From: an uncultured Bifidobacteriaceae bacterium
GTDB lineage: Bacteria > Verrucomicrobiota > Verrucomicrobiia > Limisphaerales > UBA11358
Reading direction: 5' to 3'
Length of the DNA stretch: 64,000 nucleotides
NCBI GenBank assembly: GCA_964532525.1
Contig: CAZHIM010000012.1
Span: 15,459-79,458 of the forward strand
Below the pieces are notes generated by a model. The model worked only from the letters and a program-made list of their open reading frames with translations, did not search any database and was not told the origin of the DNA. Shown piece after piece: positions 1 to 64,000 of the stretch (positions are counted from its first letter, which is position 1; the number at the start of each line of letters is the position of its first letter). The translations under genes and the position numbers were made by a program.

Positions 1-1737
1 ACCAGCAACGCCGCCGTGCTGGCCGAGTTGATTCCGGCGGTGGATTATTGTGAAAGCACGCCCTGGGTGGAGGGCTATGCGTGGTTCATGTCGCGCATCA
101 CCGGGGACCCGTATAACAGTTTGCTCACCACCAATTCCGGCGTGTTGAGCGTCGCGGGGCAGGCGTATGTGCAAATGCCGGTGCACAGCACCAACCTCTA
201 CTATCGCATCCCCGGCCGGTTGCAGGCCGAGCGGTACGTGACGGCAACGCAAATGAACATCGTGCCGACCACGGATACCAATGGGCTGGCGGACATGACC
301 TCCACGGCCTCCGGCGCCAGCTTGAACTACCAGCTTCAGGTGGATACGCCCGGGAAATATCCGTTGAACTTTCGCATTACCGGTCCGCTCAGTCCCATCA
401 GCGTGTATGAAAATGGCGTTCTGTTGGCAACGGCCTCCCCGGTTTCGACTGGTTGGTCGGGCGTTTCCACCACGGTTTCCCTGCCGGCCGGAGAGCAAAC
501 TTTACGCGTCGTGCTTGGCGCCGCCTCCCAAGAGTTGAATTGGATCGATTTTCTGGCGACGAATGGCACGCCGTCGGTTCCAGACAACTTGACCGCCGCC
601 GGGACGAATGGCCAGGTGGCGTTAAACTGGTCTATTTCGTCGGGTGCGACCGGTTATGTGGTCAGGCAATCCACCATCAACGGCGGTCCGTACACCAACA
701 TCGCCAATGTCGCTTCGACGACTTACACCAACACCGGCTTGGTCAATGGCACAACCTACTATTATGTGGTATCGGCGACCAATGCGGCGGGCAGCAGCAG
801 CAACTCCCTCCCCATCGCGGCGGCGCTGGCGGCGCCCCTCGCCAACCTGGCTTTGAACCAGCCGGTGACCGTAAGTTCGGTGGAGAATTCGGGCTATCCG
901 GGAAGCAACGCCGTGGATGGCAACACGGCCACGCGCTGGTCTTCAGCATTCAGCGATCCACAATGGATCTACGTGGACCTCGGGGCGACGTACAATGTCT
1001 CGGAGGTGATCCTCGATTGGGAGAATGCGTACGGAAAAAGTTACCAGATACAGGTCTCCAATGATGCGACGAATTGGACCGCCATTTACAGCACGGTCAA
1101 CGGGGCCGGCGGCATCGAAGACTTGACCGGTCTTTCCGGCGTCGGCCGGTATGTGCGAATGTATGGAACCGTGAGGTCAGGCATTTATGGCTATTCCCTG
1201 TGGGAGTTCGAGGTGTTTGGCACCCCGGCAAACACACCGCCCGCCTTGGCGCCGGTGGCTCCCCAGACGATTCTGGCCGGCCGGACGCTGCTGGTGACCA
1301 ATTCCGCCAGCGACACAGATGTGCCCGCGCCAATGCTGACCTTCAGCCTGCCGCAGTCCCCGGCTGGCGCGACCATTGGCCCGGGCAGCGGCATCGTTGC
1401 GTGGCGGCCAACCATCGCGCAATCGCCCTCGACACAGACCGTGGCCGTGGTGGTGACGGACAACGGCACGCCACCGTTGTCGGCAACCCAGACCTTCAAC
1501 GTGGCGGTCATTCGCCCGACCAATCCGGTGGTCGGCAATGCCACGGTAACCAACGGCCTCCTTGGATTCTGGATCAATGGCAACTCGGGACCGGACTATA
1601 CAGTTCTGGTGTCGTCGAATCTCACCTCTTGGGCGCCGATCGCCACCAACACGCCGGCTTCGCTGCCATACTTCTGGTCGGTTACCAATTCAACATTCGG
1701 GCCGGCAAACTTCTATCGGATTCTGTTGGGGCCGTAG
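1..1737 (+). CDS. Secreted multidomain glycoside hydrolase, 5' partial: GH128-like catalytic C-terminus, CBM6-like, FN3, F5/8 (CBM32), cadherin-like repeat, C-terminal SxNLxxW...FYR domain
   Basis: ORF open from the window edge. PWVEGYAWF resembles the GH128 VERYAWF motif; FN3 (YYYVVSATN); discoidin (NAVDGNTATRWSS...WIYVDLG). Confidence 0.7.
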   Translation, partial: TSNAAVLAELIPAVDYCESTPWVEGYAWFMSRITGDPYNSLLTTNSGVLSVAGQAYVQMPVHSTNLYYRIPGRLQAERYVTATQMNIVPTTDTNGLADMTSTASGASLNYQLQVDTPGKYPLNFRITGPLSPISVYENGVLLATASPVSTGWSGVSTTVSLPAGEQTLRVVLGAASQELNWIDFLATNGTPSVPDNLTAAGTNGQVALNWSISSGATGYVVRQSTINGGPYTNIANVASTTYTNTGLVNGTTYYYVVSATNAAGSSSNSLPIAAALAAPLANLALNQPVTVSSVENSGYPGSNAVDGNTATRWSSAFSDPQWIYVDLGATYNVSEVILDWENAYGKSYQIQVSNDATNWTAIYSTVNGAGGIEDLTGLSGVGRYVRMYGTVRSGIYGYSLWEFEVFGTPANTPPALAPVAPQTILAGRTLLVTNSASDTDVPAPMLTFSLPQSPAGATIGPGSGIVAWRPTIAQSPSTQTVAVVVTDNGTPPLSATQTFNVAVIRPTNPVVGNATVTNGLLGFWINGNSGPDYTVLVSSNLTSWAPIATNTPASLPYFWSVTNSTFGPANFYRILLGP

Positions 1738-1815
1738 CGGTGGCATGGATCAGGCCGTAGTCTGGTTCGTTTTCTTGGTATATTGGGCCGGCAGTCCGAT
1801 TTATCCCGCGCAGAT

Positions 1816-1842
1816 GGCGGCGCTCACCAGAGCCGCCGCTAC
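1816..1842 (-). repeat. Short GTAG-type REP-like hairpin, family B copy 1
   Basis: Minus strand GTAGCGGCGGCTCTGGTGAGCGCCGCC; same frame (GTAGCGGC..CTGG..GCCGCC) as 7950-7975 and 11547-11572. Confidence 0.6.
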
Positions 1843-2132
1843 GGATTGGCGTTTCATGCCTGATATCCGGTGCCCTTCCAGGGCCAGGCGAATGTGCCGC
1901 GCGGCCAGGCGGATGCCGGCGCAGAATTTTGTCTCACACTCGAAGGCGCGGAGGCGGCGCAACCGCCGGGAGTGCGGGCGCTGGCCGGGAGCTGGAAGGA
2001 GTTCCTGGAACAGCTCCCGGGCCAATACCTGGACCAGATGTTTCACTACTCCCAGGGTGGCGCGGGCCGGCCGCCAAATGCGTCTGGACAACCGCACCCC
2101 AAAAGTCGGAAGATGAATTCAACGGAATGATC

Positions 2133-3554
2133 ATGAAAAAATTATTCTTCTTTATTCTCCTGGCCTGCCTGGCCGGGCTGCCGGCGGGACTCCAGGCGGC
2201 GGAACAGAAAGAAACCAAAGCCCAGCACGACGCCCGCATGGCGTGGTGGCGTGAGGCGAAATTCGGCATGTTCATCCACTGGGGCGTTTACTCGGTGCCG
2301 GCCGGAATTTACCAAGGGCAGCCCATTCCCGGCGCGGGCGAGTGGATCATGCATGACCTGAAGATCCCCATGGCGGAGTACCAGCGCTACGCGCGGGATT
2401 TCAACCCGACCGAATTCAACGCCGACGCCTGGGTGGCCACGGCGAAAGCGGCGGGCATGAAATACATCATCATCACGGCGAAGCACCACGACGGGTTTGC
2501 GATGTACGACACGCACGCGAGCCGTTGGGGCATCATGCAGGCGACGCCGTTCGGGCGCGATCCGCTGAAGGAGCTGGCCGACGCGTGCCAGCAGCAGGGC
2601 CTCAAGCTGGGCTTTTACTATTCGCAGGCGCAGGACTGGAACAACGGCGGCGCCGCGATGGGCGGCAAGTGGGACCCGTTGCAAAACCGCAGCATGGACA
2701 AATACATTGACCGCTTGGCTGTGCCGCAAATCAAGGAGCTGGTGTCCAATTACGGCGCGGCGCCGGCGGTGCTGTGGTGGGACACGCCCGTGGACATGAC
2801 CCCCAAACGCGCGCAGAAACTTTATGACGCCGTGACAGCAGCGCGCACCAACATCATCATGAACAACCGGCTGGGCGGCGGGTTCGCGGGTGACACGGAA
2901 ACGCCCGAGCAATTCATTCCGCCGCGCGGTTATCCGGGCCGCGACTGGGAAACGTGCATGACCATGAACGACACGTGGGGCTTCAAGACCAATGACAACA
3001 ACTGGAAATCCACGGAGACGCTCATCCGCAATTTGTGCGACATCGCGAGCAAGGGCGGGAATTTCCTGCTCAACGTGGGCCCGACCAGCGAGGGCTTGAT
3101 GCCGCAGCCGAGCCTGGATCGGCTGGCCGAGATCGGCGCCTGGATGAAGGTGAATCACGAGGCGATTTACGGAACGCAACCGACGGTGTTTGGCGCGGAA
3201 GCGGGCGCGTTCAGCGACACGGAGAAGGACGGGGACGGCAACCCCAAATTCATTCCCGCCTGGAACTGGCGCAGCACGACGAAGCCGGGCGAATGGATCT
3301 TCGGCCTGCGCGTCCGGCCCACGAAAATCTACCTCGAAATCTTCGAATGGCCGGCCGACGGAAAGTTTGAACTGGCCGGCCTGAAAAGCCCGGTGACGAA
3401 AGCGTATCTGCTGGCCGACCATCAGAAGTTGCCGGTGACGCAAGTCGGCTCTAAGGTCACGCTCAAACTGCCCGAGACGGCGCCGGACAAAATTGCCTCG
3501 GTGGTTTGCTTGGAGATCAAGGACCAGACGCCAAAGGTGACCGCGCAGCCTTAG
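2133..3554 (+). CDS. Alpha-L-fucosidase, GH29
   Basis: Signal peptide MKKLFFFILLACLA; WWREAKFGMFIHWG, ITAKHHDGF, LWWD, WETCMTMNDTWGF, GGNFLLNVGP. Start could be 2127. Confidence 0.92.
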   Translation: MKKLFFFILLACLAGLPAGLQAAEQKETKAQHDARMAWWREAKFGMFIHWGVYSVPAGIYQGQPIPGAGEWIMHDLKIPMAEYQRYARDFNPTEFNADAWVATAKAAGMKYIIITAKHHDGFAMYDTHASRWGIMQATPFGRDPLKELADACQQQGLKLGFYYSQAQDWNNGGAAMGGKWDPLQNRSMDKYIDRLAVPQIKELVSNYGAAPAVLWWDTPVDMTPKRAQKLYDAVTAARTNIIMNNRLGGGFAGDTETPEQFIPPRGYPGRDWETCMTMNDTWGFKTNDNNWKSTETLIRNLCDIASKGGNFLLNVGPTSEGLMPQPSLDRLAEIGAWMKVNHEAIYGTQPTVFGAEAGAFSDTEKDGDGNPKFIPAWNWRSTTKPGEWIFGLRVRPTKIYLEIFEWPADGKFELAGLKSPVTKAYLLADHQKLPVTQVGSKVTLKLPETAPDKIASVVCLEIKDQTPKVTAQP

Positions 3555-3556
3555 GG

Positions 3557-4921
3557 TCATCGGCGCGCACACGGCGCGAGCACGGCGTCGGACATGCCGT
3601 GGACGATCTTCTTGTCGGCCGGGACGATGGTGGCGAGCACGCCGCCGAGTTGCGGGCGCGCGGCGTCCCCTTCGCCGGCCACAAAATAATACGGGCACAA
3701 ACGCACGCGGCCCTTGGCGGGGACGACTTCATTTTTGTCGAAGGCAAACCAGGTGGCATCCACCTGGGAAGGCTTGTGGAAGCGCTGCAAGACACTGGGC
3801 GAGGTCGCGAAATTCTTCAGGGCCGCCTCCACCGCCGCACCCCAGTCGGCCTGCGAGAGGTCGCTGCCCAGGAACACGCCGCGCGCGCCCCAGGCGTTTT
3901 CCGAGAAGCCGGAGACTTTCAGAATGAGGTCGCGCTCGCGCTGGGACAGGGTTTTCAACTGCCGCCAATCCGTGAGGTTGAGCTGGGGAATGGCCGCGTG
4001 GGGCGGCAGCGGCGCCGGGTCCACGAGCCAGGTGTAGGGCACGACGCGCTGGAGGCGGGCGAGAAAACTTTCGCCCAACTCCTGCCGCCAAAAGCCTTGC
4101 AGGTTGCGGTTCCAGAGCAGCGCGAACAGCATTTTTTCCTCGAACACGGGCTTGGGCGGCGGCGTGAGGCGGATCTGCCGGGCGGCGGCGAGTTCAAAGA
4201 TCCGCCGGGCGCCGGGGACATTCGGCAAATCGAACAGCTCGAAGAAGCGGTAAACGGCGCTGCCGGCGGCGAAATCGGTGAAGCCCGCATCGTGAACGGT
4301 GAAGCGGGAACCGAGCTGAGCGGCGATCCAGTCCATTTCCGGGCGGTAGGTTTTGGCTTCTTCGGAAACGACAATGTGCACGTGGTTCGCGTCGCCGAAA
4401 ATGGCTTCAAAACCACGCAGCATGCCGTCGGCGCCGCCGAGCACAGCCGATTGGGCGGGGCTGCCGGGGTCGGCGGGGAGCCGGGAATAGATCTGGTTCA
4501 ACCAGGCGGTCAGGCCGATGCCGCCGGGGACGGAGTCCAACTCGGTGATGCTGAAACCGTCTTCGGTGAGGAGGATGTCGGGCCGGATCACGCGCGGGAC
4601 GTCGTTCTTGAACGCGGCGCAGCGCTGCAGTTCGATCAGCTCGCGCGGCTTGCCGAGGTCGAGCCAGCGGGCGACCCAATCCGGCTGTTTGCCCTCCACG
4701 CTGCGGCGGTAGAGCAGGTTCACGGCGCGGTAGAACTGGAGCAGCACACGGCCGAGGGATTCGATATCGCGGGCCACGGCGGCGTCGAGGGCAAACGGCG
4801 CCGGCGCAATGCGCCATTCCAGCCCGGCAAAGAGGCCGCCGGCCGGGATGGAGTTGCGAATGAAATGGGCGGCCTTTTCGCCCGCGGCCGGGGCGGGACC
4901 ACCTACGCTGTTTGAATTCAC
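3557..4921 (-). CDS. ATP-grasp-like protein (glutathionylspermidine synthase / circularly permuted ATP-grasp-like)
   Basis: RPDILLTEDGFSITELDSVPGG resembles the RxD...ExN metal/ATP motif; LILKVSGFSENAWGARGV; VLQRF; RVRLCPY. Confidence 0.6.
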   Translation of the reverse strand: MNSNSVGGPAPAAGEKAAHFIRNSIPAGGLFAGLEWRIAPAPFALDAAVARDIESLGRVLLQFYRAVNLLYRRSVEGKQPDWVARWLDLGKPRELIELQRCAAFKNDVPRVIRPDILLTEDGFSITELDSVPGGIGLTAWLNQIYSRLPADPGSPAQSAVLGGADGMLRGFEAIFGDANHVHIVVSEEAKTYRPEMDWIAAQLGSRFTVHDAGFTDFAAGSAVYRFFELFDLPNVPGARRIFELAAARQIRLTPPPKPVFEEKMLFALLWNRNLQGFWRQELGESFLARLQRVVPYTWLVDPAPLPPHAAIPQLNLTDWRQLKTLSQRERDLILKVSGFSENAWGARGVFLGSDLSQADWGAAVEAALKNFATSPSVLQRFHKPSQVDATWFAFDKNEVVPAKGRVRLCPYYFVAGEGDAARPQLGGVLATIVPADKKIVHGMSDAVLAPCARR

Positions 4922-5015
4922 GCGGAGAGAATAACCTAGAATGGATTTTCAGCAACGGGCGGTGTTGGGCCACCGGTGCAGTCCAAGCTGAAACGATTCA
5001 GTTGAAAAATGACTT

Positions 5016-5154
5016 AACCACAGATGAACACAGCGCAGCAAAGCCGCAACCACAGAGGATGGAAGATGGTGGATGGAGGATGGAAAAAAAGCGTTTTGCG
5101 CTCGCACAAGAATCTTTGCCGAGATTGCGTGAACTTTCATTATTGTAGTACAGA
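5016..5154 (+). repeat. ~140-bp dispersed repeat, copy 1 (AACCACAGATG...GGATGGA heptamers...ATCTTTGCCGAGATT)
   Basis: Aligns by eye with the reverse complement of 60613-60755. Confidence 0.85.
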
Positions 5155-5214
5155 TAAAAACTGAGGATGGGGCATTTCGGCCATTCGACAGACCTTGTTT
5201 TGCCGAGTTCCCTT

Positions 5215-5260
5215 CCCCCTCATCCGCCCTTCGGGCACCTTCTCCCTTGGGGAGAAGGGG
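5215..5260 (+). repeat. Palindromic CCCTCATCCGCCCTTCGGGCACCTTCTCCC...GGAGAAGG repeat
   Basis: Hairpin-forming; related to CCCTCACC...CTCTCCC..GGGAGAGG copies at 16543 and 20428. Confidence 0.7.
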
Positions 5261-5353
5261 CGAGGCGGCGTTCCGTGAAAGTTCCGTGCGTCTCGGTCTG
5301 CTCCAGCCGGGTTTGTGATCACACCGTGGTTTAAATGAATCTTCGGGAGCGGT

Positions 5354-7687
5354 TCACGGCGGGTTCAACAGGCCGCGGTAAAACAGGGCGGCGGGGTTGG
5401 CCGTGGGCAGCAGAACGCTGAAGGAATTGGTCGTGAAAGCATTCGTGCTGACGGTGGACCAGGTGACGAGGTTGGTGGACGATTGCAGGAGATAGCGCTG
5501 GCCGCCCTGGCCGTCCATCCACAGCAGCAACTGCCCGGCCGGGGCGTTCGTGCCGAGGCGCAGGCGGAGGTTTCTGGCGGTGGGCAGGACAAACAAGGTG
5601 ATGCTTTGCGCCGGCAACAGATTGGTGAGCACGCCGCCGGCGTAGGGCACCGCGGGCAGTTGCGTGATGACGTTGCTGGCAGTGAGCTGCCAGGCCTGGG
5701 CCGTGCCGCTGTCGGCGAAATTGGTGACGTTCAGCGACAGCGGCGTGGCCCCGCTGAGCACCTTGTTGATCACCATGACGGTGAGCGAACTGTCGTTGGT
5801 GCGGATGGCGGCAAACACCGAGAGATTATCCGGATCCGGCACGGTGGCGGAAACACTGATGTCGCCGAAGGCGGATTTCCGGCCATCGTAGTTGCGGTAC
5901 ATCTGCATGGACAGGAATGTGGGCGTGTTGTCAGCGGGCACCTCCCAGCGCGTGGCCAAGTCGAGCCCCTGGCGGCCAAAGATGCCGAGGAGGTCCGCCT
6001 CGGCGGTGGCGCCGTTGATGTAGGCGTCGGCGCCCCAATTGTACTCGGTGATGCCGATCTTGGTGCCGGGATAGTTATTGGTCACCCAGGCCTGCATGCG
6101 CGGGATGAGCATGAGAATGTTGTTGGTGGGCTGTTCGCCGATCCAGCTTTGATCCACGTAATTCGTGTCCCAGAGCTGGCGGGTGGATTCGTTGCGCAGG
6201 AGCTCGGTGGCCGGGGAAACATCGGTGCCGCCGTTGGCGTCCTCGGCGCCCTGCGGGTAGCAGTGGAGCGTAAAGTAATCGAGCAGGCGCCGGCCCGCGT
6301 TGGTGTCGTGCTGGTGCAACTGGTTCAGCAGCCACGGCATATAATCCCAGCCGCCGTTGGCAGCCCGGTCATGAAGACCGGAGTTTTGCTGGTCGAAGCC
6401 GCTGTAAAAATAGCCGCTCCAGCCCCATTCCTCCGGCCCACAGACGAGGGCGTTGGGATCGTTGGACTTCACCATGCTGGCGTAGTCCAGGATGCGGCCG
6501 AGGATCTCCTGCATGGTGGGGCCCACGGGGTGAACGTCCTGGTGGGTGGCGAACCAGATGCTGTGTTCGTTGTCCATGATGTAGTAGCGCACGCCGCCGT
6601 TGGTGGAATTGCCCCAGCCGCTGATCAGGTGCTGCACGTAGCCGCTTTGGAAGACGGAATTGGTGGGGAAATTGGCGTCGTTGGGATCGTTCGTGGTGAT
6701 GAGCCAGGTGGTGTGCGCGGTGGCGTTGGTGCCGATGCCGTCGCCGGCGTCGGGCATCCACTCCCAATCGTTGCCGAGCTGGGGGCCGTATTTGGCGATG
6801 GAATAGCTGGCCAGCTTGCCGCGCTGCGGGCCCAGCTTGGGCGACCAGCCGATCATGGGAATGGTGATCAGCGGTTGCGCGCCGCCATGGAGGCTGTTGG
6901 CCACAAAGGTGTCGGCTGTGGCGCCGGGCGTGGCGTCGCCGTCGTCAATGCTCTCGAAATACCAATCGGCGGCGTGGTTATGGGCGTTGAGCTGCCAATT
7001 GTAGGAGGTCTCGGCATTGCCGCCGGAGCGGTTCAGGGTGAAATTCAGCGTGGCCAGATCGTTGGAGGCGGCGAACGCGACGCCGTAAATCAACGGGCTG
7101 ATCGGGTGGCGGCCGGCCAGCGCATCCACTTGCACGGCCACGGGGGCGTTGTTGGTGACCGGCAGGGGCGGACCGGATTGCAGGGCCATGTCGTCCACGT
7201 AAAAGGGCGGTTGCGTGGTGCCGGAGCGGTCCTCGATCCAGAGGCCGTCCATTTGGCTTTGTCCGGCGGGCACCAAGGTGGACATGGGGGCATTGACGAG
7301 TTGCCAAGAGGTGCCCAAGGGACCGATGGAGATGCCAGCATTAAAGGCAGCGCCATTCAGCGAAGCCTGCACCCGGAGCAACTGGCCGCCGGAGGCGCCG
7401 CCGTTGATCCAGAAGCTGAAATTGGTATAGGAGGACGGCGAAAATGCGGTGTTATGGACGTAAAGCGCGCCCCAAGCGGTGACTTGGACGCTGATGGAAT
7501 CCGAACCGCTGTGGACGGGGGACGTATTGGCCAAATTGATCGTGTCGGACCAACTCCAGTTGGCCCAGCCGTTCTGGAGGGAATCGGTGTAAATGGCCTG
7601 GTCCGCGCGCGCCGCGAGTAGGCCCGCAGCGAGTGCCAGCAGGCAAAAACGAGGCCACGGCGGGCGATAGGACCAGTGAGACGACAT
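5354..7687 (-). CDS. Secreted GH44 endoglucanase/xyloglucanase with N-terminal CBM-like domain and C-terminal SxNLxxW...FYR domain
   Basis: NRSGGNAETSYNW, YYIMDNEHSIW, TLHCYPQ, IGITEYNWG are GH44 motifs; signal peptide after the M at 7687. Confidence 0.85.
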   Translation of the reverse strand: MSSHWSYRPPWPRFCLLALAAGLLAARADQAIYTDSLQNGWANWSWSDTINLANTSPVHSGSDSISVQVTAWGALYVHNTAFSPSSYTNFSFWINGGASGGQLLRVQASLNGAAFNAGISIGPLGTSWQLVNAPMSTLVPAGQSQMDGLWIEDRSGTTQPPFYVDDMALQSGPPLPVTNNAPVAVQVDALAGRHPISPLIYGVAFAASNDLATLNFTLNRSGGNAETSYNWQLNAHNHAADWYFESIDDGDATPGATADTFVANSLHGGAQPLITIPMIGWSPKLGPQRGKLASYSIAKYGPQLGNDWEWMPDAGDGIGTNATAHTTWLITTNDPNDANFPTNSVFQSGYVQHLISGWGNSTNGGVRYYIMDNEHSIWFATHQDVHPVGPTMQEILGRILDYASMVKSNDPNALVCGPEEWGWSGYFYSGFDQQNSGLHDRAANGGWDYMPWLLNQLHQHDTNAGRRLLDYFTLHCYPQGAEDANGGTDVSPATELLRNESTRQLWDTNYVDQSWIGEQPTNNILMLIPRMQAWVTNNYPGTKIGITEYNWGADAYINGATAEADLLGIFGRQGLDLATRWEVPADNTPTFLSMQMYRNYDGRKSAFGDISVSATVPDPDNLSVFAAIRTNDSSLTVMVINKVLSGATPLSLNVTNFADSGTAQAWQLTASNVITQLPAVPYAGGVLTNLLPAQSITLFVLPTARNLRLRLGTNAPAGQLLLWMDGQGGQRYLLQSSTNLVTWSTVSTNAFTTNSFSVLLPTANPAALFYRGLLNPP

Positions 7688-7949
7688 AAGCGAGTTGATG
7701 ATAATTAGATGTATCATACTCCATGGCGGGCGGCAGTACAGCAACGGGGGCTGTCGTCAATTTTAGGGACGGATTCAAGTGCGGAGGGGAAGAAAAAAAT
7801 TTAATAGGAAAAAAGGGCGGGGAAAAAAGTTTTGACGCGAATTTCCAGCATGCTTGGCGATCCGCATGTGAGGACCGTGCGCCGGTGCTCATTCGCGAAT
7901 ACGTGGGGGTGGCGCAAACCAATCCCGGCTGCCACGCCATTTTTTAGAT

Positions 7950-7975
7950 GGCGGCAAACACCAGTTTGCCGCTAC
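7950..7975 (-). repeat. GTAG-type REP-like hairpin, family B copy 2
   Basis: Minus strand GTAGCGGCAAACTGGTGTTTGCCGCC, perfect 9-bp stem. Confidence 0.65.
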
Positions 7976-8048
7976 GGGGCGGTCGGTTGGAGGCTGGACG
8001 AACTTCCGGGCCGCATGCCGGGTTGTTAACCGCGAAAACGCAAAACTG

Positions 8049-11000
8049 TCATTTTTCCCGGACCGGCCCCTCTACCCACCCTTCCAAGGGCAATTCCAAG
8101 GTGAACGTGGCACCCTGGCCCGGTCCGGCACTGTGGACCGAGAGGTTGCCGCGCAATTCCCGGGCGGCCAGAACGCTGCTGTGCAGCCCGAAGCCATGCC
8201 CATGTTGCCGGGTGGTGAATCCGTAGTTAAATATCCGCGTCAGGTTCTCCGGCAAGATGCCCACGCCATTGTCCACCACCATGATCTTGATCCGGCCGGC
8301 CTCGGCACGCACGCGCACGACGACCTGCTGGTCGGGCCGCCGGCTTTCTTGGCAGGCATATTTGGCGTTGCCCAGCAGATTGATCAGGATTTGAAGCACC
8401 TTGTGTTTGTCGGTGGTGATGTTCGGCAGGCCGTCTTGGTAGTCCCTCACCCATTTCAACCGGGGGTCGAAGGCTCCGGCATGCAGGCGCAACGCATCCT
8501 CCACCATCTGCGAAACAACCAGGGACTCCATGACGCCGCCCCGGTTCTTGGCATGCTGCTGCTGCATCGCCACGATCTCCTTGATGTGCTCAATGTTGCC
8601 GGTGAGCGATTGAATTTCCTTCAATATTTCGTTGCGCTCATCGGACAAGTATTCCGCCAACTGCCCGAGGTAGTTCACCAGCAGGCTGCCCTTGGGATCG
8701 TGCGTCAAAAACTCCCCAAGGTCGCCGGTATGCCGGCGCAACGTGTCCGCCACGCGGGCGACCTGCGGCGTGCGGGATCGGTGGATGCGGTCCAAAAGCA
8801 GGTTGCTCGAAACGTTCGCGCTGTTGAGCACGTTGCCGACGTTGTGGAGCACGCTGATGGCCACCTCCGCCATGCCCGCCTGGCGCGAAGCCGTCAGCAG
8901 TTCTTGGTGCGTCAATTCGGCTTGCGCCTCTATCCGCTTGCGTTCCTCGATTTCTTCGCGCAACTGGCGCGTTTGGATTTGCACCTGTTTGCGCAACAAA
9001 CTGACCCAGGTCAGCGCCAGCGCCAGCACCACGCCGAAGGTCCCCAACACCCAGAAGACGTGGCCGGCCGTCCACCATGAAGGACGGGAAATCACCCGGA
9101 CGTCCTGGGGCGACCGCAGCAACACCTGGAAGGACTGCAGCCGGCGATCGTCATCCAGCTTGGGCACATAGACGCCAGTCAGATTGACGATGCTGCCGGG
9201 AAGAATCGTCGCCAGCCGGTCGCTGGGCTGGACCTTGTCGAGAACCGCATCCGTGATCCACGGTCCAATCTGGACCGAAAGCCATTCCTGGGCGGGGCTG
9301 TTGAAATGGCCCAACACCAGCCCCTCCAAGCGTACCAGCCTGCCGTTCAATTCCTCCTTGCCCGCCGTGTCGGGTGTCAGCCGGAATGGTATCAGTTGGG
9401 CCACATGACCGGTCGGCTTGAGCACCGCTTCTTGGAGCACCGGCAGCTTGTTGAGCACCGAGGGGAATCCAACCAGCTCAATTTCATCCCCGATTCTGAC
9501 CGGCGGAGCACCTGCCTGCGGCTGGAACAGCACCCCGCCGGTGCCATCCTGCAGATAGAACGCCCCCCCCTCCTGGCATGACGACACCACCCCGTGGACG
9601 TGCGAGCGATGCACGCCACCCCCCGCCGCCTGGAACCGGAGGAGATCACCCAGCGGCCGCAAGTGGAGCGCGAACGCATCTTGCGGCGCGGCATCCAGGA
9701 CCCGCACCTGTTTCCAGCCGGGCACATAGAACCAGATGCCTTTTAAACGGCGCTGGTCATCGAAACTCGTCGCGCACACGCCTTGGATTTCCACCAAGGC
9801 GTCCTCGTAGTTCGCCGGGGCCGGGTGGTTGACCGCATCGGACACAGTTACGCTGACCAGGGAGTCCCCGGCGGAAAGGCTCAGCACGGTATCGCCGCCC
9901 ACCAGCGTCTGATTGCGAATGACGCCGTTGACGGTTACCCACTGGCTGTCCTGGCTGCCGGTCATCAACGCTTGAATGGCCAAGGGATTCGGCGGCGGAA
10001 AATCGCCCTCGCCCAGGGCACTCACTTGTTCCGCCTCGATCACCGGCGCAAATTCTCCCGGCCCGCTGAAGCCGCGAATCTCCACCCGTTGGCGGGCATC
10101 GGGCAGGGAATCGAATTTCTTTCGCTTGAGATCAATATAGATTCCCCCGGAGTTGTCCTGCAAAAACTGCACCTTTTGTCCCGGATCGCGGTAGGTCAAC
10201 ACACCCGTGATGCGCACGGGGTGCCCCCGCATCGCCTCGGCCAGCGACAGATTACGCACCTGAACCACCTGGGTTAATTCATCGAGATTCGTGTTGGCCG
10301 CGGTGGGAATGACCACCTTGGTTGACGCCGGGGCGGCGCCCGGGTCCGAGTCCGTGGTCAGGATCACCGAATGGTCCAGCACCAGCGCGCCCTCCTGGGA
10401 TTCCGGCAGCCCCACAATCTCCACCAGGCTGCCGGCGCTGTACGGGACGGAAGCGTCGAAATTGGCCCGCACCCTCCCGGAGCTGTCGCGCACCAGCAAA
10501 TAATTCCCCGGCTTTTCCCTGATGACGGTCCCCCGAACGCGGCTGGGCAGGCCCACGGACCGGACCCCGGCCGGCACGAATAGCGAAGCAATTGGCGTGA
10601 TCGGAATCGGCCGCACTTTCCGGACCCAGGCAAAGCCCGGCACCCAAATGACGTTGGTTCCGGTTGGTTGGTTATTCGAATCCAGATCCAGACCAAATAC
10701 GCCGGTCACGTCCACCAGGAAACCCCGCAGCGCTTCCGCCTGCGCCAAGTCTCCGTCCACAACCGCCACCCTTAACATCCGGCCGCCACCCGCGCAAAGT
10801 CTCAACTCAGTCCGGTTGTCTAGTTGACCCACAACCGCGGAAATGAAACCGGTGGTCTTGACCCACCGCGCATCGCTGGCGCTGCGAAATGATGCCTCGC
10901 TGTCCAAGGACACCGGCAACGGCATTGCGATCTCATCCGTGACTTTCAGGTTCGATTCACGGACGTTGCACTGCGTTATGCCCGGCGAAGTAACCCCATC

Positions 11001-11387
11001 CACCAACACGACCTGCCCCGGACGCAAATCCCACTTCGCGTCGGATCCTCGTGACAGATAAGCCGAGCCCGTGTCGTCCTGGATAAACGCCATTTGCAGA
11101 TTCGCATAGCAAAAAGTAACCGAAGCCCGCACCCGGACAGGATAGCCATTTCTCCCCTCTTGCAGCGAAAGGGATTGCACCTCGCTCAATTTGGTCAGCA
11201 GCCGGTTGGTTGACTGGCAGAACCCCACCGACAAGGTGGCCGAACCGGCCAGCAGCATGGTCAAGATGCCCGCGATTCCAAGGGGCCGACCCGGTCTGAA
11301 GAAGGAAGGCAAAATCAACCGCACACGGGTGGCAAGCCACCGGAAACCGGCCCATGTGAAACATGTGACCGATGCGTTTAAACTCAT
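8049..11387 (-). CDS. Membrane sensor histidine kinase with repeated OB-fold-like extracytoplasmic modules
   Basis: H-box LHNVGNVLN, N-box QILINLLGNA, DNGVG, HGFGL; TM helix before the kinase; repeated VRxxGxVT...FxQDxTGG units. Confidence 0.85.
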   Translation of the reverse strand: MSLNASVTCFTWAGFRWLATRVRLILPSFFRPGRPLGIAGILTMLLAGSATLSVGFCQSTNRLLTKLSEVQSLSLQEGRNGYPVRVRASVTFCYANLQMAFIQDDTGSAYLSRGSDAKWDLRPGQVVLVDGVTSPGITQCNVRESNLKVTDEIAMPLPVSLDSEASFRSASDARWVKTTGFISAVVGQLDNRTELRLCAGGGRMLRVAVVDGDLAQAEALRGFLVDVTGVFGLDLDSNNQPTGTNVIWVPGFAWVRKVRPIPITPIASLFVPAGVRSVGLPSRVRGTVIREKPGNYLLVRDSSGRVRANFDASVPYSAGSLVEIVGLPESQEGALVLDHSVILTTDSDPGAAPASTKVVIPTAANTNLDELTQVVQVRNLSLAEAMRGHPVRITGVLTYRDPGQKVQFLQDNSGGIYIDLKRKKFDSLPDARQRVEIRGFSGPGEFAPVIEAEQVSALGEGDFPPPNPLAIQALMTGSQDSQWVTVNGVIRNQTLVGGDTVLSLSAGDSLVSVTVSDAVNHPAPANYEDALVEIQGVCATSFDDQRRLKGIWFYVPGWKQVRVLDAAPQDAFALHLRPLGDLLRFQAAGGGVHRSHVHGVVSSCQEGGAFYLQDGTGGVLFQPQAGAPPVRIGDEIELVGFPSVLNKLPVLQEAVLKPTGHVAQLIPFRLTPDTAGKEELNGRLVRLEGLVLGHFNSPAQEWLSVQIGPWITDAVLDKVQPSDRLATILPGSIVNLTGVYVPKLDDDRRLQSFQVLLRSPQDVRVISRPSWWTAGHVFWVLGTFGVVLALALTWVSLLRKQVQIQTRQLREEIEERKRIEAQAELTHQELLTASRQAGMAEVAISVLHNVGNVLNSANVSSNLLLDRIHRSRTPQVARVADTLRRHTGDLGEFLTHDPKGSLLVNYLGQLAEYLSDERNEILKEIQSLTGNIEHIKEIVAMQQQHAKNRGGVMESLVVSQMVEDALRLHAGAFDPRLKWVRDYQDGLPNITTDKHKVLQILINLLGNAKYACQESRRPDQQVVVRVRAEAGRIKIMVVDNGVGILPENLTRIFNYGFTTRQHGHGFGLHSSVLAARELRGNLSVHSAGPGQGATFTLELPLEGWVEGPVREK

Positions 11388-11546
11388 GAAACCTATTGTA
11401 ATTTCCTGTTCCTAACGGCTGAAATGGCGTTTCACTTGAGGAAAAACGATGTCCGGCCATGACTATTGCCGGTAAATTACCCCCGGGGTCATGGAATGGA
11501 CAGGTAAAATCAAGGCCCGGAAAAACTCCAAACTTCAGAGAGAATT

Positions 11547-11572
11547 GGCGGCGAACGCCAGTTTGCCGCTAG
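11547..11572 (-). repeat. REP-like hairpin, family B copy 3
   Basis: Minus strand CTAGCGGCAAACTGGCGTTCGCCGCC, just downstream of the kinase stop at 11587. Confidence 0.6.
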
Positions 11573-11586
11573 TGCGGCCGGCCAAG

Positions 11587-14445
11587 TTACACCGAGTCCG
11601 GGCTGATTTTCACGGGGACGGTGAGGCGGACGACGGTGCCGCTGTGCGGGCCGGGGACGATTTCGCAGCGGCCGTGAACGTCGGCAAGGCGGCGGCGCAT
11701 GTTCTTCAGGCCGTTGCGGAGATTCTTTCCCGAGAGGTCGCCAATGCCGCGGCCGTTGTCGCTGACGCTCAGGACAAATTCCCGGTCCACGAGCTCCAGC
11801 TTGACGTGGGCCTCGGTGGCGCGGGCGTGCTTGACGACATTGTTGACGGCTTCCTTGAAGGCGAGGAAGACGTTGTGGCGCACCTCGGGCAGGATGGGCG
11901 TGGGCGGAAGGTCCGAGGGCAGGTCGGCGCGATAGCTCACGCCGGCCATGGCGAAATAGTCCTGCGCATATTTGCAGGCGTAATTGGCGAGACTGGCCAG
12001 CGTGTCGTTGGAAGGGTTCACGGCCCAGACGATCTCATCGAGGGAGCGGGTGGTGTCGCGGGCGGTGGCGCAAATCTGCTGGGCGTGCTGCTCGATTTCG
12101 CCGGGCAGCTCCTTGTCGGTCTCGGCCATTTCGCCGAGCAGGGTGATCTGGGTGAGGTTGGCGCCGAGCTGGTCGTGGAGGTCGCGGGCGATGCGGGCGC
12201 GCTCTTGTTCAACCATTTCCTTCTGCTGGGCGGCGCGCAACTGGCGTTTCAGCTTGGCGGTGGAAATGAGATAGATCGTGCCGGCGAGCACGGCAATGAA
12301 GGACACGGCGGCGGCGGCGAGGAAGCCGGGTTTGCGCCAGAAGGGCGGCTCGACGACGATGGCGAGGCTGGCGCCGGTCTCATTCCAGTAGCCGTCCTCG
12401 TTGCAGGCCTGCACGTGGAAAGTGTAGGCGCCGGGCTGCAACTTGGGGAAATGCGCCACGTGCTCGGTGGCGATATCGGTCCAGTTTTCCCGCTCCTTCT
12501 GCGCTTGGTCCTGCAACCGGTAGCGGAAGCGGGCGCCAAATTGCACGCCTTTGGGGGCGGAAAAATCGAGGCTGGCAAAATGGATGTCGAGCTGTTCGTT
12601 GGCGGGCGTGAGGCGGACACTGCCGCTCCAGCCGGGACTGAGCCGGTTGGTGTTCAAGTCCACGCCGTCCACGGCGACCGACTCGATGACGACCGGCGGC
12701 GGATTGGTGTTGGGCTTCAGGGCGAGGGGGTTGATGGAAACGAAGCCCTCGGTGGTGGGGAACCAGAGCGTGCCGTCGCGGGCCTGGATGGCGGCGGGCT
12801 GCGCGCCGGCGGAACATTCGCGGGTGAGAAGCGTGCGGGCGGAGATCCGGCGCGAGTGGTCGGTGGCGAAGTCGGTGAGCGAGTGCTTGGGCACGCGCAG
12901 CAGGCCTTCGTAGGAGCCGATCCAGAAATTGCCCAGGCCGTCTTCAATGAGATAGCCGATGTCATCCATCAGGCCGTCGGCCTTGGTGAAGCGAAACCAA
13001 TTGCCGTTGCGGAAGCAAGCCAGGCCATGGGCAGAAGTGCCGACCCACAGGGCGCCGTCGCGGTCCACGAGCAGGCAGGCGATGTCGCTGACCGGCGCCG
13101 GAACGGGCACGAGGCGGTTGGCCGAGAGGTGGTAGAGCCCGCCGCCGGTGCCAATCCAGAGGCCGCCCTGGTCGTCCTCGGCGAGGGCGCGGATGGGAAA
13201 GGGGGGCAAGCCGTCGGCGGCGGAAACCGTTCGCCAAACCTTGCCGTCGAAACTGGCCAGGCCGCTGCGGCCGCCGACCCAGAGCCGCCCGTCGCGGGCA
13301 AGAAAGAGGGCGTAGATTTGCGGGCCGATCACGCTGGAGGCCGGGACGGAAATGAAATGTCCATCCACGAACTGGAACAGGCCTTCGCCGCTGGTTCCGG
13401 CCCAGACGCGGCCCTGCTGGTCCACGAGCACGGGGCCGGCCTTGGATTCCTGGCCGATGGTGAACCGGCGGACGGAATTGGTGAGCCAGTAAGTGAGGCC
13501 GCGGAGATTGAAGGAGGCCCAGAGGCCGGATTGGGCGTCCTCGGCGGCGGAGAGCGCCACGCCGCCGCCCAGCTCGGCGGGGGTGGAAAAGATTTTGCGC
13601 TTCACGCGGTCCAACCCGCCGCCGTCGGTGCCCACCCAGAGGTCCCCGGCCGAGTCGAAGCAGAGCGAGAGGACGTAGTCCTCGGACAGGCCGTCATTTT
13701 TGGTGAGGTGCTGGAAGCCGCCGCTGTTATCCAGCCAGAAGACGCCCGAACCGCGGGTGCCCACAACCAGATGACCGGCCTCATCGGCGCAAATGGCGGT
13801 GACCACGGCATCGCCCCAGGGCGTGGAAAAATCCTTTCCCAGATGGTCGCCGCGCCATTGCTGGAGCCGGCGGTTTTTGAACGTCCAGAGGGAACCGTCG
13901 GCGGCGCGATAGGAGGCGTGCAAGGCGAGGTCGCTCAGGGCCGAGCGGAACGCCCAAGGAAGGTCCGCCACCCGTTCGAGCACGCCGTCGCGCCAGCAGA
14001 AATCATCCGCGCCGTCGGTGGCGAACCAGAGGGCGTGTTCGGCGTCCTCGAAGGCGGCGGTGATTTTGCCATTGGCGCCGCCCATCGAGAAGACGTTCTT
14101 GAGGACCCCGTCCTGGAGGCGGCCGAGGGCGCCGTTGTGGGTGCCCACCCAGAGATTGGTGCGGCTGTCCTCGTAAAGAAACACGATGACGTTGTCGGGC
14201 AGGCCGGGGGTGTTGTTGACATTGAAGGGCGTCATGGAATCGCCGTCGAACCGGACGAGACCGTTGAGGGTGCCGAGCCAGAGGTAGCCGTCGCGGGTCT
14301 GGGTGATGGCGATGACGGAGCTTTGGGGCAGGCCATCGGCGGTGCTCCAAGCGTCCACCACGAACGGCGAATCCGCGCGGGCGGGGTGTCCCAGAATCAG
14401 CGCCGCCGCCAGGAGGCTGACCAGAAATGGGATGGGGCGATTCAA
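11587..14445 (-). CDS. Beta-propeller (Reg_prop) + Y_Y_Y sensor histidine kinase, HisKA_3 type
   Basis: DGLPQSSV...QTRDGYLWLGT repeats, YTFHVQACNEDG, ERARIARDLHDQLG, EAVNNVVKH, DNGRG. Confidence 0.92.
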   Translation of the reverse strand: MNRPIPFLVSLLAAALILGHPARADSPFVVDAWSTADGLPQSSVIAITQTRDGYLWLGTLNGLVRFDGDSMTPFNVNNTPGLPDNVIVFLYEDSRTNLWVGTHNGALGRLQDGVLKNVFSMGGANGKITAAFEDAEHALWFATDGADDFCWRDGVLERVADLPWAFRSALSDLALHASYRAADGSLWTFKNRRLQQWRGDHLGKDFSTPWGDAVVTAICADEAGHLVVGTRGSGVFWLDNSGGFQHLTKNDGLSEDYVLSLCFDSAGDLWVGTDGGGLDRVKRKIFSTPAELGGGVALSAAEDAQSGLWASFNLRGLTYWLTNSVRRFTIGQESKAGPVLVDQQGRVWAGTSGEGLFQFVDGHFISVPASSVIGPQIYALFLARDGRLWVGGRSGLASFDGKVWRTVSAADGLPPFPIRALAEDDQGGLWIGTGGGLYHLSANRLVPVPAPVSDIACLLVDRDGALWVGTSAHGLACFRNGNWFRFTKADGLMDDIGYLIEDGLGNFWIGSYEGLLRVPKHSLTDFATDHSRRISARTLLTRECSAGAQPAAIQARDGTLWFPTTEGFVSINPLALKPNTNPPPVVIESVAVDGVDLNTNRLSPGWSGSVRLTPANEQLDIHFASLDFSAPKGVQFGARFRYRLQDQAQKERENWTDIATEHVAHFPKLQPGAYTFHVQACNEDGYWNETGASLAIVVEPPFWRKPGFLAAAAVSFIAVLAGTIYLISTAKLKRQLRAAQQKEMVEQERARIARDLHDQLGANLTQITLLGEMAETDKELPGEIEQHAQQICATARDTTRSLDEIVWAVNPSNDTLASLANYACKYAQDYFAMAGVSYRADLPSDLPPTPILPEVRHNVFLAFKEAVNNVVKHARATEAHVKLELVDREFVLSVSDNGRGIGDLSGKNLRNGLKNMRRRLADVHGRCEIVPGPHSGTVVRLTVPVKISPDSV

Positions 14446-14692
14446 GCTGGGGGCGAGGATATGCCGGGAATGCGGGGGGAAAAAGATAATTAAAAACCAC
14501 TTGAAGGTGGCACGAGATGGGCTAGGCTTTCATTAGCCCCATTGAGAACGGGCGCTCCGTTTTTCCTGTTTGAAGAACGGTTTAAACGGGTCGGCGACAG
14601 TAAATCAAACTGTGTGCACGCCGGCCCGTTTTTCTGTGCCTGCGCCCGGCCACACAGGGGCAGCATCGCCCGGATATTTCATAGTCAAACCG

Positions 14693-14828
14693 GTAGCGCA
14701 GACTTCCAAGCCTGCTGTATCGCGGGTTTCCAAACCCGCAGGTCCACTCTATTTTCCACCCCCTCGACCTTGCGACACCCTGCCGATTTGGAAATCGGCG
14801 ATACGGCAGGTTTGGAAACCTGCGCTAC
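14693..14828 (+). repeat. 136-bp GTAG REP doublet (REPIN-like), family A copy 1
   Basis: Begins GTAGCGCAG and ends CTGCGCTAC; internal GGGTTTCCAAACCC and CCGATTTGGAAATCGG hairpins; reverse complement of 18404-18539. Confidence 0.9.
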
Positions 14829-14883
14829 GGTGGTTCTGTCCGCGTACGCCAAAGTCACTATCTCAGAGTTCCGCGGAGCGCCA

Positions 14884-14913
14884 TGGAGTGCGGCGACATG
14901 TCCGCGCACTCCA
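14884..14913 (+). repeat. TGGAGTGCG...CGCACTCCA palindromic repeat
   Basis: 9-bp inverted repeat directly after the cusA stop; end resembles CCGCAGTCCA of 22761-22796. Confidence 0.6.
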
Positions 14914-14916
14914 CAT

Positions 14917-17900
14917 TTATTTTGCGGCGCTGGTGGCCGTTTTGGGCAAGGCCCGCGAGCGCCAGAAGTAATAGATGGCCGGATAGACGGCCAGTTCCAT
15001 GATGGTGGAAGTGATGACGCCGCCGACCATGGGGGTGGCGATGCGTTTCATGACGTCGGCGCCGGCGCCGTGGCTCCACAAGATGGGGGCCAGGCCGGCG
15101 ATGATGACGCAGGCGGTCATGGCCTTGGGGCGGACGCGCTTGACGGCGCCGTGATAGATGGCGTCGTGCAGCGCCGCGGGCGAAGTGAGCGCGCCGCGGG
15201 CCTGCCATTCGGCATAGGCGATTTCCAGATACAGGAGCATGACGACGCCGGTTTCGGCGTCCAAGCCGGCGAGGGCGATGATGCCCACCCACACGGCCAC
15301 GCTGAGGTTGTAGCCGCAGAGGTAGATCGCCCAGAAGGCGCCCACCAGCGAGAACGGCACGGCGAGCATCACGATGGCCGTCTTGAGGGCGGATTGCGTG
15401 TTCAGGTAAATGATGAGCGTGATGAGCAGCAGCGTCAGGGGCACGACGACGAGCAGGCGTTCGCGGGCGTGGAGCATGTATTCGTACTGGCCGCTCCAGA
15501 AAAGGTTGTAGCCGCCGGGCAGGACGATTTCGCCATGGGCCACGGCATCGTTCACCGCGTGCATGGCCATTTGCACGTAGGTGCCCACGTCCACCCCACG
15601 GATATCCACATAGACCCAGGCGTTGGGCACGGCGCCTTCGCTCTTGATACCCATGGGACCGTCCACGACGCTGATGGCGGCCAACTGGCCGAGGGGAATT
15701 TGCGCGCCGCCGGGCGTGGGCACCACGATGTCCTCGCGCAGGGCGCGGAGGTCGGACCGGAAATCGCGGTCGTACCGCAGGTTGATGGTGTAGCGCTGGA
15801 GGCCTTCGACGGTGGTGGTGAGGGGCATGCCGCCAAGGGCCACGGACAGGACGTCCTGCACATCGCCGATGGTGAGGCCGTAGCGGGCGATGGCGTCGCG
15901 ATCAATATTGAACTCGATGAAGCGGCCGCCCATGACGCGTTCGGCGAAGACGCTGGTGGTGCCGGGGACGCGGCGGACGACCGCCTCGACCTGGGTGCCG
16001 ATGCGTTCAAGGGTGGCGAGGTCGGGGCCGGCGATCTTGATGCCGACGGGGGTTTTGATGCCGGTGGAGAGCATGTCAATGCGCGTGCGGATGGGCATGG
16101 TCCAGGCGTTGTTGAGGCCGGGAATCTGGACGGCGTCGTTGAGCGCGTCGGTAAGCTCATCGGGCGTGCGGGGGCGGTGGGCGATGATCTTGCCGGAGTC
16201 GTCGCGGATGTCCACGGCGGGCCAGGCGGACTCGGGCTTGAGCCGGATGGTGGTTTCGATCATGTCCATGGGCGCGGGGTCGGTGGCGGTCTCGGCGCGG
16301 CCGGCCTTGCCGAAGACCTCGGCTACCTCGGGGAAGGATTTGATGAGGCGGTCGGTGACCTGGAGGATTTCGCGGGCCTTCGTGGGCGAGATGCCCGGGA
16401 AGGTCGTGGGCATGTAGAGCAAATCGCCTTCGTAGAGTGGCGGCATGAACTCAGAGCCGATGTTTTGGCAGGGAAAGAATTTGCCGAGGCGGGCGGCAAA
16501 GGCGCGCAGGCTGGTGCGCCAGGTGGTTTGGGAGCGTGCCATCCCCTCACCCTGACCCTCTCCCCCGGGGAGAGGGGACAGCGGCTGGACACCCTTTGAT
16601 AATTGGACGTTGGTCGAGCCGTTTGCCGCGCCGGGTTGGCCCGGAGCAGAGAGCGAAGCCGTCGCCACCGCAGAATCGGACGGCAAATGATTCAAGACAA
16701 TTTGGTTCCAAGGGAAGAACACCCAGACGACGATGAGCAGCGCGGCGAGGACGACGGCGCGGCGCCGGCGGACGACGAAATTCAGGACCGGATGGTAGAG
16801 CCAGATGAGGAGGCGATTGATGGGATTTTTTTCCTCGGCGGGGATTTTTCCGCGGATGAACCAGCCCATGAGGACGGGGGCGAGCGTGATGGACAGCAGC
16901 GCGGCGGCGGCCATGGAATAGGTTTTGGTGAAGGCCAGCGGCTTGAAGAGGCGGCCCTCCTGCTCCTGCAACGTGAACACGGGCAGGAAGGAAACGGTGA
17001 TGACCAGCAGCGAATAAAAGAGCGTGGGTCCGACCTCGATGGCGGCGTCGCGGATGATTTCCCAGTGCGGCTTGCGGCCCTGCTCGTGCTCGAGGTGCTT
17101 GTGGGCGTTCTCGATCATGATGATGACGGCGTCCACCATGGCGCCGATGGCGATGGCGATGCCGCCGAGGGACATGATGTTGGAGCTGATGCCCTGGCCG
17201 AACATGACGAGCAGCGCGATGAGCACGGCCACCGGGAGGATGATGATGGCCACCAAAGCGCTCCGCAGGTGCAGCAGGAAGAGCAGGCAAATGAGCGCGA
17301 CGACGAGGCTTTCTTCCAGGAGCTTTTCCTCCAGCGTCTTCACGGCGCGGTCAATCAGGTCGGAGCGGTCGTAATTGACGGTCACGTGGACATCTTCGGG
17401 CAGGGCCTTCATGGCCTGGGCCAGGCGCGCCTTGACGTCTTGGATGACGTGGTAGGCGTTGGCGCCGTAGCGAACGATGACGATGCCGCCGACGGTTTCG
17501 CCTTGGCCGTTGGCCTCGGCGATTCCGCGTCGCATGTCGGGTCCGAACTGGATGGTGGCGACGTCGCGCAGGAGGATGGGCACGCCGCGGTCGCCGGTGC
17601 CGACGGCAATTTTTTTCAAGTCGTCCAGGCTGGTGATGTAGCCCTTGACGCGCAGGATGAATTCGCGTTCGGCGAGCTCGATGGACCGACCGCCGACCTC
17701 GCCGTTGCTGCGCTCGATGGCGCGGCTGACGTCGCTAAGCGAGAGGTTGTAGGCGCGCAGCCGGGTGGGGTCCACGGTGACCTGGTATTGCTTCACAAAG
17801 CCGCCAACGGAGGCGACCTCGGAGACGCCGGGCACGGCGGTGAGCTGGTATTTGAGATACCAGTCCTGAATGGAGCGCAGCTCGGCCAAGTCGCGGTTGG

Positions 17901-18339
17901 TGGAGTTGAGCGAATACATGAAGGCCCAGCCCACGCCGGTGGCGTCCGGGCCGAGCGAGGGGGTGACGCCCCGCGGCAACTGGCCGGAGATGCTGCTCAA
18001 GTATTCGAGCACGCGGCTCCGGGCCCAGTAGGGATCCGTGCCGTCCTCAAAAATCACATAGACGAAGGAGTAGCCGTAAAAGGAGTAGCCCCGCACGACC
18101 TTGGCGCGCGGCACGGAGAGCATCTTGGTGGTGATGGGATAAGTGAGCTGGTCCTCGATGATGTTGGGGGCCTGGCCATTCCACTCGGTGTAGATGATGA
18201 CCTGGGTATCCGAGAGGTCGGGAATGGCGTCGAGGGGGATATGGGTGGCGGCATAGACGCCGCCAAACAAAAGCACCGCGGTGCCGAGCACCACGAGGAA
18301 CTTGTTGCGCAGCGAAAAATCAATGATGCGTTGGAGCAT
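14917..18339 (-). CDS. cusA: CusA/CzcA-family heavy-metal RND efflux permease
   Basis: PLDAIPDLSDTQVII, GPDATGVGWAFMY, GSEFMPPLYEGDLLYMP, AVKRVRPKAMT; Met-rich Cu/Ag type. Carries an internal insertion. Confidence 0.95.
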   Translation of the reverse strand: MLQRIIDFSLRNKFLVVLGTAVLLFGGVYAATHIPLDAIPDLSDTQVIIYTEWNGQAPNIIEDQLTYPITTKMLSVPRAKVVRGYSFYGYSFVYVIFEDGTDPYWARSRVLEYLSSISGQLPRGVTPSLGPDATGVGWAFMYSLNSTNRDLAELRSIQDWYLKYQLTAVPGVSEVASVGGFVKQYQVTVDPTRLRAYNLSLSDVSRAIERSNGEVGGRSIELAEREFILRVKGYITSLDDLKKIAVGTGDRGVPILLRDVATIQFGPDMRRGIAEANGQGETVGGIVIVRYGANAYHVIQDVKARLAQAMKALPEDVHVTVNYDRSDLIDRAVKTLEEKLLEESLVVALICLLFLLHLRSALVAIIILPVAVLIALLVMFGQGISSNIMSLGGIAIAIGAMVDAVIIMIENAHKHLEHEQGRKPHWEIIRDAAIEVGPTLFYSLLVITVSFLPVFTLQEQEGRLFKPLAFTKTYSMAAAALLSITLAPVLMGWFIRGKIPAEEKNPINRLLIWLYHPVLNFVVRRRRAVVLAALLIVVWVFFPWNQIVLNHLPSDSAVATASLSAPGQPGAANGSTNVQLSKGVQPLSPLPGGEGQGEGMARSQTTWRTSLRAFAARLGKFFPCQNIGSEFMPPLYEGDLLYMPTTFPGISPTKAREILQVTDRLIKSFPEVAEVFGKAGRAETATDPAPMDMIETTIRLKPESAWPAVDIRDDSGKIIAHRPRTPDELTDALNDAVQIPGLNNAWTMPIRTRIDMLSTGIKTPVGIKIAGPDLATLERIGTQVEAVVRRVPGTTSVFAERVMGGRFIEFNIDRDAIARYGLTIGDVQDVLSVALGGMPLTTTVEGLQRYTINLRYDRDFRSDLRALREDIVVPTPGGAQIPLGQLAAISVVDGPMGIKSEGAVPNAWVYVDIRGVDVGTYVQMAMHAVNDAVAHGEIVLPGGYNLFWSGQYEYMLHARERLLVVVPLTLLLITLIIYLNTQSALKTAIVMLAVPFSLVGAFWAIYLCGYNLSVAVWVGIIALAGLDAETGVVMLLYLEIAYAEWQARGALTSPAALHDAIYHGAVKRVRPKAMTACVIIAGLAPILWSHGAGADVMKRIATPMVGGVITSTIMELAVYPAIYYFWRSRALPKTATSAAK
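16543..16577 (+). repeat. CCCTCACCCTGACCCTCTCCCCCGGGGAGAGGGG palindromic element inside the cusA CDS
   Basis: Translated in cusA as PLSPLPGGEGQGEG; same family as 20428-20466, 20590-20608 and 5215-5260. Confidence 0.85.
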
Positions 18340-18403
18340 GGAATTCCCCGGGACTTAAGCCGGATATTTCACAGTTGCATTGTCGGACGATGGCAACACT
18401 GGC

Positions 18404-18539
18404 GTAGCGCAGGTTTCCAAACCTGCTGTATCGCCGATTTCCAAATCGGCAGGGTGTCGCCATGCCGAGGGTGTTGGAAATGCAGAGAGCCTCCGGGCTT
18501 GGAAACCCGCGATACAGCAGACTTGGAAGTCTGCGCTAC
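18404..18539 (-). repeat. 136-bp GTAG REP doublet, family A copy 2 (inverted relative to copy 1)
   Basis: Same length and high identity to 14693-14828 when reverse-complemented; lies between cusB and cusA. Confidence 0.9.
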
Positions 18540-18572
18540 AGGATTGCCGAGAAATCAGGGATGGTGGAGACC

Positions 18573-20753
18573 TCATATTTTTGGAACGAGCGTCATGCCG
18601 CAGATCGGGCATTTGCCGGGATGGTCCTGGATGATCTGCGGGTGCATGGGGCAGGTGTACTGTTGCATCGGTTGGACGGCGGCGGCGGGGGCGAGGGCCG
18701 GCTTGGACATGACGGGGATGAGGGTCATGCCACACAGGGGGCATTTGCCGGGCTTGTCTTCGTGGACGCTGGCGTGCTCGGGCATGGGGCAGGTGTAATA
18801 GAGCACGGTGCCGCCGGGCTGGATTTTTTTCAGCGCGGAGGCCGTGACGGGCACCAGCGCCATGCCGCAAATCGGGCAATTGCCCGGGTGATCATAGACG
18901 ATGGAGACGTGCTCGGGCATGGGGCAGACGTAGACGGTGGCTTCGGGCCCGGCCGGCGCGGAGACGGCCACCGCGGGTGCGGCGGCAAAGCTGTCCGGGA
19001 CGGTGGGGGAAGTGGCCGCCGGCGTGGCGCCGCGCATCTTGTCAATCGCCTCGCGCAACTGGCTTTCGGAATCCAGCAGGAACTGGCCGGAGGTGACAAT
19101 GCGGTCACCGGCGTTGAGGCCGCGAACCACTTGGATCATGCCGTCGCCGGTCTCGACGCCCAGGGCCACGTCGCGGGCCTCGAAGCGGCCCTGGTCCAGG
19201 GCCACGAAGACGGTGTTGCGGTCGCCGCTGCGCAGGATGGCGGAGTCCGGGGCCAGGAGGGCCGGGCCGGGCATCTCGGCCTGAATTTGGGCGGAAACGA
19301 ACATGCCGGGCTTGAGAAAATAGCCGGGATTTTCGAACTCGAGCCGCACGCGCGCGGTGCGGGTTTTCTCGTCCACGGTGGGATAGATGTAGGTGACGCG
19401 CCCGCGAAATTCGCGATCCGGCAGCGAGGACACCTTGACGACCGCTTCCTCGCCGAGCTGCACGAAGGGCAGGTCCTGCTCATAGATCTGGGCGAGCACC
19501 CAGACGATGCCGAGATCGGCGATGCGATAGAGTTGCGCGCCGGCATCCACCATCTGGCCCTGGACGATGTTTTTCTCGATGACGAAGCCCGAAATGGGGG
19601 CGGCCACGGACAGGGCCTTGCGCGCAACGCCGCTCTTTTCGAGGTCCGCGATTTGGGCGTCCGAGACGTCGAAGAACTTGAGCTTGCTCGCGGCCGTCTC
19701 GCGGAGTTCCACGGCGCCGGGGTCGTTCGTGGCGCCGGCATTGCGGGCGAGGAGATATTCGGCCTCGGCGCTGTAAAGCTCGGGCGAATAAATCTCGAAC
19801 ATGGGTTCGCCGCGGTGGACGAGCTGGCCGGTGGCGTCCACGTTCAGGTTTTCGATCCAGCCCTTGAACTTGGTGGTGACGTCGGCCAGCGCGGTTTCGT
19901 TGTAATCAATGGTGCCGACGGTGCGGATGGTTTTGCTGAGCGGGCCGGTGCCGACGATGGCGGTGCGCAGGTTCATGTTTTGCGCGGTGGCGGCATCCAC
20001 GGCGATGGTCGGCGGGCCGGCGTTGGTGGCGCCCTCGCGGGCGGCTTCGCCGCGGATGGGCGTGAGTTTCATGCCGCAAATCGGGCAGTTGCCGGGATGA
20101 TCCTGGATGATCTGCGGGTGCATGCCGCAGGTGTAAAGAGTCTTGCCCGGCGCCGGCGCGGGGATGTCGGCGCGGGCGGGGGTCAACGGCAGGCTCACGG
20201 CGAAGAAAGCCAGAGCAATCAGGATGAGAATTCCCCAAAAAGAGGTTCGCGCTTTGAATCCCTGACCCGGAGCGCGGCGTTCACGCCGCTTCAATATGCA
20301 AAGGTCTCGCAGCATAGGAAGTTGAAGCGGACCCTTTTGCGGAGCCGCTCGGAGTCGATTCAATGGAGAATCTGGGTGAGCATGCTTCATGGCATCGGAG
20401 GCCCTGAATTTAAATAGTTTAACGCTTACCCTCACCCCGGTTCTCTCCCCCGGGGAGAGGGAGAACTCGTTTCCGCGAATCGGCGATATGCTCGCGCTGG
20501 ATCTGCCGCGGTTCAGGGGTTCAATGCGCGAAATGGATCGGGGAATTCTCTCCTGGAACCTTGAAGCAAATTTAGTGTTAAGAAGTCCGCCCTCACCCCG
20601 GCCCTCTCGATGAACCCGGAAAACATTCAACATTCGACATTCAACTTCCAACCCTGAACGAAGGCGGCAGCGCGAGTCCTTTCGATATTGGGCGTTGAAT
20701 GTTGAACGTTGAATGTTTCTCTTGCGGTTCATGGGCAGGGTGTTCGCTTTCAC
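18573..20753 (-). CDS. cusB: CusB-family RND periplasmic adaptor with four YxCxM(H)P heavy-metal-binding domains and a repeat-derived N-terminal extension
   Basis: [29 protein letters not shown]; YTCGMHP, YVCPMP, YTCPMP, YTCPMHP. GTG start overlaps the cusC TGA. True start uncertain. Confidence 0.9.
20269..20717. repeat. Stack of at least four repeat types within the cusB 5' region
   Basis: GGAGCGCGGCGTTCACGCCGCTTCA (20269-20293); CCCTCACC..GGGGAGAGG (20428-20466, 20590-20608); GGTTCAGGGGTTCAATGCGCG (~20510-20530); inverted AACATTC/GTTGAAT heptamer arrays (~20622-20651, ~20694-20717). Confidence 0.8.
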
Positions 20754-22114
20754 GGTGGGGAGGCCAGGGAAACCGCCGGCGGCGCGGCCAATACGGGCGC
20801 GCCCGCGGGCGGCACGCCGGCAATGGTGAGGGACAAATCAGCCAGGGTAATTTCGCGGCGCGTGCGTTCCTGGACGTCCTCAAGCTGGAAGTTCAGCCAG
20901 GTGCGCTCGGCGTCCAGCAGGTTGAAGAAATCCACCTGGCCGGAGCGGTAACCGGCGCGCGCGATCTCCAGGGACTGGCGCGACTTGGGGATGAGCTGGT
21001 GTTCGAGCAGCGCAAGGTTGCGGGTGATTTCTCGGTAATCGTAGGCGCGCGCGGCGAAGTCCACCGCGAGATTGATTTGCTCCGTGGTCAGGCGGGCGGT
21101 GGCGGCGGCCTTGTCGGCTTGGGCGGCGGCGATTTCGGCGGCGATTTTGTCGCGCCAAATCGGGAGCGTCATGCTGGCCTGGGGCCAGTAGAACGGCGGA
21201 TGATAGACTTCAGCCTGGAGGCCGGCGGAAAAATCGGGCGTACGGGACAGGCGGGCTTGGGCGAGGGAGGCTTCGGCTTGGCGCACCTCGGCGGCAGCGG
21301 CCAGCAGGCGCGGATTGCGGGCGAACCCGGCGGCCAGCAAGTCATCGGCGTTCACGTCGGGCGAGCTTTCAAAAGTGGCGGGCAGCGGGGGGGCCGGCTG
21401 GCCGGGGGTGAGGCCGAGGGCGGCCTTGAACTGGGCCAGGAGCAGGTGGCGGGAGTCCTCGAGATTGGTGATGGTGGTGGTGAGCTGGTCGCGCTCGATT
21501 TGGGCGCGGTACACGTCCTGCAGGGTGGCCTTGCCCACTTCATTTTGCGAGCGGGCGGAGGATTCCAGGCTGGCCAGCAGGGCGAGGGTCTGGCGGTTGA
21601 TGCGGATGCGCTCGTCCAGGAAATGGAGATTGTAATAGGCGCTCTTGAGGTCGAAGGCGGTTTGCAGGACGGCGGACTCGAAGGTGAAATATTTGGCGCG
21701 GCTTTCGGCGGTGGCCACGGCGGCGGCGGCGGGGAGCTTGCCCGGGCCGGGCAAATCCTGCATCAAGCCGGGCATGAGCGAGGTGAGCTTGTCCTGAATG
21801 TAGGCTTGAAAGGTGAGCTTGGGGTCCGGCAGCGAGCGCTCCACCGTGATGCGCTCGACGGACCCGGCCCAGTCGGCAAACGCGGCGGCGACGGCGGGCG
21901 AATCCAGCACCGCGTAGGCGAGGAAGTTGCTCAAGCCCGCGTCCGGGGCCAGCACCGGCAGGGTGCGCGGGTCCGGGCGGGGCTGGTACCGGGCGGCGAC
22001 GGCCGCGAGGTCGCGCCGGGCGGATTGCTCGCCGGCGGTGGGCGTGCCGCGGCAACCGGCGCCAATCACGACGACGGACAAGCCGGCCAGGAAGAGCTGG
22101 CAGAGACGTTTCAC
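20750..22114 (-). CDS. cusC: TolC/CusC-family outer membrane efflux lipoprotein
   Basis: Lipobox VIGAGC; SLPDPKL, AGYRSGQVDFFNLLDAER; first structural gene upstream of cusBA. Confidence 0.85.
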   Translation of the reverse strand: MKRLCQLFLAGLSVVVIGAGCRGTPTAGEQSARRDLAAVAARYQPRPDPRTLPVLAPDAGLSNFLAYAVLDSPAVAAAFADWAGSVERITVERSLPDPKLTFQAYIQDKLTSLMPGLMQDLPGPGKLPAAAAVATAESRAKYFTFESAVLQTAFDLKSAYYNLHFLDERIRINRQTLALLASLESSARSQNEVGKATLQDVYRAQIERDQLTTTITNLEDSRHLLLAQFKAALGLTPGQPAPPLPATFESSPDVNADDLLAAGFARNPRLLAAAAEVRQAEASLAQARLSRTPDFSAGLQAEVYHPPFYWPQASMTLPIWRDKIAAEIAAAQADKAAATARLTTEQINLAVDFAARAYDYREITRNLALLEHQLIPKSRQSLEIARAGYRSGQVDFFNLLDAERTWLNFQLEDVQERTRREITLADLSLTIAGVPPAGAPVLAAPPAVSLASPP

Positions 22115-22191
22115 GGTTTGCGTAACTGTAATAAAACGGCGCGCGAACAGGCCTTCCGCGCGCCGGGCTGACGAAATGACGCTGGCTGCCG

Positions 22192-22533
22192 TTATTTCTT
22201 GTCGGCGGCGCGAATCAATTTGACGTATTTATCGGGGTTCTTGTCAAAATCCTTTTTGCAGCTCTTGCAGCACAATTTGATTTCCTGGCCTTGATACACG
22301 AAGACATAGGGCGCGCCCATGTCGCCGTTGAGCTTGTCGCCGGAGACGGGGCAGGTGGCCAATTTGTCGGGGATGGCGTTGGTAGTGGACTCGGCCACGG
22401 TGGACATACCGCTGCAGCAGGACATGGAGCACGTCATCGCCGCGTTGGTGTCGGCGGCGGTGGCGGTGGGGGCGAGGGCCGCGACGCCGAGGGCGCAGGC
22501 GGCCAGGAGCAGGCATTGATTCATTTTTTTCAT
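22192..22533 (-). CDS. Small secreted YHS/TRASH-like metal-binding protein
   Basis: Signal peptide; MTCSMSCCSGM; CPVSG...IKLCCKSCKKDFDKNPDKY. Confidence 0.75.
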   Translation of the reverse strand: MKKMNQCLLLAACALGVAALAPTATAADTNAAMTCSMSCCSGMSTVAESTTNAIPDKLATCPVSGDKLNGDMGAPYVFVYQGQEIKLCCKSCKKDFDKNPDKYVKLIRAADKK

Positions 22534-22760
22534 AGATTCAGGCAAATGTCGGATATTGTCGCGTTCGTAGCGATCCATCGGCTTACACCGGTGCCGGGGA
22601 AACCCCGCAAACTTTTTTTACATATTTCCGGCGCTGATGAAGGACATTATCAGGGCTTTAAAAATAAGCAAGCCGGGCGGGGCGGGTGGGCCGCGTCTCA
22701 GGGGAGGGCAATCGGCCGCGCGAAGTCATCTGCCGCTTTCCAAGGACCTGTGCCCGCACG

Positions 22761-22796
22761 AAAGCGGCGTGGCGCTGCGCTTCCCGCCGCAGTCCA
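22761..22796 (+). repeat. AAAGCGGCGTGGCGCTGCGCTTCCCGCCGCAGTCCA REP-like element
   Basis: Imperfect palindrome in the intergenic gap, with a degenerate GCCGCTTT partner just upstream. Confidence 0.55.
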
Positions 22797-22855
22797 TGAC
22801 GCCCCGCGTCATTCTCAAACCGGTTTAACCGGCCTTGGGCGCGCCCCGCGACTGA

Positions 22856-23674
22856 TTAGTTATGCTGCATCCGGCCCGGTTCCTCCGCCCCGGCCGCCCA
22901 CAGAATGGAATTGCGAACAAGGGTCTGGTAGGCGTCGTTCTCGAACAGGCTGGGATGATGGCCCATGAGGATATAGATATTGCGGGCCTTCATCTTGGGA
23001 TTGGTCCAAATGACGGGATGGTCCCCCATTTTGATGTCGGACGCCGGCTGGTAAGACGATTCATCCACATGGGCCAAGACATGCACATTGGGGCGGGGAT
23101 CCTTGTCATAGGTGTACCATTCCTCCTCCTTGACCACGAAGGTTGCGGGCACGCTCTGCAAGCTCGGATGGGCCGCGTCCTCCACCACCACGGTGCCCGA
23201 CACCCGCTTGGCGATGTAGCTCTTGAAACGAATCCCGCCCATGAAATCCGAAAACCACGGCCACATGGGGTAGCCATCAAACTCGCCCAGCAAGGTGGCG
23301 TGGTGGAAACCCACCCAGCCGCCCCGGCCTTGCTCGATATAATCCTGAAAGGCCGCCTTGGCTTCGTCGCTCCAGCGGTACGGCGGATAGTTGAGTTGAA
23401 TAAACACCTGGTAGCGGGCCAGGAAGGCCTTGTTGAAGCCGTCCGGATTCTCAAAAACATCCAGCGCGAAATGGTCCTTGGCGGCGGTGGTCTTGAGCCA
23501 GGCGAGCGCGGCCACCACATACGCTTCGTGCTGGTCGCCGCGTTCCGCCAGCACCAGGGCGCGAAACCGGTTGGTGGCGGTTTGCGCGGAGACCGGCAAG
23601 GTGGTCAGGGCCAAAATGCCGGCGGCCAGTGGAATGGCCGCGATGAACTTAGCGAGGTTTGATTTCATGCTCAT
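22856..23674 (-). CDS. ThuA-domain secreted protein
   Basis: GGWVGFHHA, EEWYTYDKDPR, VDESSY, DHPVIW, MGHHP; ATG overlaps the GH9 stop (ATGA). Confidence 0.85.
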   Translation of the reverse strand: MSMKSNLAKFIAAIPLAAGILALTTLPVSAQTATNRFRALVLAERGDQHEAYVVAALAWLKTTAAKDHFALDVFENPDGFNKAFLARYQVFIQLNYPPYRWSDEAKAAFQDYIEQGRGGWVGFHHATLLGEFDGYPMWPWFSDFMGGIRFKSYIAKRVSGTVVVEDAAHPSLQSVPATFVVKEEEWYTYDKDPRPNVHVLAHVDESSYQPASDIKMGDHPVIWTNPKMKARNIYILMGHHPSLFENDAYQTLVRNSILWAAGAEEPGRMQHN

Positions 23675-25542
23675 TTCGAGGACATGGCGGCCACGGCTTG
23701 GAGGAACCAAGCGGAATGGGGTATCCATTGTTCCGTCCAGCGCCATTCGTTGCCTTGGGCGTGGGTTTTAAAGTCGATCCCTGAACCGTCCGGCCGGCCG
23801 TCCTGGCCGGTGATGCCGTTGGAGATGCCGCCGCGGCCGGAGCCGTGGCCAAAATTCGACTTCATATAGGGGACGTTGTTTTTCCCGAACTGATACATGA
23901 AACACAGGTCGTACGGATTTTCCCCCAATATCCAGTTGATCTGGTCGCTGGCAAAACCGGCCAGTTCGGTTTTGACGCCGAAGGCGCCGGGTCCGGGGTA
24001 AACCAGCCGCCCGCCCACGATGGCCGCCGTGGCCAGCGATGCCAGACGCGCATTTTCCCCCTGCCACCACCAGCCACTTTCGTTTTCATGCGGTATGAAA
24101 AAACCGTCCTGCACTTGCCCCCGGAACAGGAAGCTCTGCCGCGCGTAGCCGAAAGGATTGATCACCTGGCGGGTGACTCGCAAATTGTAGTCCAACGCCT
24201 GCCGGATGGTGGTGAGCGCCAGCTTCCGCAACGCCGGGTCATCTTCCCGCTGCAAATACCGCGCCAGCGCGATCACCGGCAGCCCGGCGTCGGACGCGTG
24301 CCAGAAGGGGCGGTGGGAATCATCGGCGATAAAATAACCTGCGGGCGTCATTCGGGCGGCCAGGTTTTTTGCGCGTTTGCGCGCGGCGTCACGATAGATC
24401 CCCTGCTCGGTCGTCATCCACAATTCGGAAGCCGCCATCAGCGCACAGTAGTCGTCGATGATGTTTTCCTTGCCGTCATCGTCGTATTTAAGGTTGTTGG
24501 CCTGTAAATGCGCAAACGCCATTTCCGCGCCTTCCAAATATTGCCGCGAGGAAAATTCCCCGTCCCGGTGCCACCGCGAAATGCGGGCCAGCGCCGCGAT
24601 GGCCATGCCGCCCCCTTCGCGAAAGGCGCATTGGTAATCGGATGTGGTCTTGCTGTTCGCCAGCAATCCCACCACCCGCCGCGCCTCGGGATCCTTATTA
24701 AAATAGCTGAACACTGTCATGTAGAAGTAGCCGTCGGGCGACAGCGAACGCCTGAGATAGTCCGCGCCATAGAGCGCCTCGCCCATCAGCGGCGCTTTTG
24801 CCTGCAAGCCGTCCAGCAGGGCGGGAGCCGTGTCCACGACGTCAACCATGGACCAAACGACCAGCGGGGTTTGCTGGGGCGACATGAAATTGGCGTAGGC
24901 CAGATGGGAAAAGTATTTGCTGACGTCCCCCGAGGCGTCGCACCAGCCGCCCCGCAAATCAACCCGGTTCGTACTGCCGAACAGCAGCACGTGCGCGTCG
25001 GCCTGCAATTCTTCCGGCGAATTGGCCCGCTGGTGGCGGTAAAATTGGATGATGGCCGGCACGGTTTGCGCCGCCAGCGCCTGGGTCCCGATTTCGAAGT
25101 CAAAGGAGCGGTATTCTTTTCCATCCGCATCCGCCACGAGCCTGAAATGTCCCGCCGTCCGCAAGGCGGAGAAATCCGCCCGATAAAAATATTTGCCGGG
25201 GAACCATTCGGCACACTCCTGACCGCCCGCCAACGTCCCCTCGAACACGGTTTCCGAAGTCAGCGCGTTCTGGATGCGAAACCGGCCGGATGCCGCCAGC
25301 CGGCGGGGCGTTTCGAGCACGGCAAACTTGGGGGCGGTTTGATCGTAGGCCACCTGGTTCACATGGATCACCACGTCTGCCGGCGGGGTTGGTGGCTGGC
25401 TCGTTTCCAGCGGGGCGGGGTTATCGGCTGCGAGCGCTGGGAAAAAAGCAAATGCGATCACCGCGAAGACCACGAAACCGGCCGCCCGTGGCCAGGCCCG
25501 GCGAGAGGCGAAGGAAGAGCACATCGAGACGTGAGCCGGCAT
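23671..25542 (-). CDS. Glycoside hydrolase family 9, resembling the exo-beta-glucosaminidase subgroup
   Basis: HVNQVAY, DLRGGWCDASGDVSKY, ENIIDDYCAL, WWQGENARLASL, WRWTEQWIPH. Confidence 0.85.
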   Translation of the reverse strand: MPAHVSMCSSFASRRAWPRAAGFVVFAVIAFAFFPALAADNPAPLETSQPPTPPADVVIHVNQVAYDQTAPKFAVLETPRRLAASGRFRIQNALTSETVFEGTLAGGQECAEWFPGKYFYRADFSALRTAGHFRLVADADGKEYRSFDFEIGTQALAAQTVPAIIQFYRHQRANSPEELQADAHVLLFGSTNRVDLRGGWCDASGDVSKYFSHLAYANFMSPQQTPLVVWSMVDVVDTAPALLDGLQAKAPLMGEALYGADYLRRSLSPDGYFYMTVFSYFNKDPEARRVVGLLANSKTTSDYQCAFREGGGMAIAALARISRWHRDGEFSSRQYLEGAEMAFAHLQANNLKYDDDGKENIIDDYCALMAASELWMTTEQGIYRDAARKRAKNLAARMTPAGYFIADDSHRPFWHASDAGLPVIALARYLQREDDPALRKLALTTIRQALDYNLRVTRQVINPFGYARQSFLFRGQVQDGFFIPHENESGWWWQGENARLASLATAAIVGGRLVYPGPGAFGVKTELAGFASDQINWILGENPYDLCFMYQFGKNNVPYMKSNFGHGSGRGGISNGITGQDGRPDGSGIDFKTHAQGNEWRWTEQWIPHSAWFLQAVAAMSSK

Positions 25543-25551
25543 GATGAGTTG

Positions 25552-26673
25552 CTAGCGGGTGGGATACAGCGCGATGACTTTCTTCAGCTTCATCGAATCA
25601 ATCGCCCCCATTTGGCGCTGAATGATTTTGCCGCCGGGCGCGACTAAAATTGTGTAAGGGAAGCCGCCCTGCCATTCCGGGTCCAAGGCGTTCGCCAGGG
25701 CGTCCAGGTCCTTGCCGTCAAAAATATAATTGCGCGCCGCGACGTGTCGTTGCTGGAGGGCGGCGAGGGCTTTGCCTTTGCGGTCCGGGTCGTCCCCGCT
25801 GATTGTGATCACCTCGAAGTTGCCGTTGCGGTACATGCGGTTCAGGGTCACAAATTCCGGAAGCTCGATCAGACAGGGTCCGCATGTGGTGGCCCAGACA
25901 TTGATCAGCAGCAGGTTCGGCGTGTTGTTCGTCACCAATGCCTTGACTGCTGGCGCGTCAATGGACTGCAGCGTCACCGGTTCCTGCTCCATGGCGGCCA
26001 GCTCCCGCGCGGCGGCGGCCCGCTTCTCCGACCATTTGATGGAACAGCCAAAGGTCCGGGTCTTTTCCACGGGCACGGGTTTTCCAGCCAGCAGGGCATC
26101 CAGGGCATCCCGGGCGTCCTGCTTGGTCACCTCGCTGATTTTTTCGGAATTGTCAATGCGCCCGACATACCGGAGCTTGCGCGCCGCATCGAAGATGAAC
26201 ATGTGCGGGGTGGAGACCGGCCCGTAGGCGCGGCTGACTTTCTGGCTGTCGCCATCGTAAAGGTAGGGGAAATTGAACCCCCGCTCCTGGGCGCGGATCT
26301 TCAATTCGTCAAAGGAGTCGCCGAGGTCCGAGTAAACCAGTTCGCTCAAACTGAGCGCCTGGGGATCGTTGGGGGCGATGCCGACGAACGCCACCCCTTT
26401 GTCCTGGTAATCCTTGACCATCTGCATGATCCGCCCTTCGTAGGCCTGCGCCGTCTTGCAATGGTTGGCGGTAAAAAAGACGACCAAAATTTTGGCCCCG
26501 GCATAATCTTGCAGGGAATGGTTGCGGCCATCAATTCCCGGCAGGGTAAAGTCCGGCGCCGCGGCACCAATCGGCAAAGTCTTGATCATGCCTTCGTCGC
26601 CCCGGGCCAGACTGACCGCGAACATCAGCGTCGTCAGGGCCACCGCGAAGCACCGTCTCCGAGATTGCTTCAT
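25552..26673 (-). CDS. Two-domain redoxin (AhpC/TSA-like + TlpA-like)
   Basis: APDFTLPGIDG...ANHCKTAQAYE...RYVGRID; second domain NVWATTCGPC. The upstream part of the tracked 556-aa ORF is not protein-like. Confidence 0.85.
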   Translation of the reverse strand: MKQSRRRCFAVALTTLMFAVSLARGDEGMIKTLPIGAAAPDFTLPGIDGRNHSLQDYAGAKILVVFFTANHCKTAQAYEGRIMQMVKDYQDKGVAFVGIAPNDPQALSLSELVYSDLGDSFDELKIRAQERGFNFPYLYDGDSQKVSRAYGPVSTPHMFIFDAARKLRYVGRIDNSEKISEVTKQDARDALDALLAGKPVPVEKTRTFGCSIKWSEKRAAAARELAAMEQEPVTLQSIDAPAVKALVTNNTPNLLLINVWATTCGPCLIELPEFVTLNRMYRNGNFEVITISGDDPDRKGKALAALQQRHVAARNYIFDGKDLDALANALDPEWQGGFPYTILVAPGGKIIQRQMGAIDSMKLKKVIALYPTR

Positions 26674-26953
26674 GAAACCGCCGATGACAACCGATAGAAA
26701 ACTCATATTCATGCTCTTTTCGCCGGTCGATCCGGCCGTTCGGAGAACCCTACAAAACAACCGGCGCGAAAGCAACCGGCGCAAAACTCCTGGATGCGTC
26801 AGACGGTGGAATTCCATCGATACTCGCGGTTTGCCAAGGGGCAGCCGGCGATCACGGAGCACCGGCGGGTTGCGGTTTTGTTGAAAACCTTTGACAGAAA
26901 TTCGAATGTGCGATTTGATGAAGGCATCGCCGCAGTTGGCCTTTAACGTCGAT

Positions 26954-27250
26954 ATGAAAGCTCGCTCAATGTTCATGCTGTCCCTGATTCTGGTGATTGG
27001 AGCCTTGCCCTTGATGCTTGCAGGACGGGGCCAGTTTAATGAGGCTTTTCGGGCGTGGCACAGTGGCGATAAAGAGCTTTTTCGGCAGTTTGCCCGTCGA
27101 GGCGATTGGTTTATTTTCCCTGCATGGACACTAGCAGCAGGAGGCGTTGCTTGCCTGTTCGCCTCGTACCGCAGACGCGAGCCCGCTTGGCGTTGGATCG
27201 TGTTGATCCTGCTTGGGTTCATCCTCCTTTTCGGGCTTGCACCCGCATGA
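26954..27250 (+). CDS. Small hydrophobic hypothetical membrane protein
   Basis: Three hydrophobic segments; visibly lower GC than neighbours. Confidence 0.5.
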   Translation: MKARSMFMLSLILVIGALPLMLAGRGQFNEAFRAWHSGDKELFRQFARRGDWFIFPAWTLAAGGVACLFASYRRREPAWRWIVLILLGFILLFGLAPA

Positions 27251-27509
27251 AACCCAAGTCCAACTTTTAGCAGGGGTCAGGCCTTAGTTCGGTGTGTTTT
27301 CGGAGCCGGCGCGGAAACCAATCACCAAAAAGATCGGGCCAAGCAAAGGACCCAAACTAAGGCGTGCCCAATATCAGTTCTGCCGGCTGCACCCGGTTGA
27401 GCGTATTGTTTTTACTCCCGCCATAATCGTCCTTATTTTGCCAACAAGGGTTCACGGCGCATGGTTATCGGTGCATTCCCACTTTACATTTAGCCGTCTA
27501 TATGTAAAT

Positions 27510-28409
27510 CCGGATCCCAGCCGGTTGTTGAAGATCGGCGCGGATGGTTTTCCCCGGCTGAAAATCCTGGCAACCGGATCTTCCACGCTGGCGGCCACGC
27601 AGAAGTTTCGCGACAGCCTGACCGGGCGCAAGCGCGTGGTCCAGCTAACGCCGGTGTTGCATGAGGAATTGCCGGCCTTTGGGGTGATGGATTTGCGGGA
27701 GCGGTTGCTGCGCGGCGGCTTGCCGCCCGCCTTGCTCTCCGAAAAACACAATCCTGAGTTCTACGCCGAGTGGCGGGATTCTTATTTTGCGCGGGACGTG
27801 CAGGAACTGTTTCGCTCGGAGAAGCGCGCGGGATTTCTGCGCGTGTTGGAATTATTGATGTGCCAAAGCGGCGGGATGCTCAATGTGTCCAAGCTGGCCG
27901 CCGAAAGCCAAATCAGCCGGCCTACGGTCGCGAACTGGCTGGAGGTTTATCAAATTACGCATGTCGCGCATCTGGTGCGTCCGTTCTCAGCCGGCGGACG
28001 GCGAGAAATCGTGGCCCAGCCCAAGGTGTTTGGATTCGACACGGGGATGGTTTGTCACGCGCGCGGATGGGATCATTTGCGGAACGACGACTGCGGGATT
28101 CTTCGGGAGCATCTGGTGCTGGACACGCTCATCGCGGGCGGAGTGTCCGAACCCCACTTCTGGCGCGACAAACAGCAACGCGAAGTGGACTTCGTCGTGC
28201 CGTTGGGGAGGGACCGGGTTGACGCCATTGAATGCAAATGGAAACCGCAGGTATTTGAAACCCGAGGGTTGGCGGCGTTTCGTGCGCAATATCCCAAAGG
28301 CAGAAACTTTGTGGTGAGTCCGCTGACGAGTCCGGCGTATGAGCAGATCCAAGGCGGCCTGAAAATCTCGTTTGTTTCGCCCGGACAATTGCGCCTGGCG
28401 ATGGCCTGA
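27510..28409 (+). pseudogene. 5'-truncated AAA+/DUF4143 ATP-binding protein
   Basis: Similarity starts at PDPSRLLKIGAD...ILATGSS and continues to PKVFGFDTG, HFWRDKQQREVDFVV, AIECK; Walker A/B region and start codon absent. Confidence 0.75.
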
Positions 28410-28464
28410 TTTCCATTCGCTTCGGGACTCCGGCGATTCGTTCGGCGGCCTTGTTCAAATGGAT

Positions 28465-30387
28465 TCACTCGCCCGTGGGCGCGATCCGCGAGGGCGCGCC
28501 GGCATCCGGCGGAGCGGCCGGGGCCGTCTCGAAATCGGCGGGGAGATCTTCCGGGAGCAGGGTGGTGAGGGCCTCGCGGTCGCACTGGCCGGTGCTGACG
28601 AGGCGGGTGCTTTGGTTGCGCACGGCGGCCTCGAAGAGGTTGCGCATTTCACGGGCGTTGCCGAAATTCGCGGCGCGGGCGTCGTACAGCCGGCGGGCCA
28701 GGGCGAGCACCGCGGCGTTGGTTTCCGGCGAGCAGACCAGCCCGCTGTGCGCGGCCATGCGATGAAAAATCTCCGCCAACTCCTCAGGCGGATAATCCGG
28801 AAATTTCAAATAGTTGGTGAAGCGGGATTCCAAGCCGGGATTGGCGGCGATGAATTGTTCCATGGGCCCGGTGTAGCCGGCCACGATGACGATGAGGCGG
28901 TCGCGGTCGTCCTCCATGCGCTTGAGGAGGGTCTCGATGGCTTCGTTGCCAAAATCCTCGGCGCCGCGCCCGGCCAGGGAGTAGGCCTCGTCAATGAACA
29001 GGATGCCGTCGAGCGCGGAATCAATCATGGCGTGGGTGCGGACGGCGGTCTGGCCCACGTATTCGGCCACGAGCCGGCCGCGGTCGCACTCGACGACGTG
29101 ACCGCGGCGGAGGAGGCCCAGCGACTTGTAAATGCGGCCCATGAGGCGGGCCACGGTGGTCTTGCCGGTGCCCGGGTTGCCGAAGAACACACTGTGCAGG
29201 CTGGCCTGCACGGCGGGCAATCCCTGCTGGCGGCGCATGACCTGCATGCGGGCGAAATCCGTGGCCCGATGAATCTCCTTCTTGACCGGCTCCATGCCCA
29301 CCAGCGCGTCCAGCTCCTTGAGGATGGCGGCCAGGTCCTCCTCGCTCACGCCGGGGTCGGCGGCGAGGGCGTTGAAATCCGCGGCGTACTGCCGGGACAC
29401 CTCGGTGAACTGCGCGGAGAGCACGGCGGAACGGCGGCGGCAGGCGGCGGTCATTTCGTGGTCCATATTGGCCAGGGTCAGGGCCAGCGTCTGGAAGGTG
29501 CGCCGGATGAACTCGATGGTGACGGGTTGCAGGCCCAGGTCGAGCGCGTGGCTGGTGAGCAGCTTGAAGATTTCGTCCAGGCCGTATTGGTCCAGCGGCT
29601 GCAACATCGTGGCCACGCGTTCCATGGCGCGGCGGCCGCCCTTGTCGAACCATTTGCGGAAGGCTTCCTGGTTGGCGTTGCTGGCGGCGTAGCCGGATTC
29701 CAGCAGCGCCTGGGCGTCGTCCGGACGGGGAGCCAGGGCGGCGGTGCAAGCCGTCAGCGCGCCGTAGGCCTGCAAGGGGGCGGCGTCGGTGGCCAGCCGC
29801 TGCCACATGGCCAGTGCCAGGAGGCGGAGCAGGCTGTGGAGATCGTCAATCAAATCGAATTCCTCGCCGTCAATGCGCTTGATGGTCATGAGCGGCGGCG
29901 TGAGGATCTGGACGCACTCGATGAGCAGGCGCAACTGGAGGATGCTGTTGAGGATGGCGCCCTCCTTGGCGATTTCGTAGCCGCAGGCGTCGGCCCGCCA
30001 GTCGGCGTGCCGCATCAACTGCAGGGCGCGGCGCGAATGCGATTCAATGCTGGCGCGCAGGCGCGCGGCGTCGTCGTCGGTGAAGAGCGAGTGGGTCAGG
30101 TAATAATTGACCAGGTAATCGGACGACATTCCGTCCAGCTCGGTGAGCTCGTCCGCCTTGAAGGAGACGGTGCGGCCGGACTTGGGATTGCGGAACAGGG
30201 TGGTGAGGATGGAGCCGGGCAGGAATGCTTCATGCACCGGCAGGGGCGGGCGGGACGGTTCCTGGACGCGCGGCAGCCCGGGGGGGGCCTGGGTGACGGC
30301 CTCCAAGTCCTGGGCGCGACGGAGGCACTCCCCAAGTTGCTTGCGCAGCTTGGCTTCTTCCGATTCGGTTTGCCGGCTGGTATCCAT
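28465..30387 (-). CDS. SpoVK/CbbX-like AAA ATPase with long unrecognised N-terminal domain
   Basis: [47 protein letters not shown]. Confidence 0.9.
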
Positions 30388-30558
30388 TTAAAAAAAGTCG
30401 GGTCGTCGCGCCAATTTTCCCAGCCAGCCGTGGGATGGCAAGCTTATAGCGGCTTCGGGCGGGAAACCGGGGTCGAATTTTCCTTTCGTTTGCGGCGGAA
30501 TCCGTGTTTCATGGTGACCGTTTACGTTGCAATCCGGCAACGGCACATCGTCATTTTA

Positions 30559-32076
30559 ATGCCCAAACGCACCGACATTCACAGCGTTCTCATCATCGGC
30601 GCCGGGCCGATCATCATCGGCCAGGCGTGCGAGTTCGATTATTCCGGCACCCAGGCGTGCAAGGCCCTCCGGGAGGAAGGCTACCGCGTGGTGCTGGTGA
30701 ACTCCAATCCGGCCACGATCATGACCGATCCGGAGTTTGCCGACCGCACGTACATTGAGCCGATCACGCCCGAGGCGGTGGAAAAGATCATCGTGCGCGA
30801 GCAGGAGGAACTGCGGCGGCTGGGCGTGAGCGACAAGCTGGTGCTGCTGCCGACGCTCGGCGGGCAGACCGCGCTGAACACCGCCATGGCGCTGCACCGC
30901 AACGGCGCGCTGGCGCGGCACAACGTGGAAATGATCGGGGCCAAGCCCGACGCCATCACCAAGGGCGAGGACCGCCTGGCGTTCAAGGAACTGATGCTGA
31001 AGATCGGCCTGGACGTGCCGGTTTCCGGCGTGGCGCACAACATGAACGAGGCGCGCAGCATCGCGGAGACCGTGGGGCGCCTGCCGCTCATCATCCGGCC
31101 GGCGTTCACGCTGGGCGGCACCGGCGGCGGCATCGCCTACAACGGCGACGAATTCGAGGAAATCGCCAAACGCGGCATGGACCTTTCGCCCGTTTCGGAG
31201 ATTCTCATCGAGGAATCCCTGCTGGGCTGGAAGGAATACGAAATGGAAGTGATGCGCGACCAGGCGGACAACTGCGTGATCATCTGCTCCATCGAAAATT
31301 TCGATCCCATGGGCGTGCACACCGGCGACAGCATCACCGTGGCGCCGATCCAGACGCTGACGGACAAGGAATACCAGATCATGCGCGACCAGAGCTTCGC
31401 CGTGATCCGGGCCGTGGGCGTGGAGACGGGCGGGTCGAACATCCAGTTTGGCGTGAACCCGGACAACGGCCGGATGGTGATCATCGAGATGAACCCGCGC
31501 GTGTCGCGCAGCTCCGCGCTGGCGTCCAAGGCCACCGGCTTTCCCATCGCCAAGATCGCCGCGAAGCTGGCGGTGGGCTACCTGCTGGACGAAATCCGCA
31601 ACGACATCACGCGCGAGACGCCGGCGAGTTTCGAGCCGACGATTGACTACGTGGTGACGAAGATCCCGCGGTTTGCATTTGAGAAATTTCCGCAGGCCGA
31701 TCCCACGCTCACCACGCAGATGAAGAGCGTGGGCGAGGCGATGGCCATCGGGCGCACGTTCAAGGAGAGCCTGCAAAAATGCCTGCGCTCCCTGGAAATC
31801 GGCCGCAGCGGCCTGGGCGGCGACGGCAAGCCGTGGCGCATCGGCACCGAAATTTATGGCGACCGCGACATCCTGCCGCGGGAGGTCATCAGCCGCAAGC
31901 TGAGCGTGCCCAACGCCGAACGCATTTTCTTCATCCGCCACGCCTTCCGCGCGGGCTTCACCGTGGACCAGATCTTCAACCTGACCAAGATTGACCGCTG
32001 GTTTTTGACGCAGATCAAGGAGATCGTGGATTTCGAGGAAGAACTGGCGGCGACGAAACCGGCGGTGAAAAATTAG
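30559..32076 (+). CDS. carB: Carbamoyl-phosphate synthase large subunit, N-terminal half only (505 aa)
   Basis: [55 protein letters not shown]; stop follows [18 protein letters not shown]. Confidence 0.93.
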
Positions 32077-32168
32077 GCGGCGGCGCGTCCGCCGCGCCGC
32101 TCAGAGCCGGTCCGAAAACTCACGGGGATACAGTTTCCCCGCCGCCACTCCGCCCGCGCGTTCCGACC

Positions 32169-33593
32169 TCAAAAACGCAGGTCCCGCTCCCCGCCGCGGA
32201 TGCGGGCCAGGTAACCCACCGTCTTGGCGCGCCGCTTCTCGTCCGGCACATTGCGCAATTCCCGTTCGATCATCTGCCGGCCCGCCGCCGCGAGTTCCTG
32301 GTCGCCATAGTCCGTGATGTATTCCTCGAACGTCAGCAGCGCATTCGGCAGGCAGAAATTCCCGATCTGCCCCGACTTGGCCAGCGGCATGAAGCGGTCT
32401 CCCGTCCGGCCCGCGCGATAGCACGCCGTGCAATAGCTCGGCACATAGCCGTTCCCCACAAGCCACTTCACCACCTCCTGCGGCGTGCGATGGTCCGCCA
32501 GGTTGAACTGCGGCGCCTCCTCCCGTCCCGCCGCGTCCACCATGGCGCGCTGGGCATAGCCGCCCACCCCCACGCAGGAACCCGCGCTCATCTGCGAAAT
32601 GCCGATCTCCAGCAATTCCTTGCGAAACGCCGGGCTTTCCCGCGTCGAGACAATCATCCCGGTGTACGGCACCGCCAGGCGAATCACCGCGACCAGCTTC
32701 TTGAAATCGCGGTCGTTCACCAGGTAGGGAAACTCCGCCCGGTTCACCCCCACCGCCGGCAGCAGCCGCGGAAACGAAATCGTATGCGGCCCCACGCGGA
32801 TCGCCTCCAAATGTTCCGCGTGCATCAGCAGCGCCACCGTCTCGTAACGATAATCATACAGCCCGTACAGCGGCCCGACCCCCACGTCATCCAGCCCGCC
32901 CCCGAGCAACGCGCGGTCCATGGCCTGCGTGTGCCACTCATAATTCGCCTTGGGCCCCGCGTGCAGCGCGAGGTAAGTCGGCTTGTGGTAAGTCTCTTGA
33001 AACAGCAGGTACGTGCCAATGCCCGCCGCCTTCAGCTTCCGGTAATTCTCCTCCGTCGTCGCCGCGATATCCACGTTCACCCGCCGAATGGCGCCATTCT
33101 TGAATTTCTCCGCGTAGATCGTCTTCATGCACTCCAGGATGTATTCGATCGGGCAGCGCTGGTCGTCCTCGCCCGCCTCCAGCAACAGCCGCTTCTGGCC
33201 CATCGCCTCCAGCGCGCGAATCTCCGCCCGCAATTCCTCCTGCGTCAGTTGATGCCGCCCAATGTCGTTCGCGCGCCGGTAACCGCAGTACTTGCAGTTG
33301 TTCACGCAATAGCTGGACAAATACAGCGGCGCAAACAGCACGATCCGTTTGCCATAAATCGTCTCCTTCACCTGCCGCGCCAGATGATACATCCGCTCCA
33401 GCGTCGCGTCGTCTTCCAGCGCCAGCAACACCGAGGCCTCGCGGTGCGTCAGCCCCTTGCACGTCGCCGCCTTCGCCAGGATCTGATCAATCACCGCCGG
33501 CTGGCGGGCCCGCGCCGGCGCCGCCGCCAGCGAGGCCAATATCTCTCCGTCGTCTATGAACTCGTTTGCATCCGCTGATTTTACATTATACAT
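32169..33593 (-). CDS. hydG: [FeFe]-hydrogenase H-cluster radical SAM maturase HydG
   Basis: APLYLSSYCVNNCKYCGY (CxxxCxxC); C-terminal YCTACY...NFCLPNA second-cluster motif, which distinguishes HydG from ThiH. Confidence 0.9.
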   Translation of the reverse strand: MYNVKSADANEFIDDGEILASLAAAPARARQPAVIDQILAKAATCKGLTHREASVLLALEDDATLERMYHLARQVKETIYGKRIVLFAPLYLSSYCVNNCKYCGYRRANDIGRHQLTQEELRAEIRALEAMGQKRLLLEAGEDDQRCPIEYILECMKTIYAEKFKNGAIRRVNVDIAATTEENYRKLKAAGIGTYLLFQETYHKPTYLALHAGPKANYEWHTQAMDRALLGGGLDDVGVGPLYGLYDYRYETVALLMHAEHLEAIRVGPHTISFPRLLPAVGVNRAEFPYLVNDRDFKKLVAVIRLAVPYTGMIVSTRESPAFRKELLEIGISQMSAGSCVGVGGYAQRAMVDAAGREEAPQFNLADHRTPQEVVKWLVGNGYVPSYCTACYRAGRTGDRFMPLAKSGQIGNFCLPNALLTFEEYITDYGDQELAAAGRQMIERELRNVPDEKRRAKTVGYLARIRGGERDLRF

Positions 33594-33871
33594 AAATCGT
33601 TGGGCTGTCCGGCGCGCTCCTTCTCGGGCGCCTTGGTCACCATTGATTTCACGGTGACACCTGGGACGCGGCCCAATTTCCCCGTCAACGCGCTGATCTC
33701 GTCGTTCGTGCCGTCAACAATCAGCGAAATCACCGACACGCCGCGCTCGCGATAGGGAATGCCCATGCGGCCGACGATCAGCCTGGCATGCTCATGCAGG
33801 ATGGCGTTGACTTGCTCCGCGCAGTTGAGTTTATCCACAACGATGCCGACGATGCCGATCCGGGGTTTCAT
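33581..33871 (-). CDS. TM1266-family iron-only hydrogenase system putative regulator (ACT-like)
   Basis: RIGIVGIVV...ILHEHARLIVGRMGIPYRERGVSVISLIVD...LTGKLGRVPGVTVKS; overlaps the hydG start. Confidence 0.85.
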   Translation of the reverse strand: MKPRIGIVGIVVDKLNCAEQVNAILHEHARLIVGRMGIPYRERGVSVISLIVDGTNDEISALTGKLGRVPGVTVKSMVTKAPEKERAGQPNDLCIM

Positions 33872-34093
33872 GATAGTACAGGTGAATGAGGGAAAGACAC
33901 GCGCGTGAACTTCCCGCGCTCCCGCGTGAGAAGAGATCGAAGGCATACCATTGGAAGCCACGAAATCATGTTGCACGAACGCCTTCCCGCTCGGAATCAC
34001 CTCACGGTCAGGTAAAACAAAACCCGCCCCATGCCCCCAAGCGGAACCATCCGCAAGCAGACACGCAGCCCCTCTCACCCTGTGGTCAGCAAT

Positions 34094-34122
34094 ACGATAC
34101 CCCTCGAACCACTGCTTGTCCA
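34094..34122 (-). promoter_or_regulatory. Sigma70-like promoter upstream of the regulator-hydG operon
   Basis: TGGACA-17 bp-TATCGT on the minus strand. Confidence 0.5.
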
Positions 34123-34162
34123 GCCAGGGCGGAAAGGCGCAATGGACATTCATTGACGGCCC

Positions 34163-36718
34163 CTAGCCCGTCAAGCTTCCCAGCCGCCGCAGGCGCAGGA
34201 AGGGCTCACTCAGTTTGCGCGATTCGGCGAGGTCTATCTCGAATTCCGCCACCCAGTCGTTGTCGCCCGCCGGGTCCACCAGCATCTGTTGCACGCGCCA
34301 GGTTTTCTTGTCCTCCGCAGGCGTCACGTAGGTGTGGCGGACGTTGCGGGCATTGGGATCGAGGCAAATGCGTTCGTGGTCCGCGTAGTACGCGTCCAAG
34401 GCCTGTTGGAGCCGCTCCGGCGTCCATGGCTGGCCGTCCGGGTCGGCGGGTGAATTCAGGCCGGCGAGGGCCTGCTCGTAGTCCTCGATGATCAGGCCGC
34501 GCAGGAAGGTGAAGAGGCGGTTGCGGATGGCGGCGGTGAAGGCCCGGGTGTCGCGCGTGACGTCGGCGGCGGCCTCCTCGGCGCCGGGCGGGCGGGCCTC
34601 GCGGGTTTCGGCCGGGCGGTAATTGGGGTCGCGCATTTTCTCCCACTCGTCGAGCAGGCTGGAATCCACCTGGCGGATGAGGGTGCCGAGATAGAGTTCC
34701 ATTTCGCGGAGCGCGTCGTTCTTGGCGGTGTCGGGCACGGTCTGGGTGAGCACCTTGAACACGCTGTTCAAATAGCGCAGCAGCACGCCCTCGGCGCGTT
34801 GCAGCTCGTACAGCTTGATATAGTCGCCGAAGGAGCGGAACTCCTCGAACATTTCGCGGGCGACGGATTTGGGCCGGATGTTTTCCTGGCCCACCCACGG
34901 ATGGCGCGCGGCAAAATTGTTGAACGTGGAATAGACGAACTCGCGGTTGGGCTTGGGGTACTCCAGCTTTTCCAACTCCTCCATGCGCTGGTCATACTCG
35001 ATGCCTTCCATTTTCATCTCCGCCATCTTCTGGTCTTTCACCTTATCGAGCTGCTTGCGCAAAATGATGTCGGGATCTTCGAGGATGGACTCGACGAGCG
35101 TGAGCAGGACCAGCGCGTAATCCGGCGCCTGGGGGTCCATGCGGGGAATGGTTTCCAGCAGGTACAGGGAGAGCGCCTGGTCCATGGAAAAATCGTCCTG
35201 GAGCTCGACGTTGACGCGGAGTTTGCGGCCGGTGGGCGCGGGGGGCTGGATGAACTCGATGATTTTGTGGTCGAGCAGGGAGCGGAACAACTGCCAGGCG
35301 CGGCGCAGATGGGCCTTTTTGGCCTTGGGCGTTTCGTGGCAATCGCGGAGGAGCTGCAGCATGGCGGCGCAGCCGTCGCCGTCCCGGCTCAGGACGTTGA
35401 GCAGCATGCCGTGGGTGACCTGGAAACGCGACGTGAGCCGCTCGGGCAGCGCGGCGATGAGGCGGTTGAAGGTGTTCTTGTCCCAATTGACAAAATTCTT
35501 CTCCGGGGGCTGGTGTTTGACGGACTTCTTGCCGGCGCGCGCGGCTTTCTCGGCCAGCTTGAGATTTTCGATGACATGTTCGGGGGCCTGGGCGATGACC
35601 CAGCCCTGGGTGTCGAAGCCCTTGCGCCCGGCCCGGCCGCTGATCTGGTGAAAGTCGCGCGCACTGAGGATGCCGGTTTTCTGGCCGTCGAACTTGCACA
35701 GGCGCGTGAACAGCACGGTGCGGATGGGCACGTTGATGCCCACGCCCAGGGTGTCGGTGCCGCAGATGACCTTGAGCAGGCCCGCTTGCGCGAGCTGCTC
35801 GACGAGCACGCGGTACTTGGGCAGGAGGCCGGCATGGTGCAGGCCGATGCCGTGCCGCAGCCACTTCTTGATTTCCGGGCCGTACGGGCTGCTGAACTTG
35901 AAGCCCTCGAGCCGGCCGGCGATGGCGGCCTTTTCCTCGCGGGTGCAGACGTTGATGCTGGTGAAGTCCTGCGCGCTCTGCGCGGCTTCGAGCTGGGTGA
36001 AATGGACCACATAGACCGGCGCGCGCCCGCCGGCCGCGAGGGTTTCCAGCGTCTTGGCCAGCGGCAGTTCGGAATATTCGTAGGCCAGCGGCACGGGGCG
36101 GTCGGCGGAGAAAACCGTGGCCGTGGGGCGGCCGTTGAGGCGGGTGAGCTCGGCCTCGAAAAAGGTGGTGTCGCCGAGGGTGGCGGACATGAGGAGAAAC
36201 CGCGTCTGCGGGAGCGTGAGCAGCGGCACCTGCCAGGCCACGCCGCGCTCGCGGTCGGCGTAATAATGGAACTCGTCCATGACGACGTCGCGGATATTGG
36301 CGGCGGCGCCCTCGCGCAGCGCGATGTTGGCCAGGATTTCGGCGGTGCAGCAGAGGATGGGCGCGTCGCGGTTCACCGAGGCGTCGCCGGTGCTCAGCCC
36401 GACGTTGTCCGGGCCGAATTCACGGCAGAGGGCCATGAATTTTTCATTCACCAGCGCCTTGATCGGGCAGGTGTAAACGGAGCGGCGGCCGCGGGCGATG
36501 GCCTGGAAATGGAGGGCGGTGGCGACGAGCGATTTGCCGGAGCCGGTGGGGGTGTTGAGAATGACGTTCTTTTCGTCAAACAACTCGAGGATGGCGTTTT
36601 CCTGGGCGGGATAAAGCTGGAGCCGCCGGCCGGAGACATAATCGAGAAAGCGTGAAAGCAGCAGGTCGTTGCCGGGCCGTTCCTCGCGCGGGATCAAATC
36701 GTAAAGTGTGGCGGACAC
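34163..36718 (-). CDS. Ski2-like DEAD/DEAH helicase with DUF3516-like C-terminus
   Basis: [38 protein letters not shown]. Confidence 0.92.
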
Positions 36719-36871
36719 AGGGCCCGGAATCTATTCGTTATTGGCGAAAGTGGAAAGAAAGATGCACGGCGGCGGCCGGCCACCGGAAAAAAGGGGGCTT
36801 GCAATCTCCGCCGCACTGCGCTTAAAAGGGATACTACTCACGGCGCGAAAGCTTGCGTATCGGAAAGCAGC

Positions 36872-39091
36872 ATGTCCAAGCGTGATATCAGAACCGGACC
36901 GTCGAAAAGCGCCGCCGGGAACAAAAGCCCGGCGGCCGGGGGCACCGTCATGCTGGCGGCGGTGCTGGGTCTGCTGACGTTCGCCCTATACGCCCCCGTG
37001 CTGCATCATGGCTTCGTGGCGTTTGACGATGCCGCTTATGTGACCGCAAACGCCCGCGTGCAAGCGGGGTTGACGCCGGGCAATATCCCGTGGGCGTTCA
37101 CGAGCCTGGTTTCCGCCAACTGGCATCCGCTGACCGTTCTGTCCCACATGCTGGACTGCCAGTGGTACGGCTTGCGACCGTGGGGACATCATCTCACCAG
37201 CGTCTTGCTGCACGCCCTGAACACGGTGCTGGTCTTCCTGCTGTTGCTCCGCCTCACCGGGGCGCGGTGGCGCAGCGTAATGGTGGCGGCCCTCTTTGGC
37301 TGGCATCCACTGCACGTGGAGTCGGTGGCCTGGGTGGCGGAGCGCAAGGACGTCCTGAGCACCGGTTTTGGATTGCTGGCGTTGCTCCTGTACGCCCGGT
37401 TTGCCCGGGACGCCGGGGCTGGCGCCCGGGAACCGGGAGACAAACCGGACGGGGTTTTGCGCCGGGTCCCCGGTTCACGATTCTACTGGCTGGCCTGGCT
37501 CTGTTTTGTCCTGGGACTGCTGAGCAAGCCGATGCTGGTGACGTGGCCGTTTGTCATGTTGCTCTTGGATTATTGGCCGCTGAAACGGTTGTGGCGGGGC
37601 CGCGTGTGGCCATTGGTGGCGGAAAAAATTCCGTTCTTCGCCGTGGCGGCGGCGGTCAGCGTGGTGACTTTCCTGGCGCAAAGGGACGCGGGGGCGATGG
37701 TGCCGCTGACGGCCGCCTCCCCGGCGCTACGCTGCGAAAATGCGCCGGTTGCCTACGTCACGTACCTGGCGAAATTGTTTTGGCCCGCGCACCTGGCGGT
37801 GTTCTATCCCTTCCCCACCTCCCTGTCGGTCGCGGAGGCGGTGCTGGCCGGCGTGGCCCTGGGCGCCATCTCGGCGCTGGTGTGGCTGAAGCGGATGCGG
37901 CATCCGTATCTGCCGGTGGGGTGGTTCTGGTTTCTGGGCACGCTGGTGCCGGTCATCGGCCTGGTGCAGGTGGGCGGCCAGGGCGTGGCGGACCGCTACA
38001 CGTATATCCCTTCGGTGGGCGTGTTTATCCTGGTGGTGTGGGGCGCCCACGAATTCTCCCGCGATTGGCGGCGGCAAACACAGGTGCTGGCCGGGGCGGG
38101 CCTGGCCGCGCTCATCCTCTGCTGCGCGGCGAGCTGGCGGCAGGTCGGTTACTGGCAGAACACGGAAACCCTGTTCCGGCACGCGCTCACCGTGACCGCC
38201 GATAATTTCACGGCGCGCAACAACCTGGGGCTGGGGCTGCTGGAAGAGCGCCAGACCAATGCGGCCATCCACGAATTACAGGCCGCCGTGCGGTTCCATG
38301 CGGCCTCCAGCGAGGCCCACAACAACCTGGCCATTATTGAGGCGGCGGTTGGCAGGAACGCGGAAGCCATCACCGAATTTCAGCAGGCGCTCCAGGCCCG
38401 GCCGGATTATGCGGACGCCCATTTCAACTACGCCGCCTTGCTGGCCGGAATCGGGCAGACGAACCAGGCCATCGCCGAATATCAGCAGGCCCTGCGCCTT
38501 GAGCCGGACGATGCGGAAGCCGGCTACAAGCTGGCGAACCTGCTCGCCCGGAAAGGCCTGACCAACGAGGCCATCGGCCGGTTCCAAGAAACGCTGCGCC
38601 GGCAGCCGGATTACGCCGAAGCGCGCAACAATCTCGGCAGCCTGCTCATCGCCGCCGGCCGCACGAACGAGGGGGTGCGGCAATTCCAGACCGCCCTCCG
38701 CACCAAGCCGGACTATGCGGACGCCCACTTCAACCTGGGCAACGCGTTCCTGCGGAGCGGACAGATTGACGACGCCATCGCCCAATACCGCGCCGTTACC
38801 ATCCTCCAGTCCAATTCCGTGCCGGCGCACTATTATCTGGGCGTGGCGCTGGCCCGGAAAAACGACGCGGCCGGGGCAATCGCCGAGTTGGAGATGGCCC
38901 TCCGGCTGAAACCGGATTACGCCATGGCCCACAACCGGCTGGGCCTGCTCCTGGGCAGGCAGGGCCGGCTGGACGAAGCCATCAGCCATTTTCGCCAGGC
39001 CGTGCGGCTGAAGCCGGATTACGCCGAGGCCAACAACAACCTGGCCCGCGCGCTCGCGGCCGCAGGGGGCGGGGATGAGGCCGGGCCCTGA
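36872..39091 (+). CDS. TMTC-like membrane glycosyltransferase (GT-C) with C-terminal TPR array
   Basis: GFVAFDD..YV, NWHPLT, HPLHVESVAWVAERKDVL, ADRYTY; multiple PDYAEA/AHFNLG TPRs. Confidence 0.85.
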   Translation: MSKRDIRTGPSKSAAGNKSPAAGGTVMLAAVLGLLTFALYAPVLHHGFVAFDDAAYVTANARVQAGLTPGNIPWAFTSLVSANWHPLTVLSHMLDCQWYGLRPWGHHLTSVLLHALNTVLVFLLLLRLTGARWRSVMVAALFGWHPLHVESVAWVAERKDVLSTGFGLLALLLYARFARDAGAGAREPGDKPDGVLRRVPGSRFYWLAWLCFVLGLLSKPMLVTWPFVMLLLDYWPLKRLWRGRVWPLVAEKIPFFAVAAAVSVVTFLAQRDAGAMVPLTAASPALRCENAPVAYVTYLAKLFWPAHLAVFYPFPTSLSVAEAVLAGVALGAISALVWLKRMRHPYLPVGWFWFLGTLVPVIGLVQVGGQGVADRYTYIPSVGVFILVVWGAHEFSRDWRRQTQVLAGAGLAALILCCAASWRQVGYWQNTETLFRHALTVTADNFTARNNLGLGLLEERQTNAAIHELQAAVRFHAASSEAHNNLAIIEAAVGRNAEAITEFQQALQARPDYADAHFNYAALLAGIGQTNQAIAEYQQALRLEPDDAEAGYKLANLLARKGLTNEAIGRFQETLRRQPDYAEARNNLGSLLIAAGRTNEGVRQFQTALRTKPDYADAHFNLGNAFLRSGQIDDAIAQYRAVTILQSNSVPAHYYLGVALARKNDAAGAIAELEMALRLKPDYAMAHNRLGLLLGRQGRLDEAISHFRQAVRLKPDYAEANNNLARALAAAGGGDEAGP

Positions 39092-39099
39092 CGCGACGG

Positions 39100-40356
39100 T
39101 CACGGAAAGAGGCCGCGCTGTTTTTTGGCCTCAAAGACGCGGGTGATGCCCAGGCTCAGGGCGGCGACGCGCATGGGAATCTGCTGCTTGCGGCTCAGGT
39201 TCAGGATTTGCACCCAGGAGTTTTCGAGGATGCGGAAGAGCTTGTCCACGATCTCGGTTTCGCTCCAGAAAAAGCTCTGCAGGTCCTGGACCCACTCGAA
39301 GTAGCTCACCACCACGCCGCCGGCGTTGCAGAGGACGTCCGGAATCACAAAGATTTCCGGGCGCTGTTTGAGGATTTCATCCGCGTCGGGGGTGGTGGGG
39401 CCGTTGGCGGCCTCGGCCAGGATGCGGCATTGGATCTGGCCGGCATTGGCGGCGGTGATCTGGCATTCGAGCGCGGCGGGCACCAGGATGTCGCAGGGCT
39501 GCCGCAGGAGCTGCTCGTGGGGCATGGGCTCGGCGCCGGGAAAGCCGGCCAGGCCGCCGGTTTGGGCCACATGTTTTTCGAGGGCCTGGACATCGAGGCC
39601 CTTGGCGTTATACAGGGCGCCTTGCACATCGCTGACGGCGATCACCCGGGTGCCATAGCGGGCGAGCGAATAGGCGGTCACTGAGCCGACGTTGCCGAAG
39701 CCCTGCACGACGGCGGTGGATTTGGCGAGATCCAGGCCGATGGCATCGGCGGCGCGGTTGATGAGGTAGGCCACGCCGCGGCCGGTGGCTTCGCGGCGGC
39801 CCAGCGAGCCGCCCAAGCCCACGGGCTTGCCGGTGACAATGCCGGGCACGGAGCTGCCTTCGTGCACGGAATAGGTGTCCATCATCCAGGCCATGATCTG
39901 CTCGTTGGTGCCCAGGTCCGGCGCCATGACGTCCACCTGCGGGCCGATGAAGGGGATCATTTCCTGGGTGAAGCGGCGGGTGAGCCGCTCGAGTTCGGGG
40001 CGGGACAGGCGGGTGGGATCGCAGGTGATGCCGCCCTTGGCCCCGCCGTACGGCAGGCCGGTGAGGGCGCACTTCCAGCTCATCCACATGGCCAGGGCGG
40101 CGACCTCGCCGAGGGCGACATTGGGATGGTAGCGCAGGCCGCCCTTGGTGGGACCGAGGGTGAGGTGGTGCTGCACCCGGTAGCCGGCGAAGACCCGCAC
40201 CGATCCGTCGTCCAGCCGGATGGGCAGGGCCACGGTGACGGAGCGTTTGGGGTATTTCAGCCGTTCGCGATAGCTTTCGGGGATTTCCAGATGGTCGGCC
40301 ACGACGTCAAACTGGCGGCAAGCCATCGCAAACGTGGGATGCGCATAAATCTCCAT
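39100..40356 (-). CDS. gdhA: Glu/Leu/Phe/Val dehydrogenase (glutamate dehydrogenase)
   Basis: GPTKGGLRY, PYGGAKGG, VTGKPVGLGGSLGRREATGRG, QGFGNVG, EAANGP. Confidence 0.9.
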   Translation of the reverse strand: MEIYAHPTFAMACRQFDVVADHLEIPESYRERLKYPKRSVTVALPIRLDDGSVRVFAGYRVQHHLTLGPTKGGLRYHPNVALGEVAALAMWMSWKCALTGLPYGGAKGGITCDPTRLSRPELERLTRRFTQEMIPFIGPQVDVMAPDLGTNEQIMAWMMDTYSVHEGSSVPGIVTGKPVGLGGSLGRREATGRGVAYLINRAADAIGLDLAKSTAVVQGFGNVGSVTAYSLARYGTRVIAVSDVQGALYNAKGLDVQALEKHVAQTGGLAGFPGAEPMPHEQLLRQPCDILVPAALECQITAANAGQIQCRILAEAANGPTTPDADEILKQRPEIFVIPDVLCNAGGVVVSYFEWVQDLQSFFWSETEIVDKLFRILENSWVQILNLSRKQQIPMRVAALSLGITRVFEAKKQRGLFP

Positions 40357-40722
40357 GGAAAACAGTCAAGCCGATTCGGGGAAAGTGCAAGTGGGGAATG
40401 CGGGACGAATACGACGCGGCTGGCATGGGCGAATTTGCCTTCACGGACTCTAACCAACTTTGCCACTCACTCTGCTTCCATTCTCACTCTCAGTCTCAAC
40501 CGATATCACGTCCATACCAGCCAACCGTAACGTCGTCCGGTTTCGGCGCGTGTCAAGGGGCGGCCGTGACAAAATAGCGTTTTATATGTTAAGTATAATC
40601 AGAAATAATGTTGAGGCGGAAGCGCAAACCGGGCGGGCAGAGCCGGCCGCAGGCGGGCCGGGGGCGGGAAGGGGGCGCGCAGGCGGGAAGCCTGCGCGCC
40701 GGTAATAACGTCGCGGATTAAA

Positions 40723-41061
40723 TCAGGATTCCTGGAGCGCGGGCTCTTTGTGGCCCGCCACTTCGGCGTCGGCCGGCAGGTACAGGTAGCGGCGGCAATT
40801 GTCGCACAGGCAGACGTCCTGGGCATGCTTGACCTCCAGCACCACGGCCACGGGCACGCGCATATGGCAGCCGGAGCAGGTCTGGTTGCGGAGCACGGCA
40901 ACACCCTTTTTGCCCTGGTCGCCCAAGCGGTCGTAATGGGCGAGGATGGGGGCGGGGATTTTCGCGCGCAGTTCGGCGATGCGATCTTCGGTGTCGGGGT
41001 GAATCGTGGTTTCGAATTCGAGCGTTTGGAGCTCGAACAGATACTTCATAATTTCTTTCAT
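40723..41061 (-). CDS. Short C4-type zinc-ribbon protein (DUF164-like C-terminus)
   Basis: CSGCHM...CDNCRRYL; ILAHYDRL; long coiled coil absent. Confidence 0.8.
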   Translation of the reverse strand: MKEIMKYLFELQTLEFETTIHPDTEDRIAELRAKIPAPILAHYDRLGDQGKKGVAVLRNQTCSGCHMRVPVAVVLEVKHAQDVCLCDNCRRYLYLPADAEVAGHKEPALQES

Positions 41062-41263
41062 AAATGAACGGATAACTGTCTCAACGCCGTGGAAAATGGG
41101 GCGAAGCCGGGCTCCGCGGCGGCATTTTCCACCGGGCTGATTTCGACGGATAGGAGACTCAAACTTCTGGTGGCTGCCCACTGGCTCATGCCCCCGCCGA
41201 AATCAATCCGCAGGACACCGGCCCGGTTCCTCCGGGCGCCGGTGCCTGCGTTATTAGCGTCGG

Positions 41264-41437
41264 TCAATGCTGCTTGCGCATATTGCGGCGCGAAGACTTC
41301 GGGTTGGCCGAAGGATTCGCCTTGGGCGCAGCCGCCGGGGCGGCCGGGGCAGTGGCGGTGCCGGCACATTTCTGCCCACAGGCAGGCGCGGCAGCGGGCG
41401 TGGCAGTCGTGGTGGTGGAAGTGTTTGAATCGCTCAT
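41264..41437 (-). CDS. Unannotated 57-aa Ala/Thr/Pro-rich small protein with CxxxC and a basic tail
   Basis: Hand translation MSDSNTSTTTTATPAAAPACGQKCAGTATAPAAPAAAPKANPSANPKSSRRNMRKQH; below the 60-aa track cutoff; follows a sigma54 promoter. Confidence 0.6.
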   Translation of the reverse strand: MSDSNTSTTTTATPAAAPACGQKCAGTATAPAAPAAAPKANPSANPKSSRRNMRKQH

Positions 41438-41493
41438 AATATATTTATTTCAATGTTACTTTGGTTGTCTTAAAGCAACCACCTTAATCTATC

Positions 41494-41508
41494 GCAAGCC
41501 ACGTGCCA
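41494..41508 (-). promoter_or_regulatory. Sigma54 (-24/-12) promoter
   Basis: Minus strand TGGCACGTGGCTTGC matches TGGCACG-N4-TTGC. Confidence 0.85.
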
Positions 41509-41619
41509 TCCCGGCCGGCGCAGGGGCGAAAGGGCCGGAATGGCCGCATTTACGGGGCAAAAATCAGCAATTCCGACTCTCCGTGACATCCCGGTGAAAA
41601 GGGCCGATACCCCGCTTTT

Positions 41620-41634
41620 GTGCAAATTATGCAC
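41620..41634. promoter_or_regulatory. Candidate enhancer-binding-protein site
   Basis: Palindrome GTGCA-AATTA-TGCAC about 110-125 bp upstream of the -24 box, overlapping the activator's stop codon. Confidence 0.55.
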
Positions 41635-43054
41635 TTGGAGCCGTCTCCTGGTGCAGGGAGCCGGCAACCCCCTTTTGGGGGTCGGCCGCCCCCACTTCAA
41701 GCAGGCCGTACTGCTTGAGCTTGTATTGCAAAGCCCGCCGGCTGATGCCCAGCGCCTGGGCCGCCGCCGACCGGTTGCTCGTCACGTGCATCAACGTCTG
41801 CCGGATGAGCAGCTTCTCCACCTCCGCCAGCGGCGTGCCGGGACGGACGGTGAAGGTGACGAGGCTGCGGTCGAACTCCCGCAGGAAATCCGGCAGGGCC
41901 TGGACCTGCACCACCGTGGCGCGGCCGGTGATGACGAGGCGTTCCACGGCGTTGCGCAACTGGCGGACATTGCCCGGCCAGGGGTAGCGCTGGCAAAGCT
42001 GCATGGCCTCCGGCGAAAGCCGCTTGCGAACGCGCTTGTGCTTGGCGGCGAAGGTCTCGAAGAAGCTTTCGATCAGCAGCGGAATGTCGTCGGCGCGCTC
42101 GCGCAGCGGCGGCATGACGATGGGCACCACATTGAGGCGGTAGAACAGGTCCTCGCGGAATTTTCCGTCCGCCACCGCTTGCGGCAGGTTCCGGTTGGTG
42201 GCGGCGATGATCCGTACGTTCACGCGGATGAGGTCCGAGCCGCCGACCATGCGGAAGGCGCCGTCCTCCAGCACGCGCAGCAGATCGCCCTGCCCCTTGG
42301 GCGACAGGTCGCCGATTTCGTCCAGGAAGAGCGTCCCGCCGTCGGCCAGTTGGAAGCGGCCGGGCTTCTGGGTGGTGGCGCCGGTGAAGGCGCCCTTGAC
42401 GTGGCCGAACAATTCGGCCTCGAGCAACTGCTCGGCGAAAGCGGCGCAGTTGACGGAAATGAACGGTTTCTCGTGCCGCTGGCTGTGCGTATGGATGAGC
42501 CGCGCGGCGATTTCCTTGCCGGTGCCGCTCTCGCCTTCGATCAGCACGGTCACGTCGCTTTGCGCCACCTCTTCGATGAGCCGGGAAATGGCGCGCATGC
42601 CTTCGCTCTCGCCGATCAGCGGCGTCGGGGCGGAGCGTTTTTGCAGGCGCGACCGCAGCTCGTGGTTTTCCACCACCACGGCCTGGTGCTCCAGCGCCTT
42701 TTGCACCAGCACGCGCAGCCGTTTCAGGTCAATCGGCTTGGGCAGGTAATCGTAGGCGCCCAGGCGCATGGCCGCCACGGCGTTCTCCACCGTGCTGAAG
42801 GCCGTCATGAGGATGAACAGCGTGTCGCGGTTGCGCTCGCGGATTTGCGCGAGCAATTCCAGGCCGCCGGCGCCGGGCATTTTGACGTCGGAAATCACCA
42901 GGTTGTAGAGGTTCTGGTCCACCAGCCGCAGGGCGCCGGCGGTGGCGTTGGCGGCATCCACCACGTAGCCCTCGCGCTGCAGCCCCTCCTGCAGGCCGGC
43001 GCACAGGCCCGGCTCGTCGTCCACCACCAGGATGCGGATCTTGGAATTATCCAA
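41627..43054 (-). CDS. Sigma54-dependent response regulator, NtrC/AtoC family
   Basis: ILVVDDE, SDVKMP, GESGTGKE, ELFGHVKGAFTGA (GAFTGA), WPGNVRQL, C-terminal HTH; TTG start overlaps the kinase stop. Confidence 0.95.
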   Translation of the reverse strand: MDNSKIRILVVDDEPGLCAGLQEGLQREGYVVDAANATAGALRLVDQNLYNLVISDVKMPGAGGLELLAQIRERNRDTLFILMTAFSTVENAVAAMRLGAYDYLPKPIDLKRLRVLVQKALEHQAVVVENHELRSRLQKRSAPTPLIGESEGMRAISRLIEEVAQSDVTVLIEGESGTGKEIAARLIHTHSQRHEKPFISVNCAAFAEQLLEAELFGHVKGAFTGATTQKPGRFQLADGGTLFLDEIGDLSPKGQGDLLRVLEDGAFRMVGGSDLIRVNVRIIAATNRNLPQAVADGKFREDLFYRLNVVPIVMPPLRERADDIPLLIESFFETFAAKHKRVRKRLSPEAMQLCQRYPWPGNVRQLRNAVERLVITGRATVVQVQALPDFLREFDRSLVTFTVRPGTPLAEVEKLLIRQTLMHVTSNRSAAAQALGISRRALQYKLKQYGLLEVGAADPQKGVAGSLHQETAPSA

Positions 43055-43859
43055 CGCTGGTCCTTTCGGTTGAGTTTCGCTTGAGCGGGAGGGTGAGCAC
43101 GAACATGGCGCCGCCGCCCGGCGCGTTTTCCGCGTGCAGATCGCCGCCATGCGCCACGGTGATTTGCTGGGCAATCCACAGGCCCAGGCCGTTGCCTTCC
43201 GGCTTGGTCGTAAAATACGGATCAAAAATCTCGCCCAGCTCGTTCGGCGGTATCCCCGGCCCGGTGTCCTGCACCCGCAGCAACAAGTTGTCCCCGGACC
43301 GCGCCGCGCCCACGGTCACCCGGCCGCCGCCGCTGATGGCCTGGATGGCATTGATGATGACGTTCATGAGGGCCTGCGTGATCCGCACCGAGTCCACGGT
43401 GACCGGCGGCAGATCCGCGGCCACGTCGGTGACGATCTCGACCTGGCGGTTGGAGGCCTCGGGGCGGAGCAAATCGCAGACGTGGGTGACGATGGTGTTA
43501 ATGGAGACGGACTCGAGTTCGAGCGCCGAGGGTCCGCTGAGTTTGAGGAAGCGCTCGACGATGCTGTCCAAGCGCTGGAGTTCACCGCGAATGACGCCCA
43601 GGCGCGAGATGAGCGGGGGGCGCATCTGCGGGGCCATGGCGGCGAGGTCCTCTTCCAGCAGTTGAAATTGGACGTCCAGGGAGCTGAGCGGATTGCGGAT
43701 TTCGTGCGCGAGGCGCCGGAGGAGGCGGGCCAGCAAATCGCGGTTTTCGGGCGCCGGCGACTGGGCGGCACCCGGCCCCGTGGCGGGGGCTAAAATGTTG
43801 TCATTCACATCCCGGGAAACTTCTCCGGCGGGCGGCGGGCGGTCAAACGTTTTCTGCAT
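43047..43859 (-). CDS. Histidine kinase lacking a sensor domain (HisKA + HATPase_c)
   Basis: LAHEIRNPL, NVIINAIQA, DTGPG, YFTTK, GLGL; no TM segment. Confidence 0.9.
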   Translation of the reverse strand: MQKTFDRPPPAGEVSRDVNDNILAPATGPGAAQSPAPENRDLLARLLRRLAHEIRNPLSSLDVQFQLLEEDLAAMAPQMRPPLISRLGVIRGELQRLDSIVERFLKLSGPSALELESVSINTIVTHVCDLLRPEASNRQVEIVTDVAADLPPVTVDSVRITQALMNVIINAIQAISGGGRVTVGAARSGDNLLLRVQDTGPGIPPNELGEIFDPYFTTKPEGNGLGLWIAQQITVAHGGDLHAENAPGGGAMFVLTLPLKRNSTERTSVG

Positions 43860-43881
43860 GGGTTTCGGACGGCCCGGGCGG

Positions 43882-44361
43882 CTATTCCACGCGGAGAATG
43901 TGGGCCGGCTGGGGCACGCCGCCGAGGTTGAGTTGCGGGCGGTCGCCCTGCTGCTTGCCCAGGAGCTGCTCGCCCAGGGGCGATTGCGGGGTGATGACCA
44001 GGATTTCCTTCCGGTCATGGATCACCTCGGTGCCGCCGGCGCGCGGGCCGAGGAAGTACAGGGTTTTCTCGCCGCTGTGCTCCAGCTCCACCAGCGCCCC
44101 CAGGGCGATGGCCTCGCCGGCCGCCAGGGGGTGTCCGTCGAGCTTCTCGAATTCGCGGATGGCCGTCTCCAGCTCCGCCGCCTGGCGGGACTGGCCGTGG
44201 GCCAGGTAGGAGGCTTCGAGGCCGCGGGTGTCGTATTTATGCTCGGCCTTGTTCTGCTCGTGGGTGGCTTCCGCCCGGGCGAATTGGGCGGCGCGGAAAT
44301 ACAGTTCCAGCTCGTCGGCCAGCTTGGCGGTGATTTTTTTGATAATGGCGCGTTTGTTCAC
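43882..44361 (-). CDS. GreA/GreB-family short paralogue
   Basis: KAEHKYDTRGLEASYLA; ITPQSPLGEQLLGK matches the Gre C-terminal domain. Confidence 0.8.
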   Translation of the reverse strand: MNKRAIIKKITAKLADELELYFRAAQFARAEATHEQNKAEHKYDTRGLEASYLAHGQSRQAAELETAIREFEKLDGHPLAAGEAIALGALVELEHSGEKTLYFLGPRAGGTEVIHDRKEILVITPQSPLGEQLLGKQQGDRPQLNLGGVPQPAHILRVE

Positions 44362-44502
44362 AATGCCGGGACCGTACCGGATTCGGGCAGGTTACCCCAA
44401 CGGCCGGGGCCCCGCAATCGGCGGTTCGCCCGGCACCGGGGCCGCCGGCCGCGCAAATGTCGCTTGGCAGGCGGGGCCGATTCTGTTTTATTGGCCCCGC
44501 CG

Positions 44503-46776
44503 ATGACAAAATTCCCCGCCATTATCCTCGCGCTGATCGTGTGCGTCGCGACTTTTTTGCCCAAGGCGTCCGCCCAGCAGGAGGAAATCAAGCCCGATGA
44601 GGACATCGTCGTCAAGGCGCTGAGCGACATTCTGCCCGGCTCGGTGGAGGGGCGGGTGATGTACGACTTCGCCAGCGGCACCTTCGCCGCCACCAACGGA
44701 ATCTACGTGAATTACAATCACGGGGCGGTGGTGCTGACCGCCGACGCCGCCTCCCTGGACACCAAGTCCGGCGACGTGGAGGCCGACGGCCATGTGCGCA
44801 TCGAGAGCAGCGACATGCTCTGGATGGGCGAGCACATCCATTACAATTTCCGCACGCACATGATCCGGAGCGAACAATTCCGCACCGGGCGCCTGCCGGT
44901 GTTCGTGGAGGGCCAGAATTTCTCCGGCTCCCTGGCGGCCGGAAAGACGGCCACCAACGTCATTACCGCCAAGCACGCGTACCTCACCTCGGACGATTAC
45001 TCCAATCCGGCCTACCAGATTCGGGCCACCACCATCCGGATCATCCCGGGCAAGAAAATCCAGATGTGGAACGCGGTGGCCTACGTGGAAGGCGTGCCGG
45101 TGTTTTATTTCCCCTATTACGAGCGCAACATCGGTCCGCGCGCCAACAATTTCACCACCACCCCCGGCTACCGGAGCATCTACGGCGCCTACATGCTGAA
45201 CACCTACACGTGGTATCTCGGCGACGTGGCGGACGGAAAAATCCACGCCGACTACCGCGAGCGGCGCGGGCCGGGCTTCGGACCGGACGTGGACCTGCAC
45301 CTGGGCCGCTGGGGCGACCCGGACATCCGGTATTATTACCAGCACGACAACCGGGCCAATTACAGCACCAACGCCTTCCCCGCCTTCGGCAACATCCCGG
45401 AAAACCGCCAGCGCTTCTATATGGGCTGGCAGGCCACGCCCGCCACCAACCTGAACGTCAAGGCGCTGGTCAACTACCAGAGCGACCCGCTCTTCCTGCA
45501 CGATTTCTTCCCCAGCGAGTACACGGCCAACCCGCAGCCGAACACCTTCGTGGAAGCAAACAAATACTGGGACAACTGGAGCCTGGATTCCCTGACCACG
45601 CCGCGGGTGAACAGCTTCTACAGCCAGATTGAGCGCGAGCCGGACGTGCAGCTCACCGGCTACCGCCAGCAGATTTTCGACACGCCCCTCTATTACGACA
45701 GCCAGAACTCCATGGGCTGGTACCGCGCGTGGGACGCCAACGCCACCAACGGGCTCTATCCGGCCACCAACGGCTATTACGTGGCCTCCGCCGCCCGGGC
45801 CGACACCTATCATCAGGTCACCGCGCCGTTCACCCTCTTCAACTGGCTCAACCTCAGCCCGCGCGTCGGCGGCCGCCTGACTTATTACAGCAGCCAGAAT
45901 TTCACCAACGGCCAGCCCAACGGCGACGTTTATCGCGAGGTCTTCAACACCGGCATGGAGATGTCCTTCAAGGCCTCGCAGCTCTGGCCCGACGTGACCA
46001 ACTCCCTGCTGGAGGTGGACGGCCTGCGGCACATCATCGAGCCGTCGGCCAATTACGTCTTCGTGCCCGATCCCAGCGTGCCGCCGTCCCAACTGCCGCC
46101 CATTGACGCCGCCGCGCCGTCGCTCATGCTCCTGCCCGTGGACTTTCCGGACTACAACAGCATTGACTCGATTGACAGCATGAACGTCGTCCGGCTCGGC
46201 CTGCTGAACCTCCTGCAGACCAAGCGCGATGGCCAGCTCGAAGACCTGGTGAACTGGAACCTGATGATGGACTGGCGGCTGGACCCGCGGGCCAGCCAGA
46301 CCACCCTGAACGATTTGTATTCCGCCCTCTCCTTCCGCCCGCGCACCTGGCTCACGCTCGAGTCGCAGGTGCGGTACAACCCGGACACCGGCGATCTGAA
46401 CATGGCGTTTCACCAGGTGACCTTCACCCCGAACGACCGCTGGAGCTGGGGCATCAGCCACTGGTACCTGCGCGAAGGATTCGTGAGCCCGGACGAAAAC
46501 AATTTCATCGGCAACACCGTTTTTTACCGGGTGAACGACAACTGGGGGCTGCGCACCGACCACATCTTCAACGCGGACGACGGCCGCCTGCAGCAACAGG
46601 CCTACACCATCATGCGCGACCTGCGGAGCTGGACGGCTTCCCTGACCTTCCGGGTGGAAAACAACGAGCGGAGTTCGGCGGATTTCACCGTGGCGGTGGC
46701 GTTCTCGCTCAAGGCGGTTCCATCCCAAAAGCTGGGCGAAGATGCCCTGACGTCATATCACCTGGTGGGCGAATAA
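44503..46776 (+). CDS. lptD: LPS-assembly outer membrane protein LptD
   Basis: Signal peptide; OstA-like N-terminus, WNAVAYVEGVPVFYFPY, RHIIEPSANY, aromatic-rich barrel. Confidence 0.85.
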   Translation: MTKFPAIILALIVCVATFLPKASAQQEEIKPDEDIVVKALSDILPGSVEGRVMYDFASGTFAATNGIYVNYNHGAVVLTADAASLDTKSGDVEADGHVRIESSDMLWMGEHIHYNFRTHMIRSEQFRTGRLPVFVEGQNFSGSLAAGKTATNVITAKHAYLTSDDYSNPAYQIRATTIRIIPGKKIQMWNAVAYVEGVPVFYFPYYERNIGPRANNFTTTPGYRSIYGAYMLNTYTWYLGDVADGKIHADYRERRGPGFGPDVDLHLGRWGDPDIRYYYQHDNRANYSTNAFPAFGNIPENRQRFYMGWQATPATNLNVKALVNYQSDPLFLHDFFPSEYTANPQPNTFVEANKYWDNWSLDSLTTPRVNSFYSQIEREPDVQLTGYRQQIFDTPLYYDSQNSMGWYRAWDANATNGLYPATNGYYVASAARADTYHQVTAPFTLFNWLNLSPRVGGRLTYYSSQNFTNGQPNGDVYREVFNTGMEMSFKASQLWPDVTNSLLEVDGLRHIIEPSANYVFVPDPSVPPSQLPPIDAAAPSLMLLPVDFPDYNSIDSIDSMNVVRLGLLNLLQTKRDGQLEDLVNWNLMMDWRLDPRASQTTLNDLYSALSFRPRTWLTLESQVRYNPDTGDLNMAFHQVTFTPNDRWSWGISHWYLREGFVSPDENNFIGNTVFYRVNDNWGLRTDHIFNADDGRLQQQAYTIMRDLRSWTASLTFRVENNERSSADFTVAVAFSLKAVPSQKLGEDALTSYHLVGE

Positions 46777-46782
46777 CGCCGG

Positions 46783-47520
46783 TCACTTCAGCGGCAGCGT
46801 GATGCAAAACGTGGAGCCGCGGCCCACCTCGCTCCGCACCTCGATCACACCGTGATGCTCCTCCACCACGCGCCGCGTGATGGCCAGGCCCAGGCCGGTG
46901 CCGTGCTTCTTGGTGGTGAAAAAGGTGTCGAATATGTGGCCGAAATTCTCCGGGGCAATGCCCGCGCCGGTGTCGCAAATGGACACCTTCAGGTTGCCGT
47001 CGGCGCCTTCCGTCCGCACCGTCAGTTCGCCGCCCTGGCTCATGGCCTCCACGGCGTTGAGCAGGAGGTTCAGCAGCGCCTGTTGCAGCCGCGACTCGTC
47101 GCCCACCACCACGGGCGTCGCCGCCCGGTAGTCGCGCCGCACGGTGACGGACCGCTCGTGAATCTGGTGTTCCATGAGCCGCAGCGTCAGTTCCAGCAGT
47201 TCGTGCAGGTTCACGGACGCCTGCGTGGCCGACCGCGACGCCGCCAGCCGCAGCATCTGCGTGGCCAGCCCGTCTATGCGCTTCAATTCCCGCCGCACCA
47301 GCTCCGCCATCTCGCGGTCGGCGTTCTTTTCCAGGAGCACCTCGCAAAAGGTGTTGATGGCCACCAGGCCGTTCTTGATTTCGTGGGCGATGCCGGCGGA
47401 GAAGACGCCCAGATTGGCCAGCCGGTCAAGCTGCTGGAGATTCTGCTGCACGTCCGGCCCCGCGTGGGAAGCACCCCCCGCCGCGCCGCGGTCAATTTTT
47501 TGCGGACTACTGGAAGACAT
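46783..47520 (-). CDS. Second sensorless histidine kinase (HisKA + HATPase_c)
   Basis: LANLGVFSAGIAHEIKNGL, NLLLNAVEA, DTGAG, FFTTK, GLGL. Confidence 0.9.
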   Translation of the reverse strand: MSSSSPQKIDRGAAGGASHAGPDVQQNLQQLDRLANLGVFSAGIAHEIKNGLVAINTFCEVLLEKNADREMAELVRRELKRIDGLATQMLRLAASRSATQASVNLHELLELTLRLMEHQIHERSVTVRRDYRAATPVVVGDESRLQQALLNLLLNAVEAMSQGGELTVRTEGADGNLKVSICDTGAGIAPENFGHIFDTFFTTKKHGTGLGLAITRRVVEEHHGVIEVRSEVGRGSTFCITLPLK

Positions 47521-47646
47521 CGTGTATGCGCTTTTACGGCCGCCTCTCGTCAGGTTTCACTAAAACGGCAGGCGCCATGTTATTCAGATTTTGTCGCATC
47601 TCAATCAAAAAACGCGCAGTCGGCGCGCCCGCGGCGCACGAAGGGG

Positions 47647-47675
47647 GTGACATTCCCCGCCCCCGTGGTTAAACT
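47647..47675 (+). promoter_or_regulatory. Sigma70-like promoter of ribBA, with a very short or no leader
   Basis: GTGACA-17 bp-TAAACT; ATG only 12 nt after the -10 box. Confidence 0.6.
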
Positions 47676-47686
47676 GTCTGTTGCTG

Positions 47687-48886
47687 ATGAAACAACATTT
47701 CGACTCCATCGAATCCGTCGTTGCCGACGTGCACAAAGGTAAAATGGTCATCGTGGTGGATGACCCCGGCCGCGAAAACGAGGGCGACCTCCTCATGGCC
47801 GCGCAGTATGTCACCCCCGACGCCGTGAATTTCATGGCCCGCTATGGCCGCGGGCTCATCTGCGTGCCCACCACCAGCGAGCGCCTGCAGCAGCTCGGCA
47901 TTGAGGGGATGGTCAAGCAAAACCGCGAGGTTTTCCGCACGGATTTCCAGGTGAGCGTGGACGCCGCCCACGGCGTCACCAGCGGCATCAGCGCCGCCGA
48001 CCGCGCCCACACCATCAAGGTGATGGCCTCGCCCACCGCCACCCCGGGCGACCTGGTGCAGCCCGGCCACATGTTCCCCCTGCGCGCCAAGTCCGGCGGT
48101 GTGCTCCAGCGCGCCGGCCACACGGAAGCCACCGTGGATCTCGTCACCCTCGCCGGCGCCCGCCCCATCGGCGTCATCTGCGAAATCATGAACGACGACG
48201 GCACCATGGCCCGCCTGCCCGCCCTGCTGAAATTCGCCCGGAAGCACCACTTGAGAATTTGTACCATTGCCGATCTCATCGCCTTCCGCCGCGCGCGCGA
48301 AAAACTGATCGAGCATATTGAAACCGTCAAGTTGCCCACCGATTACGGCGACTTCAATCTGCACTTGTATCATTCCAAGGTGGACGACAAATATCACGTG
48401 GCCCTCGTGCGCGGGGACGTGGCCGGCAAGCGGGACGTGCTGGTGCGCGTCCACAGCGAATGCCTCACCGGCGATGTCTTTGGCTCCCGCCGCTGCGATT
48501 GCGGCGCGCAATTGCACCAAGCCATGCAGCAGGTGGCCAAGGCCGGCCGCGGGGTCATTCTGTATATGCGCCAGGAGGGCCGGGGCATCGGCCTCATGCC
48601 CAAGATCAAGGCCTACAAATTGCAGGAACAGGGCCTGGACACCGTGGAGGCCAACCTCAAGCTCGGCTACGGCATGGACCTGCGCGAATACGGACTCGGC
48701 GCGCAAATCCTCGTGGACCTGGGCCTGAAGACCATCCGGTTGCTCACGAACAATCCCAAAAAAGTCGTCGGCCTCAAGGGCTACGGGCTGGAAATCAGCG
48801 AGCAGGTGCCCATCCGCATCAAGCCCAATCCCTACAACGCAAAATATCTGAAGACCAAGCGGGAAAAGCTGGGACATTTGCTGTAG
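47687..48886 (+). CDS. ribBA: Bifunctional DHBP synthase / GTP cyclohydrolase II
   Basis: DDPGRENEGD, RAGHTEA, VRVHSECLTGDVFGSRRCDCG, RQEGRGIG, LLTNNPKK. Confidence 0.97.
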   Translation: MKQHFDSIESVVADVHKGKMVIVVDDPGRENEGDLLMAAQYVTPDAVNFMARYGRGLICVPTTSERLQQLGIEGMVKQNREVFRTDFQVSVDAAHGVTSGISAADRAHTIKVMASPTATPGDLVQPGHMFPLRAKSGGVLQRAGHTEATVDLVTLAGARPIGVICEIMNDDGTMARLPALLKFARKHHLRICTIADLIAFRRAREKLIEHIETVKLPTDYGDFNLHLYHSKVDDKYHVALVRGDVAGKRDVLVRVHSECLTGDVFGSRRCDCGAQLHQAMQQVAKAGRGVILYMRQEGRGIGLMPKIKAYKLQEQGLDTVEANLKLGYGMDLREYGLGAQILVDLGLKTIRLLTNNPKKVVGLKGYGLEISEQVPIRIKPNPYNAKYLKTKREKLGHLL

Positions 48887-48973
48887 CGGGCTGGTGCGGC
48901 TCCGATTGAAGCGAGGGGACGTCGCGGTTCGCGCCGGCATCTCAGCTTTTAGACGCCCGACGGCCGACTTTTT

Positions 48974-49160
48974 GTTCCGAAGGAACAATCGAAAATAGCC
49001 CGGCAATTCATTGCCGGGGGTGCGGCAATCGGTTGTCGAGTCCCAGCGGGACGGCTGAAAAGAGAATACGATTCCATCCGTCCCGCTGGGACTTGCCGCC
49101 AAGCCAGCCCACCCACCCCCAATAAATTGGGGGGCTATTGTCAAAAAGTCCCTTCGGGAC
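48974..49160. repeat. Nested palindromic REP-like element (GTCCC...GGGAC type)
   Basis: Inverted pairs AGTCCCAGCGGGACGG/CCGTCCCGCTGGGACT and AATAGCCC/GGGCTATT; terminal mini-hairpins GTTCCGAAGGAAC and GTCCCTTCGGGAC. Confidence 0.8.
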
Positions 49161-49263
49161 TCCGTCAATTCGTTCCGCTCCCTCGCTCAAAACGGTGGCC
49201 CACGGCTGCGGCCGGGAAAGATTTCCATTGAATTGTCCGGGCGGAACGGCTTGATATGAGGCC

Positions 49264-50790
49264 GTGCAACGCCGCTGGAAAATTCTGCTCGCCGCCATCG
49301 GCTTGTTGGTCCTGATCGCCGCGGGCTTCTGGCTCGGCGGCCACGTTCAACCCGCGAGTGAGCTGGCCGCCTACCGGCAATTCCTGCGCACCAAGGGTGA
49401 GAAGCTGGAATTGGCGGAAGTCCTTCCCCCACCCGTCCCTGCCGAAAGCAACTCCGTTGTCGCGGTGGAGGAAGCGTTTGGTTTGTATGGCTCCAGTATT
49501 GATAATCTTCCCTATGCGATGCAGATGGTGGCTCCCGGCAAGGCGTTGATCGGCTGGGCGCAACCGGACGCCCGCAATTCAGACTTCACAAACTCCTGGG
49601 ATGAGTTTGCCGCCGAGATCGAGGCCGACCGTCCGGCCATCGAGCTGTTGCATCAGGTTTTGGAACGGCCCAAACTGGATTTTTACCTGGATTACAAAAA
49701 AAACGCCGCGATGCTGCTACTACCCCACCTCGCCCCGCTGAAACATTCCGCGCAAAAACTGGAGGCTGCCACCGCCCTGGACTTGCACGACGGGAACACT
49801 GGCGCAGCGGCAACCAATATTCTCACCCTCCTGGCGCTGATTCACAACAACGCGGGGGAAGGGCTGCTGATTTCGCATTTAGTCCGGATTGCCATGGCGA
49901 GCATAGCCATCACGCCGACATGGGAGCTTTTGCAGACCACGAATGTCACGGACGGGCAACTGGCCGCCGTACAAAACGGCTGGCGGCAGATGGACTTTTT
50001 GAGCGATGCGGAAAATAGCTTTGTTACGGAACGGGCTTGGTCATCATCAGAATTCCAGAGGCTCCGCGACTTGCCTCCGGCAGCCTCCACGAGCAGCTCC
50101 GGCATTTCGTCCGGCAGCGGCGGCGGACTGATTGACTGGGAATCCATCACCGAAGGCCCGCGCAACACCATCGGCGCGGTGATGTGGCGGTACTCCTGGA
50201 GCTATTCGGAAGAATTACGCACGATTAAAAGCGATCAAATCGTCCTGGAGGCGGTACGGGCGATGCGGACAAACCAGAGCCAGTTTTACAAACCGGATTA
50301 CGATTCAATGGCGTCACGTTTGGCGTCGCTGGGTGTCATTGACGCGGGCAAGACCTTTTTTCGCGCGCTGAAAATCCCCAACCTCAATGACGAGTTTGGA
50401 GGCTGGGGAGGTTTAAACACCGCACTGCGCAAAGCGCTGCGGATCGAGGCCGCGCGCCGCGTCGTGATAACCGCAATTGCCCTGAAACGGTTTCAGTTGA
50501 AACATGGCCACTGGCCCGAAACGTCCGGTGAACTCGTGCCGGAATTCCTGCCGTCCGTGCCTATCGACCCGTACGACGGAAAATCTTTGAAGTATCATCC
50601 GAATTCTGACGGCACCTTCCTGCTCTATTCCGTCGGCGAAGACGGCGTGGACGACGGCGGGAACCCCACGAACACCGCTTCCGGCAGTTCCAGCCTTTAC
50701 TGGCAAAGCGACCACGCCCGCGACTGGGTCTGGCCCCAGCCCGCCACGCCGACCGAAGTGCAAAATTTTTACGAGCACCCGCCCCGGTGA
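49264..50790 (+). CDS. Hypothetical membrane-anchored periplasmic protein with pseudopilin-G-like C-terminal motif
   Basis: N-terminal TM; LKRFQLKHGHWPETSGELVPEFLPSVPIDPYDG...LYSVGEDGVDDGG. Confidence 0.65.
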   Translation: MQRRWKILLAAIGLLVLIAAGFWLGGHVQPASELAAYRQFLRTKGEKLELAEVLPPPVPAESNSVVAVEEAFGLYGSSIDNLPYAMQMVAPGKALIGWAQPDARNSDFTNSWDEFAAEIEADRPAIELLHQVLERPKLDFYLDYKKNAAMLLLPHLAPLKHSAQKLEAATALDLHDGNTGAAATNILTLLALIHNNAGEGLLISHLVRIAMASIAITPTWELLQTTNVTDGQLAAVQNGWRQMDFLSDAENSFVTERAWSSSEFQRLRDLPPAASTSSSGISSGSGGGLIDWESITEGPRNTIGAVMWRYSWSYSEELRTIKSDQIVLEAVRAMRTNQSQFYKPDYDSMASRLASLGVIDAGKTFFRALKIPNLNDEFGGWGGLNTALRKALRIEAARRVVITAIALKRFQLKHGHWPETSGELVPEFLPSVPIDPYDGKSLKYHPNSDGTFLLYSVGEDGVDDGGNPTNTASGSSSLYWQSDHARDWVWPQPATPTEVQNFYEHPPR

Positions 50791-50796
50791 TTTTTG

Positions 50797-50907
50797 GTAG
50801 CGCAGGTCTCCGAACCTGCTGTATCGCGGGTTTCCAACCCGCAGGCCGTCTGCCGGCTCGACGCGCTCGAACTGGCCACGCGCCGCCGATTTGGAAATCG
50901 GCGCTAC
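50797..50907 (+). repeat. GTAG REP doublet, family A copy 3 (shorter, 111 bp)
   Basis: GTAGCGCAG...CCTGCTGTATCGCGGGTTTCCAACCCGC...GCCGATTTGGAAATCGGCGCTAC. Confidence 0.85.
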
Positions 50908-51000
50908 GGACGTGGCGTTCCTTGAATCTGTCGCGCCCCGGTGATTTGCGGCTTTCCAAGGCGCGCAATTTCGCGTAATTAGCGGGCTCAATTATTTCCG

Positions 51001-51654
51001 ATGCTCAAAGCCATCATCCAGCCGCTGCTCACCTGGTATCAGAACTCGCTCGCCACGGACGGCTATCCGCTGGTGGCCCTGCTCATGGCCATGGAAAGCT
51101 CCGTCCTGCCGCTCCCCAGCGAGTTTGTCATTCCGCCCGCCGCCCACTTGGCCTACACGCACCAAGTTCCCCTGACGCTGTGGGGTCTCGTGATTGCCGG
51201 AGCGCTGGGCTCGTGGCTGGGCGCCACCATTATGTACTGGGCGGCGCGCCTGGCCGGCCGGCCGCTGGTGCTGCGCTATGGCAGCTACATTTTCATTCCG
51301 CCGCAAAAAGTCCAGGGCGCGGAACGCTGGGCGGCCCACTTCGGCGGCATGGGAATTTTCATTTCGCGCTTTCTGCCCGTGGTGCGGCATCTCATCGGCA
51401 TTCCGGCCGGCATCGTGCGGATGGGCTACTGGAAATATTCCGCCTACACGCTGCTCGGTTCGGCCATCTGGTGCAGCGCCCTCTGCTGGCTGGGCGTCAC
51501 GGCCGGGCAGGAGCAGATGAAACACGAGTACCACCGCCTGACCCTGCTGCTGGCCGGGACCATGCTTGTGCTGGGCGCGCTCTATTATTTCTTTGTGCAC
51601 CGGCACATGCATCAGAAGCCCGGGACGCCCAAGGCGCCGCCCGGCCCGGCTTGA
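51001..51654 (+). CDS. DedA family membrane protein
   Basis: [36 protein letters not shown]. Confidence 0.93.
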
Positions 51655-51829
51655 ACCGGGGAGGGGACGGCTCGTCCCCTCAGTCTGTCCAAGGCGCTTG
51701 GTTGATTGCGCCGCCCGGCCGAGTTTGATACAAATAAAGCCGTTACGTTCACGCCGGTCTCGCTCGTTCCATTTTTTATGGCGTCGGGCCGGATCACGGG
51801 TCTCGGGACTGCCGCGTAATTTAACGAAC

Positions 51830-53287
51830 ATGCTCAATCAGCTCACCATTTCCGAACTGACGGCGAAGCTCGCCCGGCGGGACGTCTCCGCCCGCGAGGC
51901 CACCCAGGCCTGCCTCGACCAAATCGCGCGCGTGGACGGCAAAATCCACGCCTTCCTGAGCTACGACGCCGCCGATGCCCTCGCCCAGGCCGACGCGGCC
52001 GACCAATTGCGCGCGCACGATGCCGCCCGCCGTCCCCTGCTCGGCGTGCCCATCGCGATGAAGGACGTGCTGGCCGTGAAAAATCAGCCGCTGAACTGCG
52101 GCTCGAAAATTCTCGGCAAATACATTTCCCCCTACGACGCCACCGCCGTGGAAAAATTGAAGGCGGCGGGCGCGATCGTCTTTGGCCGCCTGAACATGGA
52201 CGAGTTTGCCATGGGCAGCTCCACGGAAAATTCCGCCTTTGGCCCCACACGCAATCCCTGGGACACCACCCGCATTCCGGGCGGGTCCTCCGGCGGTTCC
52301 GCGGCGGCCGTGGCGGCGGACGAATGCCTGGCCGCGCTCGGTTCGGACACCGGCGGCTCCATCCGCCAGCCCGCCGCCCTGTGCGGCTGCGTGGGCCTCA
52401 AACCCACTTACGGGCGCGTTTCCCGCTATGGCCTGGTGGCCTTTGCCAGCTCGCTCGACCAGATCGGACCGTTTACCAAGGACGTGCGCGATGCCGCCAC
52501 CCTGCTGGGCGTTTTGAGCGGACACGACCGGCGCGACTCCACCAGCGTGCCGCAACCGGTGCCCGACTACGCCGCCGCGCTCACCGGCGACATCCGGGGC
52601 CTCAAGCTGGGCCTGCCCAAGGAATACCTGGTGGGCGGCCTGGACCCCGAGGTGAAGGCGGCCGTGGACGCCGCCGTGAAGAAATTCACCGAACTCGGCG
52701 CCGAGATCGTGGAGATTTCCCTGCCCCACACCGACTACGCCGTGGCCACGTACTACATCATCGCCACCGCGGAAGCCTCGGCCAACCTCGCGCGCTTCGA
52801 CGGCGTGCGCTATGGCGCGCGGGTGGACGGCGCGAATCCCGGCGAGCTTTACGCCCGCACGCGCGGCGCGGGTTTTGGCGCCGAAGTGAAGCGCCGCATC
52901 ATCCTCGGCACCTATGTGCTCAGCAGCGGCTACTACGACGCCTATTATTTGCGGGCCCAAAAAGTCCGCACCCTCATCCGGAACGACTTCTTGAAGGCGT
53001 TTGAAACCGTCAACGCCATCATCACCCCCACCACGCCCACGCCGGCGTTCAAGGTGGGCGAGAAATCCGACGATCCGTTGCAGATGTACCTCTCGGACAT
53101 TTTCACGATTTCCTGCAACCTGGCGGGCATTTGCGGCGTGAGCGTGCCGTGCGGATTCTCCGCCAGCCCGCGCCTCCCGCTGGGATTGCAATTGCTGGGC
53201 CAGCCCTTCGGGGAAGCGGCCCTCCTGCGCCTGGCGCACGCTTTTGAGCAGTCCACGCCCTGGCACAAAGAAAGAGCGGCGGTGTGA
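51830..53287 (+). CDS. gatA: Asp/Glu-tRNA amidotransferase subunit A
   Basis: [59 protein letters not shown]. Confidence 0.97.
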
Positions 53288-53324
53288 GTCTGCCGCCCGG
53301 CCGGTCCGCGGGCCTGATTTTTCT

Positions 53325-54170
53325 ATGACCCCAACGCTAAAAACCAAACGCCTGCTGTTTTGGATTGGAATGTCCCTGCCCATGGCCGCCTTGGTCGCCA
53401 TGACCTGGCTGGTCCACCAAGCCGGCGGCCAGTTCAACAATTCGTTCAACTGGGTGCTCCAGAATTACAAGGTCCTCGACAAATTCGAGCAGACCCAGTC
53501 CCACATCGTGGATGCCGAAGCCAACCAGCGCGGCTTTCTCCTGACCGGCAAGCAGGAATACGTGGAGCCCTACCAGGCCGCCATGGCCTCGATCCGCGAC
53601 GACCTGGTGGATTTGAAGAAGCTGACCGCCGGCGACCCGGCGCAACAGGTCAATATTGTGGACTTGGAACAGTTGATCGCGGCCGAACTGGTGTTCGATC
53701 CGGCCACCGCCTTTTCCTCCGGCCAGTTCCAGACCAACGCCTCCGTCGTGAGCCTCACCGCGCGCGGCAAACACAAAATCGAGGATCTCCGGCACGTGTT
53801 GTTTCTGGCCCGCGAGGAACAGGAGCACTCCCTCAGCAAGCACCAGCAGGAAGCCGAAAACGAGGTCGTCTCCGGCCAGATCATGTCGCTCGTCCTGATC
53901 GGCGCCGTCGCCGTGGCCCTGATTTTCATCGTCATGATCTTGCTGCGTTTGGAACGGCTCCAGCGGTTTGTCACCGTCTGCGCCTGGACCGGCCAGGTCA
54001 AGTTCCAGGGCGAGTGGATGCGCCTGGACCAATTCCTGGAACGGCAGTTTGGCATCTCCGTGTCCCACAGCCTCTCGCAGGAGGCGGCCGAGAAAATGAT
54101 GCGCGAGATCGAGGATCTCAGCCGCCCGGCGCCCGGCCAGAAAAAGCGCCCGTCGCCGCCGCCCGTCTAA
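53325..54170 (+). CDS. CHASE3-domain membrane protein without a kinase output
   Basis: TM-DAEANQRGFLLTG..Y.EPY-TM, then short tail VTVCAWT...SHSLS. Confidence 0.75.
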   Translation: MTPTLKTKRLLFWIGMSLPMAALVAMTWLVHQAGGQFNNSFNWVLQNYKVLDKFEQTQSHIVDAEANQRGFLLTGKQEYVEPYQAAMASIRDDLVDLKKLTAGDPAQQVNIVDLEQLIAAELVFDPATAFSSGQFQTNASVVSLTARGKHKIEDLRHVLFLAREEQEHSLSKHQQEAENEVVSGQIMSLVLIGAVAVALIFIVMILLRLERLQRFVTVCAWTGQVKFQGEWMRLDQFLERQFGISVSHSLSQEAAEKMMREIEDLSRPAPGQKKRPSPPPV

Positions 54171-54202
54171 AATGTTGCGGCTGATTTTTAAGATTGATTC
54201 AT

Positions 54203-54220
54203 AGTAACTGCTCGGTTACT
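54203..54220. promoter_or_regulatory. Candidate TetR operator
   Basis: AGTAACTG-CT-CGGTTACT inverted repeat (one mismatch) 10 nt upstream of the tetR ATG. Confidence 0.6.
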
Positions 54221-54230
54221 TGTGGGGCGC

Positions 54231-54875
54231 ATGAATCAGAATCACAAGCCCGCTGCCACCACCCGCGACCCCAAACGCACGCGCCGCCGCATCCTGGCCG
54301 CCGCGCTCGCGGAATTTTCCACCAAGGGCTTCGCCGGCGCCCGGGTGGACGCGATCGCCCGCCGCACCCGGGGCAACAAGCGCATGCTCTACCACTATTT
54401 TGGCAACAAGGCCGCGCTGTTCGCCGCCGTCCTCCGCTACAAGACGACCCAGCGCCACTCTTGGGCCGCCGCCGCGCCCCACGACCCGATGAAGCGCCTG
54501 CCCTTGTGGTTCCAGACCGCCTGCGCCGACCTCGACTGGATCCGCCTGCTCCAGTGGGAGGCCCTGGAGCGCCCCGCCAAAACCATGGTCAACGGCCGGG
54601 AGCGCCGGACCGCCGCCACTACCTGCCTGCGCCGTCTGCGCCGCCAGCAGTTGGCCGGTCAGTTGTCGGCCGCCTTCGACCTGCGCCACGTGGCCCTGGC
54701 CATGCAGTCGCTGGCCGTCTTTCCGGTCGCCTTTCCCCAGATCGTCCGCCTGACCACCGGCCAGTCGCTCGATGATCCTAAATTTCAAACCGCCTACCGC
54801 AAGTTCCTGAAGGAATTCGCGGCGGCCTTCCGTCCGGCCAACGGCGGAAAAAAACTGGAATTGATCCGGCAGTGA
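54231..54875 (+). CDS. TetR/AcrR family transcriptional regulator
   Basis: ILAAALAEFSTKGFAGARVDAIA...MLYHYFGNK. Confidence 0.93.
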   Translation: MNQNHKPAATTRDPKRTRRRILAAALAEFSTKGFAGARVDAIARRTRGNKRMLYHYFGNKAALFAAVLRYKTTQRHSWAAAAPHDPMKRLPLWFQTACADLDWIRLLQWEALERPAKTMVNGRERRTAATTCLRRLRRQQLAGQLSAAFDLRHVALAMQSLAVFPVAFPQIVRLTTGQSLDDPKFQTAYRKFLKEFAAAFRPANGGKKLELIRQ

Positions 54876-55981
54876 AAAAACTTTCCCCCATTCCCCTCCT
54901 GTTGCTGGCCGCGTTTTGGGCCGGCGGCTGCAACCGCCCGGCCGCCCCCCGGCCGCGCGACCCCGTGTCCGTGCTCACCGCGCGGGCCGGCACCACCAAC
55001 ATCCCCGTGCTCATCGCCCCGCCCCCCGTCGGCCATGTCACCCCCATTTCGTGCGTGACCATCCGCTCCCAGATCGGCGGCACCATCAGCACCGTCAATT
55101 TCAAGGAGGGCCAGGAAGTCCAGCCCGGCGACCTTCTCTTTACCATTGACGCCCGCCCCATGCAGGCCGCCCTGGAACAGGCCCGGGCCAATCTGGAACG
55201 CGACCGCGCCCAATTGAAGAATTCCAAAATCCAGTTCGATCGCGAACAGAAACTCTTCGATCAAAAGCTCGTTTCCCAAGATGAATTCGACACCAGCCGC
55301 AGTTCCCAGGACGCGCTGGTGGGCACCGTGGCGGCCGATGAGGCGGCCGTGACCAATGCGCTGCTGAACCTCGAGTTCACCCGCATCTGCTCGCCCATCC
55401 AGGGCCGCACCGGCGCGCTCCAGTTTCACGAGGGCAACGTCGTCAAGGCGCCCGACGACGTGTTGCTGACCATCAACCAGATCCATCCCATCTACGCCGT
55501 GTTCTCCGTGCCCGAGCGCTACCTGCCCGTCATCCAGCGCCAGGCGCGCGACCGCACCCTCCCCGTCTTCGCCAGTTTTGAAAACATGGAGGAGGCACCG
55601 CCGCGCGGCGAGCTGACGTTCCTCGACAATTCCGTGGACCCCACCACCGGCATGATCCAGTTGCGCGCCACCTTCCCCAACGCGCGCAGCCTGCTGTGGC
55701 CCGGACAGTTCGTGAGCCTCTCCTTGCAGCTCGATGAATTGACCAACGCCGTCGTGGTGCCCTCGCAGGCCGTGCAAACCGGCCAGAACGGCCAGTTCAC
55801 CTATGTCGTGAAGCCGGACCAGACCGTGGAAGTGCGCCCCGTGCAGGCAGGCATCACCTATCACGGCCTCACGGTCGTCGCTTCCGGCGTCAGCGCCGGC
55901 GAAACCGTCGTCACTGACGGCCAGTTGCGGCTCACGTCCGGCGCGGTGGTGGCCGATAAAACGCAAGCGGCGGCGAAATAA
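54872..55981 (+). CDS. MdtA-like RND periplasmic adaptor
   Basis: Lipobox-like N-terminus; FKEGQEVQPGDLLFTID, VDPTTGMIQLRATFPN, LWPGQFV; GTGA overlap with tetR. Confidence 0.92.
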   Translation: MKKLSPIPLLLLAAFWAGGCNRPAAPRPRDPVSVLTARAGTTNIPVLIAPPPVGHVTPISCVTIRSQIGGTISTVNFKEGQEVQPGDLLFTIDARPMQAALEQARANLERDRAQLKNSKIQFDREQKLFDQKLVSQDEFDTSRSSQDALVGTVAADEAAVTNALLNLEFTRICSPIQGRTGALQFHEGNVVKAPDDVLLTINQIHPIYAVFSVPERYLPVIQRQARDRTLPVFASFENMEEAPPRGELTFLDNSVDPTTGMIQLRATFPNARSLLWPGQFVSLSLQLDELTNAVVVPSQAVQTGQNGQFTYVVKPDQTVEVRPVQAGITYHGLTVVASGVSAGETVVTDGQLRLTSGAVVADKTQAAAK

Positions 55982-55991
55982 CCAATTCGCC

Positions 55992-58900
55992 ATGAACATC
56001 CCGGAACTGTTCATCCGCCGCCCGATCATGACCACGCTGGTCATGTTTGGCATCCTGCTGTTTGGCCTCGTCGGTTTTCATCAACTGCCGGTGAGCGATC
56101 TGCCCAGCGTGGACTATCCCACGATCGCCGTTTCGGCCGGCCTGCCCGGCGCCAATCCCGAAACCATGGCCTCCGCGGTGGCCACCCCGCTGGAAAAGCA
56201 ATTCTGCACCATCCCGGGCGTGGACTCCATGTCCTCCGTCAGTTCGCTCGGCTCCGCGCAGATCACCATTCAGTTCTCGCTGGACCGCAACATAGACGCC
56301 GCGGCGCAGGATGTGCAGGCCGCCATCGCCAAGGCCGCGCGCCAGTTGCCCACGCAGATGCCCTCGCCGCCCACCTACAGCAAGGTCAACCCCGCCGACT
56401 CGCCCGTGCTCTTCCTGGCCATGACCTCGCCCACGCTGCCGCTCTCCACCGTGGACGACTACGCGGAAAACCTCATGGCCCAGCGCATCTCCATGGTCAG
56501 CGGCGTGGCCCAGGTCTCCGTCTATGGCTCGCAGCAATACGCCGTCCGCATCCAGGTGGACCCCAACAAGCTCGCCGCCTACGGCCTGGGCATTGACACC
56601 GTGGAACAAGCCGTGGAGGCCGGCAACGTCAACCAGCCCCTCGGCACGCTCTACGGCACCCACCAGTCCTTCACCATCCAGGCCAACGGCCAGCTCAAAA
56701 CCGCCGCCGCCTACCGGCCGCTGATTGTCGCCTATCGCAACGGTAATCCCGTGCGCCTCCAGGAGCTCGGCAGCGTGCTCGACAGCGTGCAAAACGACAA
56801 GACCGCCGCCTGGTACCGGGACACCCGCGGCATCGTCCTGGCCATCCAGCGCCAGCCCGGCGCCAACACCGTCGAGGTGGTGGACAACATCCTGCGGATG
56901 CTCCCCAAGTTCCGCGACCAGATCCCGGCCGCCGTGAACATTGACACCCTCTTCGACCGTTCCCAGACCATCCGCCACTCCGTCGCCGACGTCGAACACA
57001 CGCTCCTGATCACCGTGGCGCTGGTCGTCATGGTGATCTTTATTTTCCTGCGCAACCTCTCGGCCACGATCATTCCCAGCCTGGCCCTGCCCATGTCCAT
57101 CATCGGCACCTTCGCCGTCATGGCCCTCTTCGGCTACAGCCTGGACAATCTGTCGCTCATGGCCTTGACCCTGTCCGTCGGCTTCGTGGTGGACGACGCC
57201 ATCGTCATGCTGGAAAACATCGTGCGGCACATGGAAAATGGCGAACCGCCCATGCAGGCCGCCTTGCGCGGCTCGCGCGAGATCGGCTTCACCATCATTT
57301 CCATGACCCTCTCGCTCTGCGCGGTGTTCATCCCGGTGCTGTTCATGAGCGGCTTGCTTGGCCGCCTCCTGCACGAATTCGCCGTGACCATCATCTCGGC
57401 TGTGCTCGTGTCGGGCTTCGTCTCCCTCACGCTCACGCCCATGATGTGCAGCCGGTTTGTCCATTCCATGCACGGCCGGCGCCACGGCGCGGTTTACAAC
57501 GCCTTTGAACGATTTTTTGCCGGCCTGCTCGCGCTGTACAGCCGCACCTTGCAGTCGGCGCTGCGGCATCACCGGATCACCCTGGGCGTCGCCGCCGCCA
57601 CGTTCGTCGCCACCGCCGTTCTCTTCCACCTCATGCCCAGCGGCTTTTTCCCCGATGAAGACACCGGGCAGATTATGGCCTTCACCGAGGCCTCCCAGGA
57701 CATTTCCTTCGACGCCATGAAAGAGCACCAGCAGGCGGCCGCCAAAATCGTCATGGCCGACACCAACGTCGCCGGCTTCATGTCTTCGGTGAACTCGGGC
57801 AACCAAGGCCGCATGTTCATGCGCCTCAAGGACCGCAGCCAGCGCCAGTTAAGCGCCAACCAGATCATCCAGGAATTGCGCCCCAAGCTGGCGCAAATTC
57901 CCGGTATCAACGTCATCATGCAAATGCCGCCGCTCATCCGCGTGGGCGGCATGGCGACCAAGGGGCTTTACCAGTTCAGCCTCCAGGACACCGATACCAA
58001 GGAACTGTTCCAGTGGGCGCCCCAGCTCATGGCCAAAATCGCCGAAGACAAGACCACCTTCCAGGACGTCAACAGCGACCTGCAGATCGCCAACCCGCAG
58101 GTGACAGTGGAAATTGACCGCGACAAGGCCTCCGCCCTCGGCGTCACCGCCGAACAGATTGAAAACGGCCTCTACGACGCCTTCGGCGAACGCCAGTCCT
58201 CCACCATTTACACGGACGTGGCCGAATACTGGGTGGTCTTCGAGGTGCTGCCCCAGTTCCAGCGCGACCCAGATGCGCTGGCCCGCCTGTACATCACCAG
58301 CACCTTTACCGATACCAACAACAATCCCAAGCTTGTGCCGCTGAGCGCCGTCGCCAAACTCACGCCCTCGCTTGGTGCCACCACCATTTCCCACGTGGGC
58401 CAGTTGCCCTCCGTGACCATTTCCTTCAACCTGCCGCCCGGCGTGGCCCTGGGCACGGCCGTCCAAAAAATCCGCAGCCTGTCCGACGCCATGCAACTGC
58501 CCGCCACCATCAGCGCCAGCTTCCAGGGCTCCGCGGCCGTCTTCCAATCGTCCTCCAGCGGCATGGGCTGGCTGCTGGTTACGGCCATTCTCGTCATCTA
58601 TATCGTGCTCGGCATCCTGTACGAAAGCTTCATCCATCCGCTCACCATTCTGTCCGGCCTGCCCTCGGCCGGCTTCGGAGCCCTGCTGACGCTCTATTTG
58701 TTCCACTTGGACCTGAACATCTACGGCTTTGTGGGCCTCATCATGCTCGTCGGCATCGTGAAGAAAAACGCCATCATGATGATTGACTTCGCCATTGATG
58801 CGCAGCACCAGGGCAAGACACCCTACGACGCCATCTACGAAGGCTGCCGGCTGCGCTTCCGACCCATCATGATGACCACCATGTCCGCCCTCATGGCCTC

Positions 58901-59096
58901 GCTGCCCATCGCGCTGGGCCTGGGGGCCGGCGGCGAATCGCGCCGCGCGCTCGGCCTGGCCGTCACCGGCGGCCTGCTGGTTTCCCAACTGCTGACCCTT
59001 TACATCACGCCCGTGGTTTACCTCTATCTCGAGTCCTTCCAGCAGCGTTTCCTGCGCCGCGCCCCCGTCCCGGCCGCCGCCACCGCCCCTGCCTGA
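55992..59096 (+). CDS. MdtB/MdtC-like RND permease (HAE1)
   Basis: FIRRPIMTTL, KVNPADSP, GFVVDDAIVMLENI, GIVKKNAIMMIDFA, RFRPIMMTT. Confidence 0.95.
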   Translation: MNIPELFIRRPIMTTLVMFGILLFGLVGFHQLPVSDLPSVDYPTIAVSAGLPGANPETMASAVATPLEKQFCTIPGVDSMSSVSSLGSAQITIQFSLDRNIDAAAQDVQAAIAKAARQLPTQMPSPPTYSKVNPADSPVLFLAMTSPTLPLSTVDDYAENLMAQRISMVSGVAQVSVYGSQQYAVRIQVDPNKLAAYGLGIDTVEQAVEAGNVNQPLGTLYGTHQSFTIQANGQLKTAAAYRPLIVAYRNGNPVRLQELGSVLDSVQNDKTAAWYRDTRGIVLAIQRQPGANTVEVVDNILRMLPKFRDQIPAAVNIDTLFDRSQTIRHSVADVEHTLLITVALVVMVIFIFLRNLSATIIPSLALPMSIIGTFAVMALFGYSLDNLSLMALTLSVGFVVDDAIVMLENIVRHMENGEPPMQAALRGSREIGFTIISMTLSLCAVFIPVLFMSGLLGRLLHEFAVTIISAVLVSGFVSLTLTPMMCSRFVHSMHGRRHGAVYNAFERFFAGLLALYSRTLQSALRHHRITLGVAAATFVATAVLFHLMPSGFFPDEDTGQIMAFTEASQDISFDAMKEHQQAAAKIVMADTNVAGFMSSVNSGNQGRMFMRLKDRSQRQLSANQIIQELRPKLAQIPGINVIMQMPPLIRVGGMATKGLYQFSLQDTDTKELFQWAPQLMAKIAEDKTTFQDVNSDLQIANPQVTVEIDRDKASALGVTAEQIENGLYDAFGERQSSTIYTDVAEYWVVFEVLPQFQRDPDALARLYITSTFTDTNNNPKLVPLSAVAKLTPSLGATTISHVGQLPSVTISFNLPPGVALGTAVQKIRSLSDAMQLPATISASFQGSAAVFQSSSSGMGWLLVTAILVIYIVLGILYESFIHPLTILSGLPSAGFGALLTLYLFHLDLNIYGFVGLIMLVGIVKKNAIMMIDFAIDAQHQGKTPYDAIYEGCRLRFRPIMMTTMSALMASLPIALGLGAGGESRRALGLAVTGGLLVSQLLTLYITPVVYLYLESFQQRFLRRAPVPAAATAPA

Positions 59097-59589
59097 CCCA
59101 TCGCGCCGCCACCCGGCGCCGGCCAGGGCCGGCGCCGCAGCGTCAGTGAACGCCGGAGGCGTTCTGGAATTAGCCGGGGGTTGAGCGACCACCGGGAGCG
59201 ATTACCCCCGGAAAACGCCTCCCGTTGTCCCCGCACCCCGGATTCCGGCTCACTTCATTTCGTGGAGGAGTTGATCCAGCATAAGCACATGTTCAAGTAT
59301 TCCCTTTCCTCCGACGCCACAAATTCGCCCAAATTAAGTGGTGCGGTGATCATCAACCAAGAGGACAATGCCACCTTCGCGTGCCCGGGTTTTGCCTGGG
59401 ACTGACCTTTATCCTGCTTGTCTTAACACTCCTCTGGCCACCGGCGCAAAAATCACGTTCCCGCGCGTAAGTCGTGGCCGCATCTCGTGAGAGTGCGGCT
59501 GACTCCTTCCCCACTCTCAATCACCCAGTCGGCAATGTCGTCCTCTGCGCGCTCCCTTCTCCGCATCTCTGCGGTATGGTTAAGCCGCC

Positions 59590-59627
59590 GGCATCAAGGG
59601 GGCAAACTAAGTTACCCCCTTGATGCC
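59590..59627. terminator. 16-bp inverted repeat (one mismatch) between convergent RND and PEP-CTERM genes
   Basis: GGCATCAAGGGGGCAA-ACTAAG-TTACCCCCTTGATGCC; no clear U-tract. Confidence 0.45.
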
Positions 59628-59669
59628 CAGACTATGATTTTGATCTTAGCCCGCTAAAAACTGTCCCGA

Positions 59670-60413
59670 CTATTGCCTGGCCCCGCGCCGGCGGAAAGCC
59701 ACCAGCAGGGCGCCCGCGCCGCTGGCAAGAAAGGCGACCGTGGACGGTTCCGGAACCGCTGTGATATCGCGGAGTTCCATCAGGTTGACCTGGGCGGACG
59801 GACCAATGTCGGCGCCGCCAAACGCGTTCAGCGTAAGCGTCTCCGTTCCGGTGCTGTCGGCCACAAATGAGCCGAGAACAAATTGTCCGGGCCCGGTGCC
59901 GCCGGCGCCAGTTCCATAAAGCAATGCGGCCGAAGTGTTGGCGCCGCCGGTGAGGGTTTCACTCCGTTCGGCGGTCACGCTGTTGCGCGCATCGTTGACC
60001 CAGAACTCAAGCTGATAGGTGTCTCCAGCCGTCATGCCGCCCCACGTCAGTGAAATGGATGAACCATAACTGTAGATCGCGGTTTGCAAAAGGTAGTTGT
60101 AGTTGGCATCCGCAGTATTCGGGTTGCCATAACTGCCATAGCGGTCATCGAGCCCCGAATTGCTTACCCAGGAGCCAAATGTACCGCTGCCGTATGCGGC
60201 AAAAACCACGCCGTTCACCGGATAGTTGTCGGAACGGTTGTTGCCGCCCCAATCATCGCCGGGGCCCCACGTGCCTACCAGCGTTCCTTCGGTGCTCACG
60301 TCGGAAGTTCCGGAGATGGTGGATGGGGTTTGCCAATCAATATTTGCATTTTGCGCATTGGCGGCAGCGGCGAGCATGCACGCCAGAAACGCAGAGGGTA
60401 GGGCTGTTTTCAT
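59670..60413 (-). CDS. PEP-CTERM sorting domain secreted protein
   Basis: Signal peptide MKTALPSAFLACMLAAAANA; C-terminal VPEPSTVAFLASGAGALLVAFRRR. Confidence 0.92.
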   Translation of the reverse strand: MKTALPSAFLACMLAAAANAQNANIDWQTPSTISGTSDVSTEGTLVGTWGPGDDWGGNNRSDNYPVNGVVFAAYGSGTFGSWVSNSGLDDRYGSYGNPNTADANYNYLLQTAIYSYGSSISLTWGGMTAGDTYQLEFWVNDARNSVTAERSETLTGGANTSAALLYGTGAGGTGPGQFVLGSFVADSTGTETLTLNAFGGADIGPSAQVNLMELRDITAVPEPSTVAFLASGAGALLVAFRRRGARQ

Positions 60414-60612
60414 GGGTGGTTGGAGGTATGTTTCGTTGACTGTTGGTTTCGTTTTGTTTTTCTGTTTCCTATCAGCAAGCATGGCTAAATCGTGATCTTC
60501 GCCCGCGTGGCTATAACGCCGCATGAGTGATTTAGTCACATAATATCATTGAAAACGCGGGTCTCCAATGAACTATTTGTTAAACATAATGACGTTTTTG
60601 GTCATTAAGGGG

Positions 60613-60755
60613 TCTGTGCTACAATAGTGAAAGTTCACGTAATCTCGGCAAAGATTTTTGCGCGAACGCGAAACGCCTTTTTTCCATCCTCCATCTTCCA
60701 TCCTCTGTGGTTGCGGCGCCACCCGCGCTAGGTTTATCTGCGTCCATCTGTGGTT
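60613..60755 (-). repeat. ~140-bp dispersed repeat, copy 2
   Basis: Reverse complement of 5016-5154. Confidence 0.85.
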
Positions 60756-60916
60756 GAACCGAATCAATCCTGCCGTTTTAATTGCGCCCGAGCCGGCCCG
60801 CGGGGCAAATGCCATCGCCCGCCGGAACCGTGGTTGCTACGCTCGCATGATGATCGCTTTGGCCGTCGCTCTTGATTTGATGTTACACACCAATTCCGGG
60901 CTTTAGTTGGGACAAT

Positions 60917-61175
60917 TTGCGGCGGCTCGCGCCCGGAGAGTCCAAGATTCCGCGGCTCCGGGGGGATTTTTTGTGGAAGCAATTTTACGAAGCCCGCCAG
61001 GCGGGCAAGGATATGGTGTACGTGGGGATGTTCGATGAAGTGGACGGGGGCACGGCCATTATCAATGGTCGGCCCACCTCCGGCCCAAGGTTATTTCACG
61101 ACCTACGCGGGGATGCCAACGGACTGGTATTTATGCCTGACTGCCGAAGGAGCAAAGGTGATCCGGGGCGAATGA
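60917..61175 (+). pseudogene. Frameshifted C-terminal fragment of a GH71/99-like glycoside hydrolase
   Basis: KIPRLRGDFLWKQFY...MVYVGMFDEVDGGTAI, then in another frame YFTTYAGMPTDWYLCLTAEG; no N-terminus. Confidence 0.55.
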
Positions 61176-61221
61176 CCGAACCAGCGCGGTGTACCAATCG
61201 TGCCCTGAGTCACTCGATCGA

Positions 61222-61935
61222 TCACAGTTCGCTTGAATGAGCTGAAGCATGAGCACCAGCGAGAATCGGTTCCTTCGGACCAAGAAACTTGGGGCCGCGG
61301 TGCAACACGTATAAGTCCACCGCGCACCACGACCGCGCCAGTTGCTCGCGAACTTCGGCCCGCACCGACCAGTTCTTTAAGCCCACATCCGGCGCGGCAA
61401 AAGCGATGGCGTCCAAGCCGTGCTGGCGGGCGATCCAGAGGGCGCGCGGACAATGGAAATCCTCGGAAATAATCGTGCATTTCGACAATCCAAAAACCTC
61501 TTTGGCACGCACCACGGAATCCAGCGTGCGAAAGCCCGCGTAGTCACAGGTAATCGCGCCGGCTGGCACGCCGGCGGCGATCAGCGCGTTGCGCATGTCA
61601 TCCGGCTCGTCGTAGCTCGCAATGTGATTGTCGCCGCTGACCAGCAAATGGCGCACTTTGCCCGCGCGATACAGGGCCGCGGCAGCCTCGATGCGCTGGT
61701 TGAAATGCAAATTGTCGTTTCCGTGGCGCGTTTCCTTGCTGGTGCCCAAGACGACGCCGACTTGGCGCCCGGGCACGGCGGCGACGGAACGGAACACGCG
61801 GCCATTGGCCGCCTGTCTGCAGGCATGGTCAACGGAGAGCATCAATCCAACGGCGGCGAGCGCAGCCGCCGTCAGGCCGGCGGCAAGGCTGATGCGGTGT
61901 GCACCCAGCCGGCGAAAAATTTTAGAGTTTTTCAT
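61222..61935 (-). CDS. sanA: SanA/YdcF (DUF218) family protein
   Basis: VVLGTSK, LLVSGDN, CDYAGFRTLDSVVRAKEVFG, FHCPRAL, REQLAR. Confidence 0.9.
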   Translation of the reverse strand: MKNSKIFRRLGAHRISLAAGLTAAALAAVGLMLSVDHACRQAANGRVFRSVAAVPGRQVGVVLGTSKETRHGNDNLHFNQRIEAAAALYRAGKVRHLLVSGDNHIASYDEPDDMRNALIAAGVPAGAITCDYAGFRTLDSVVRAKEVFGLSKCTIISEDFHCPRALWIARQHGLDAIAFAAPDVGLKNWSVRAEVREQLARSWCAVDLYVLHRGPKFLGPKEPILAGAHASAHSSEL

Positions 61936-61973
61936 AGGTACCAGGACATTATTGGAGCAGCCGGTGCCGTGCG

Positions 61974-62633
61974 TTACGGCGACGATTTTGGCGATGGCAG
62001 GTCTTTAACCAATTGCCGAAGTCCGGCCAGCGTGCCGGCCGAAATAAACCTCGCTTTCAGCGCACAGTCCGCGGAATGGATCGTGTAACCGAACCCGCCA
62101 GGCATGGTGTCGTTTATCTGGACGTTGGAAACCTTAAAGGCCAGGGGCTGGATGATGAAGTGCTGTCCGGATTGGGCCACATAGTAATAATTGCCAATGA
62201 CCATTTTGCGGGCGCCGGTATAAGGATGCGAAAACCAACCCTTTTTAGGCAGTTTGATGTTTGCCGGCGGAGGGATTAACGGCCCCAAATCCACAACATG
62301 TTCGCCAGTCAGGGAGAAGTTGGCGGCCCTGGCGCTGGGAACCGTGAAGCCAACCAACAAAATGAGCTCGCCAGAATTGTCATCCACCGGCTCTCCCAAA
62401 GTTATGGAATAGGAGGTCAGGCCGGAACCCCGCGCATAATCCTTGAAAAGCGGGTGGCCATCCGGGCCGGTGTCTGAAACCTTGTCCGTGGCGTCTTCTT
62501 TGGCGTCACAGAATGATCCCGACAAGCCCAGACTCCGCCAATCCGCGCCCTTGGCGGAAGAAACTGTCAGCACCAAAGCGGTCACCAATCCAATCAACAG
62601 TTTGAACGCCGAATTTGGTTTTAAGATGCACAT
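61974..62633 (-). CDS. Hypothetical secreted protein, lower GC
   Basis: Signal-peptide-like N-terminus (LLIGLVTALVLTVSSAKG); no family recognised. Confidence 0.55.
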   Translation of the reverse strand: MCILKPNSAFKLLIGLVTALVLTVSSAKGADWRSLGLSGSFCDAKEDATDKVSDTGPDGHPLFKDYARGSGLTSYSITLGEPVDDNSGELILLVGFTVPSARAANFSLTGEHVVDLGPLIPPPANIKLPKKGWFSHPYTGARKMVIGNYYYVAQSGQHFIIQPLAFKVSNVQINDTMPGGFGYTIHSADCALKARFISAGTLAGLRQLVKDLPSPKSSP

Positions 62634-63266
62634 TGTTTTCAAATCGTAATTTCACTCTGGCCTTGCAGGCCATGCAGCCACACTATGCACAAAGATCAAT
62701 ATGTCAATTCCCACCCGGCCAAAACTTGTCGGAAATCCCTTCGTTTCCGTTATTTCGTTGCGCTGGCGCCTCTTCAATAATTTTGCGAAAATTCGTGTTG
62801 ATTCGTGTCACGCCTTGTCTTTAAATCGGTGACCCTGGTTCTCCCCTGCCCCACCCACTGTTAGCGGCTAACGAAAAATCGTAAAAAAATCGCTTTTACC
62901 GTAAGCGGCTAACGTGACAGACCCTGCCACCGTGATAAAACGGACCCTGGCGACCCCGCAGGCCGTCCATTATGGAACTACATAATGCCAACCGTTCCTG
63001 GCGCCTCGCCGCCAGCCCAGACCGGCCGACGCCGACCCGCACTCTCCTTGTGTCGCCAGTCGCCCCATTTCGCGCCCGTTGCCCCAGCCCCGAAACCGGC
63101 CCCGCCGCGAATTTTGCTGTATCGCTAAACATTGGCGTTTTACAAAATCATTAAACCTGCTCAAACCTAATCAAACCCAAAAAAAGATTTTGGCAATCGG
63201 GGTCGCGCCCGGCGCTCCGCACCGATCCGGGCCAGAGCCGGCCCGGCGGCCTTTTGCGGTTTAAAA

Positions 63267-63298
63267 ATCTGTGTCCATCCGTGTCCATCTGTGGTTAA
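63267..63298 (-). repeat. AACCACAGATGGACACGGATGGACACAGAT repeat
   Basis: Matches the 5' end of the 140-bp repeat; sits just upstream of gatB. Confidence 0.7.
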
Positions 63299-63311
63299 AT
63301 TTTCCCGCAAA

Positions 63312-64000
63312 ATGGAATACGAAGCCGTCATCGGGCTGGAAACGCACGTCCAGCTCAAAACGAAATCCAAAATGTGGTGCGGTTGCGCCAACACCTTCGG
63401 CGCCGAACCCAACACCAACGTCTGCCCCGTTTGCCTCGGCCTGCCCGGCGCCCTCCCCGTGCCCAACGACGAGGCCCTCCGGCTCACCGTCCTCACCGGC
63501 CTGCTCCTCAATTGCACCATCCCCCGCTTCGCCAAGTTCGACCGCAAAAGCTATTTCTACCCGGACATGGCGAAGAATTACCAGCTCACGCAGTACGACC
63601 GCCCCTCCACCGCCAACGGCTTCCTGGAATTTGAATTCAACGGCGGCCTCGCCCGCGTCCGCATCACCCGCGCCCACCTGGAAGAGGACGTCGGCAAAAA
63701 CACCCACTTCGACGGCAGCAGCGGCGTGGATTTCAACCGCGCCGGCGTGCCCCTGCTGGAGATCGTCTCCGAGCCCGACCTCACCAGCGCCGACATGGCC
63801 TACGAATATCTCAACGCCCTCAAGGAAATTCTCATCTACGGCGGCATTAGCGATTGCGACATGGAAAAGGGCATGGTGCGTTGCGACGTCAACGTCTCCG
63901 TGCGCCCCGTCGGCACCCAGCCCCTCGGCGCCAAGATCGAGATCAAAAACATGAACAGCTTTTCCGGCGTGCGCCGCGCGCTGGAATACGAGATCCCGCG
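63312..64000 (+). CDS. gatB: Asp/Glu-tRNA amidotransferase subunit B, 3' partial
   Basis: MEYEAVIGLETHVQLKTKSKMWC, FDRKSYFYPD, RAHLEEDVGK, DFNRAGVPLLEIVSEPD, RCDVNVSVRP. Confidence 0.97.
   Translation, partial: MEYEAVIGLETHVQLKTKSKMWCGCANTFGAEPNTNVCPVCLGLPGALPVPNDEALRLTVLTGLLLNCTIPRFAKFDRKSYFYPDMAKNYQLTQYDRPSTANGFLEFEFNGGLARVRITRAHLEEDVGKNTHFDGSSGVDFNRAGVPLLEIVSEPDLTSADMAYEYLNALKEILIYGGISDCDMEKGMVRCDVNVSVRPVGTQPLGAKIEIKNMNSFSGVRRALEYEIP

Follow-up and report, generated by a model that had tools for sequence, protein, structure and literature searches.

In-frame stacked palindromic repeats in the signal-peptide region of a cusB-like gene from Limisphaerales

How does a reading frame stay open through some 500 nucleotides of stacked repeats, and where does translation of the gene that carries them begin? 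This question is raised by a cusB-like gene in a window of 64,000 nucleotides (the whole stretch of DNA analysed here) from a Limisphaerales (Verrucomicrobiota) MAG of 152 contigs, a genome densely populated by short, dispersed palindromes (MITE- or BIME-like). An earlier note on the window had proposed that mobile palindromes were serially inserted, in frame, ahead of the CusB signal peptide, by analogy to the palindromic elements of Rickettsia. Comparison with orthologous junctions and with a sister haplotype leads us to favour, with modest confidence, an explanation in which the insertions were made in frame behind a cusB GTG that is coupled to cusC.

The cusCBA locus and the modules of the insert

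The cusC-, cusB- and cusA-like genes all lie on the minus strand in the order OEP - MFP - RND pump, and the middle gene encodes the HlyD/CusB barrel-sandwich domain, as in CusCBA systems. The mature adaptor is 66-78% identical to its orthologues and contains four heavy-metal-binding domains (HMBD), one at the N-terminus and three at the C-terminus. The TGA stop of cusC (20752-20750) overlaps the cusB GTG at 20753 (GTGA), just as the earlier note had read it. Downstream of cusB, an untranslated spacer of 233 nt, filled with repeats, precedes the ORF of a cusA-like RND pump of the ACR_tran family (1140 aa); an Rfam match of the spacer repeat to MIR839 was far below threshold and was rejected as spurious. 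The features referred to below are as follows (minus-strand genes read from high to low coordinates).

20750 to 22114, minus strand: cusC-like outer-membrane factor from the ORF list (454 aa; Pfam OEP, E = 3e-40)
20736 to 20753, minus strand: ancestral cusB start GTG and the six codons V K A N T L that it opens, from orthologue and sister comparison
20602 to 20735, no strand assigned: element A, a MITE-like palindrome of about 134 nt with tandem and inverted repeats, present in dispersed copies
20554 to 20601, no strand assigned: linker module with TTTAGTGTTAAGAAGTCCG and a second CCCTCACCCCGG word, recurring beside copies of A (e.g. on C103, C137 and C13)
20411 to 20553, no strand assigned: element B, 143 nt, present in dispersed copies and ending in module M
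20327 to 20410, no strand assigned: module C, a low-copy repeat with about 9 matches (e.g. on C56, C58, C25 and C20)
20239 to 20330, no strand assigned: element H, a palindrome with fuller copies at C16:58331-58451 (89-91% identity) and on C113
20226 to 20269, no strand assigned: module M', an inverted copy of M (inverted repeats; RNA fold; 14 matches over a 44-nt segment)
20169 to 20225, minus strand: remainder of the ancestral signal peptide, h- and c-regions, 19 residues, with ARA before D, from alignment to orthologue cores
18573 to 20168, minus strand: mature CusB-like adaptor (531 aa; Pfam HlyD_D23, E = 2e-78; HMBD x4)

The insert is delimited at 20226-20735, that is, 510 nt or 170 codons, with boundaries precise to about ±6 nt. 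Mapping of the repeat families by family-wise BLAST resolved it into at least five dispersed-repeat modules, each with about 6 to over 100 copies in the genome (a preceding k-mer census, K=13 and at least 8 copies, gave 6120 GC-rich false regions, too many for use, and was discarded). The heptamer arrays, the CCCTCACCCCGG/CCGGGGAGAGGG palindrome and the GGAGCGCGGCGTTCACGCCGC element named in the earlier note are all present, and its view that several families of mobile-type palindromes are involved is borne out by the genome-wide dispersal of the modules and by the inverted arms present among them. The arms of element A (20621-20651 and 20688-20718) consist of heptamer arrays, AACATTC x3.4 and GTTGAAT x3.4, which form a 31-nt inverted repeat. 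This element occurs at 58 distinct loci with 85-93% identity; typically one of the six frames of a copy is open, and the frame homologous to that of cusB is open in 37 of the 58. The palindrome of element B spans 20429-20461, with CCCTCACCCCGG at 20429 (and again at 20590, in the linker) and its partner CCGGGGAGAGGG at 20450. Element B is found at 26 distinct loci (82-92% identity), where two to three of the six frames are open (about 2.5); module M by itself (about 45 nt, 20508-20553) has over 60 matches in the genome.

Elements H and C are rarer (about 6-10 genome copies each), and module C runs contiguously with element B in some copies. An arm of H contains the hairpin GCGGCG-TTCA-CGCCGC (20274-20289) within GGAGCGCGGCGTTCACGCCGC (20269-20289), and the loop of element H bears an in-frame ATG (20315-20313), followed by a TTG (20294-20292). 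Module M', which encodes the 14 residues immediately ahead of the hydrophobic core, pairs with 20509-20550, so that, in addition to the 31-nt arms of A, inverted arms of about 42 nt (M and M') enclose 20226-20553. A possible CCTG repeat flanking the insert is unconvincing as a target-site duplication. The genome contains seven Y1_Tnp matches. The GTAG doublet family found in the flanks of cusA adjoins two Y1 transposase genes (C115, C137); modules A, B, C, H and M adjoin none of the seven loci, and the REP/BIME-RAYT association is not seen for them.

In the cusB frame the insert has no stop codon, as compared with 4, 5, 8, 8 and 8 in the other five frames; counted from the GTG to the hydrophobic segment, there are 0 stops in 164 codons and 4-9 in each of the remaining five. 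The earlier note had called for an estimate of the chance of such a frame. For the insert, shuffling gave P = 0.0004 when mononucleotides and 0.0098 when dinucleotides were preserved, and a Poisson distribution based on the other frames gave 0.0014, values that are to be read as post hoc, since the locus was chosen for its open frame. Chance is thus an unlikely source of the open frame, in line with what the note had supposed.

The translated insert would be very basic (38 R+K versus 13 D+E among 170 residues). A Pfam search with the 170-aa peptide matched no families, and when the first 182 residues were searched against proteins, the query protein itself and a single weak match were all that came up, which argues against a conserved "leader domain". 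At the RNA level the insert is strongly folded (z = -7.5), with the arms M and M' paired, and Rfam recognized no known RNA family within it. A fold of this strength could hinder translation through the insert. A repeat-borne promoter or terminator is unsupported, as a scan of the insert found neither.

Orthologous junctions and the sister haplotype

In about 58 of the 75 junctions surveyed, cusB starts at or next to the cusC stop and a short signal peptide follows directly; most orthologues are free of any insert. The two nearest orthologues (L021 and L022, 76-78% identity) share the GTGA junction: cGTGAaaattaacgctctc encodes VKINAL with the hydrophobic core directly after it (VKINAL-IIIVVV...), and cGTGAAAATCAGCACCCTC encodes VKISTL, again with the core directly after (VKISTL-ILVLL...). 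The window gene reads VKANTL, then 510 nt, then ILIALAFF...ARA, with the hydrophobic segment aligning to the cores of the orthologous signal peptides. Judged against these insert-free orthologues, the insert lies inside the coding sequence and downstream of the ancestral cusB start, on which point the earlier note was right. Since the orthologous signal peptides begin at the junction codon, the repeats split the signal peptide itself, between the n- and h-regions at about codon 6, and the "disposable pre-signal region" in which the note had placed them has to be given up. The possibility it had raised that orthologues start just before the signal peptide, leaving the repeats intergenic, is contradicted by the same junctions, where the start is the codon at the cusC junction.

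A sister lineage, represented in three metagenome samples (L104, L105, L110) and differing from the window by 9% at the nucleotide level, has the junction GTGAAAGCAAAAACCCTT and an insert of 177 nt with the same two boundaries, also stop-free and in frame with the GTG. The two haplotypes have element H in common and differ by 333 nt (111 codons). Where the insert lies, that it consists of repeats and that the frame is preserved in both haplotypes are direct observations. The presence of 177-nt and 510-nt forms at the same site, both in frame, upholds the earlier idea of a serial build-up or remodelling. The full insert recurs unchanged between cusC and cusB in a separate assembly (L101, a 54-kb contig). 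A further contig (L102) was considered as a third haplotype and rejected, as its 5' end diverges inside element B and looks like a repeat-induced chimera.

Between the window and the sister lineage, mature CusB shows dS of 0.29, dN of 0.041 and omega of 0.14, close to the omega of 0.15 for cusC. The adaptor has evolved under purifying selection after the insertion, and a dN/dS of 0.14 across a shared insertion site suggests, indirectly, that the gene has been kept working since then. Omega is 0.78 over the stretch of 49 codons that begins at ATG 20315 and ends at the ARA site; about 30 of these codons are insert-encoded.

In-frame repeat inserts recur among the orthologues. An insert in the corresponding part of the signal peptide, each time in register with the start at the junction, is present in L066 and L042 (120 nt each), L086 (156 nt), L052 (105 nt) and L071 (84 nt). 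A test for dispersal within the own genome covered L066, L086, L052 and L071 (L042 carries the L066-type repeat), and each of the four inserts proved to be dispersed; four other orthologue lineages thus carry unlike dispersed repeats in the same signal-peptide region. Only the multiple-of-three length of these inserts is informative, because such short inserts are open in several frames. Where junctions are expanded out of frame, the insert always lies upstream of the gene's own start. Three candidate counter-examples were rejected on this ground: L048 and L098 have genuinely intergenic repeats that precede the start of the gene itself, and the same holds for L075, where the frame shifts just past the signal peptide. 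L048 has a frame shift within the signal-peptide region in which the repeat is not involved.

Translation start and export of CusB

The history that we consider probable would begin with a cusB gene whose GTG overlapped the cusC stop and which encoded a short Sec-type signal, roughly M-K-x-N-x-L followed by a hydrophobic core. A first repeat (H + M') would have landed after about codon 6, between the n- and h-regions, and later repeats would have been added or exchanged within the H + M' insert, the outcome being a 177-nt form in one lineage and the 510-nt form (A, linker, B, C, H, M') in that of the window. The junction has no Shine-Dalgarno sequence, and CusB synthesis probably depends on ribosomes that terminate on cusC and then reinitiate at the GTG overlapping its stop. 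With such a coupled restart only open, in-register insertions would permit CusB synthesis, and this filter would explain the 170-codon open frame. The precursor would comprise 726 aa, with a very basic cytoplasmic leader of 176 residues of translated repeats, and the old hydrophobic core would act as an internal signal or a type-II anchor. Cleavage, which would be predicted at ARA|D from the AXA motif taken by itself, could still free a normal periplasmic adaptor of 531 aa; if left uncut, CusB would be membrane-anchored in the manner of HlyD- or MacA-type adaptors. Use of the GTG, coupling as the cause of the open frame and the route of export are all inferred here from the comparison of sequences. 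Both the h-region and the ARA motif are present, and the n-region is longer than the canonical one from either start (176 residues from the GTG, about 30 from ATG 20315). We know of no documented case in which 176 residues precede the core of a cleavable signal.

The main alternative is that translation has moved to ATG 20315 or TTG 20294 of element H, in which case the repeats would be functionally intergenic and the open frame upstream coincidental or harmless. Both codons are in frame and conserved in the two haplotypes, and FKAR... follows ATG 20315 at a distance of 26 codons. In several assemblies this ATG is where gene callers begin CusB (580 aa, P0001), which would provide a plausible 49-aa signal peptide with a positive n-region, a normal h-region and ARA. 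The same codons qualify the earlier statement that the signal-like segment has no Met of its own: it holds for an ancestral start beside the core, of which there is none, but the insert supplies an in-frame ATG and TTG. That 233 nt of untranslated repeats are tolerated between cusB and cusA of the same operon, and that repeats at ORF N-termini are often extragenic with translation starting downstream (PMC3733652), also speak for an internal start. On the other hand, such a start leaves unexplained why 510 nt are stop-free in exactly the cusB frame (P from 0.0004 to 0.01), why both haplotypes keep register with the GTG and differ by 333 nt, and why all the intragenic inserts of the orthologues are in frame. 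It also fits L066 poorly, as the insert there has no ATG, and starting at its TTG or GTG would leave no charged n-region. A Shine-Dalgarno-like sequence is seen neither before ATG 20315 (a codon within the loop that the H palindrome forms) or TTG 20294 nor before the GTG in the window, L021, L022 and L104. We regard an internal start as rather unlikely and, judging by the comparative evidence, translation from the ancestral coupled GTG as the better candidate.

Another reading, which we find improbable, is that the repeat leader has been co-opted, for instance as an inner-membrane or cytoplasmic tether or as an RNA setting the CusC:CusB ratio, and is kept for a function of its own. The retention of the insert over dS of about 0.29, the strongly structured RNA, the reuse of the same site for inserts in several lineages and the existence of membrane-anchored adaptors with cytoplasmic N-termini (HlyD, MacA, EmrA) would all be compatible with co-option. 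Against this stand the wholly different content of the inserts between lineages, even between sister haplotypes, their absence from most orthologues, the lack of a Pfam domain in the insert peptide and the omega of 0.78 for the codons between ATG 20315 and ARA. That cusB is a young pseudogene, or the insert an assembly artefact of collapsed or chained repeats, is very improbable: the MAG is fragmented, contigs L102, L103 and L106 of other assemblies break inside the repeat block and L102 passes into unrelated sequence inside element B, as a repeat-induced chimera would, but an artefact is disfavoured by the identical insert of L101, the protein is encoded on contigs of other lengths, the shorter haplotype recurs in three samples, all CusB domains are intact and selection on the mature protein has persisted after the shared insertion.

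Returning to in-frame insertion behind a coupled GTG, we suggest tentatively, as a proposition slightly more likely to fail than to hold, that in Limisphaerales selfish palindromic repeats have repeatedly found a refuge in the first few codons of signal peptides at tightly coupled junctions, and that a Sec-type signal can work with some 176 repeat residues before its core.

Relation to known repeats and adaptors

In-frame selfish repeats within genes are already known. Rickettsia palindromic elements (RPEs; Ogata et al. 2000) are described in PMC10969869 as dispersed palindromes of several families per genome that lie in coding genes, in frame and stop-free, each gene receiving one element some 150 bp long. 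The cusB insert shares with them the palindromic, in-frame and stop-free character, the retention of the host gene and the presence of several families in one genome. The analogy drawn in the earlier note gains from two further genes of the same genome, a CitMHS_2 transporter with a 68-aa in-frame repeat insert and cusA, also with an in-frame repeat insert; translated repeats are tolerated there as well. Other candidates for in-frame insertion were rejected, on C103 and C66 because the repeat lies upstream of a plausible own start, and on C11 and at two C56 loci because the high-GC frames appear spurious. Unlike RPEs, the modules described here reside in a free-living peat or lake verrucomicrobium rather than an obligate intracellular bacterium, are stacked at one site (at least five modules, 170 codons, versus a single element), and occupy a signal peptide at a coupled junction instead of the surface of a folded domain. 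No sequence relationship exists between the two. The nearest relatives of the organism were recovered in MAG sets of SPRUCE peat and of Swedish lakes.

Closer in taxonomy are the GTAG/CGTC-tagged REPs found within genes by Di Nocera et al. 2013 (PMC3733652), whose intragenic GTAG repeats are commonest in the verrucomicrobium Opitutus terrae and whose repeat clusters encode 43-82 aa. GTAG-type doublets are likewise found in the cusA flanks of the window. The cusB modules differ in adjoining no Y1 transposase gene and in forming an insert about twice the largest cluster of that study. The same authors reported an excess of REPs at ORF N-termini, questioned the upstream start and concluded that most N-terminal REPs of Pseudomonas putida, Citrobacter koseri and Stenotrophomonas maltophilia are extragenic (PMC3733652); for cusB, in contrast to that majority, the orthologues put the ancestral start upstream of the repeats. 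ERIC, the QMITEs of Coxiella and the MITEs of Anabaena are usually intergenic and occasionally read through in proteins (PMC10969869, PMC5896051). The cusB modules resemble them as non-autonomous elements with terminal inverted repeats that occasionally become part of a protein; they differ in that a non-systematic look identified no target-site duplication or parent insertion sequence, and in combining as a mosaic, more like the BIMEs of E. coli. The passages of PMC10969869 and PMC5896051 on such repeats make no mention of insertion into signal peptides.

New at this locus are naturally occurring length variants (0, 177 and 510 nt) of a single insertion site, purifying selection that can be measured after the insertion, and independent repeats at the n/h boundary of the signal peptide in several lineages. 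Together they suggest a rule for compact overlapping operons, by which selfish DNA would survive only in frame and where the protein is indifferent.

A CusB translated from the GTG would resemble HlyD, MacA and EmrA in having a cytoplasmic N-terminus, one helix and a periplasmic adaptor. HlyD, MacA and EmrA owe this topology to their ancestry and have a functional N-terminus, whereas in CusB selfish DNA would have produced it by accident, and the ARA|D motif remains. If this is true, a classical N-terminal signal has been turned into an internal one that still functions, and the locus is a natural experiment on how far the hydrophobic core of a signal can shift from the N-terminus. As gene callers start such genes at an internal ATG and label the repeats intergenic, similar events are hidden across MAGs of the PVC group.

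Repeat modules at the cusC–cusB junction

The cus genes of the window run on the minus strand as follows.

22578..22192, minus: YHS-domain gene
22114..20750, minus: cusC-like outer-membrane factor (Pfam OEP)
20753..18573, minus: cusB-like adaptor ORF (HlyD_D23 and four heavy-metal-binding domains)
18339..14917, minus: cusA, 1140 aa

The cusB GTG at 20753 overlaps the cusC TGA (GTGA). The frame set by this GTG meets no stop in the 164 codons before the hydrophobic stretch, against 4-9 stops in the other five frames. All of the repeats named in the earlier note were found in the window, and its observation was correct. When 20200-20800 was compared by BLAST with the 5.3-Mb assembly of the organism itself, multi-copy sequence covered ~20220-20740, leaving as unique only 20741-20753 and the sequence below ~20220. 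The resulting insert (510 nt, 20226-20735) is composed of the following modules.

Modules of the cusB insert (position; length; copies in the genome; features)
A: 20602-20735; 134 nt; 58 loci; heptamer arrays as 31-nt inverted arms
Linker: 20554-20601; 48 nt; recurs next to A; contains the second CCCTCACCCCGG word
B: 20411-20553; 143 nt; 26 loci; CCCTCACCCCGG/CCGGGGAGAGGG palindrome, with M at its end
M: 20508-20553; ~45 nt; >60 matches; follows most genomic A copies
C: 20327-20410; 84 nt; ~9 copies; adjoins B directly in some copies
H: ~20239-20330; ~92 nt; few copies, fuller on contigs C16 and C113; GCGGCG-TTCA-CGCCGC hairpin
M': 20226-20269; 44 nt; copies as for M; M inverted

Since M' encodes 14 residues ahead of the hydrophobic core, the apparent signal peptide stems in part from a repeat. 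The insert folds strongly as RNA or single-stranded DNA (z = -7.5 vs shuffles), with one domain formed by the hairpin of A and another by a stem of M and M' around B, C and H. Searches for Rfam families and for promoter- or terminator-like sites found nothing within it, and none of A, B, C, H and M lies next to any of the seven Y1-transposase matches of the genome, two of which adjoin the GTAG doublet family known from the cusA surroundings.

Repeats are present at each gene boundary of the operon. The cusB-cusA spacer (18340-18572) measures 233 nt in the window vs ~8-9 nt in the orthologous loci L003 and L021, because it harbors a 200-nt GTAG-type repeat doublet. The same family occurs directly downstream of cusA (14668-14861), and its copies flank two Y1 transposase genes (contigs C115 and C137), as in REP-RAYT units. 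A high-copy repeat (22714-22814, up to 53 matches) directly precedes the YHS-domain gene heading the cluster.

Ancestral start and recurrent insertion

A survey of 75 cusC-cusB junctions from relatives (the nearest orthologous records coming from peat and lake MAG sets) showed that in ~58 of them cusB starts at, or a few bases from, the cusC stop and continues directly into a short signal peptide. The junctions of the nearest orthologues (G and L numbers), with that of the window for comparison, read as follows.

G024: MKTFLSLFIALAAMLWLGAGAQA
G020: MKSLFSIVLAAM...
G010: MKSFIPRLVFF...
L021 (76% identity): ...cGTGAaaattaacgctctcatcatcatt -> VKINALIIIVVVALAALGACLSQA
L022 (78% identity): ...cGTGAAAATCAGCACCCTCATTCTC -> VKISTLILVLLAVALAIGG...
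Window: GTG AAA GCG AAC ACC CTG, 510 nt, ATC CTG ATT GCT... -> VKANTL, insert, hydrophobic core

The GTGA overlap is common to the window, L021 and L022. As orthologous signal peptides begin at the junction codon, the repeats do not occupy the disposable pre-signal region that the earlier note had postulated. Judged by these sequences, they split the predicted signal peptide itself, separating its n-region from its h-region. No convincing target-site duplication was found at the insert boundaries, which are accurate to ~±6 nt.

In several orthologues an in-frame insert likewise parts the conserved N-terminal codons (MNSKLKLIL-type) from the hydrophobic core, giving an expanded signal peptide. 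Different families of repeats account for these inserts.

In-frame inserts in orthologous loci (length; copies in own genome for the four inserts searched)
L066: 120 nt; >10 loci
L042: 120 nt, L066-type
L086: 156 nt; >15 loci
L052 (the locus of L008): 105 nt; >10 loci
L071: 84 nt; >40 loci

Other expanded junctions (L012, L048, L075, L080, L092, L093 and L098) are out of frame. In all of these an own MNxK-type start adjoins the hydrophobic core, so that the repeats upstream of it are truly intergenic. Where a repeat lies downstream of the ancestral start, all observed versions are in frame, as expected if the junction start is still used. Counting the first insertion of the window lineage, its later 333-nt change (see below), L066/L042 as one event, L086, L052 and L071, six of six events kept register ((1/3)^6, ~0.001); the short orthologue inserts are open in several frames, and the stop-free criterion informs little there. 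Two cusB frame changes unrelated to repeats, inside the signal-peptide region of L048 (1690-2010) and just after that of L075 (2620-3050), reflect either pseudogenes or assembly indels.

Open frame, start codon and selection

The length of the insert, 510 nt, is divisible by three, and its frame contains no stop, vs 4, 5, 8, 8 and 8 in the other frames. The chance of such a frame was 0.0004 in mononucleotide shuffles, 0.0098 in dinucleotide shuffles and 0.0014 by Poisson estimate from the other frames, all of them post hoc values as the locus was flagged for its openness; for this reason independent evidence was sought. An A copy is open in ~17% of its frames and a B copy in ~42%, so that an open frame through a random stack of five modules is expected in well under 1% of cases.

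A second haplotype was provided by P0003, a variant that clusters with the called protein at 90% identity and is encoded on contigs from three JGI samples (L104, L105 and L110). Here the gap between cusC and the ATG is 101 nt vs 434 nt in the window, and the 177-nt insert consists of a P module, a better-preserved H palindrome and M'. It shares both boundaries with the window (left, after ACC CTT; right, GGGGAATTCTC / CTCCTGATT) and is stop-free and in frame with the GTG. As both forms are in frame while differing by 333 nt (111 codons), register here has survived two or more separate rearrangements. An assembly artefact is argued against by L101, a 54-kb contig of an independent ENA assembly, where the 510-nt form is identical base for base; three other contigs break off within the repeat block. 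The 5' end of one of these, L102 (1-230), departs from the window inside element B into unrelated sequence and is probably a repeat-induced assembly chimera. Overall, the serial, in-frame, multi-family insertion originally proposed by analogy with Rickettsia palindromic elements (RPEs) proved largely right, and the open frame has probably been kept by selection.

The GTGA junctions of the window, L021, L022 and L104 lack a Shine-Dalgarno-like sequence, from which we infer that ribosomes ending at the cusC TGA restart on the overlapping GTG. Such ribosomes would read on into the inserted repeats, where any stop or frameshift would make the core depend on fresh initiation within strongly folded RNA. 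The ATG in element H (20315) has no Shine-Dalgarno sequence and lies in the loop of the H palindrome. Production of CusB would thus be preserved only by open, in-register insertions, and we moderately favor translation from GTG 20753. The competing possibility, a start at the in-frame ATG 20315 or TTG 20294 of element H with the repeats upstream of the true start, seems less likely, leaving the repeated keeping of register and openness unexplained. On the other hand, both codons are conserved across the two haplotypes, and ATG 20315, the start chosen by gene callers, yields a plausible 49-aa signal peptide. Their presence also makes the statement that the signal segment has no Met incomplete. 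Di Nocera et al. (PMC3733652) warn that, for many of the REPs classed as "intragenic" at N-termini, the true start lies downstream. Both the GTG and an internal start may be in use.

Like GTG use and the coupling argument, the export route is one that we infer. The precursor predicted from the GTG (726 aa) would carry a very basic 176-residue leader (38 R+K vs 13 D+E among the 170 inserted residues), a charge that agrees, under the positive-inside rule, with a position in the cytoplasm. The old core, aided by FWGIL of M', would serve as internal signal or as type-II anchor, and the ARA|D motif could still free a 531-aa adaptor; uncleaved CusB would have a topology resembling that of HlyD-, MacA- or EmrA-type adaptors.

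The insertion site and a core of H and M' are common to both lineages, and the first insertion is therefore older than their split. Between them mature CusB shows dS 0.29, dN 0.041 and omega 0.14 (0.15 for cusC, and 0.78 for the 49-codon stretch that begins at ATG 20315 and runs to the ARA site). Thus, normal purifying selection has continued to act on cusB while its signal peptide is interrupted, and the gene is not a pseudogene.

Parallels within and beyond the genome

In-frame palindromic repeats in genes are known as RPEs in Rickettsia (Ogata 2000; reviewed in PMC10969869), and in-frame insertions are also known for ERIC, QMITE and Anabaena MITEs (PMC10969869, PMC5896051). Among intragenic GTAG REPs, of which the verrucomicrobium Opitutus terrae has the highest number, clusters can encode as many as 82 aa (PMC3733652). 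New here are the location of the insert, in a signal peptide where two genes overlap; its length of 170 codons and its mosaic build from at least five modules; the series of two haplotypes together with an omega of 0.14; and the independent recurrence at the same spot among orthologues. A full-text literature search for "Rickettsia palindromic" with "signal peptide" matched no paper, which is weak evidence of novelty. The model of the cusB insert is directly testable.

Two further cases confirm in-frame repeat insertion elsewhere in the same genome. A CitMHS_2 transporter (C116:3-1487, plus strand) contains an in-frame insert of 68 aa at residues ~223-290, in which a partial heptamer array is combined with a B-type element; in relatives without it, the matches to residues 14-222 and 291-494 are 9-18 nt apart. 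CusA of the window carries repeat-derived sequence directly after TM7 (16440-16700, minus), a second hot spot of in-frame repeats. The distance from RGKIP to GSEFMP in CusA is 84 aa in 46 orthologues, 99-161 aa in ~12 lineages (long forms at L021, L022, L028, L033, L039, L040, L062, L065, L076, L078 and L088) and 138 aa in the window, including PLSPLPGGEGQGEG from the palindrome 16544-16577; CusA of L021 and L022 contains a B-like peptide, SLSPGERAGVR....

On contig C88 an 809-aa ORF joins PAP2 phosphatase and PMT_2 glycosyltransferase domains through a B copy (17522-17647, minus). Around the start of the second domain Met codons are found only in repeat sequence, and either a gene fusion mediated by repeats or another start replacement could lie behind this. 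A and B copies at C103:10487-10616 and C66:12427-12569 lie in frame upstream of lipoprotein/secreted-protein genes with plausible starts of their own, and may represent either more N-terminal extension by repeats or coincidence.

Follow-up and report, generated by a model that had tools for sequence, protein, structure and literature searches.

A conserved small protein-coding gene as the probable direct output of a two-component, sigma-54-dependent circuit in a peat-soil Verrucomicrobium

Compact sigma-54 circuits whose chief product is a small protein encoded beside its regulator are familiar from ZraS/ZraR–zraP of E. coli and PspF–pspA, in which the regulator mainly turns on a small accessory protein encoded next door that acts back on the system. 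In LuxO–qrr1 of Vibrio, the small sigma-54-dependent target, Qrr1, is encoded next to luxO. Small sigma-54 targets have likewise been described beside the NtrC-family activator genes of NtrB/NtrC–nrsZ in Pseudomonas aeruginosa and GlrK/GlrR–glmY in Enterobacteriaceae, with activator sites about 100–150 bp upstream of a TGGCAC-N5-TTGC promoter (PMC4253122, PMC3045617). The locus presented here shares this arrangement and this spacing, but while the targets NrsZ, GlmY and Qrr are non-coding RNAs, its own target evolves as a protein. The locus belongs to a peat-soil Verrucomicrobium and lies, with all its parts on the minus strand, in the 64-kb stretch of DNA that we analyzed as a whole (the window). 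We think it probable that it constitutes a real two-component, sigma-54-dependent circuit with a small protein-coding gene as its direct, conserved output. A preliminary description had already proposed a small protein as the output of an uncharacterised signalling system, and the conserved gene order, the fixed spacing and the coding substitution pattern reported below all support that proposal. The likeness to ZraS/ZraR and PspF does not extend to the product: ZraP (141 aa, periplasmic and folded) and PspA (a coiled coil) resemble the 57-residue, predicted-disordered cytoplasmic peptide neither in sequence nor in composition.

The first gene of the circuit encodes a histidine kinase of 270 aa (43859–43047, minus strand), predicted to be cytoplasmic and composed of DHp and catalytic domains only (Pfam HisKA, residues 44–108, and HATPase_c, 156–260). 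Its H-box is preceded by just some 43 residues, which are low-complexity, Pro/Ala-rich and without a Pfam match, and the Pfam search revealed no PAS or other sensor domain, so that on its Pfam domains the protein falls in the input-domain-free class. ZraS, in contrast, has a periplasmic sensor domain, and the kinases of the nrsZ, glmY and qrr1 systems are not of the bare DHp-plus-catalytic type either. The kinase motifs are intact (H-box HEIRNP at 52, G1 DTGPG at 198, G2 GNGLGL at 222). Since the kinase has no sensor domain, we infer that a partner protein or a metabolite is most likely in control. Its stop codon is overlapped by the TTG start codon of an NtrC-family sigma-54 activator/response regulator of 475 aa (43054–41627, minus strand), which displays the complete NtrC-type architecture of receiver, AAA+ domain with GAFTGA loop and C-terminal Fis-type HTH (Pfam REC, Sigma54_activat, AAA_lid_14 and HTH_8) and retains its motifs, namely GAFTGA at 221, Walker A at 174, Walker B at 245 and the receiver Asp in ISDVKMP. 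The sensorless kinase and the activator are where the preliminary description had placed them, with domains and catalytic motifs intact. It had also called the circuit self-contained, which holds only in part: kinase, activator, promoter and target do adjoin, but rpoN is absent from the 64-kb window.

Although ZraS and ZraR were among the top NCBIfam matches to the kinase and the activator, neither protein could be assigned to a described system. The kinase matched the C-terminal cores of AtoS and ZraS alone, far under the cut-offs, and the activator scored below the equivalog thresholds for NtrC (448.9 against 558.6), AtoC (444.1 against 714) and ZraR (394.7 against 760), as well as below those of GlrR and LuxO. 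Judged by its sequence, it is an NtrC-family member of unassigned specificity.

We located a candidate upstream activating sequence at 41655–41620 (minus strand), which consists of a half-site TGCAC (41655–41651), 16 nt and the palindrome GTGCATAATTTGCAC (41634–41620). The palindrome is the sole exact GTGCA-N5-TGCAC in the 64 kb; when up to one mismatch is allowed, 5 sites are observed against 2.6 expected. It had been described as following the activator gene, but because its spacer holds the TAA stop codon of the activator it overlaps the end of that gene instead, and the enhancer has three half-sites, the third of which (41655–41651) lies within the activator coding region. A sigma-54 (−24/−12) promoter, TGGCACGTGGCTTGC, is found at 41508–41494 (minus strand), 111 nt beyond the palindrome, in agreement with the distance of about 110 bp first given. 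Its GG and GC are exactly 10 nt apart, as in TGGCAC-N5-TTGC(A/T), and no other exact TGGCAC-N5-TTGC occurs in the window. Considering that 5 sites with up to one mismatch occur there against 7.4 expected, the motif alone is statistically unremarkable, and its weight comes from its conservation in relatives. A (T)GGCA[CT]-N5-NTGC site stands 48–74 nt ahead of the ATG of every one of the 54 complete homologous small ORFs, the first base being T in 50 and A or C in 4. Moreover, of 54 distinct homologous upstream sequences, 51 carry TTGCAC-N~16-GTGCA-N5-TGCAC at a distance of 99–127 nt ahead of the promoter. None of the other three adjoins this activator, and two of them neighbour a different one, 45–49% identical. 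The enhancer is thus an inverted-repeat UAS at 80–150 bp spacing that is conserved together with the activator, and we consider it the putative activator site.

From the position of the promoter, transcription is predicted to start at about 41483–41481, within a leader (41493–41438, minus strand) that is AT-rich, as noted at the outset, with a GC content of 27% against about 66% in the flanking genes. The predicted transcript would begin with a small hairpin, GGTTG-CTTTAAGA-CAACC (41480–41463, minus strand), which is present in nearly all of 55 aligned leaders, chiefly as conserved sequence with few compensated variants, and which on its own is weak (−6.7 kcal/mol, z = −0.65). The A/U-rich stretch that comes after it (41462–41438), ahead of the small-ORF ATG, contains no Shine-Dalgarno sequence.

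The small ORF (41437–41264, minus strand) encodes a 57-aa protein, MSDSNTSTTTTATPAAAPACGQKCAGTATAPAAPAAAPKANPSANPKSSRRNMRKQH, with a CxxxC at residues 20–24 and a basic tail. It belongs to a conserved, mostly unannotated family (homologues P0001–P0030) in which the named proteins are labelled "hypothetical protein" only. The exact protein is not present in a collection of 5.8 billion proteins, which fits the ORF being uncalled in its source and agrees with its earlier description as unannotated. Gene callers hardly ever report the family, with 21 cluster representatives among 1.84 billion, and searches of the 57-aa product against Pfam, and of the window peptide, P0001 and P0013 against NCBIfam, gave no family. 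The family pattern runs M-[SN]-[DE]-S-N-x-S, a Thr-rich part, usually two Cys, an Ala/Pro-rich part and PK-x-S-RR-xx-RKQH. The CxxxC, pointed out in the preliminary description, is a property of the window protein and not of the family, since the usual form there is CxC or Cx2-3C, with nine members down to a single Cys and one lacking Cys altogether. The AlphaFold model of the 57-aa protein shows no secondary structure and no fold (pTM 0.15), in keeping with the suggestion that it is probably disordered.

To survey the locus, we took 80 metagenome loci fetched via the neighbouring zinc-ribbon gene alone. The small ORF was present in 56 of them (54 of these ORFs being complete) and clearly absent from 16, whereas in 8 the upstream sequence was too short to judge. 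The order kinase, activator, enhancer, sigma-54 promoter, small ORF and Zn_ribbon_9 gene recurs in dozens of metagenome or MAG loci on independent contigs. Both the individual parts and their conserved order and spacing can be read directly from the sequence and its comparison between loci, and when ORF and promoter were followed beside orthologous activators, order, spacing and coding substitution pattern were all kept, a clear pass of the check that the preliminary description had proposed. Nevertheless, the output of this activator family is not always the 57-aa protein, because the 16 zinc-ribbon loci mentioned above and locus L005, whose activator is 72% identical, lack the ORF. In addition, peat metatranscriptome contigs of related organisms (<99% identical) cover the small ORF. 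One of them spans 41258–41464 at a depth of 32, against about 13 over the zinc-ribbon gene. These contigs stop at 41464 and none aligns to 41477–41699, which would agree with the predicted transcription start but does not decide it, and the exact window sequence was found in no RNA run.

A sigma-54-dependent regulatory sRNA (or an RNA with a dual function) encoded immediately behind the activator gene is the strongest competitor of the small protein-coding gene as output; the ORF would then be incidental or secondary. The layout is that of ntrC–nrsZ, with its RpoN promoter in the intergenic region past ntrC (PMC4253122), and also that of GlrR–glmY (PMC3045617). Moreover, the unit is short, about 290 nt, it carries a conserved 5′ hairpin and a terminator-like hairpin with a GGAGGAA loop across most lineages, and its ATG has no Shine-Dalgarno sequence. 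The last point loses force, as the zinc-ribbon gene has none either. The start codon, frame, length (53–64 codons) and stop are kept in the 55 distinct nucleotide sequences that we used for the coding analysis, all three of TAA, TGA and TAG occurring as stops across the family. Entropy summed over the 7 N-terminal codons after the ATG and the 12 C-terminal codons was 15.2/13.1/23.2 for codon positions 1/2/3, and in pairwise comparisons the differences were in excess at third positions (10/5/27, for instance). The R, K and Q at positions −4 to −2 never or hardly ever change, yet their codons differ at the third position, meaning that invariant residues use varying codons. Conservation is strongest in the N- and C-terminal peptides, and the middle is fast-evolving and low-complexity, which is the opposite of what a base-pairing seed would show, with the middle nucleotides being free. 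The GC content of the ORF by codon position (0.53/0.76/0.71, against about 0.68/0.43/0.85 in its neighbours) differs from that of the adjoining genes, a difference accounted for by its Ala/Pro/Thr composition, although it does not form a typical coding pattern. Altogether, the substitution pattern indicates that the small ORF evolves as a protein, and we regard an RNA output as unlikely, though the transcript may have a dual function.

Downstream of the protein-coding gene, beginning 14 nt past its stop, there is a long GC-rich hairpin with the loop GGAGGAA (41250–41209, minus strand), which recurs 3′ of the small ORF in almost every homologous locus, mostly with GGAGGAA or a sequence very near it as the loop. 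Its probable role is to terminate the small-gene transcript weakly or to stabilise that transcript at its 3′ end. A U-tract follows the hairpin in eight loci (L148, L150, L157–L160, L164 and L168), making a classical intrinsic terminator, and in seven loci the small gene ends at a U-tract terminator while the zinc-ribbon gene has an enhancer copy and a TGGTAT-N5-TAGC promoter of its own. Another lineage, of which three loci are shown, has TTGCAA-N17-TATAAG, of sigma-70 type, as its zinc-ribbon promoter. The own terminator and the separate zinc-ribbon promoters of other lineages make the small gene a stand-alone sigma-54 target. In the window, no U-tract terminator and no sigma-70-like promoter lie between the small ORF and the zinc-ribbon gene, and we infer that in this lineage the two genes are probably co-transcribed. 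The zinc-ribbon gene, put forward earlier as a possible co-output, is therefore a plausible one here, whereas in other lineages the small gene is monocistronic.

This strong hairpin, so close to the stop codon, also raises the possibility that the ORF specifies a leader or arrest peptide acting in cis; translation, for instance of the Thr-rich or Ala/Pro-rich stretches or of the conserved C-terminal end just before the stop, would then control read-through of the hairpin into the zinc-ribbon gene. The Thr run is reminiscent of amino-acid operon leaders, conservation within the peptide peaks in the C-terminal residues beside the stop codon, and in relatives the metatranscriptome depth is lower over the downstream gene than over the ORF itself. 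However, the peptide is conserved to the same degree in those lineages in which the small gene is closed off and the zinc-ribbon gene is served by a separate promoter, and such a stand-alone, terminated gene argues against a leader function. An attenuation leader of 57 codons would be a long one, the downstream genes are unrelated to Thr, Ala or Pro metabolism, and we saw no alternative anti-terminator pairing, all of which makes this explanation quite improbable. Finally, that the promoter serves the zinc-ribbon gene and the 57-codon frame is a chance ORF in a GC-rich 5′ UTR, or the motifs chance matches, could be argued from the spurious ORFs in which high-GC DNA is rich (several overlap the small ORF on both strands), from promoter near-matches being no commoner than chance in the window, and from two loci (L170 and L171) with an enhancer and a sigma-54-like promoter directly ahead of the zinc-ribbon gene and no small ORF, but it is very unlikely given the comparative data, as frame, ends and peptide termini are conserved in 55 distinct sequences with a coding substitution pattern, promoter and enhancer keep fixed distances to the small-ORF ATG, and the small gene persists where it is unable to be a zinc-ribbon 5′ UTR.

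The gene that follows the small ORF encodes a Zn_ribbon_9 protein of 112 aa (41061–40723, minus strand; PF02591, 37.7 bits against a cut-off of 29.1). PF02591 was formerly named DUF164. The protein matches PDB entries 3NA7 (E = 5.6e-5) and 4ILO (6.9e-4), and C62, C65, C86 and C89, which form two CxxC, are invariant across six orthologues. It has in common with HP0958 (FlgZ) of Helicobacter pylori and CT398 (CdsZ) of Chlamydia trachomatis the C-terminal four-Cys zinc ribbon and the preceding helix, residues 29–98 aligning to residues 167–237 of HP0958, and by this alignment it is a short, truncated relative of both. Chlamydiae and Verrucomicrobiota are both members of the PVC superphylum, and in Chlamydia a kinase/activator pair, CtcB/CtcC, feeds sigma-54. 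Equivalence to full-length FlgZ/CdsZ was rejected, given that the long N-terminal coiled-coil hairpin (about 160 aa) is mostly missing and that the CdsZ equivalog score was 27.4 against 275 bits; the two relatives are some 255 aa long. HP0958 shields RpoN from turnover (PMC3372290), and PMC7482065, citing Barta 2015, reports CT398 as a sigma-54 binder. Neither control by sigma-54 nor a position behind a small ORF is mentioned for HP0958-family genes in the synteny survey of PMC3372290.

Most relatives have a PTS_EIIA_2 gene immediately 3′ of the zinc-ribbon gene; in the window, as in its closest relatives, EIIA is missing from this place, and glutamate dehydrogenase comes next. EIIA-Ntr (PtsN) of the PTS-Ntr is tied to rpoN, and KdpD is one of the kinases that it acts on (PMC9239096). 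By analogy, the EIIA-like neighbour of most relatives suggests a possible input route for the sensorless kinase.

Between the small ORF and the zinc-ribbon gene, in the 5′ region of the latter, we also identified a cloverleaf-like RNA of about 85 nt (41212–41129, minus strand), of which the window carries a partly decayed copy. It consists of a long closing stem and three hairpins, one with a tRNA T-loop-type loop, UUCGAGU. In the alignment, 97.6% of cells in 27 pairs are paired, 7 pairs have compensatory changes, and 0 of 500 shuffles was as good. A covariance model found one sense-strand copy per locus, the window scoring 74 bits against 100–110 elsewhere. There was no relevant match in Rfam 15 even at E up to 10. 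The four-way junction, the long closing stem and the 7-nt loop G-UUCGAGU-C, which agrees with the T-loop consensus, recall a tRNA. However, the closing stem has about 15 pairs (17–20 by eye), the middle arm 4 bp and the D-like arm a 4–6-nt loop, there is no CCA end, and ARAGORN was negative in the window and in five loci, so that an actual tRNA was discarded. By its covariation, the element appears to be a new structured RNA.

Taken as a mechanism, the kinase, steered by a partner protein or a metabolite, would phosphorylate the NtrC-type activator, which would then bind the three TGCAC/GTGCA half-sites at 41655–41620, about 110–150 bp upstream, contact sigma-54 RNA polymerase at 41508–41494 and open the promoter. 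The transcript, starting around 41482, would carry the small 5′ hairpin and the A/U-rich leader without a Shine-Dalgarno sequence and encode the 57-residue disordered protein, with its acidic/Ser-Asn N-terminus and basic ...SRRxxRKQH C-terminus. The long hairpin past the stop would probably end or stabilise most transcripts, and read-through in this lineage would probably cross the structured RNA into the short HP0958/CT398-like zinc-ribbon gene. Gene neighbourhood suggests that the small protein could be a regulatory partner of the adjacent sigma-54-associated module (the zinc-ribbon protein and, in most relatives, the EIIA-like one), perhaps with feedback on sigma-54 or on the sensorless kinase. 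A bolder version should be approached cautiously, as we hold it to be speculative and rather unlikely as a whole: the sigma-54-driven module of small protein, zinc-ribbon protein and, in most lineages, EIIA-like protein would feed back on sigma-54 or the sensorless kinase, with the small protein as adaptor or anti-adaptor and the cloverleaf RNA, a new tRNA mimic serving in processing or sensing, setting the product ratio.

About 20 nt past the zinc-ribbon stop codon, we read from the sequence a further GC-rich hairpin, GGCGCGCAGGC-TTCCC-GCCTGCGCGCC (40700–40674, minus strand), which has no U-tract and may mark the end of the transcription unit.

On the minus strand, the minus-strand reading of 40800-44400 together with the ORF listing gave a GreA-like gene (44361-43882), a histidine kinase gene (43859-43047), an NtrC-type activator gene (43054-41627) whose TTG start overlaps the kinase stop, an intergenic region of 189 nt, the 57-codon small ORF (41437-41264), a spacer of 202 nt, a Zn_ribbon_9 gene (41061-40723) and a glutamate dehydrogenase gene (40356-39100). 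In Pfam the kinase consists of HisKA and HATPase_c, with no Pfam domain N-terminal to the H-box, and the activator of REC, Sigma54_activat, AAA_lid_14 and HTH_8. The H-box, G1 and G2 of the kinase are intact, as are the GAFTGA, Walker A and B motifs and the receiver Asp of the activator, which is of the NtrC family and scores below every equivalog cut-off in NCBIfam. The GreA-like product (159 aa), encoded directly upstream of the kinase, resembles the C-terminal part of GreA/GreB below the Pfam threshold and had no homologue in the related loci checked, among which only L004, L005, L084 and L086 reach upstream of the kinase. The preliminary description had read this region as a self-contained sigma-54 circuit with a missed 57-aa protein as its apparent target. 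The elements it described were accurate when compared with the window sequence, Pfam and motif scans, and its interpretation is supported by the sequence comparisons below; we consider it highly probable that the circuit architecture is real and that the ORF encodes a protein.

Within the 64 kb, TGGCACGTGGCTTGC (41508-41494, minus strand) is the sole exact match to TGGCAC-N5-TTGC, and GTGCATAATTTGCAC (41634-41620, minus strand) the sole exact GTGCA-N5-TGCAC. The spacer of this palindrome contains the TAA stop of the activator, and an additional TGCAC half-site lies 16 nt upstream, within the activator coding region. The leader has a GC content of 27%, against 66% in its surroundings. Near-matches to the promoter are not enriched (5 found, 7.4 expected), and the window statistics of promoter and palindrome would not by themselves be convincing.

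A search with the 57-aa peptide as a single sequence returned one marginal match, the homologue P0001 (E = 0.47), which shares both ends of the peptide, MSDSNT at the N-terminus and SRRxxRKQH at the C-terminus. Three contigs carry P0001, each with a sigma-54 activator gene followed by the small ORF, a zinc-ribbon gene and a PTS EIIA gene, and we take it as a true orthologue because of this synteny and a profile search, not because of the single-sequence match alone. Activator orthologues 76% and 72% identical to that of the window were found in the Verrucomicrobiota MAGs L004 (Limisphaerales) and L005, respectively: the former carries the palindrome, the promoter and a 57-codon ORF of the same type, and the latter has the palindrome and promoter, with a STAS-domain gene replacing the small ORF. 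This STAS-domain gene of L005 (5519-6070), of the anti-sigma-antagonist type, is almost leaderless and preceded by a TGGCAT-N5-GTGC promoter; a second zinc-ribbon gene and an EIIA gene, convergent, lie about 2 kb downstream. A profile built from three sequences recovered 15 called proteins, most with spurious N-terminal extensions through the leader, and when 1.84 billion cluster representatives were searched exhaustively with an HMM, only 21 proved to be family members. The small-protein family exists and is almost never called by gene callers, as had been noticed for its member in the window.

A metagenome scan with back-translated small-protein patterns matched 600 stretches, none of them confirmed, because the query is of low complexity. 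It was replaced by a sample of 80 metagenome loci fetched by the zinc-ribbon protein alone, which is unbiased for the small ORF. A complete family ORF was present in 54 of the 80 loci, and two further copies were recognized by eye, one complete and one cut at the contig end; the ORF was clearly absent from 16, and in the remaining 8 the upstream sequence was too short to judge. On contigs that reach far enough, the small ORF comes after the kinase and activator genes. Every one of the 54 complete small ORFs has a (T)GGCA[CT]-N5-NTGC element ending 48-74 nt before the ATG, and 51 of 54 distinct upstream sequences have a three-half-site enhancer, TTGCAC-N~16-GTGCA-N5-TGCAC, 99-127 nt upstream of the promoter. 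The arrangement first described for the window is thus conserved beside orthologous activators, with the ORF itself found in 56 of 80 loci. None of the three enhancer exceptions (L137, L145 and L160) adjoins this circuit's activator. In L137 and L145 the small ORF and its sigma-54 promoter adjoin a different, divergently oriented activator (45-49% identical), and the upstream repeat (…CGAAATATCGT…ACGACGAA…) differs from the usual enhancer, which suggests that the small gene has been captured there by another sigma-54 activator. We also observed an A/T-rich block conserved in relatives (e.g., CCAATAAAAACGGCC or AAATCAAGCGATT) at about 41540-41560 of the minus strand, roughly 35-50 bp upstream of the -24 element; it is partly like an IHF site (WATCAANNNNTTR) and sits where a DNA-bending protein would be expected.

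Coding potential was analyzed in 55 distinct nucleotide sequences encoding 54 distinct peptides. The ORFs span 53-64 codons, with a fixed ATG and all three stop codons in use. Over the seven N-terminal codons after the ATG and the 12 C-terminal ones, summed column entropy is 15.2, 13.1 and 23.2 at codon positions 1, 2 and 3, and pairwise comparisons show the same third-position excess (e.g., 10/5/27). Arg(-4) and Gln(-2) never vary and Lys(-3) is nearly invariant (41 of 43); the codons of these residues have an entropy of about 0.8 at the third position, against values equal or close to 0 at positions 1 and 2. As judged from these alignments, the pattern is the signature of purifying selection on the peptide. 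Conservation is concentrated at the ends, M-[SN]-[DE]-S-N-x-S and PK-x-S-RR-xx-RKQH, and the Thr-rich and Ala/Pro-rich middle drifts. The CxxxC listed earlier as a feature of the window's protein is not a family feature, because cysteines vary in number (two in 40 peptides, one in nine, none in one) and in spacing (CxC, Cx2C, Cx3C). The suggestion that the protein is probably disordered fared better: AlphaFold, run on a seven-sequence alignment, predicted no secondary structure (pTM 0.15, pLDDT 61), which is consistent with intrinsic disorder. The protein matches no Pfam or NCBIfam family, and our confidence in any specific function for it is low.

Downstream of the ORF, a long, GC-rich, terminator-like hairpin starts about 14 nt past the stop (41209-41250, minus strand, in the window) in nearly all lineages. 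In most of them the loop sequence is GGAGGAA or differs from it only slightly, even where the stem sequence has changed; this loop could bind a protein or pair with the 3′ end of 16S rRNA. The loop sequence is Shine-Dalgarno-like. In eight loci a U-tract follows the hairpin and makes it a classical intrinsic terminator, and in seven of these (L148, L150, L157, L158, L159, L164 and L168) a second enhancer copy (TTGCAC...GTGCAAAGGTTGCAC) and a sigma-54-type promoter, TGGTAT-N5-TAGC, stand directly before the zinc-ribbon gene. The same arrangement precedes the zinc-ribbon gene in L170 and L171 (about 2270-2500), without any small ORF. In the L004/L084/L093 lineage, the zinc-ribbon gene has instead a sigma-70-type TTGCAA-N17-TATAAG. 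The largest group, which includes the window, has a conserved, roughly 85-nt RNA element in the spacer and no recognizable promoter. Positions 40600-41750 of the window contain neither a sigma-70-like promoter nor a U-tract terminator, so zinc-ribbon mRNA would most simply arise by read-through from the sigma-54 promoter, and we hold with moderate confidence that the zinc-ribbon gene is co-transcribed with the small ORF in the window's lineage. The small ORF could be regarded as only a leader peptide; against this, on comparative grounds, the small gene is the sigma-54 target that stays constant, whereas the zinc-ribbon gene has been rewired repeatedly.

The RNA element lies between the hairpin and the zinc-ribbon gene (window 41129-41212, minus strand; in other loci, for example, L115 2367-2456 and L167 2370-2459), and RNAalifold, applied to an alignment of 26 distinct copies, folded it into a covarying, cloverleaf-like four-way junction. 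The closing stem has 15 predicted pairs, although the sequences suggest about 17-20; one hairpin has 3 bp, another 4 bp and a conserved loop AUGAUAGC, and the third, of 5-6 bp, carries the loop G-UUCGAGU-C, which matches the tRNA T-loop consensus. Across the 27 predicted pairs 97.6% of cells are paired, compared with 25-46% when partners are slid by 1-3 columns; seven pairs show compensatory changes, and none of 500 shuffles reached the observed covariation. With a covariance model, each locus yielded a single copy, which in every case lay upstream of the zinc-ribbon gene; sense-strand scores were 100-110 bits and antisense scores about 30. The window copy scores 74 bits, has deletions in two hairpins and is partly decayed, with further decay or loss in the window's closest relatives (L095, L097, L098, L101, L103, L108 and L109). 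Possibly the element is a tRNA-mimicking processing site, or a protein- or ligand-binding site controlling zinc-ribbon expression. A tRNA, tmRNA or known ribozyme was rejected (ARAGORN was negative and no Rfam 15 family matched). Nor is the conserved stretch an N-terminal extension of the zinc-ribbon protein (HQKFESP...): in L088 the frame meets a stop before the zinc-ribbon start, and the RNA covariation and the scores of about 105 bits sense versus about 30 antisense also counter this reading.

The exact window sequence is absent from public RNA runs. In four peat metatranscriptomes, contigs of relatives, all less than 99% identical, align to the region. One covers 41258-41464, that is, the ORF with 27 nt of leader and 6 nt past the stop, and the depth is 32 for the contig over the small ORF versus about 13 for that over the zinc-ribbon gene. 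The first 36 nt of the small ORF are common to several different contigs, and none aligns to 41477-41699, from the activator gene to the predicted start. We did not rely on one contig that ends in adapter about 20 nt before the ATG, which may reflect processing or else a short insert. These data fit a separate, well-expressed small transcript in relatives, whose contigs cannot fix the start site.

The zinc-ribbon protein (112 aa) scores above the PF02591 threshold, keeps four invariant Cys, matches the CdsZ model weakly and aligns to the C-terminal 70 residues of HP0958 (3NA7, E = 5.6e-5) and CT398 (4ILO, E = 6.9e-4). Since most of the coiled coil of those proteins is missing here, it belongs to the HP0958/CT398 family at the domain level only. 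To our knowledge, no proteins other than FlgZ and CdsZ have been reported to bind or stabilise sigma-54. HP0958/FlgZ uses its zinc-ribbon domain to protect RpoN from turnover (PMC3372290); for CT398/CdsZ, binding to sigma-54 has been reported and a repressor role proposed (PMC7482065). Most relatives also carry a PTS_EIIA_2 gene, which overlaps the stop of the zinc-ribbon gene. In Proteobacteria, sensor kinases are subject to regulation by EIIA-Ntr proteins (PMC9239096), and by analogy this suggests that the EIIA-like protein might be a route of control for the sensorless kinase. The window and its nearest relatives have no EIIA gene; in this sub-lineage, as in L095, L096, L098, L100, L101, L103, L105 and L108, glutamate dehydrogenase takes its place downstream of the zinc-ribbon gene. 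In the window 366 nt separate the two genes. A sigma-54 promoter that would bring glutamate dehydrogenase under the same control was looked for in this gap, but none is clear: the one candidate, TGGTAT-N5-TGAT, is poor and lacks the GC.

Proteobacterial sigma-54 circuits are well understood, but there has been hardly any work on those of Verrucomicrobiota, a group abundant in peat and wetland soils. The known systems closest in architecture are luxO-qrr1, ntrBC-nrsZ and glrKR-glmY, from which the present circuit differs in that their product is an RNA. In luxO-qrr1 the small sigma-54 target lies beside the activator gene. The same holds for ntrBC-nrsZ (PMC4253122) and glrKR-glmY (PMC3045617). 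ZraSR-zraP and PspF-pspA have small protein outputs, as here, but these are folded and unrelated to the window peptide. The circuit therefore follows a familiar logic. As far as the libraries show, there is no earlier description of its output protein family, of the link from that family to a FlgZ/CdsZ-like gene or of the RNA motif between the two genes. The conserved direct output of one Verrucomicrobiota sigma-54 circuit is probably a protein family almost always missed by gene callers, which gene order ties to a FlgZ/CdsZ relative and an EIIA-like regulator. This offers a testable entry point into sigma-54 tuning outside model organisms and into signal input to kinases without sensor domains. 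It may also be a case of regulatory rewiring, the zinc-ribbon gene being expressed, depending on lineage, by read-through across a structured RNA, from its own sigma-54 promoter or from a sigma-70 promoter; the region also contributes a structured RNA motif not in Rfam.

Elsewhere in the window, a second kinase of HisKA and HATPase_c only (46783-47520, minus strand; 245 aa) is 34% identical to the first, and no response regulator was seen adjoining it. The sole Rfam match above the gathering threshold in the window is an Acido-Lenti-1 RNA motif (RF01687) at 48973-49018 of the minus strand, scoring 44.4 bits where the gathering score is 37.
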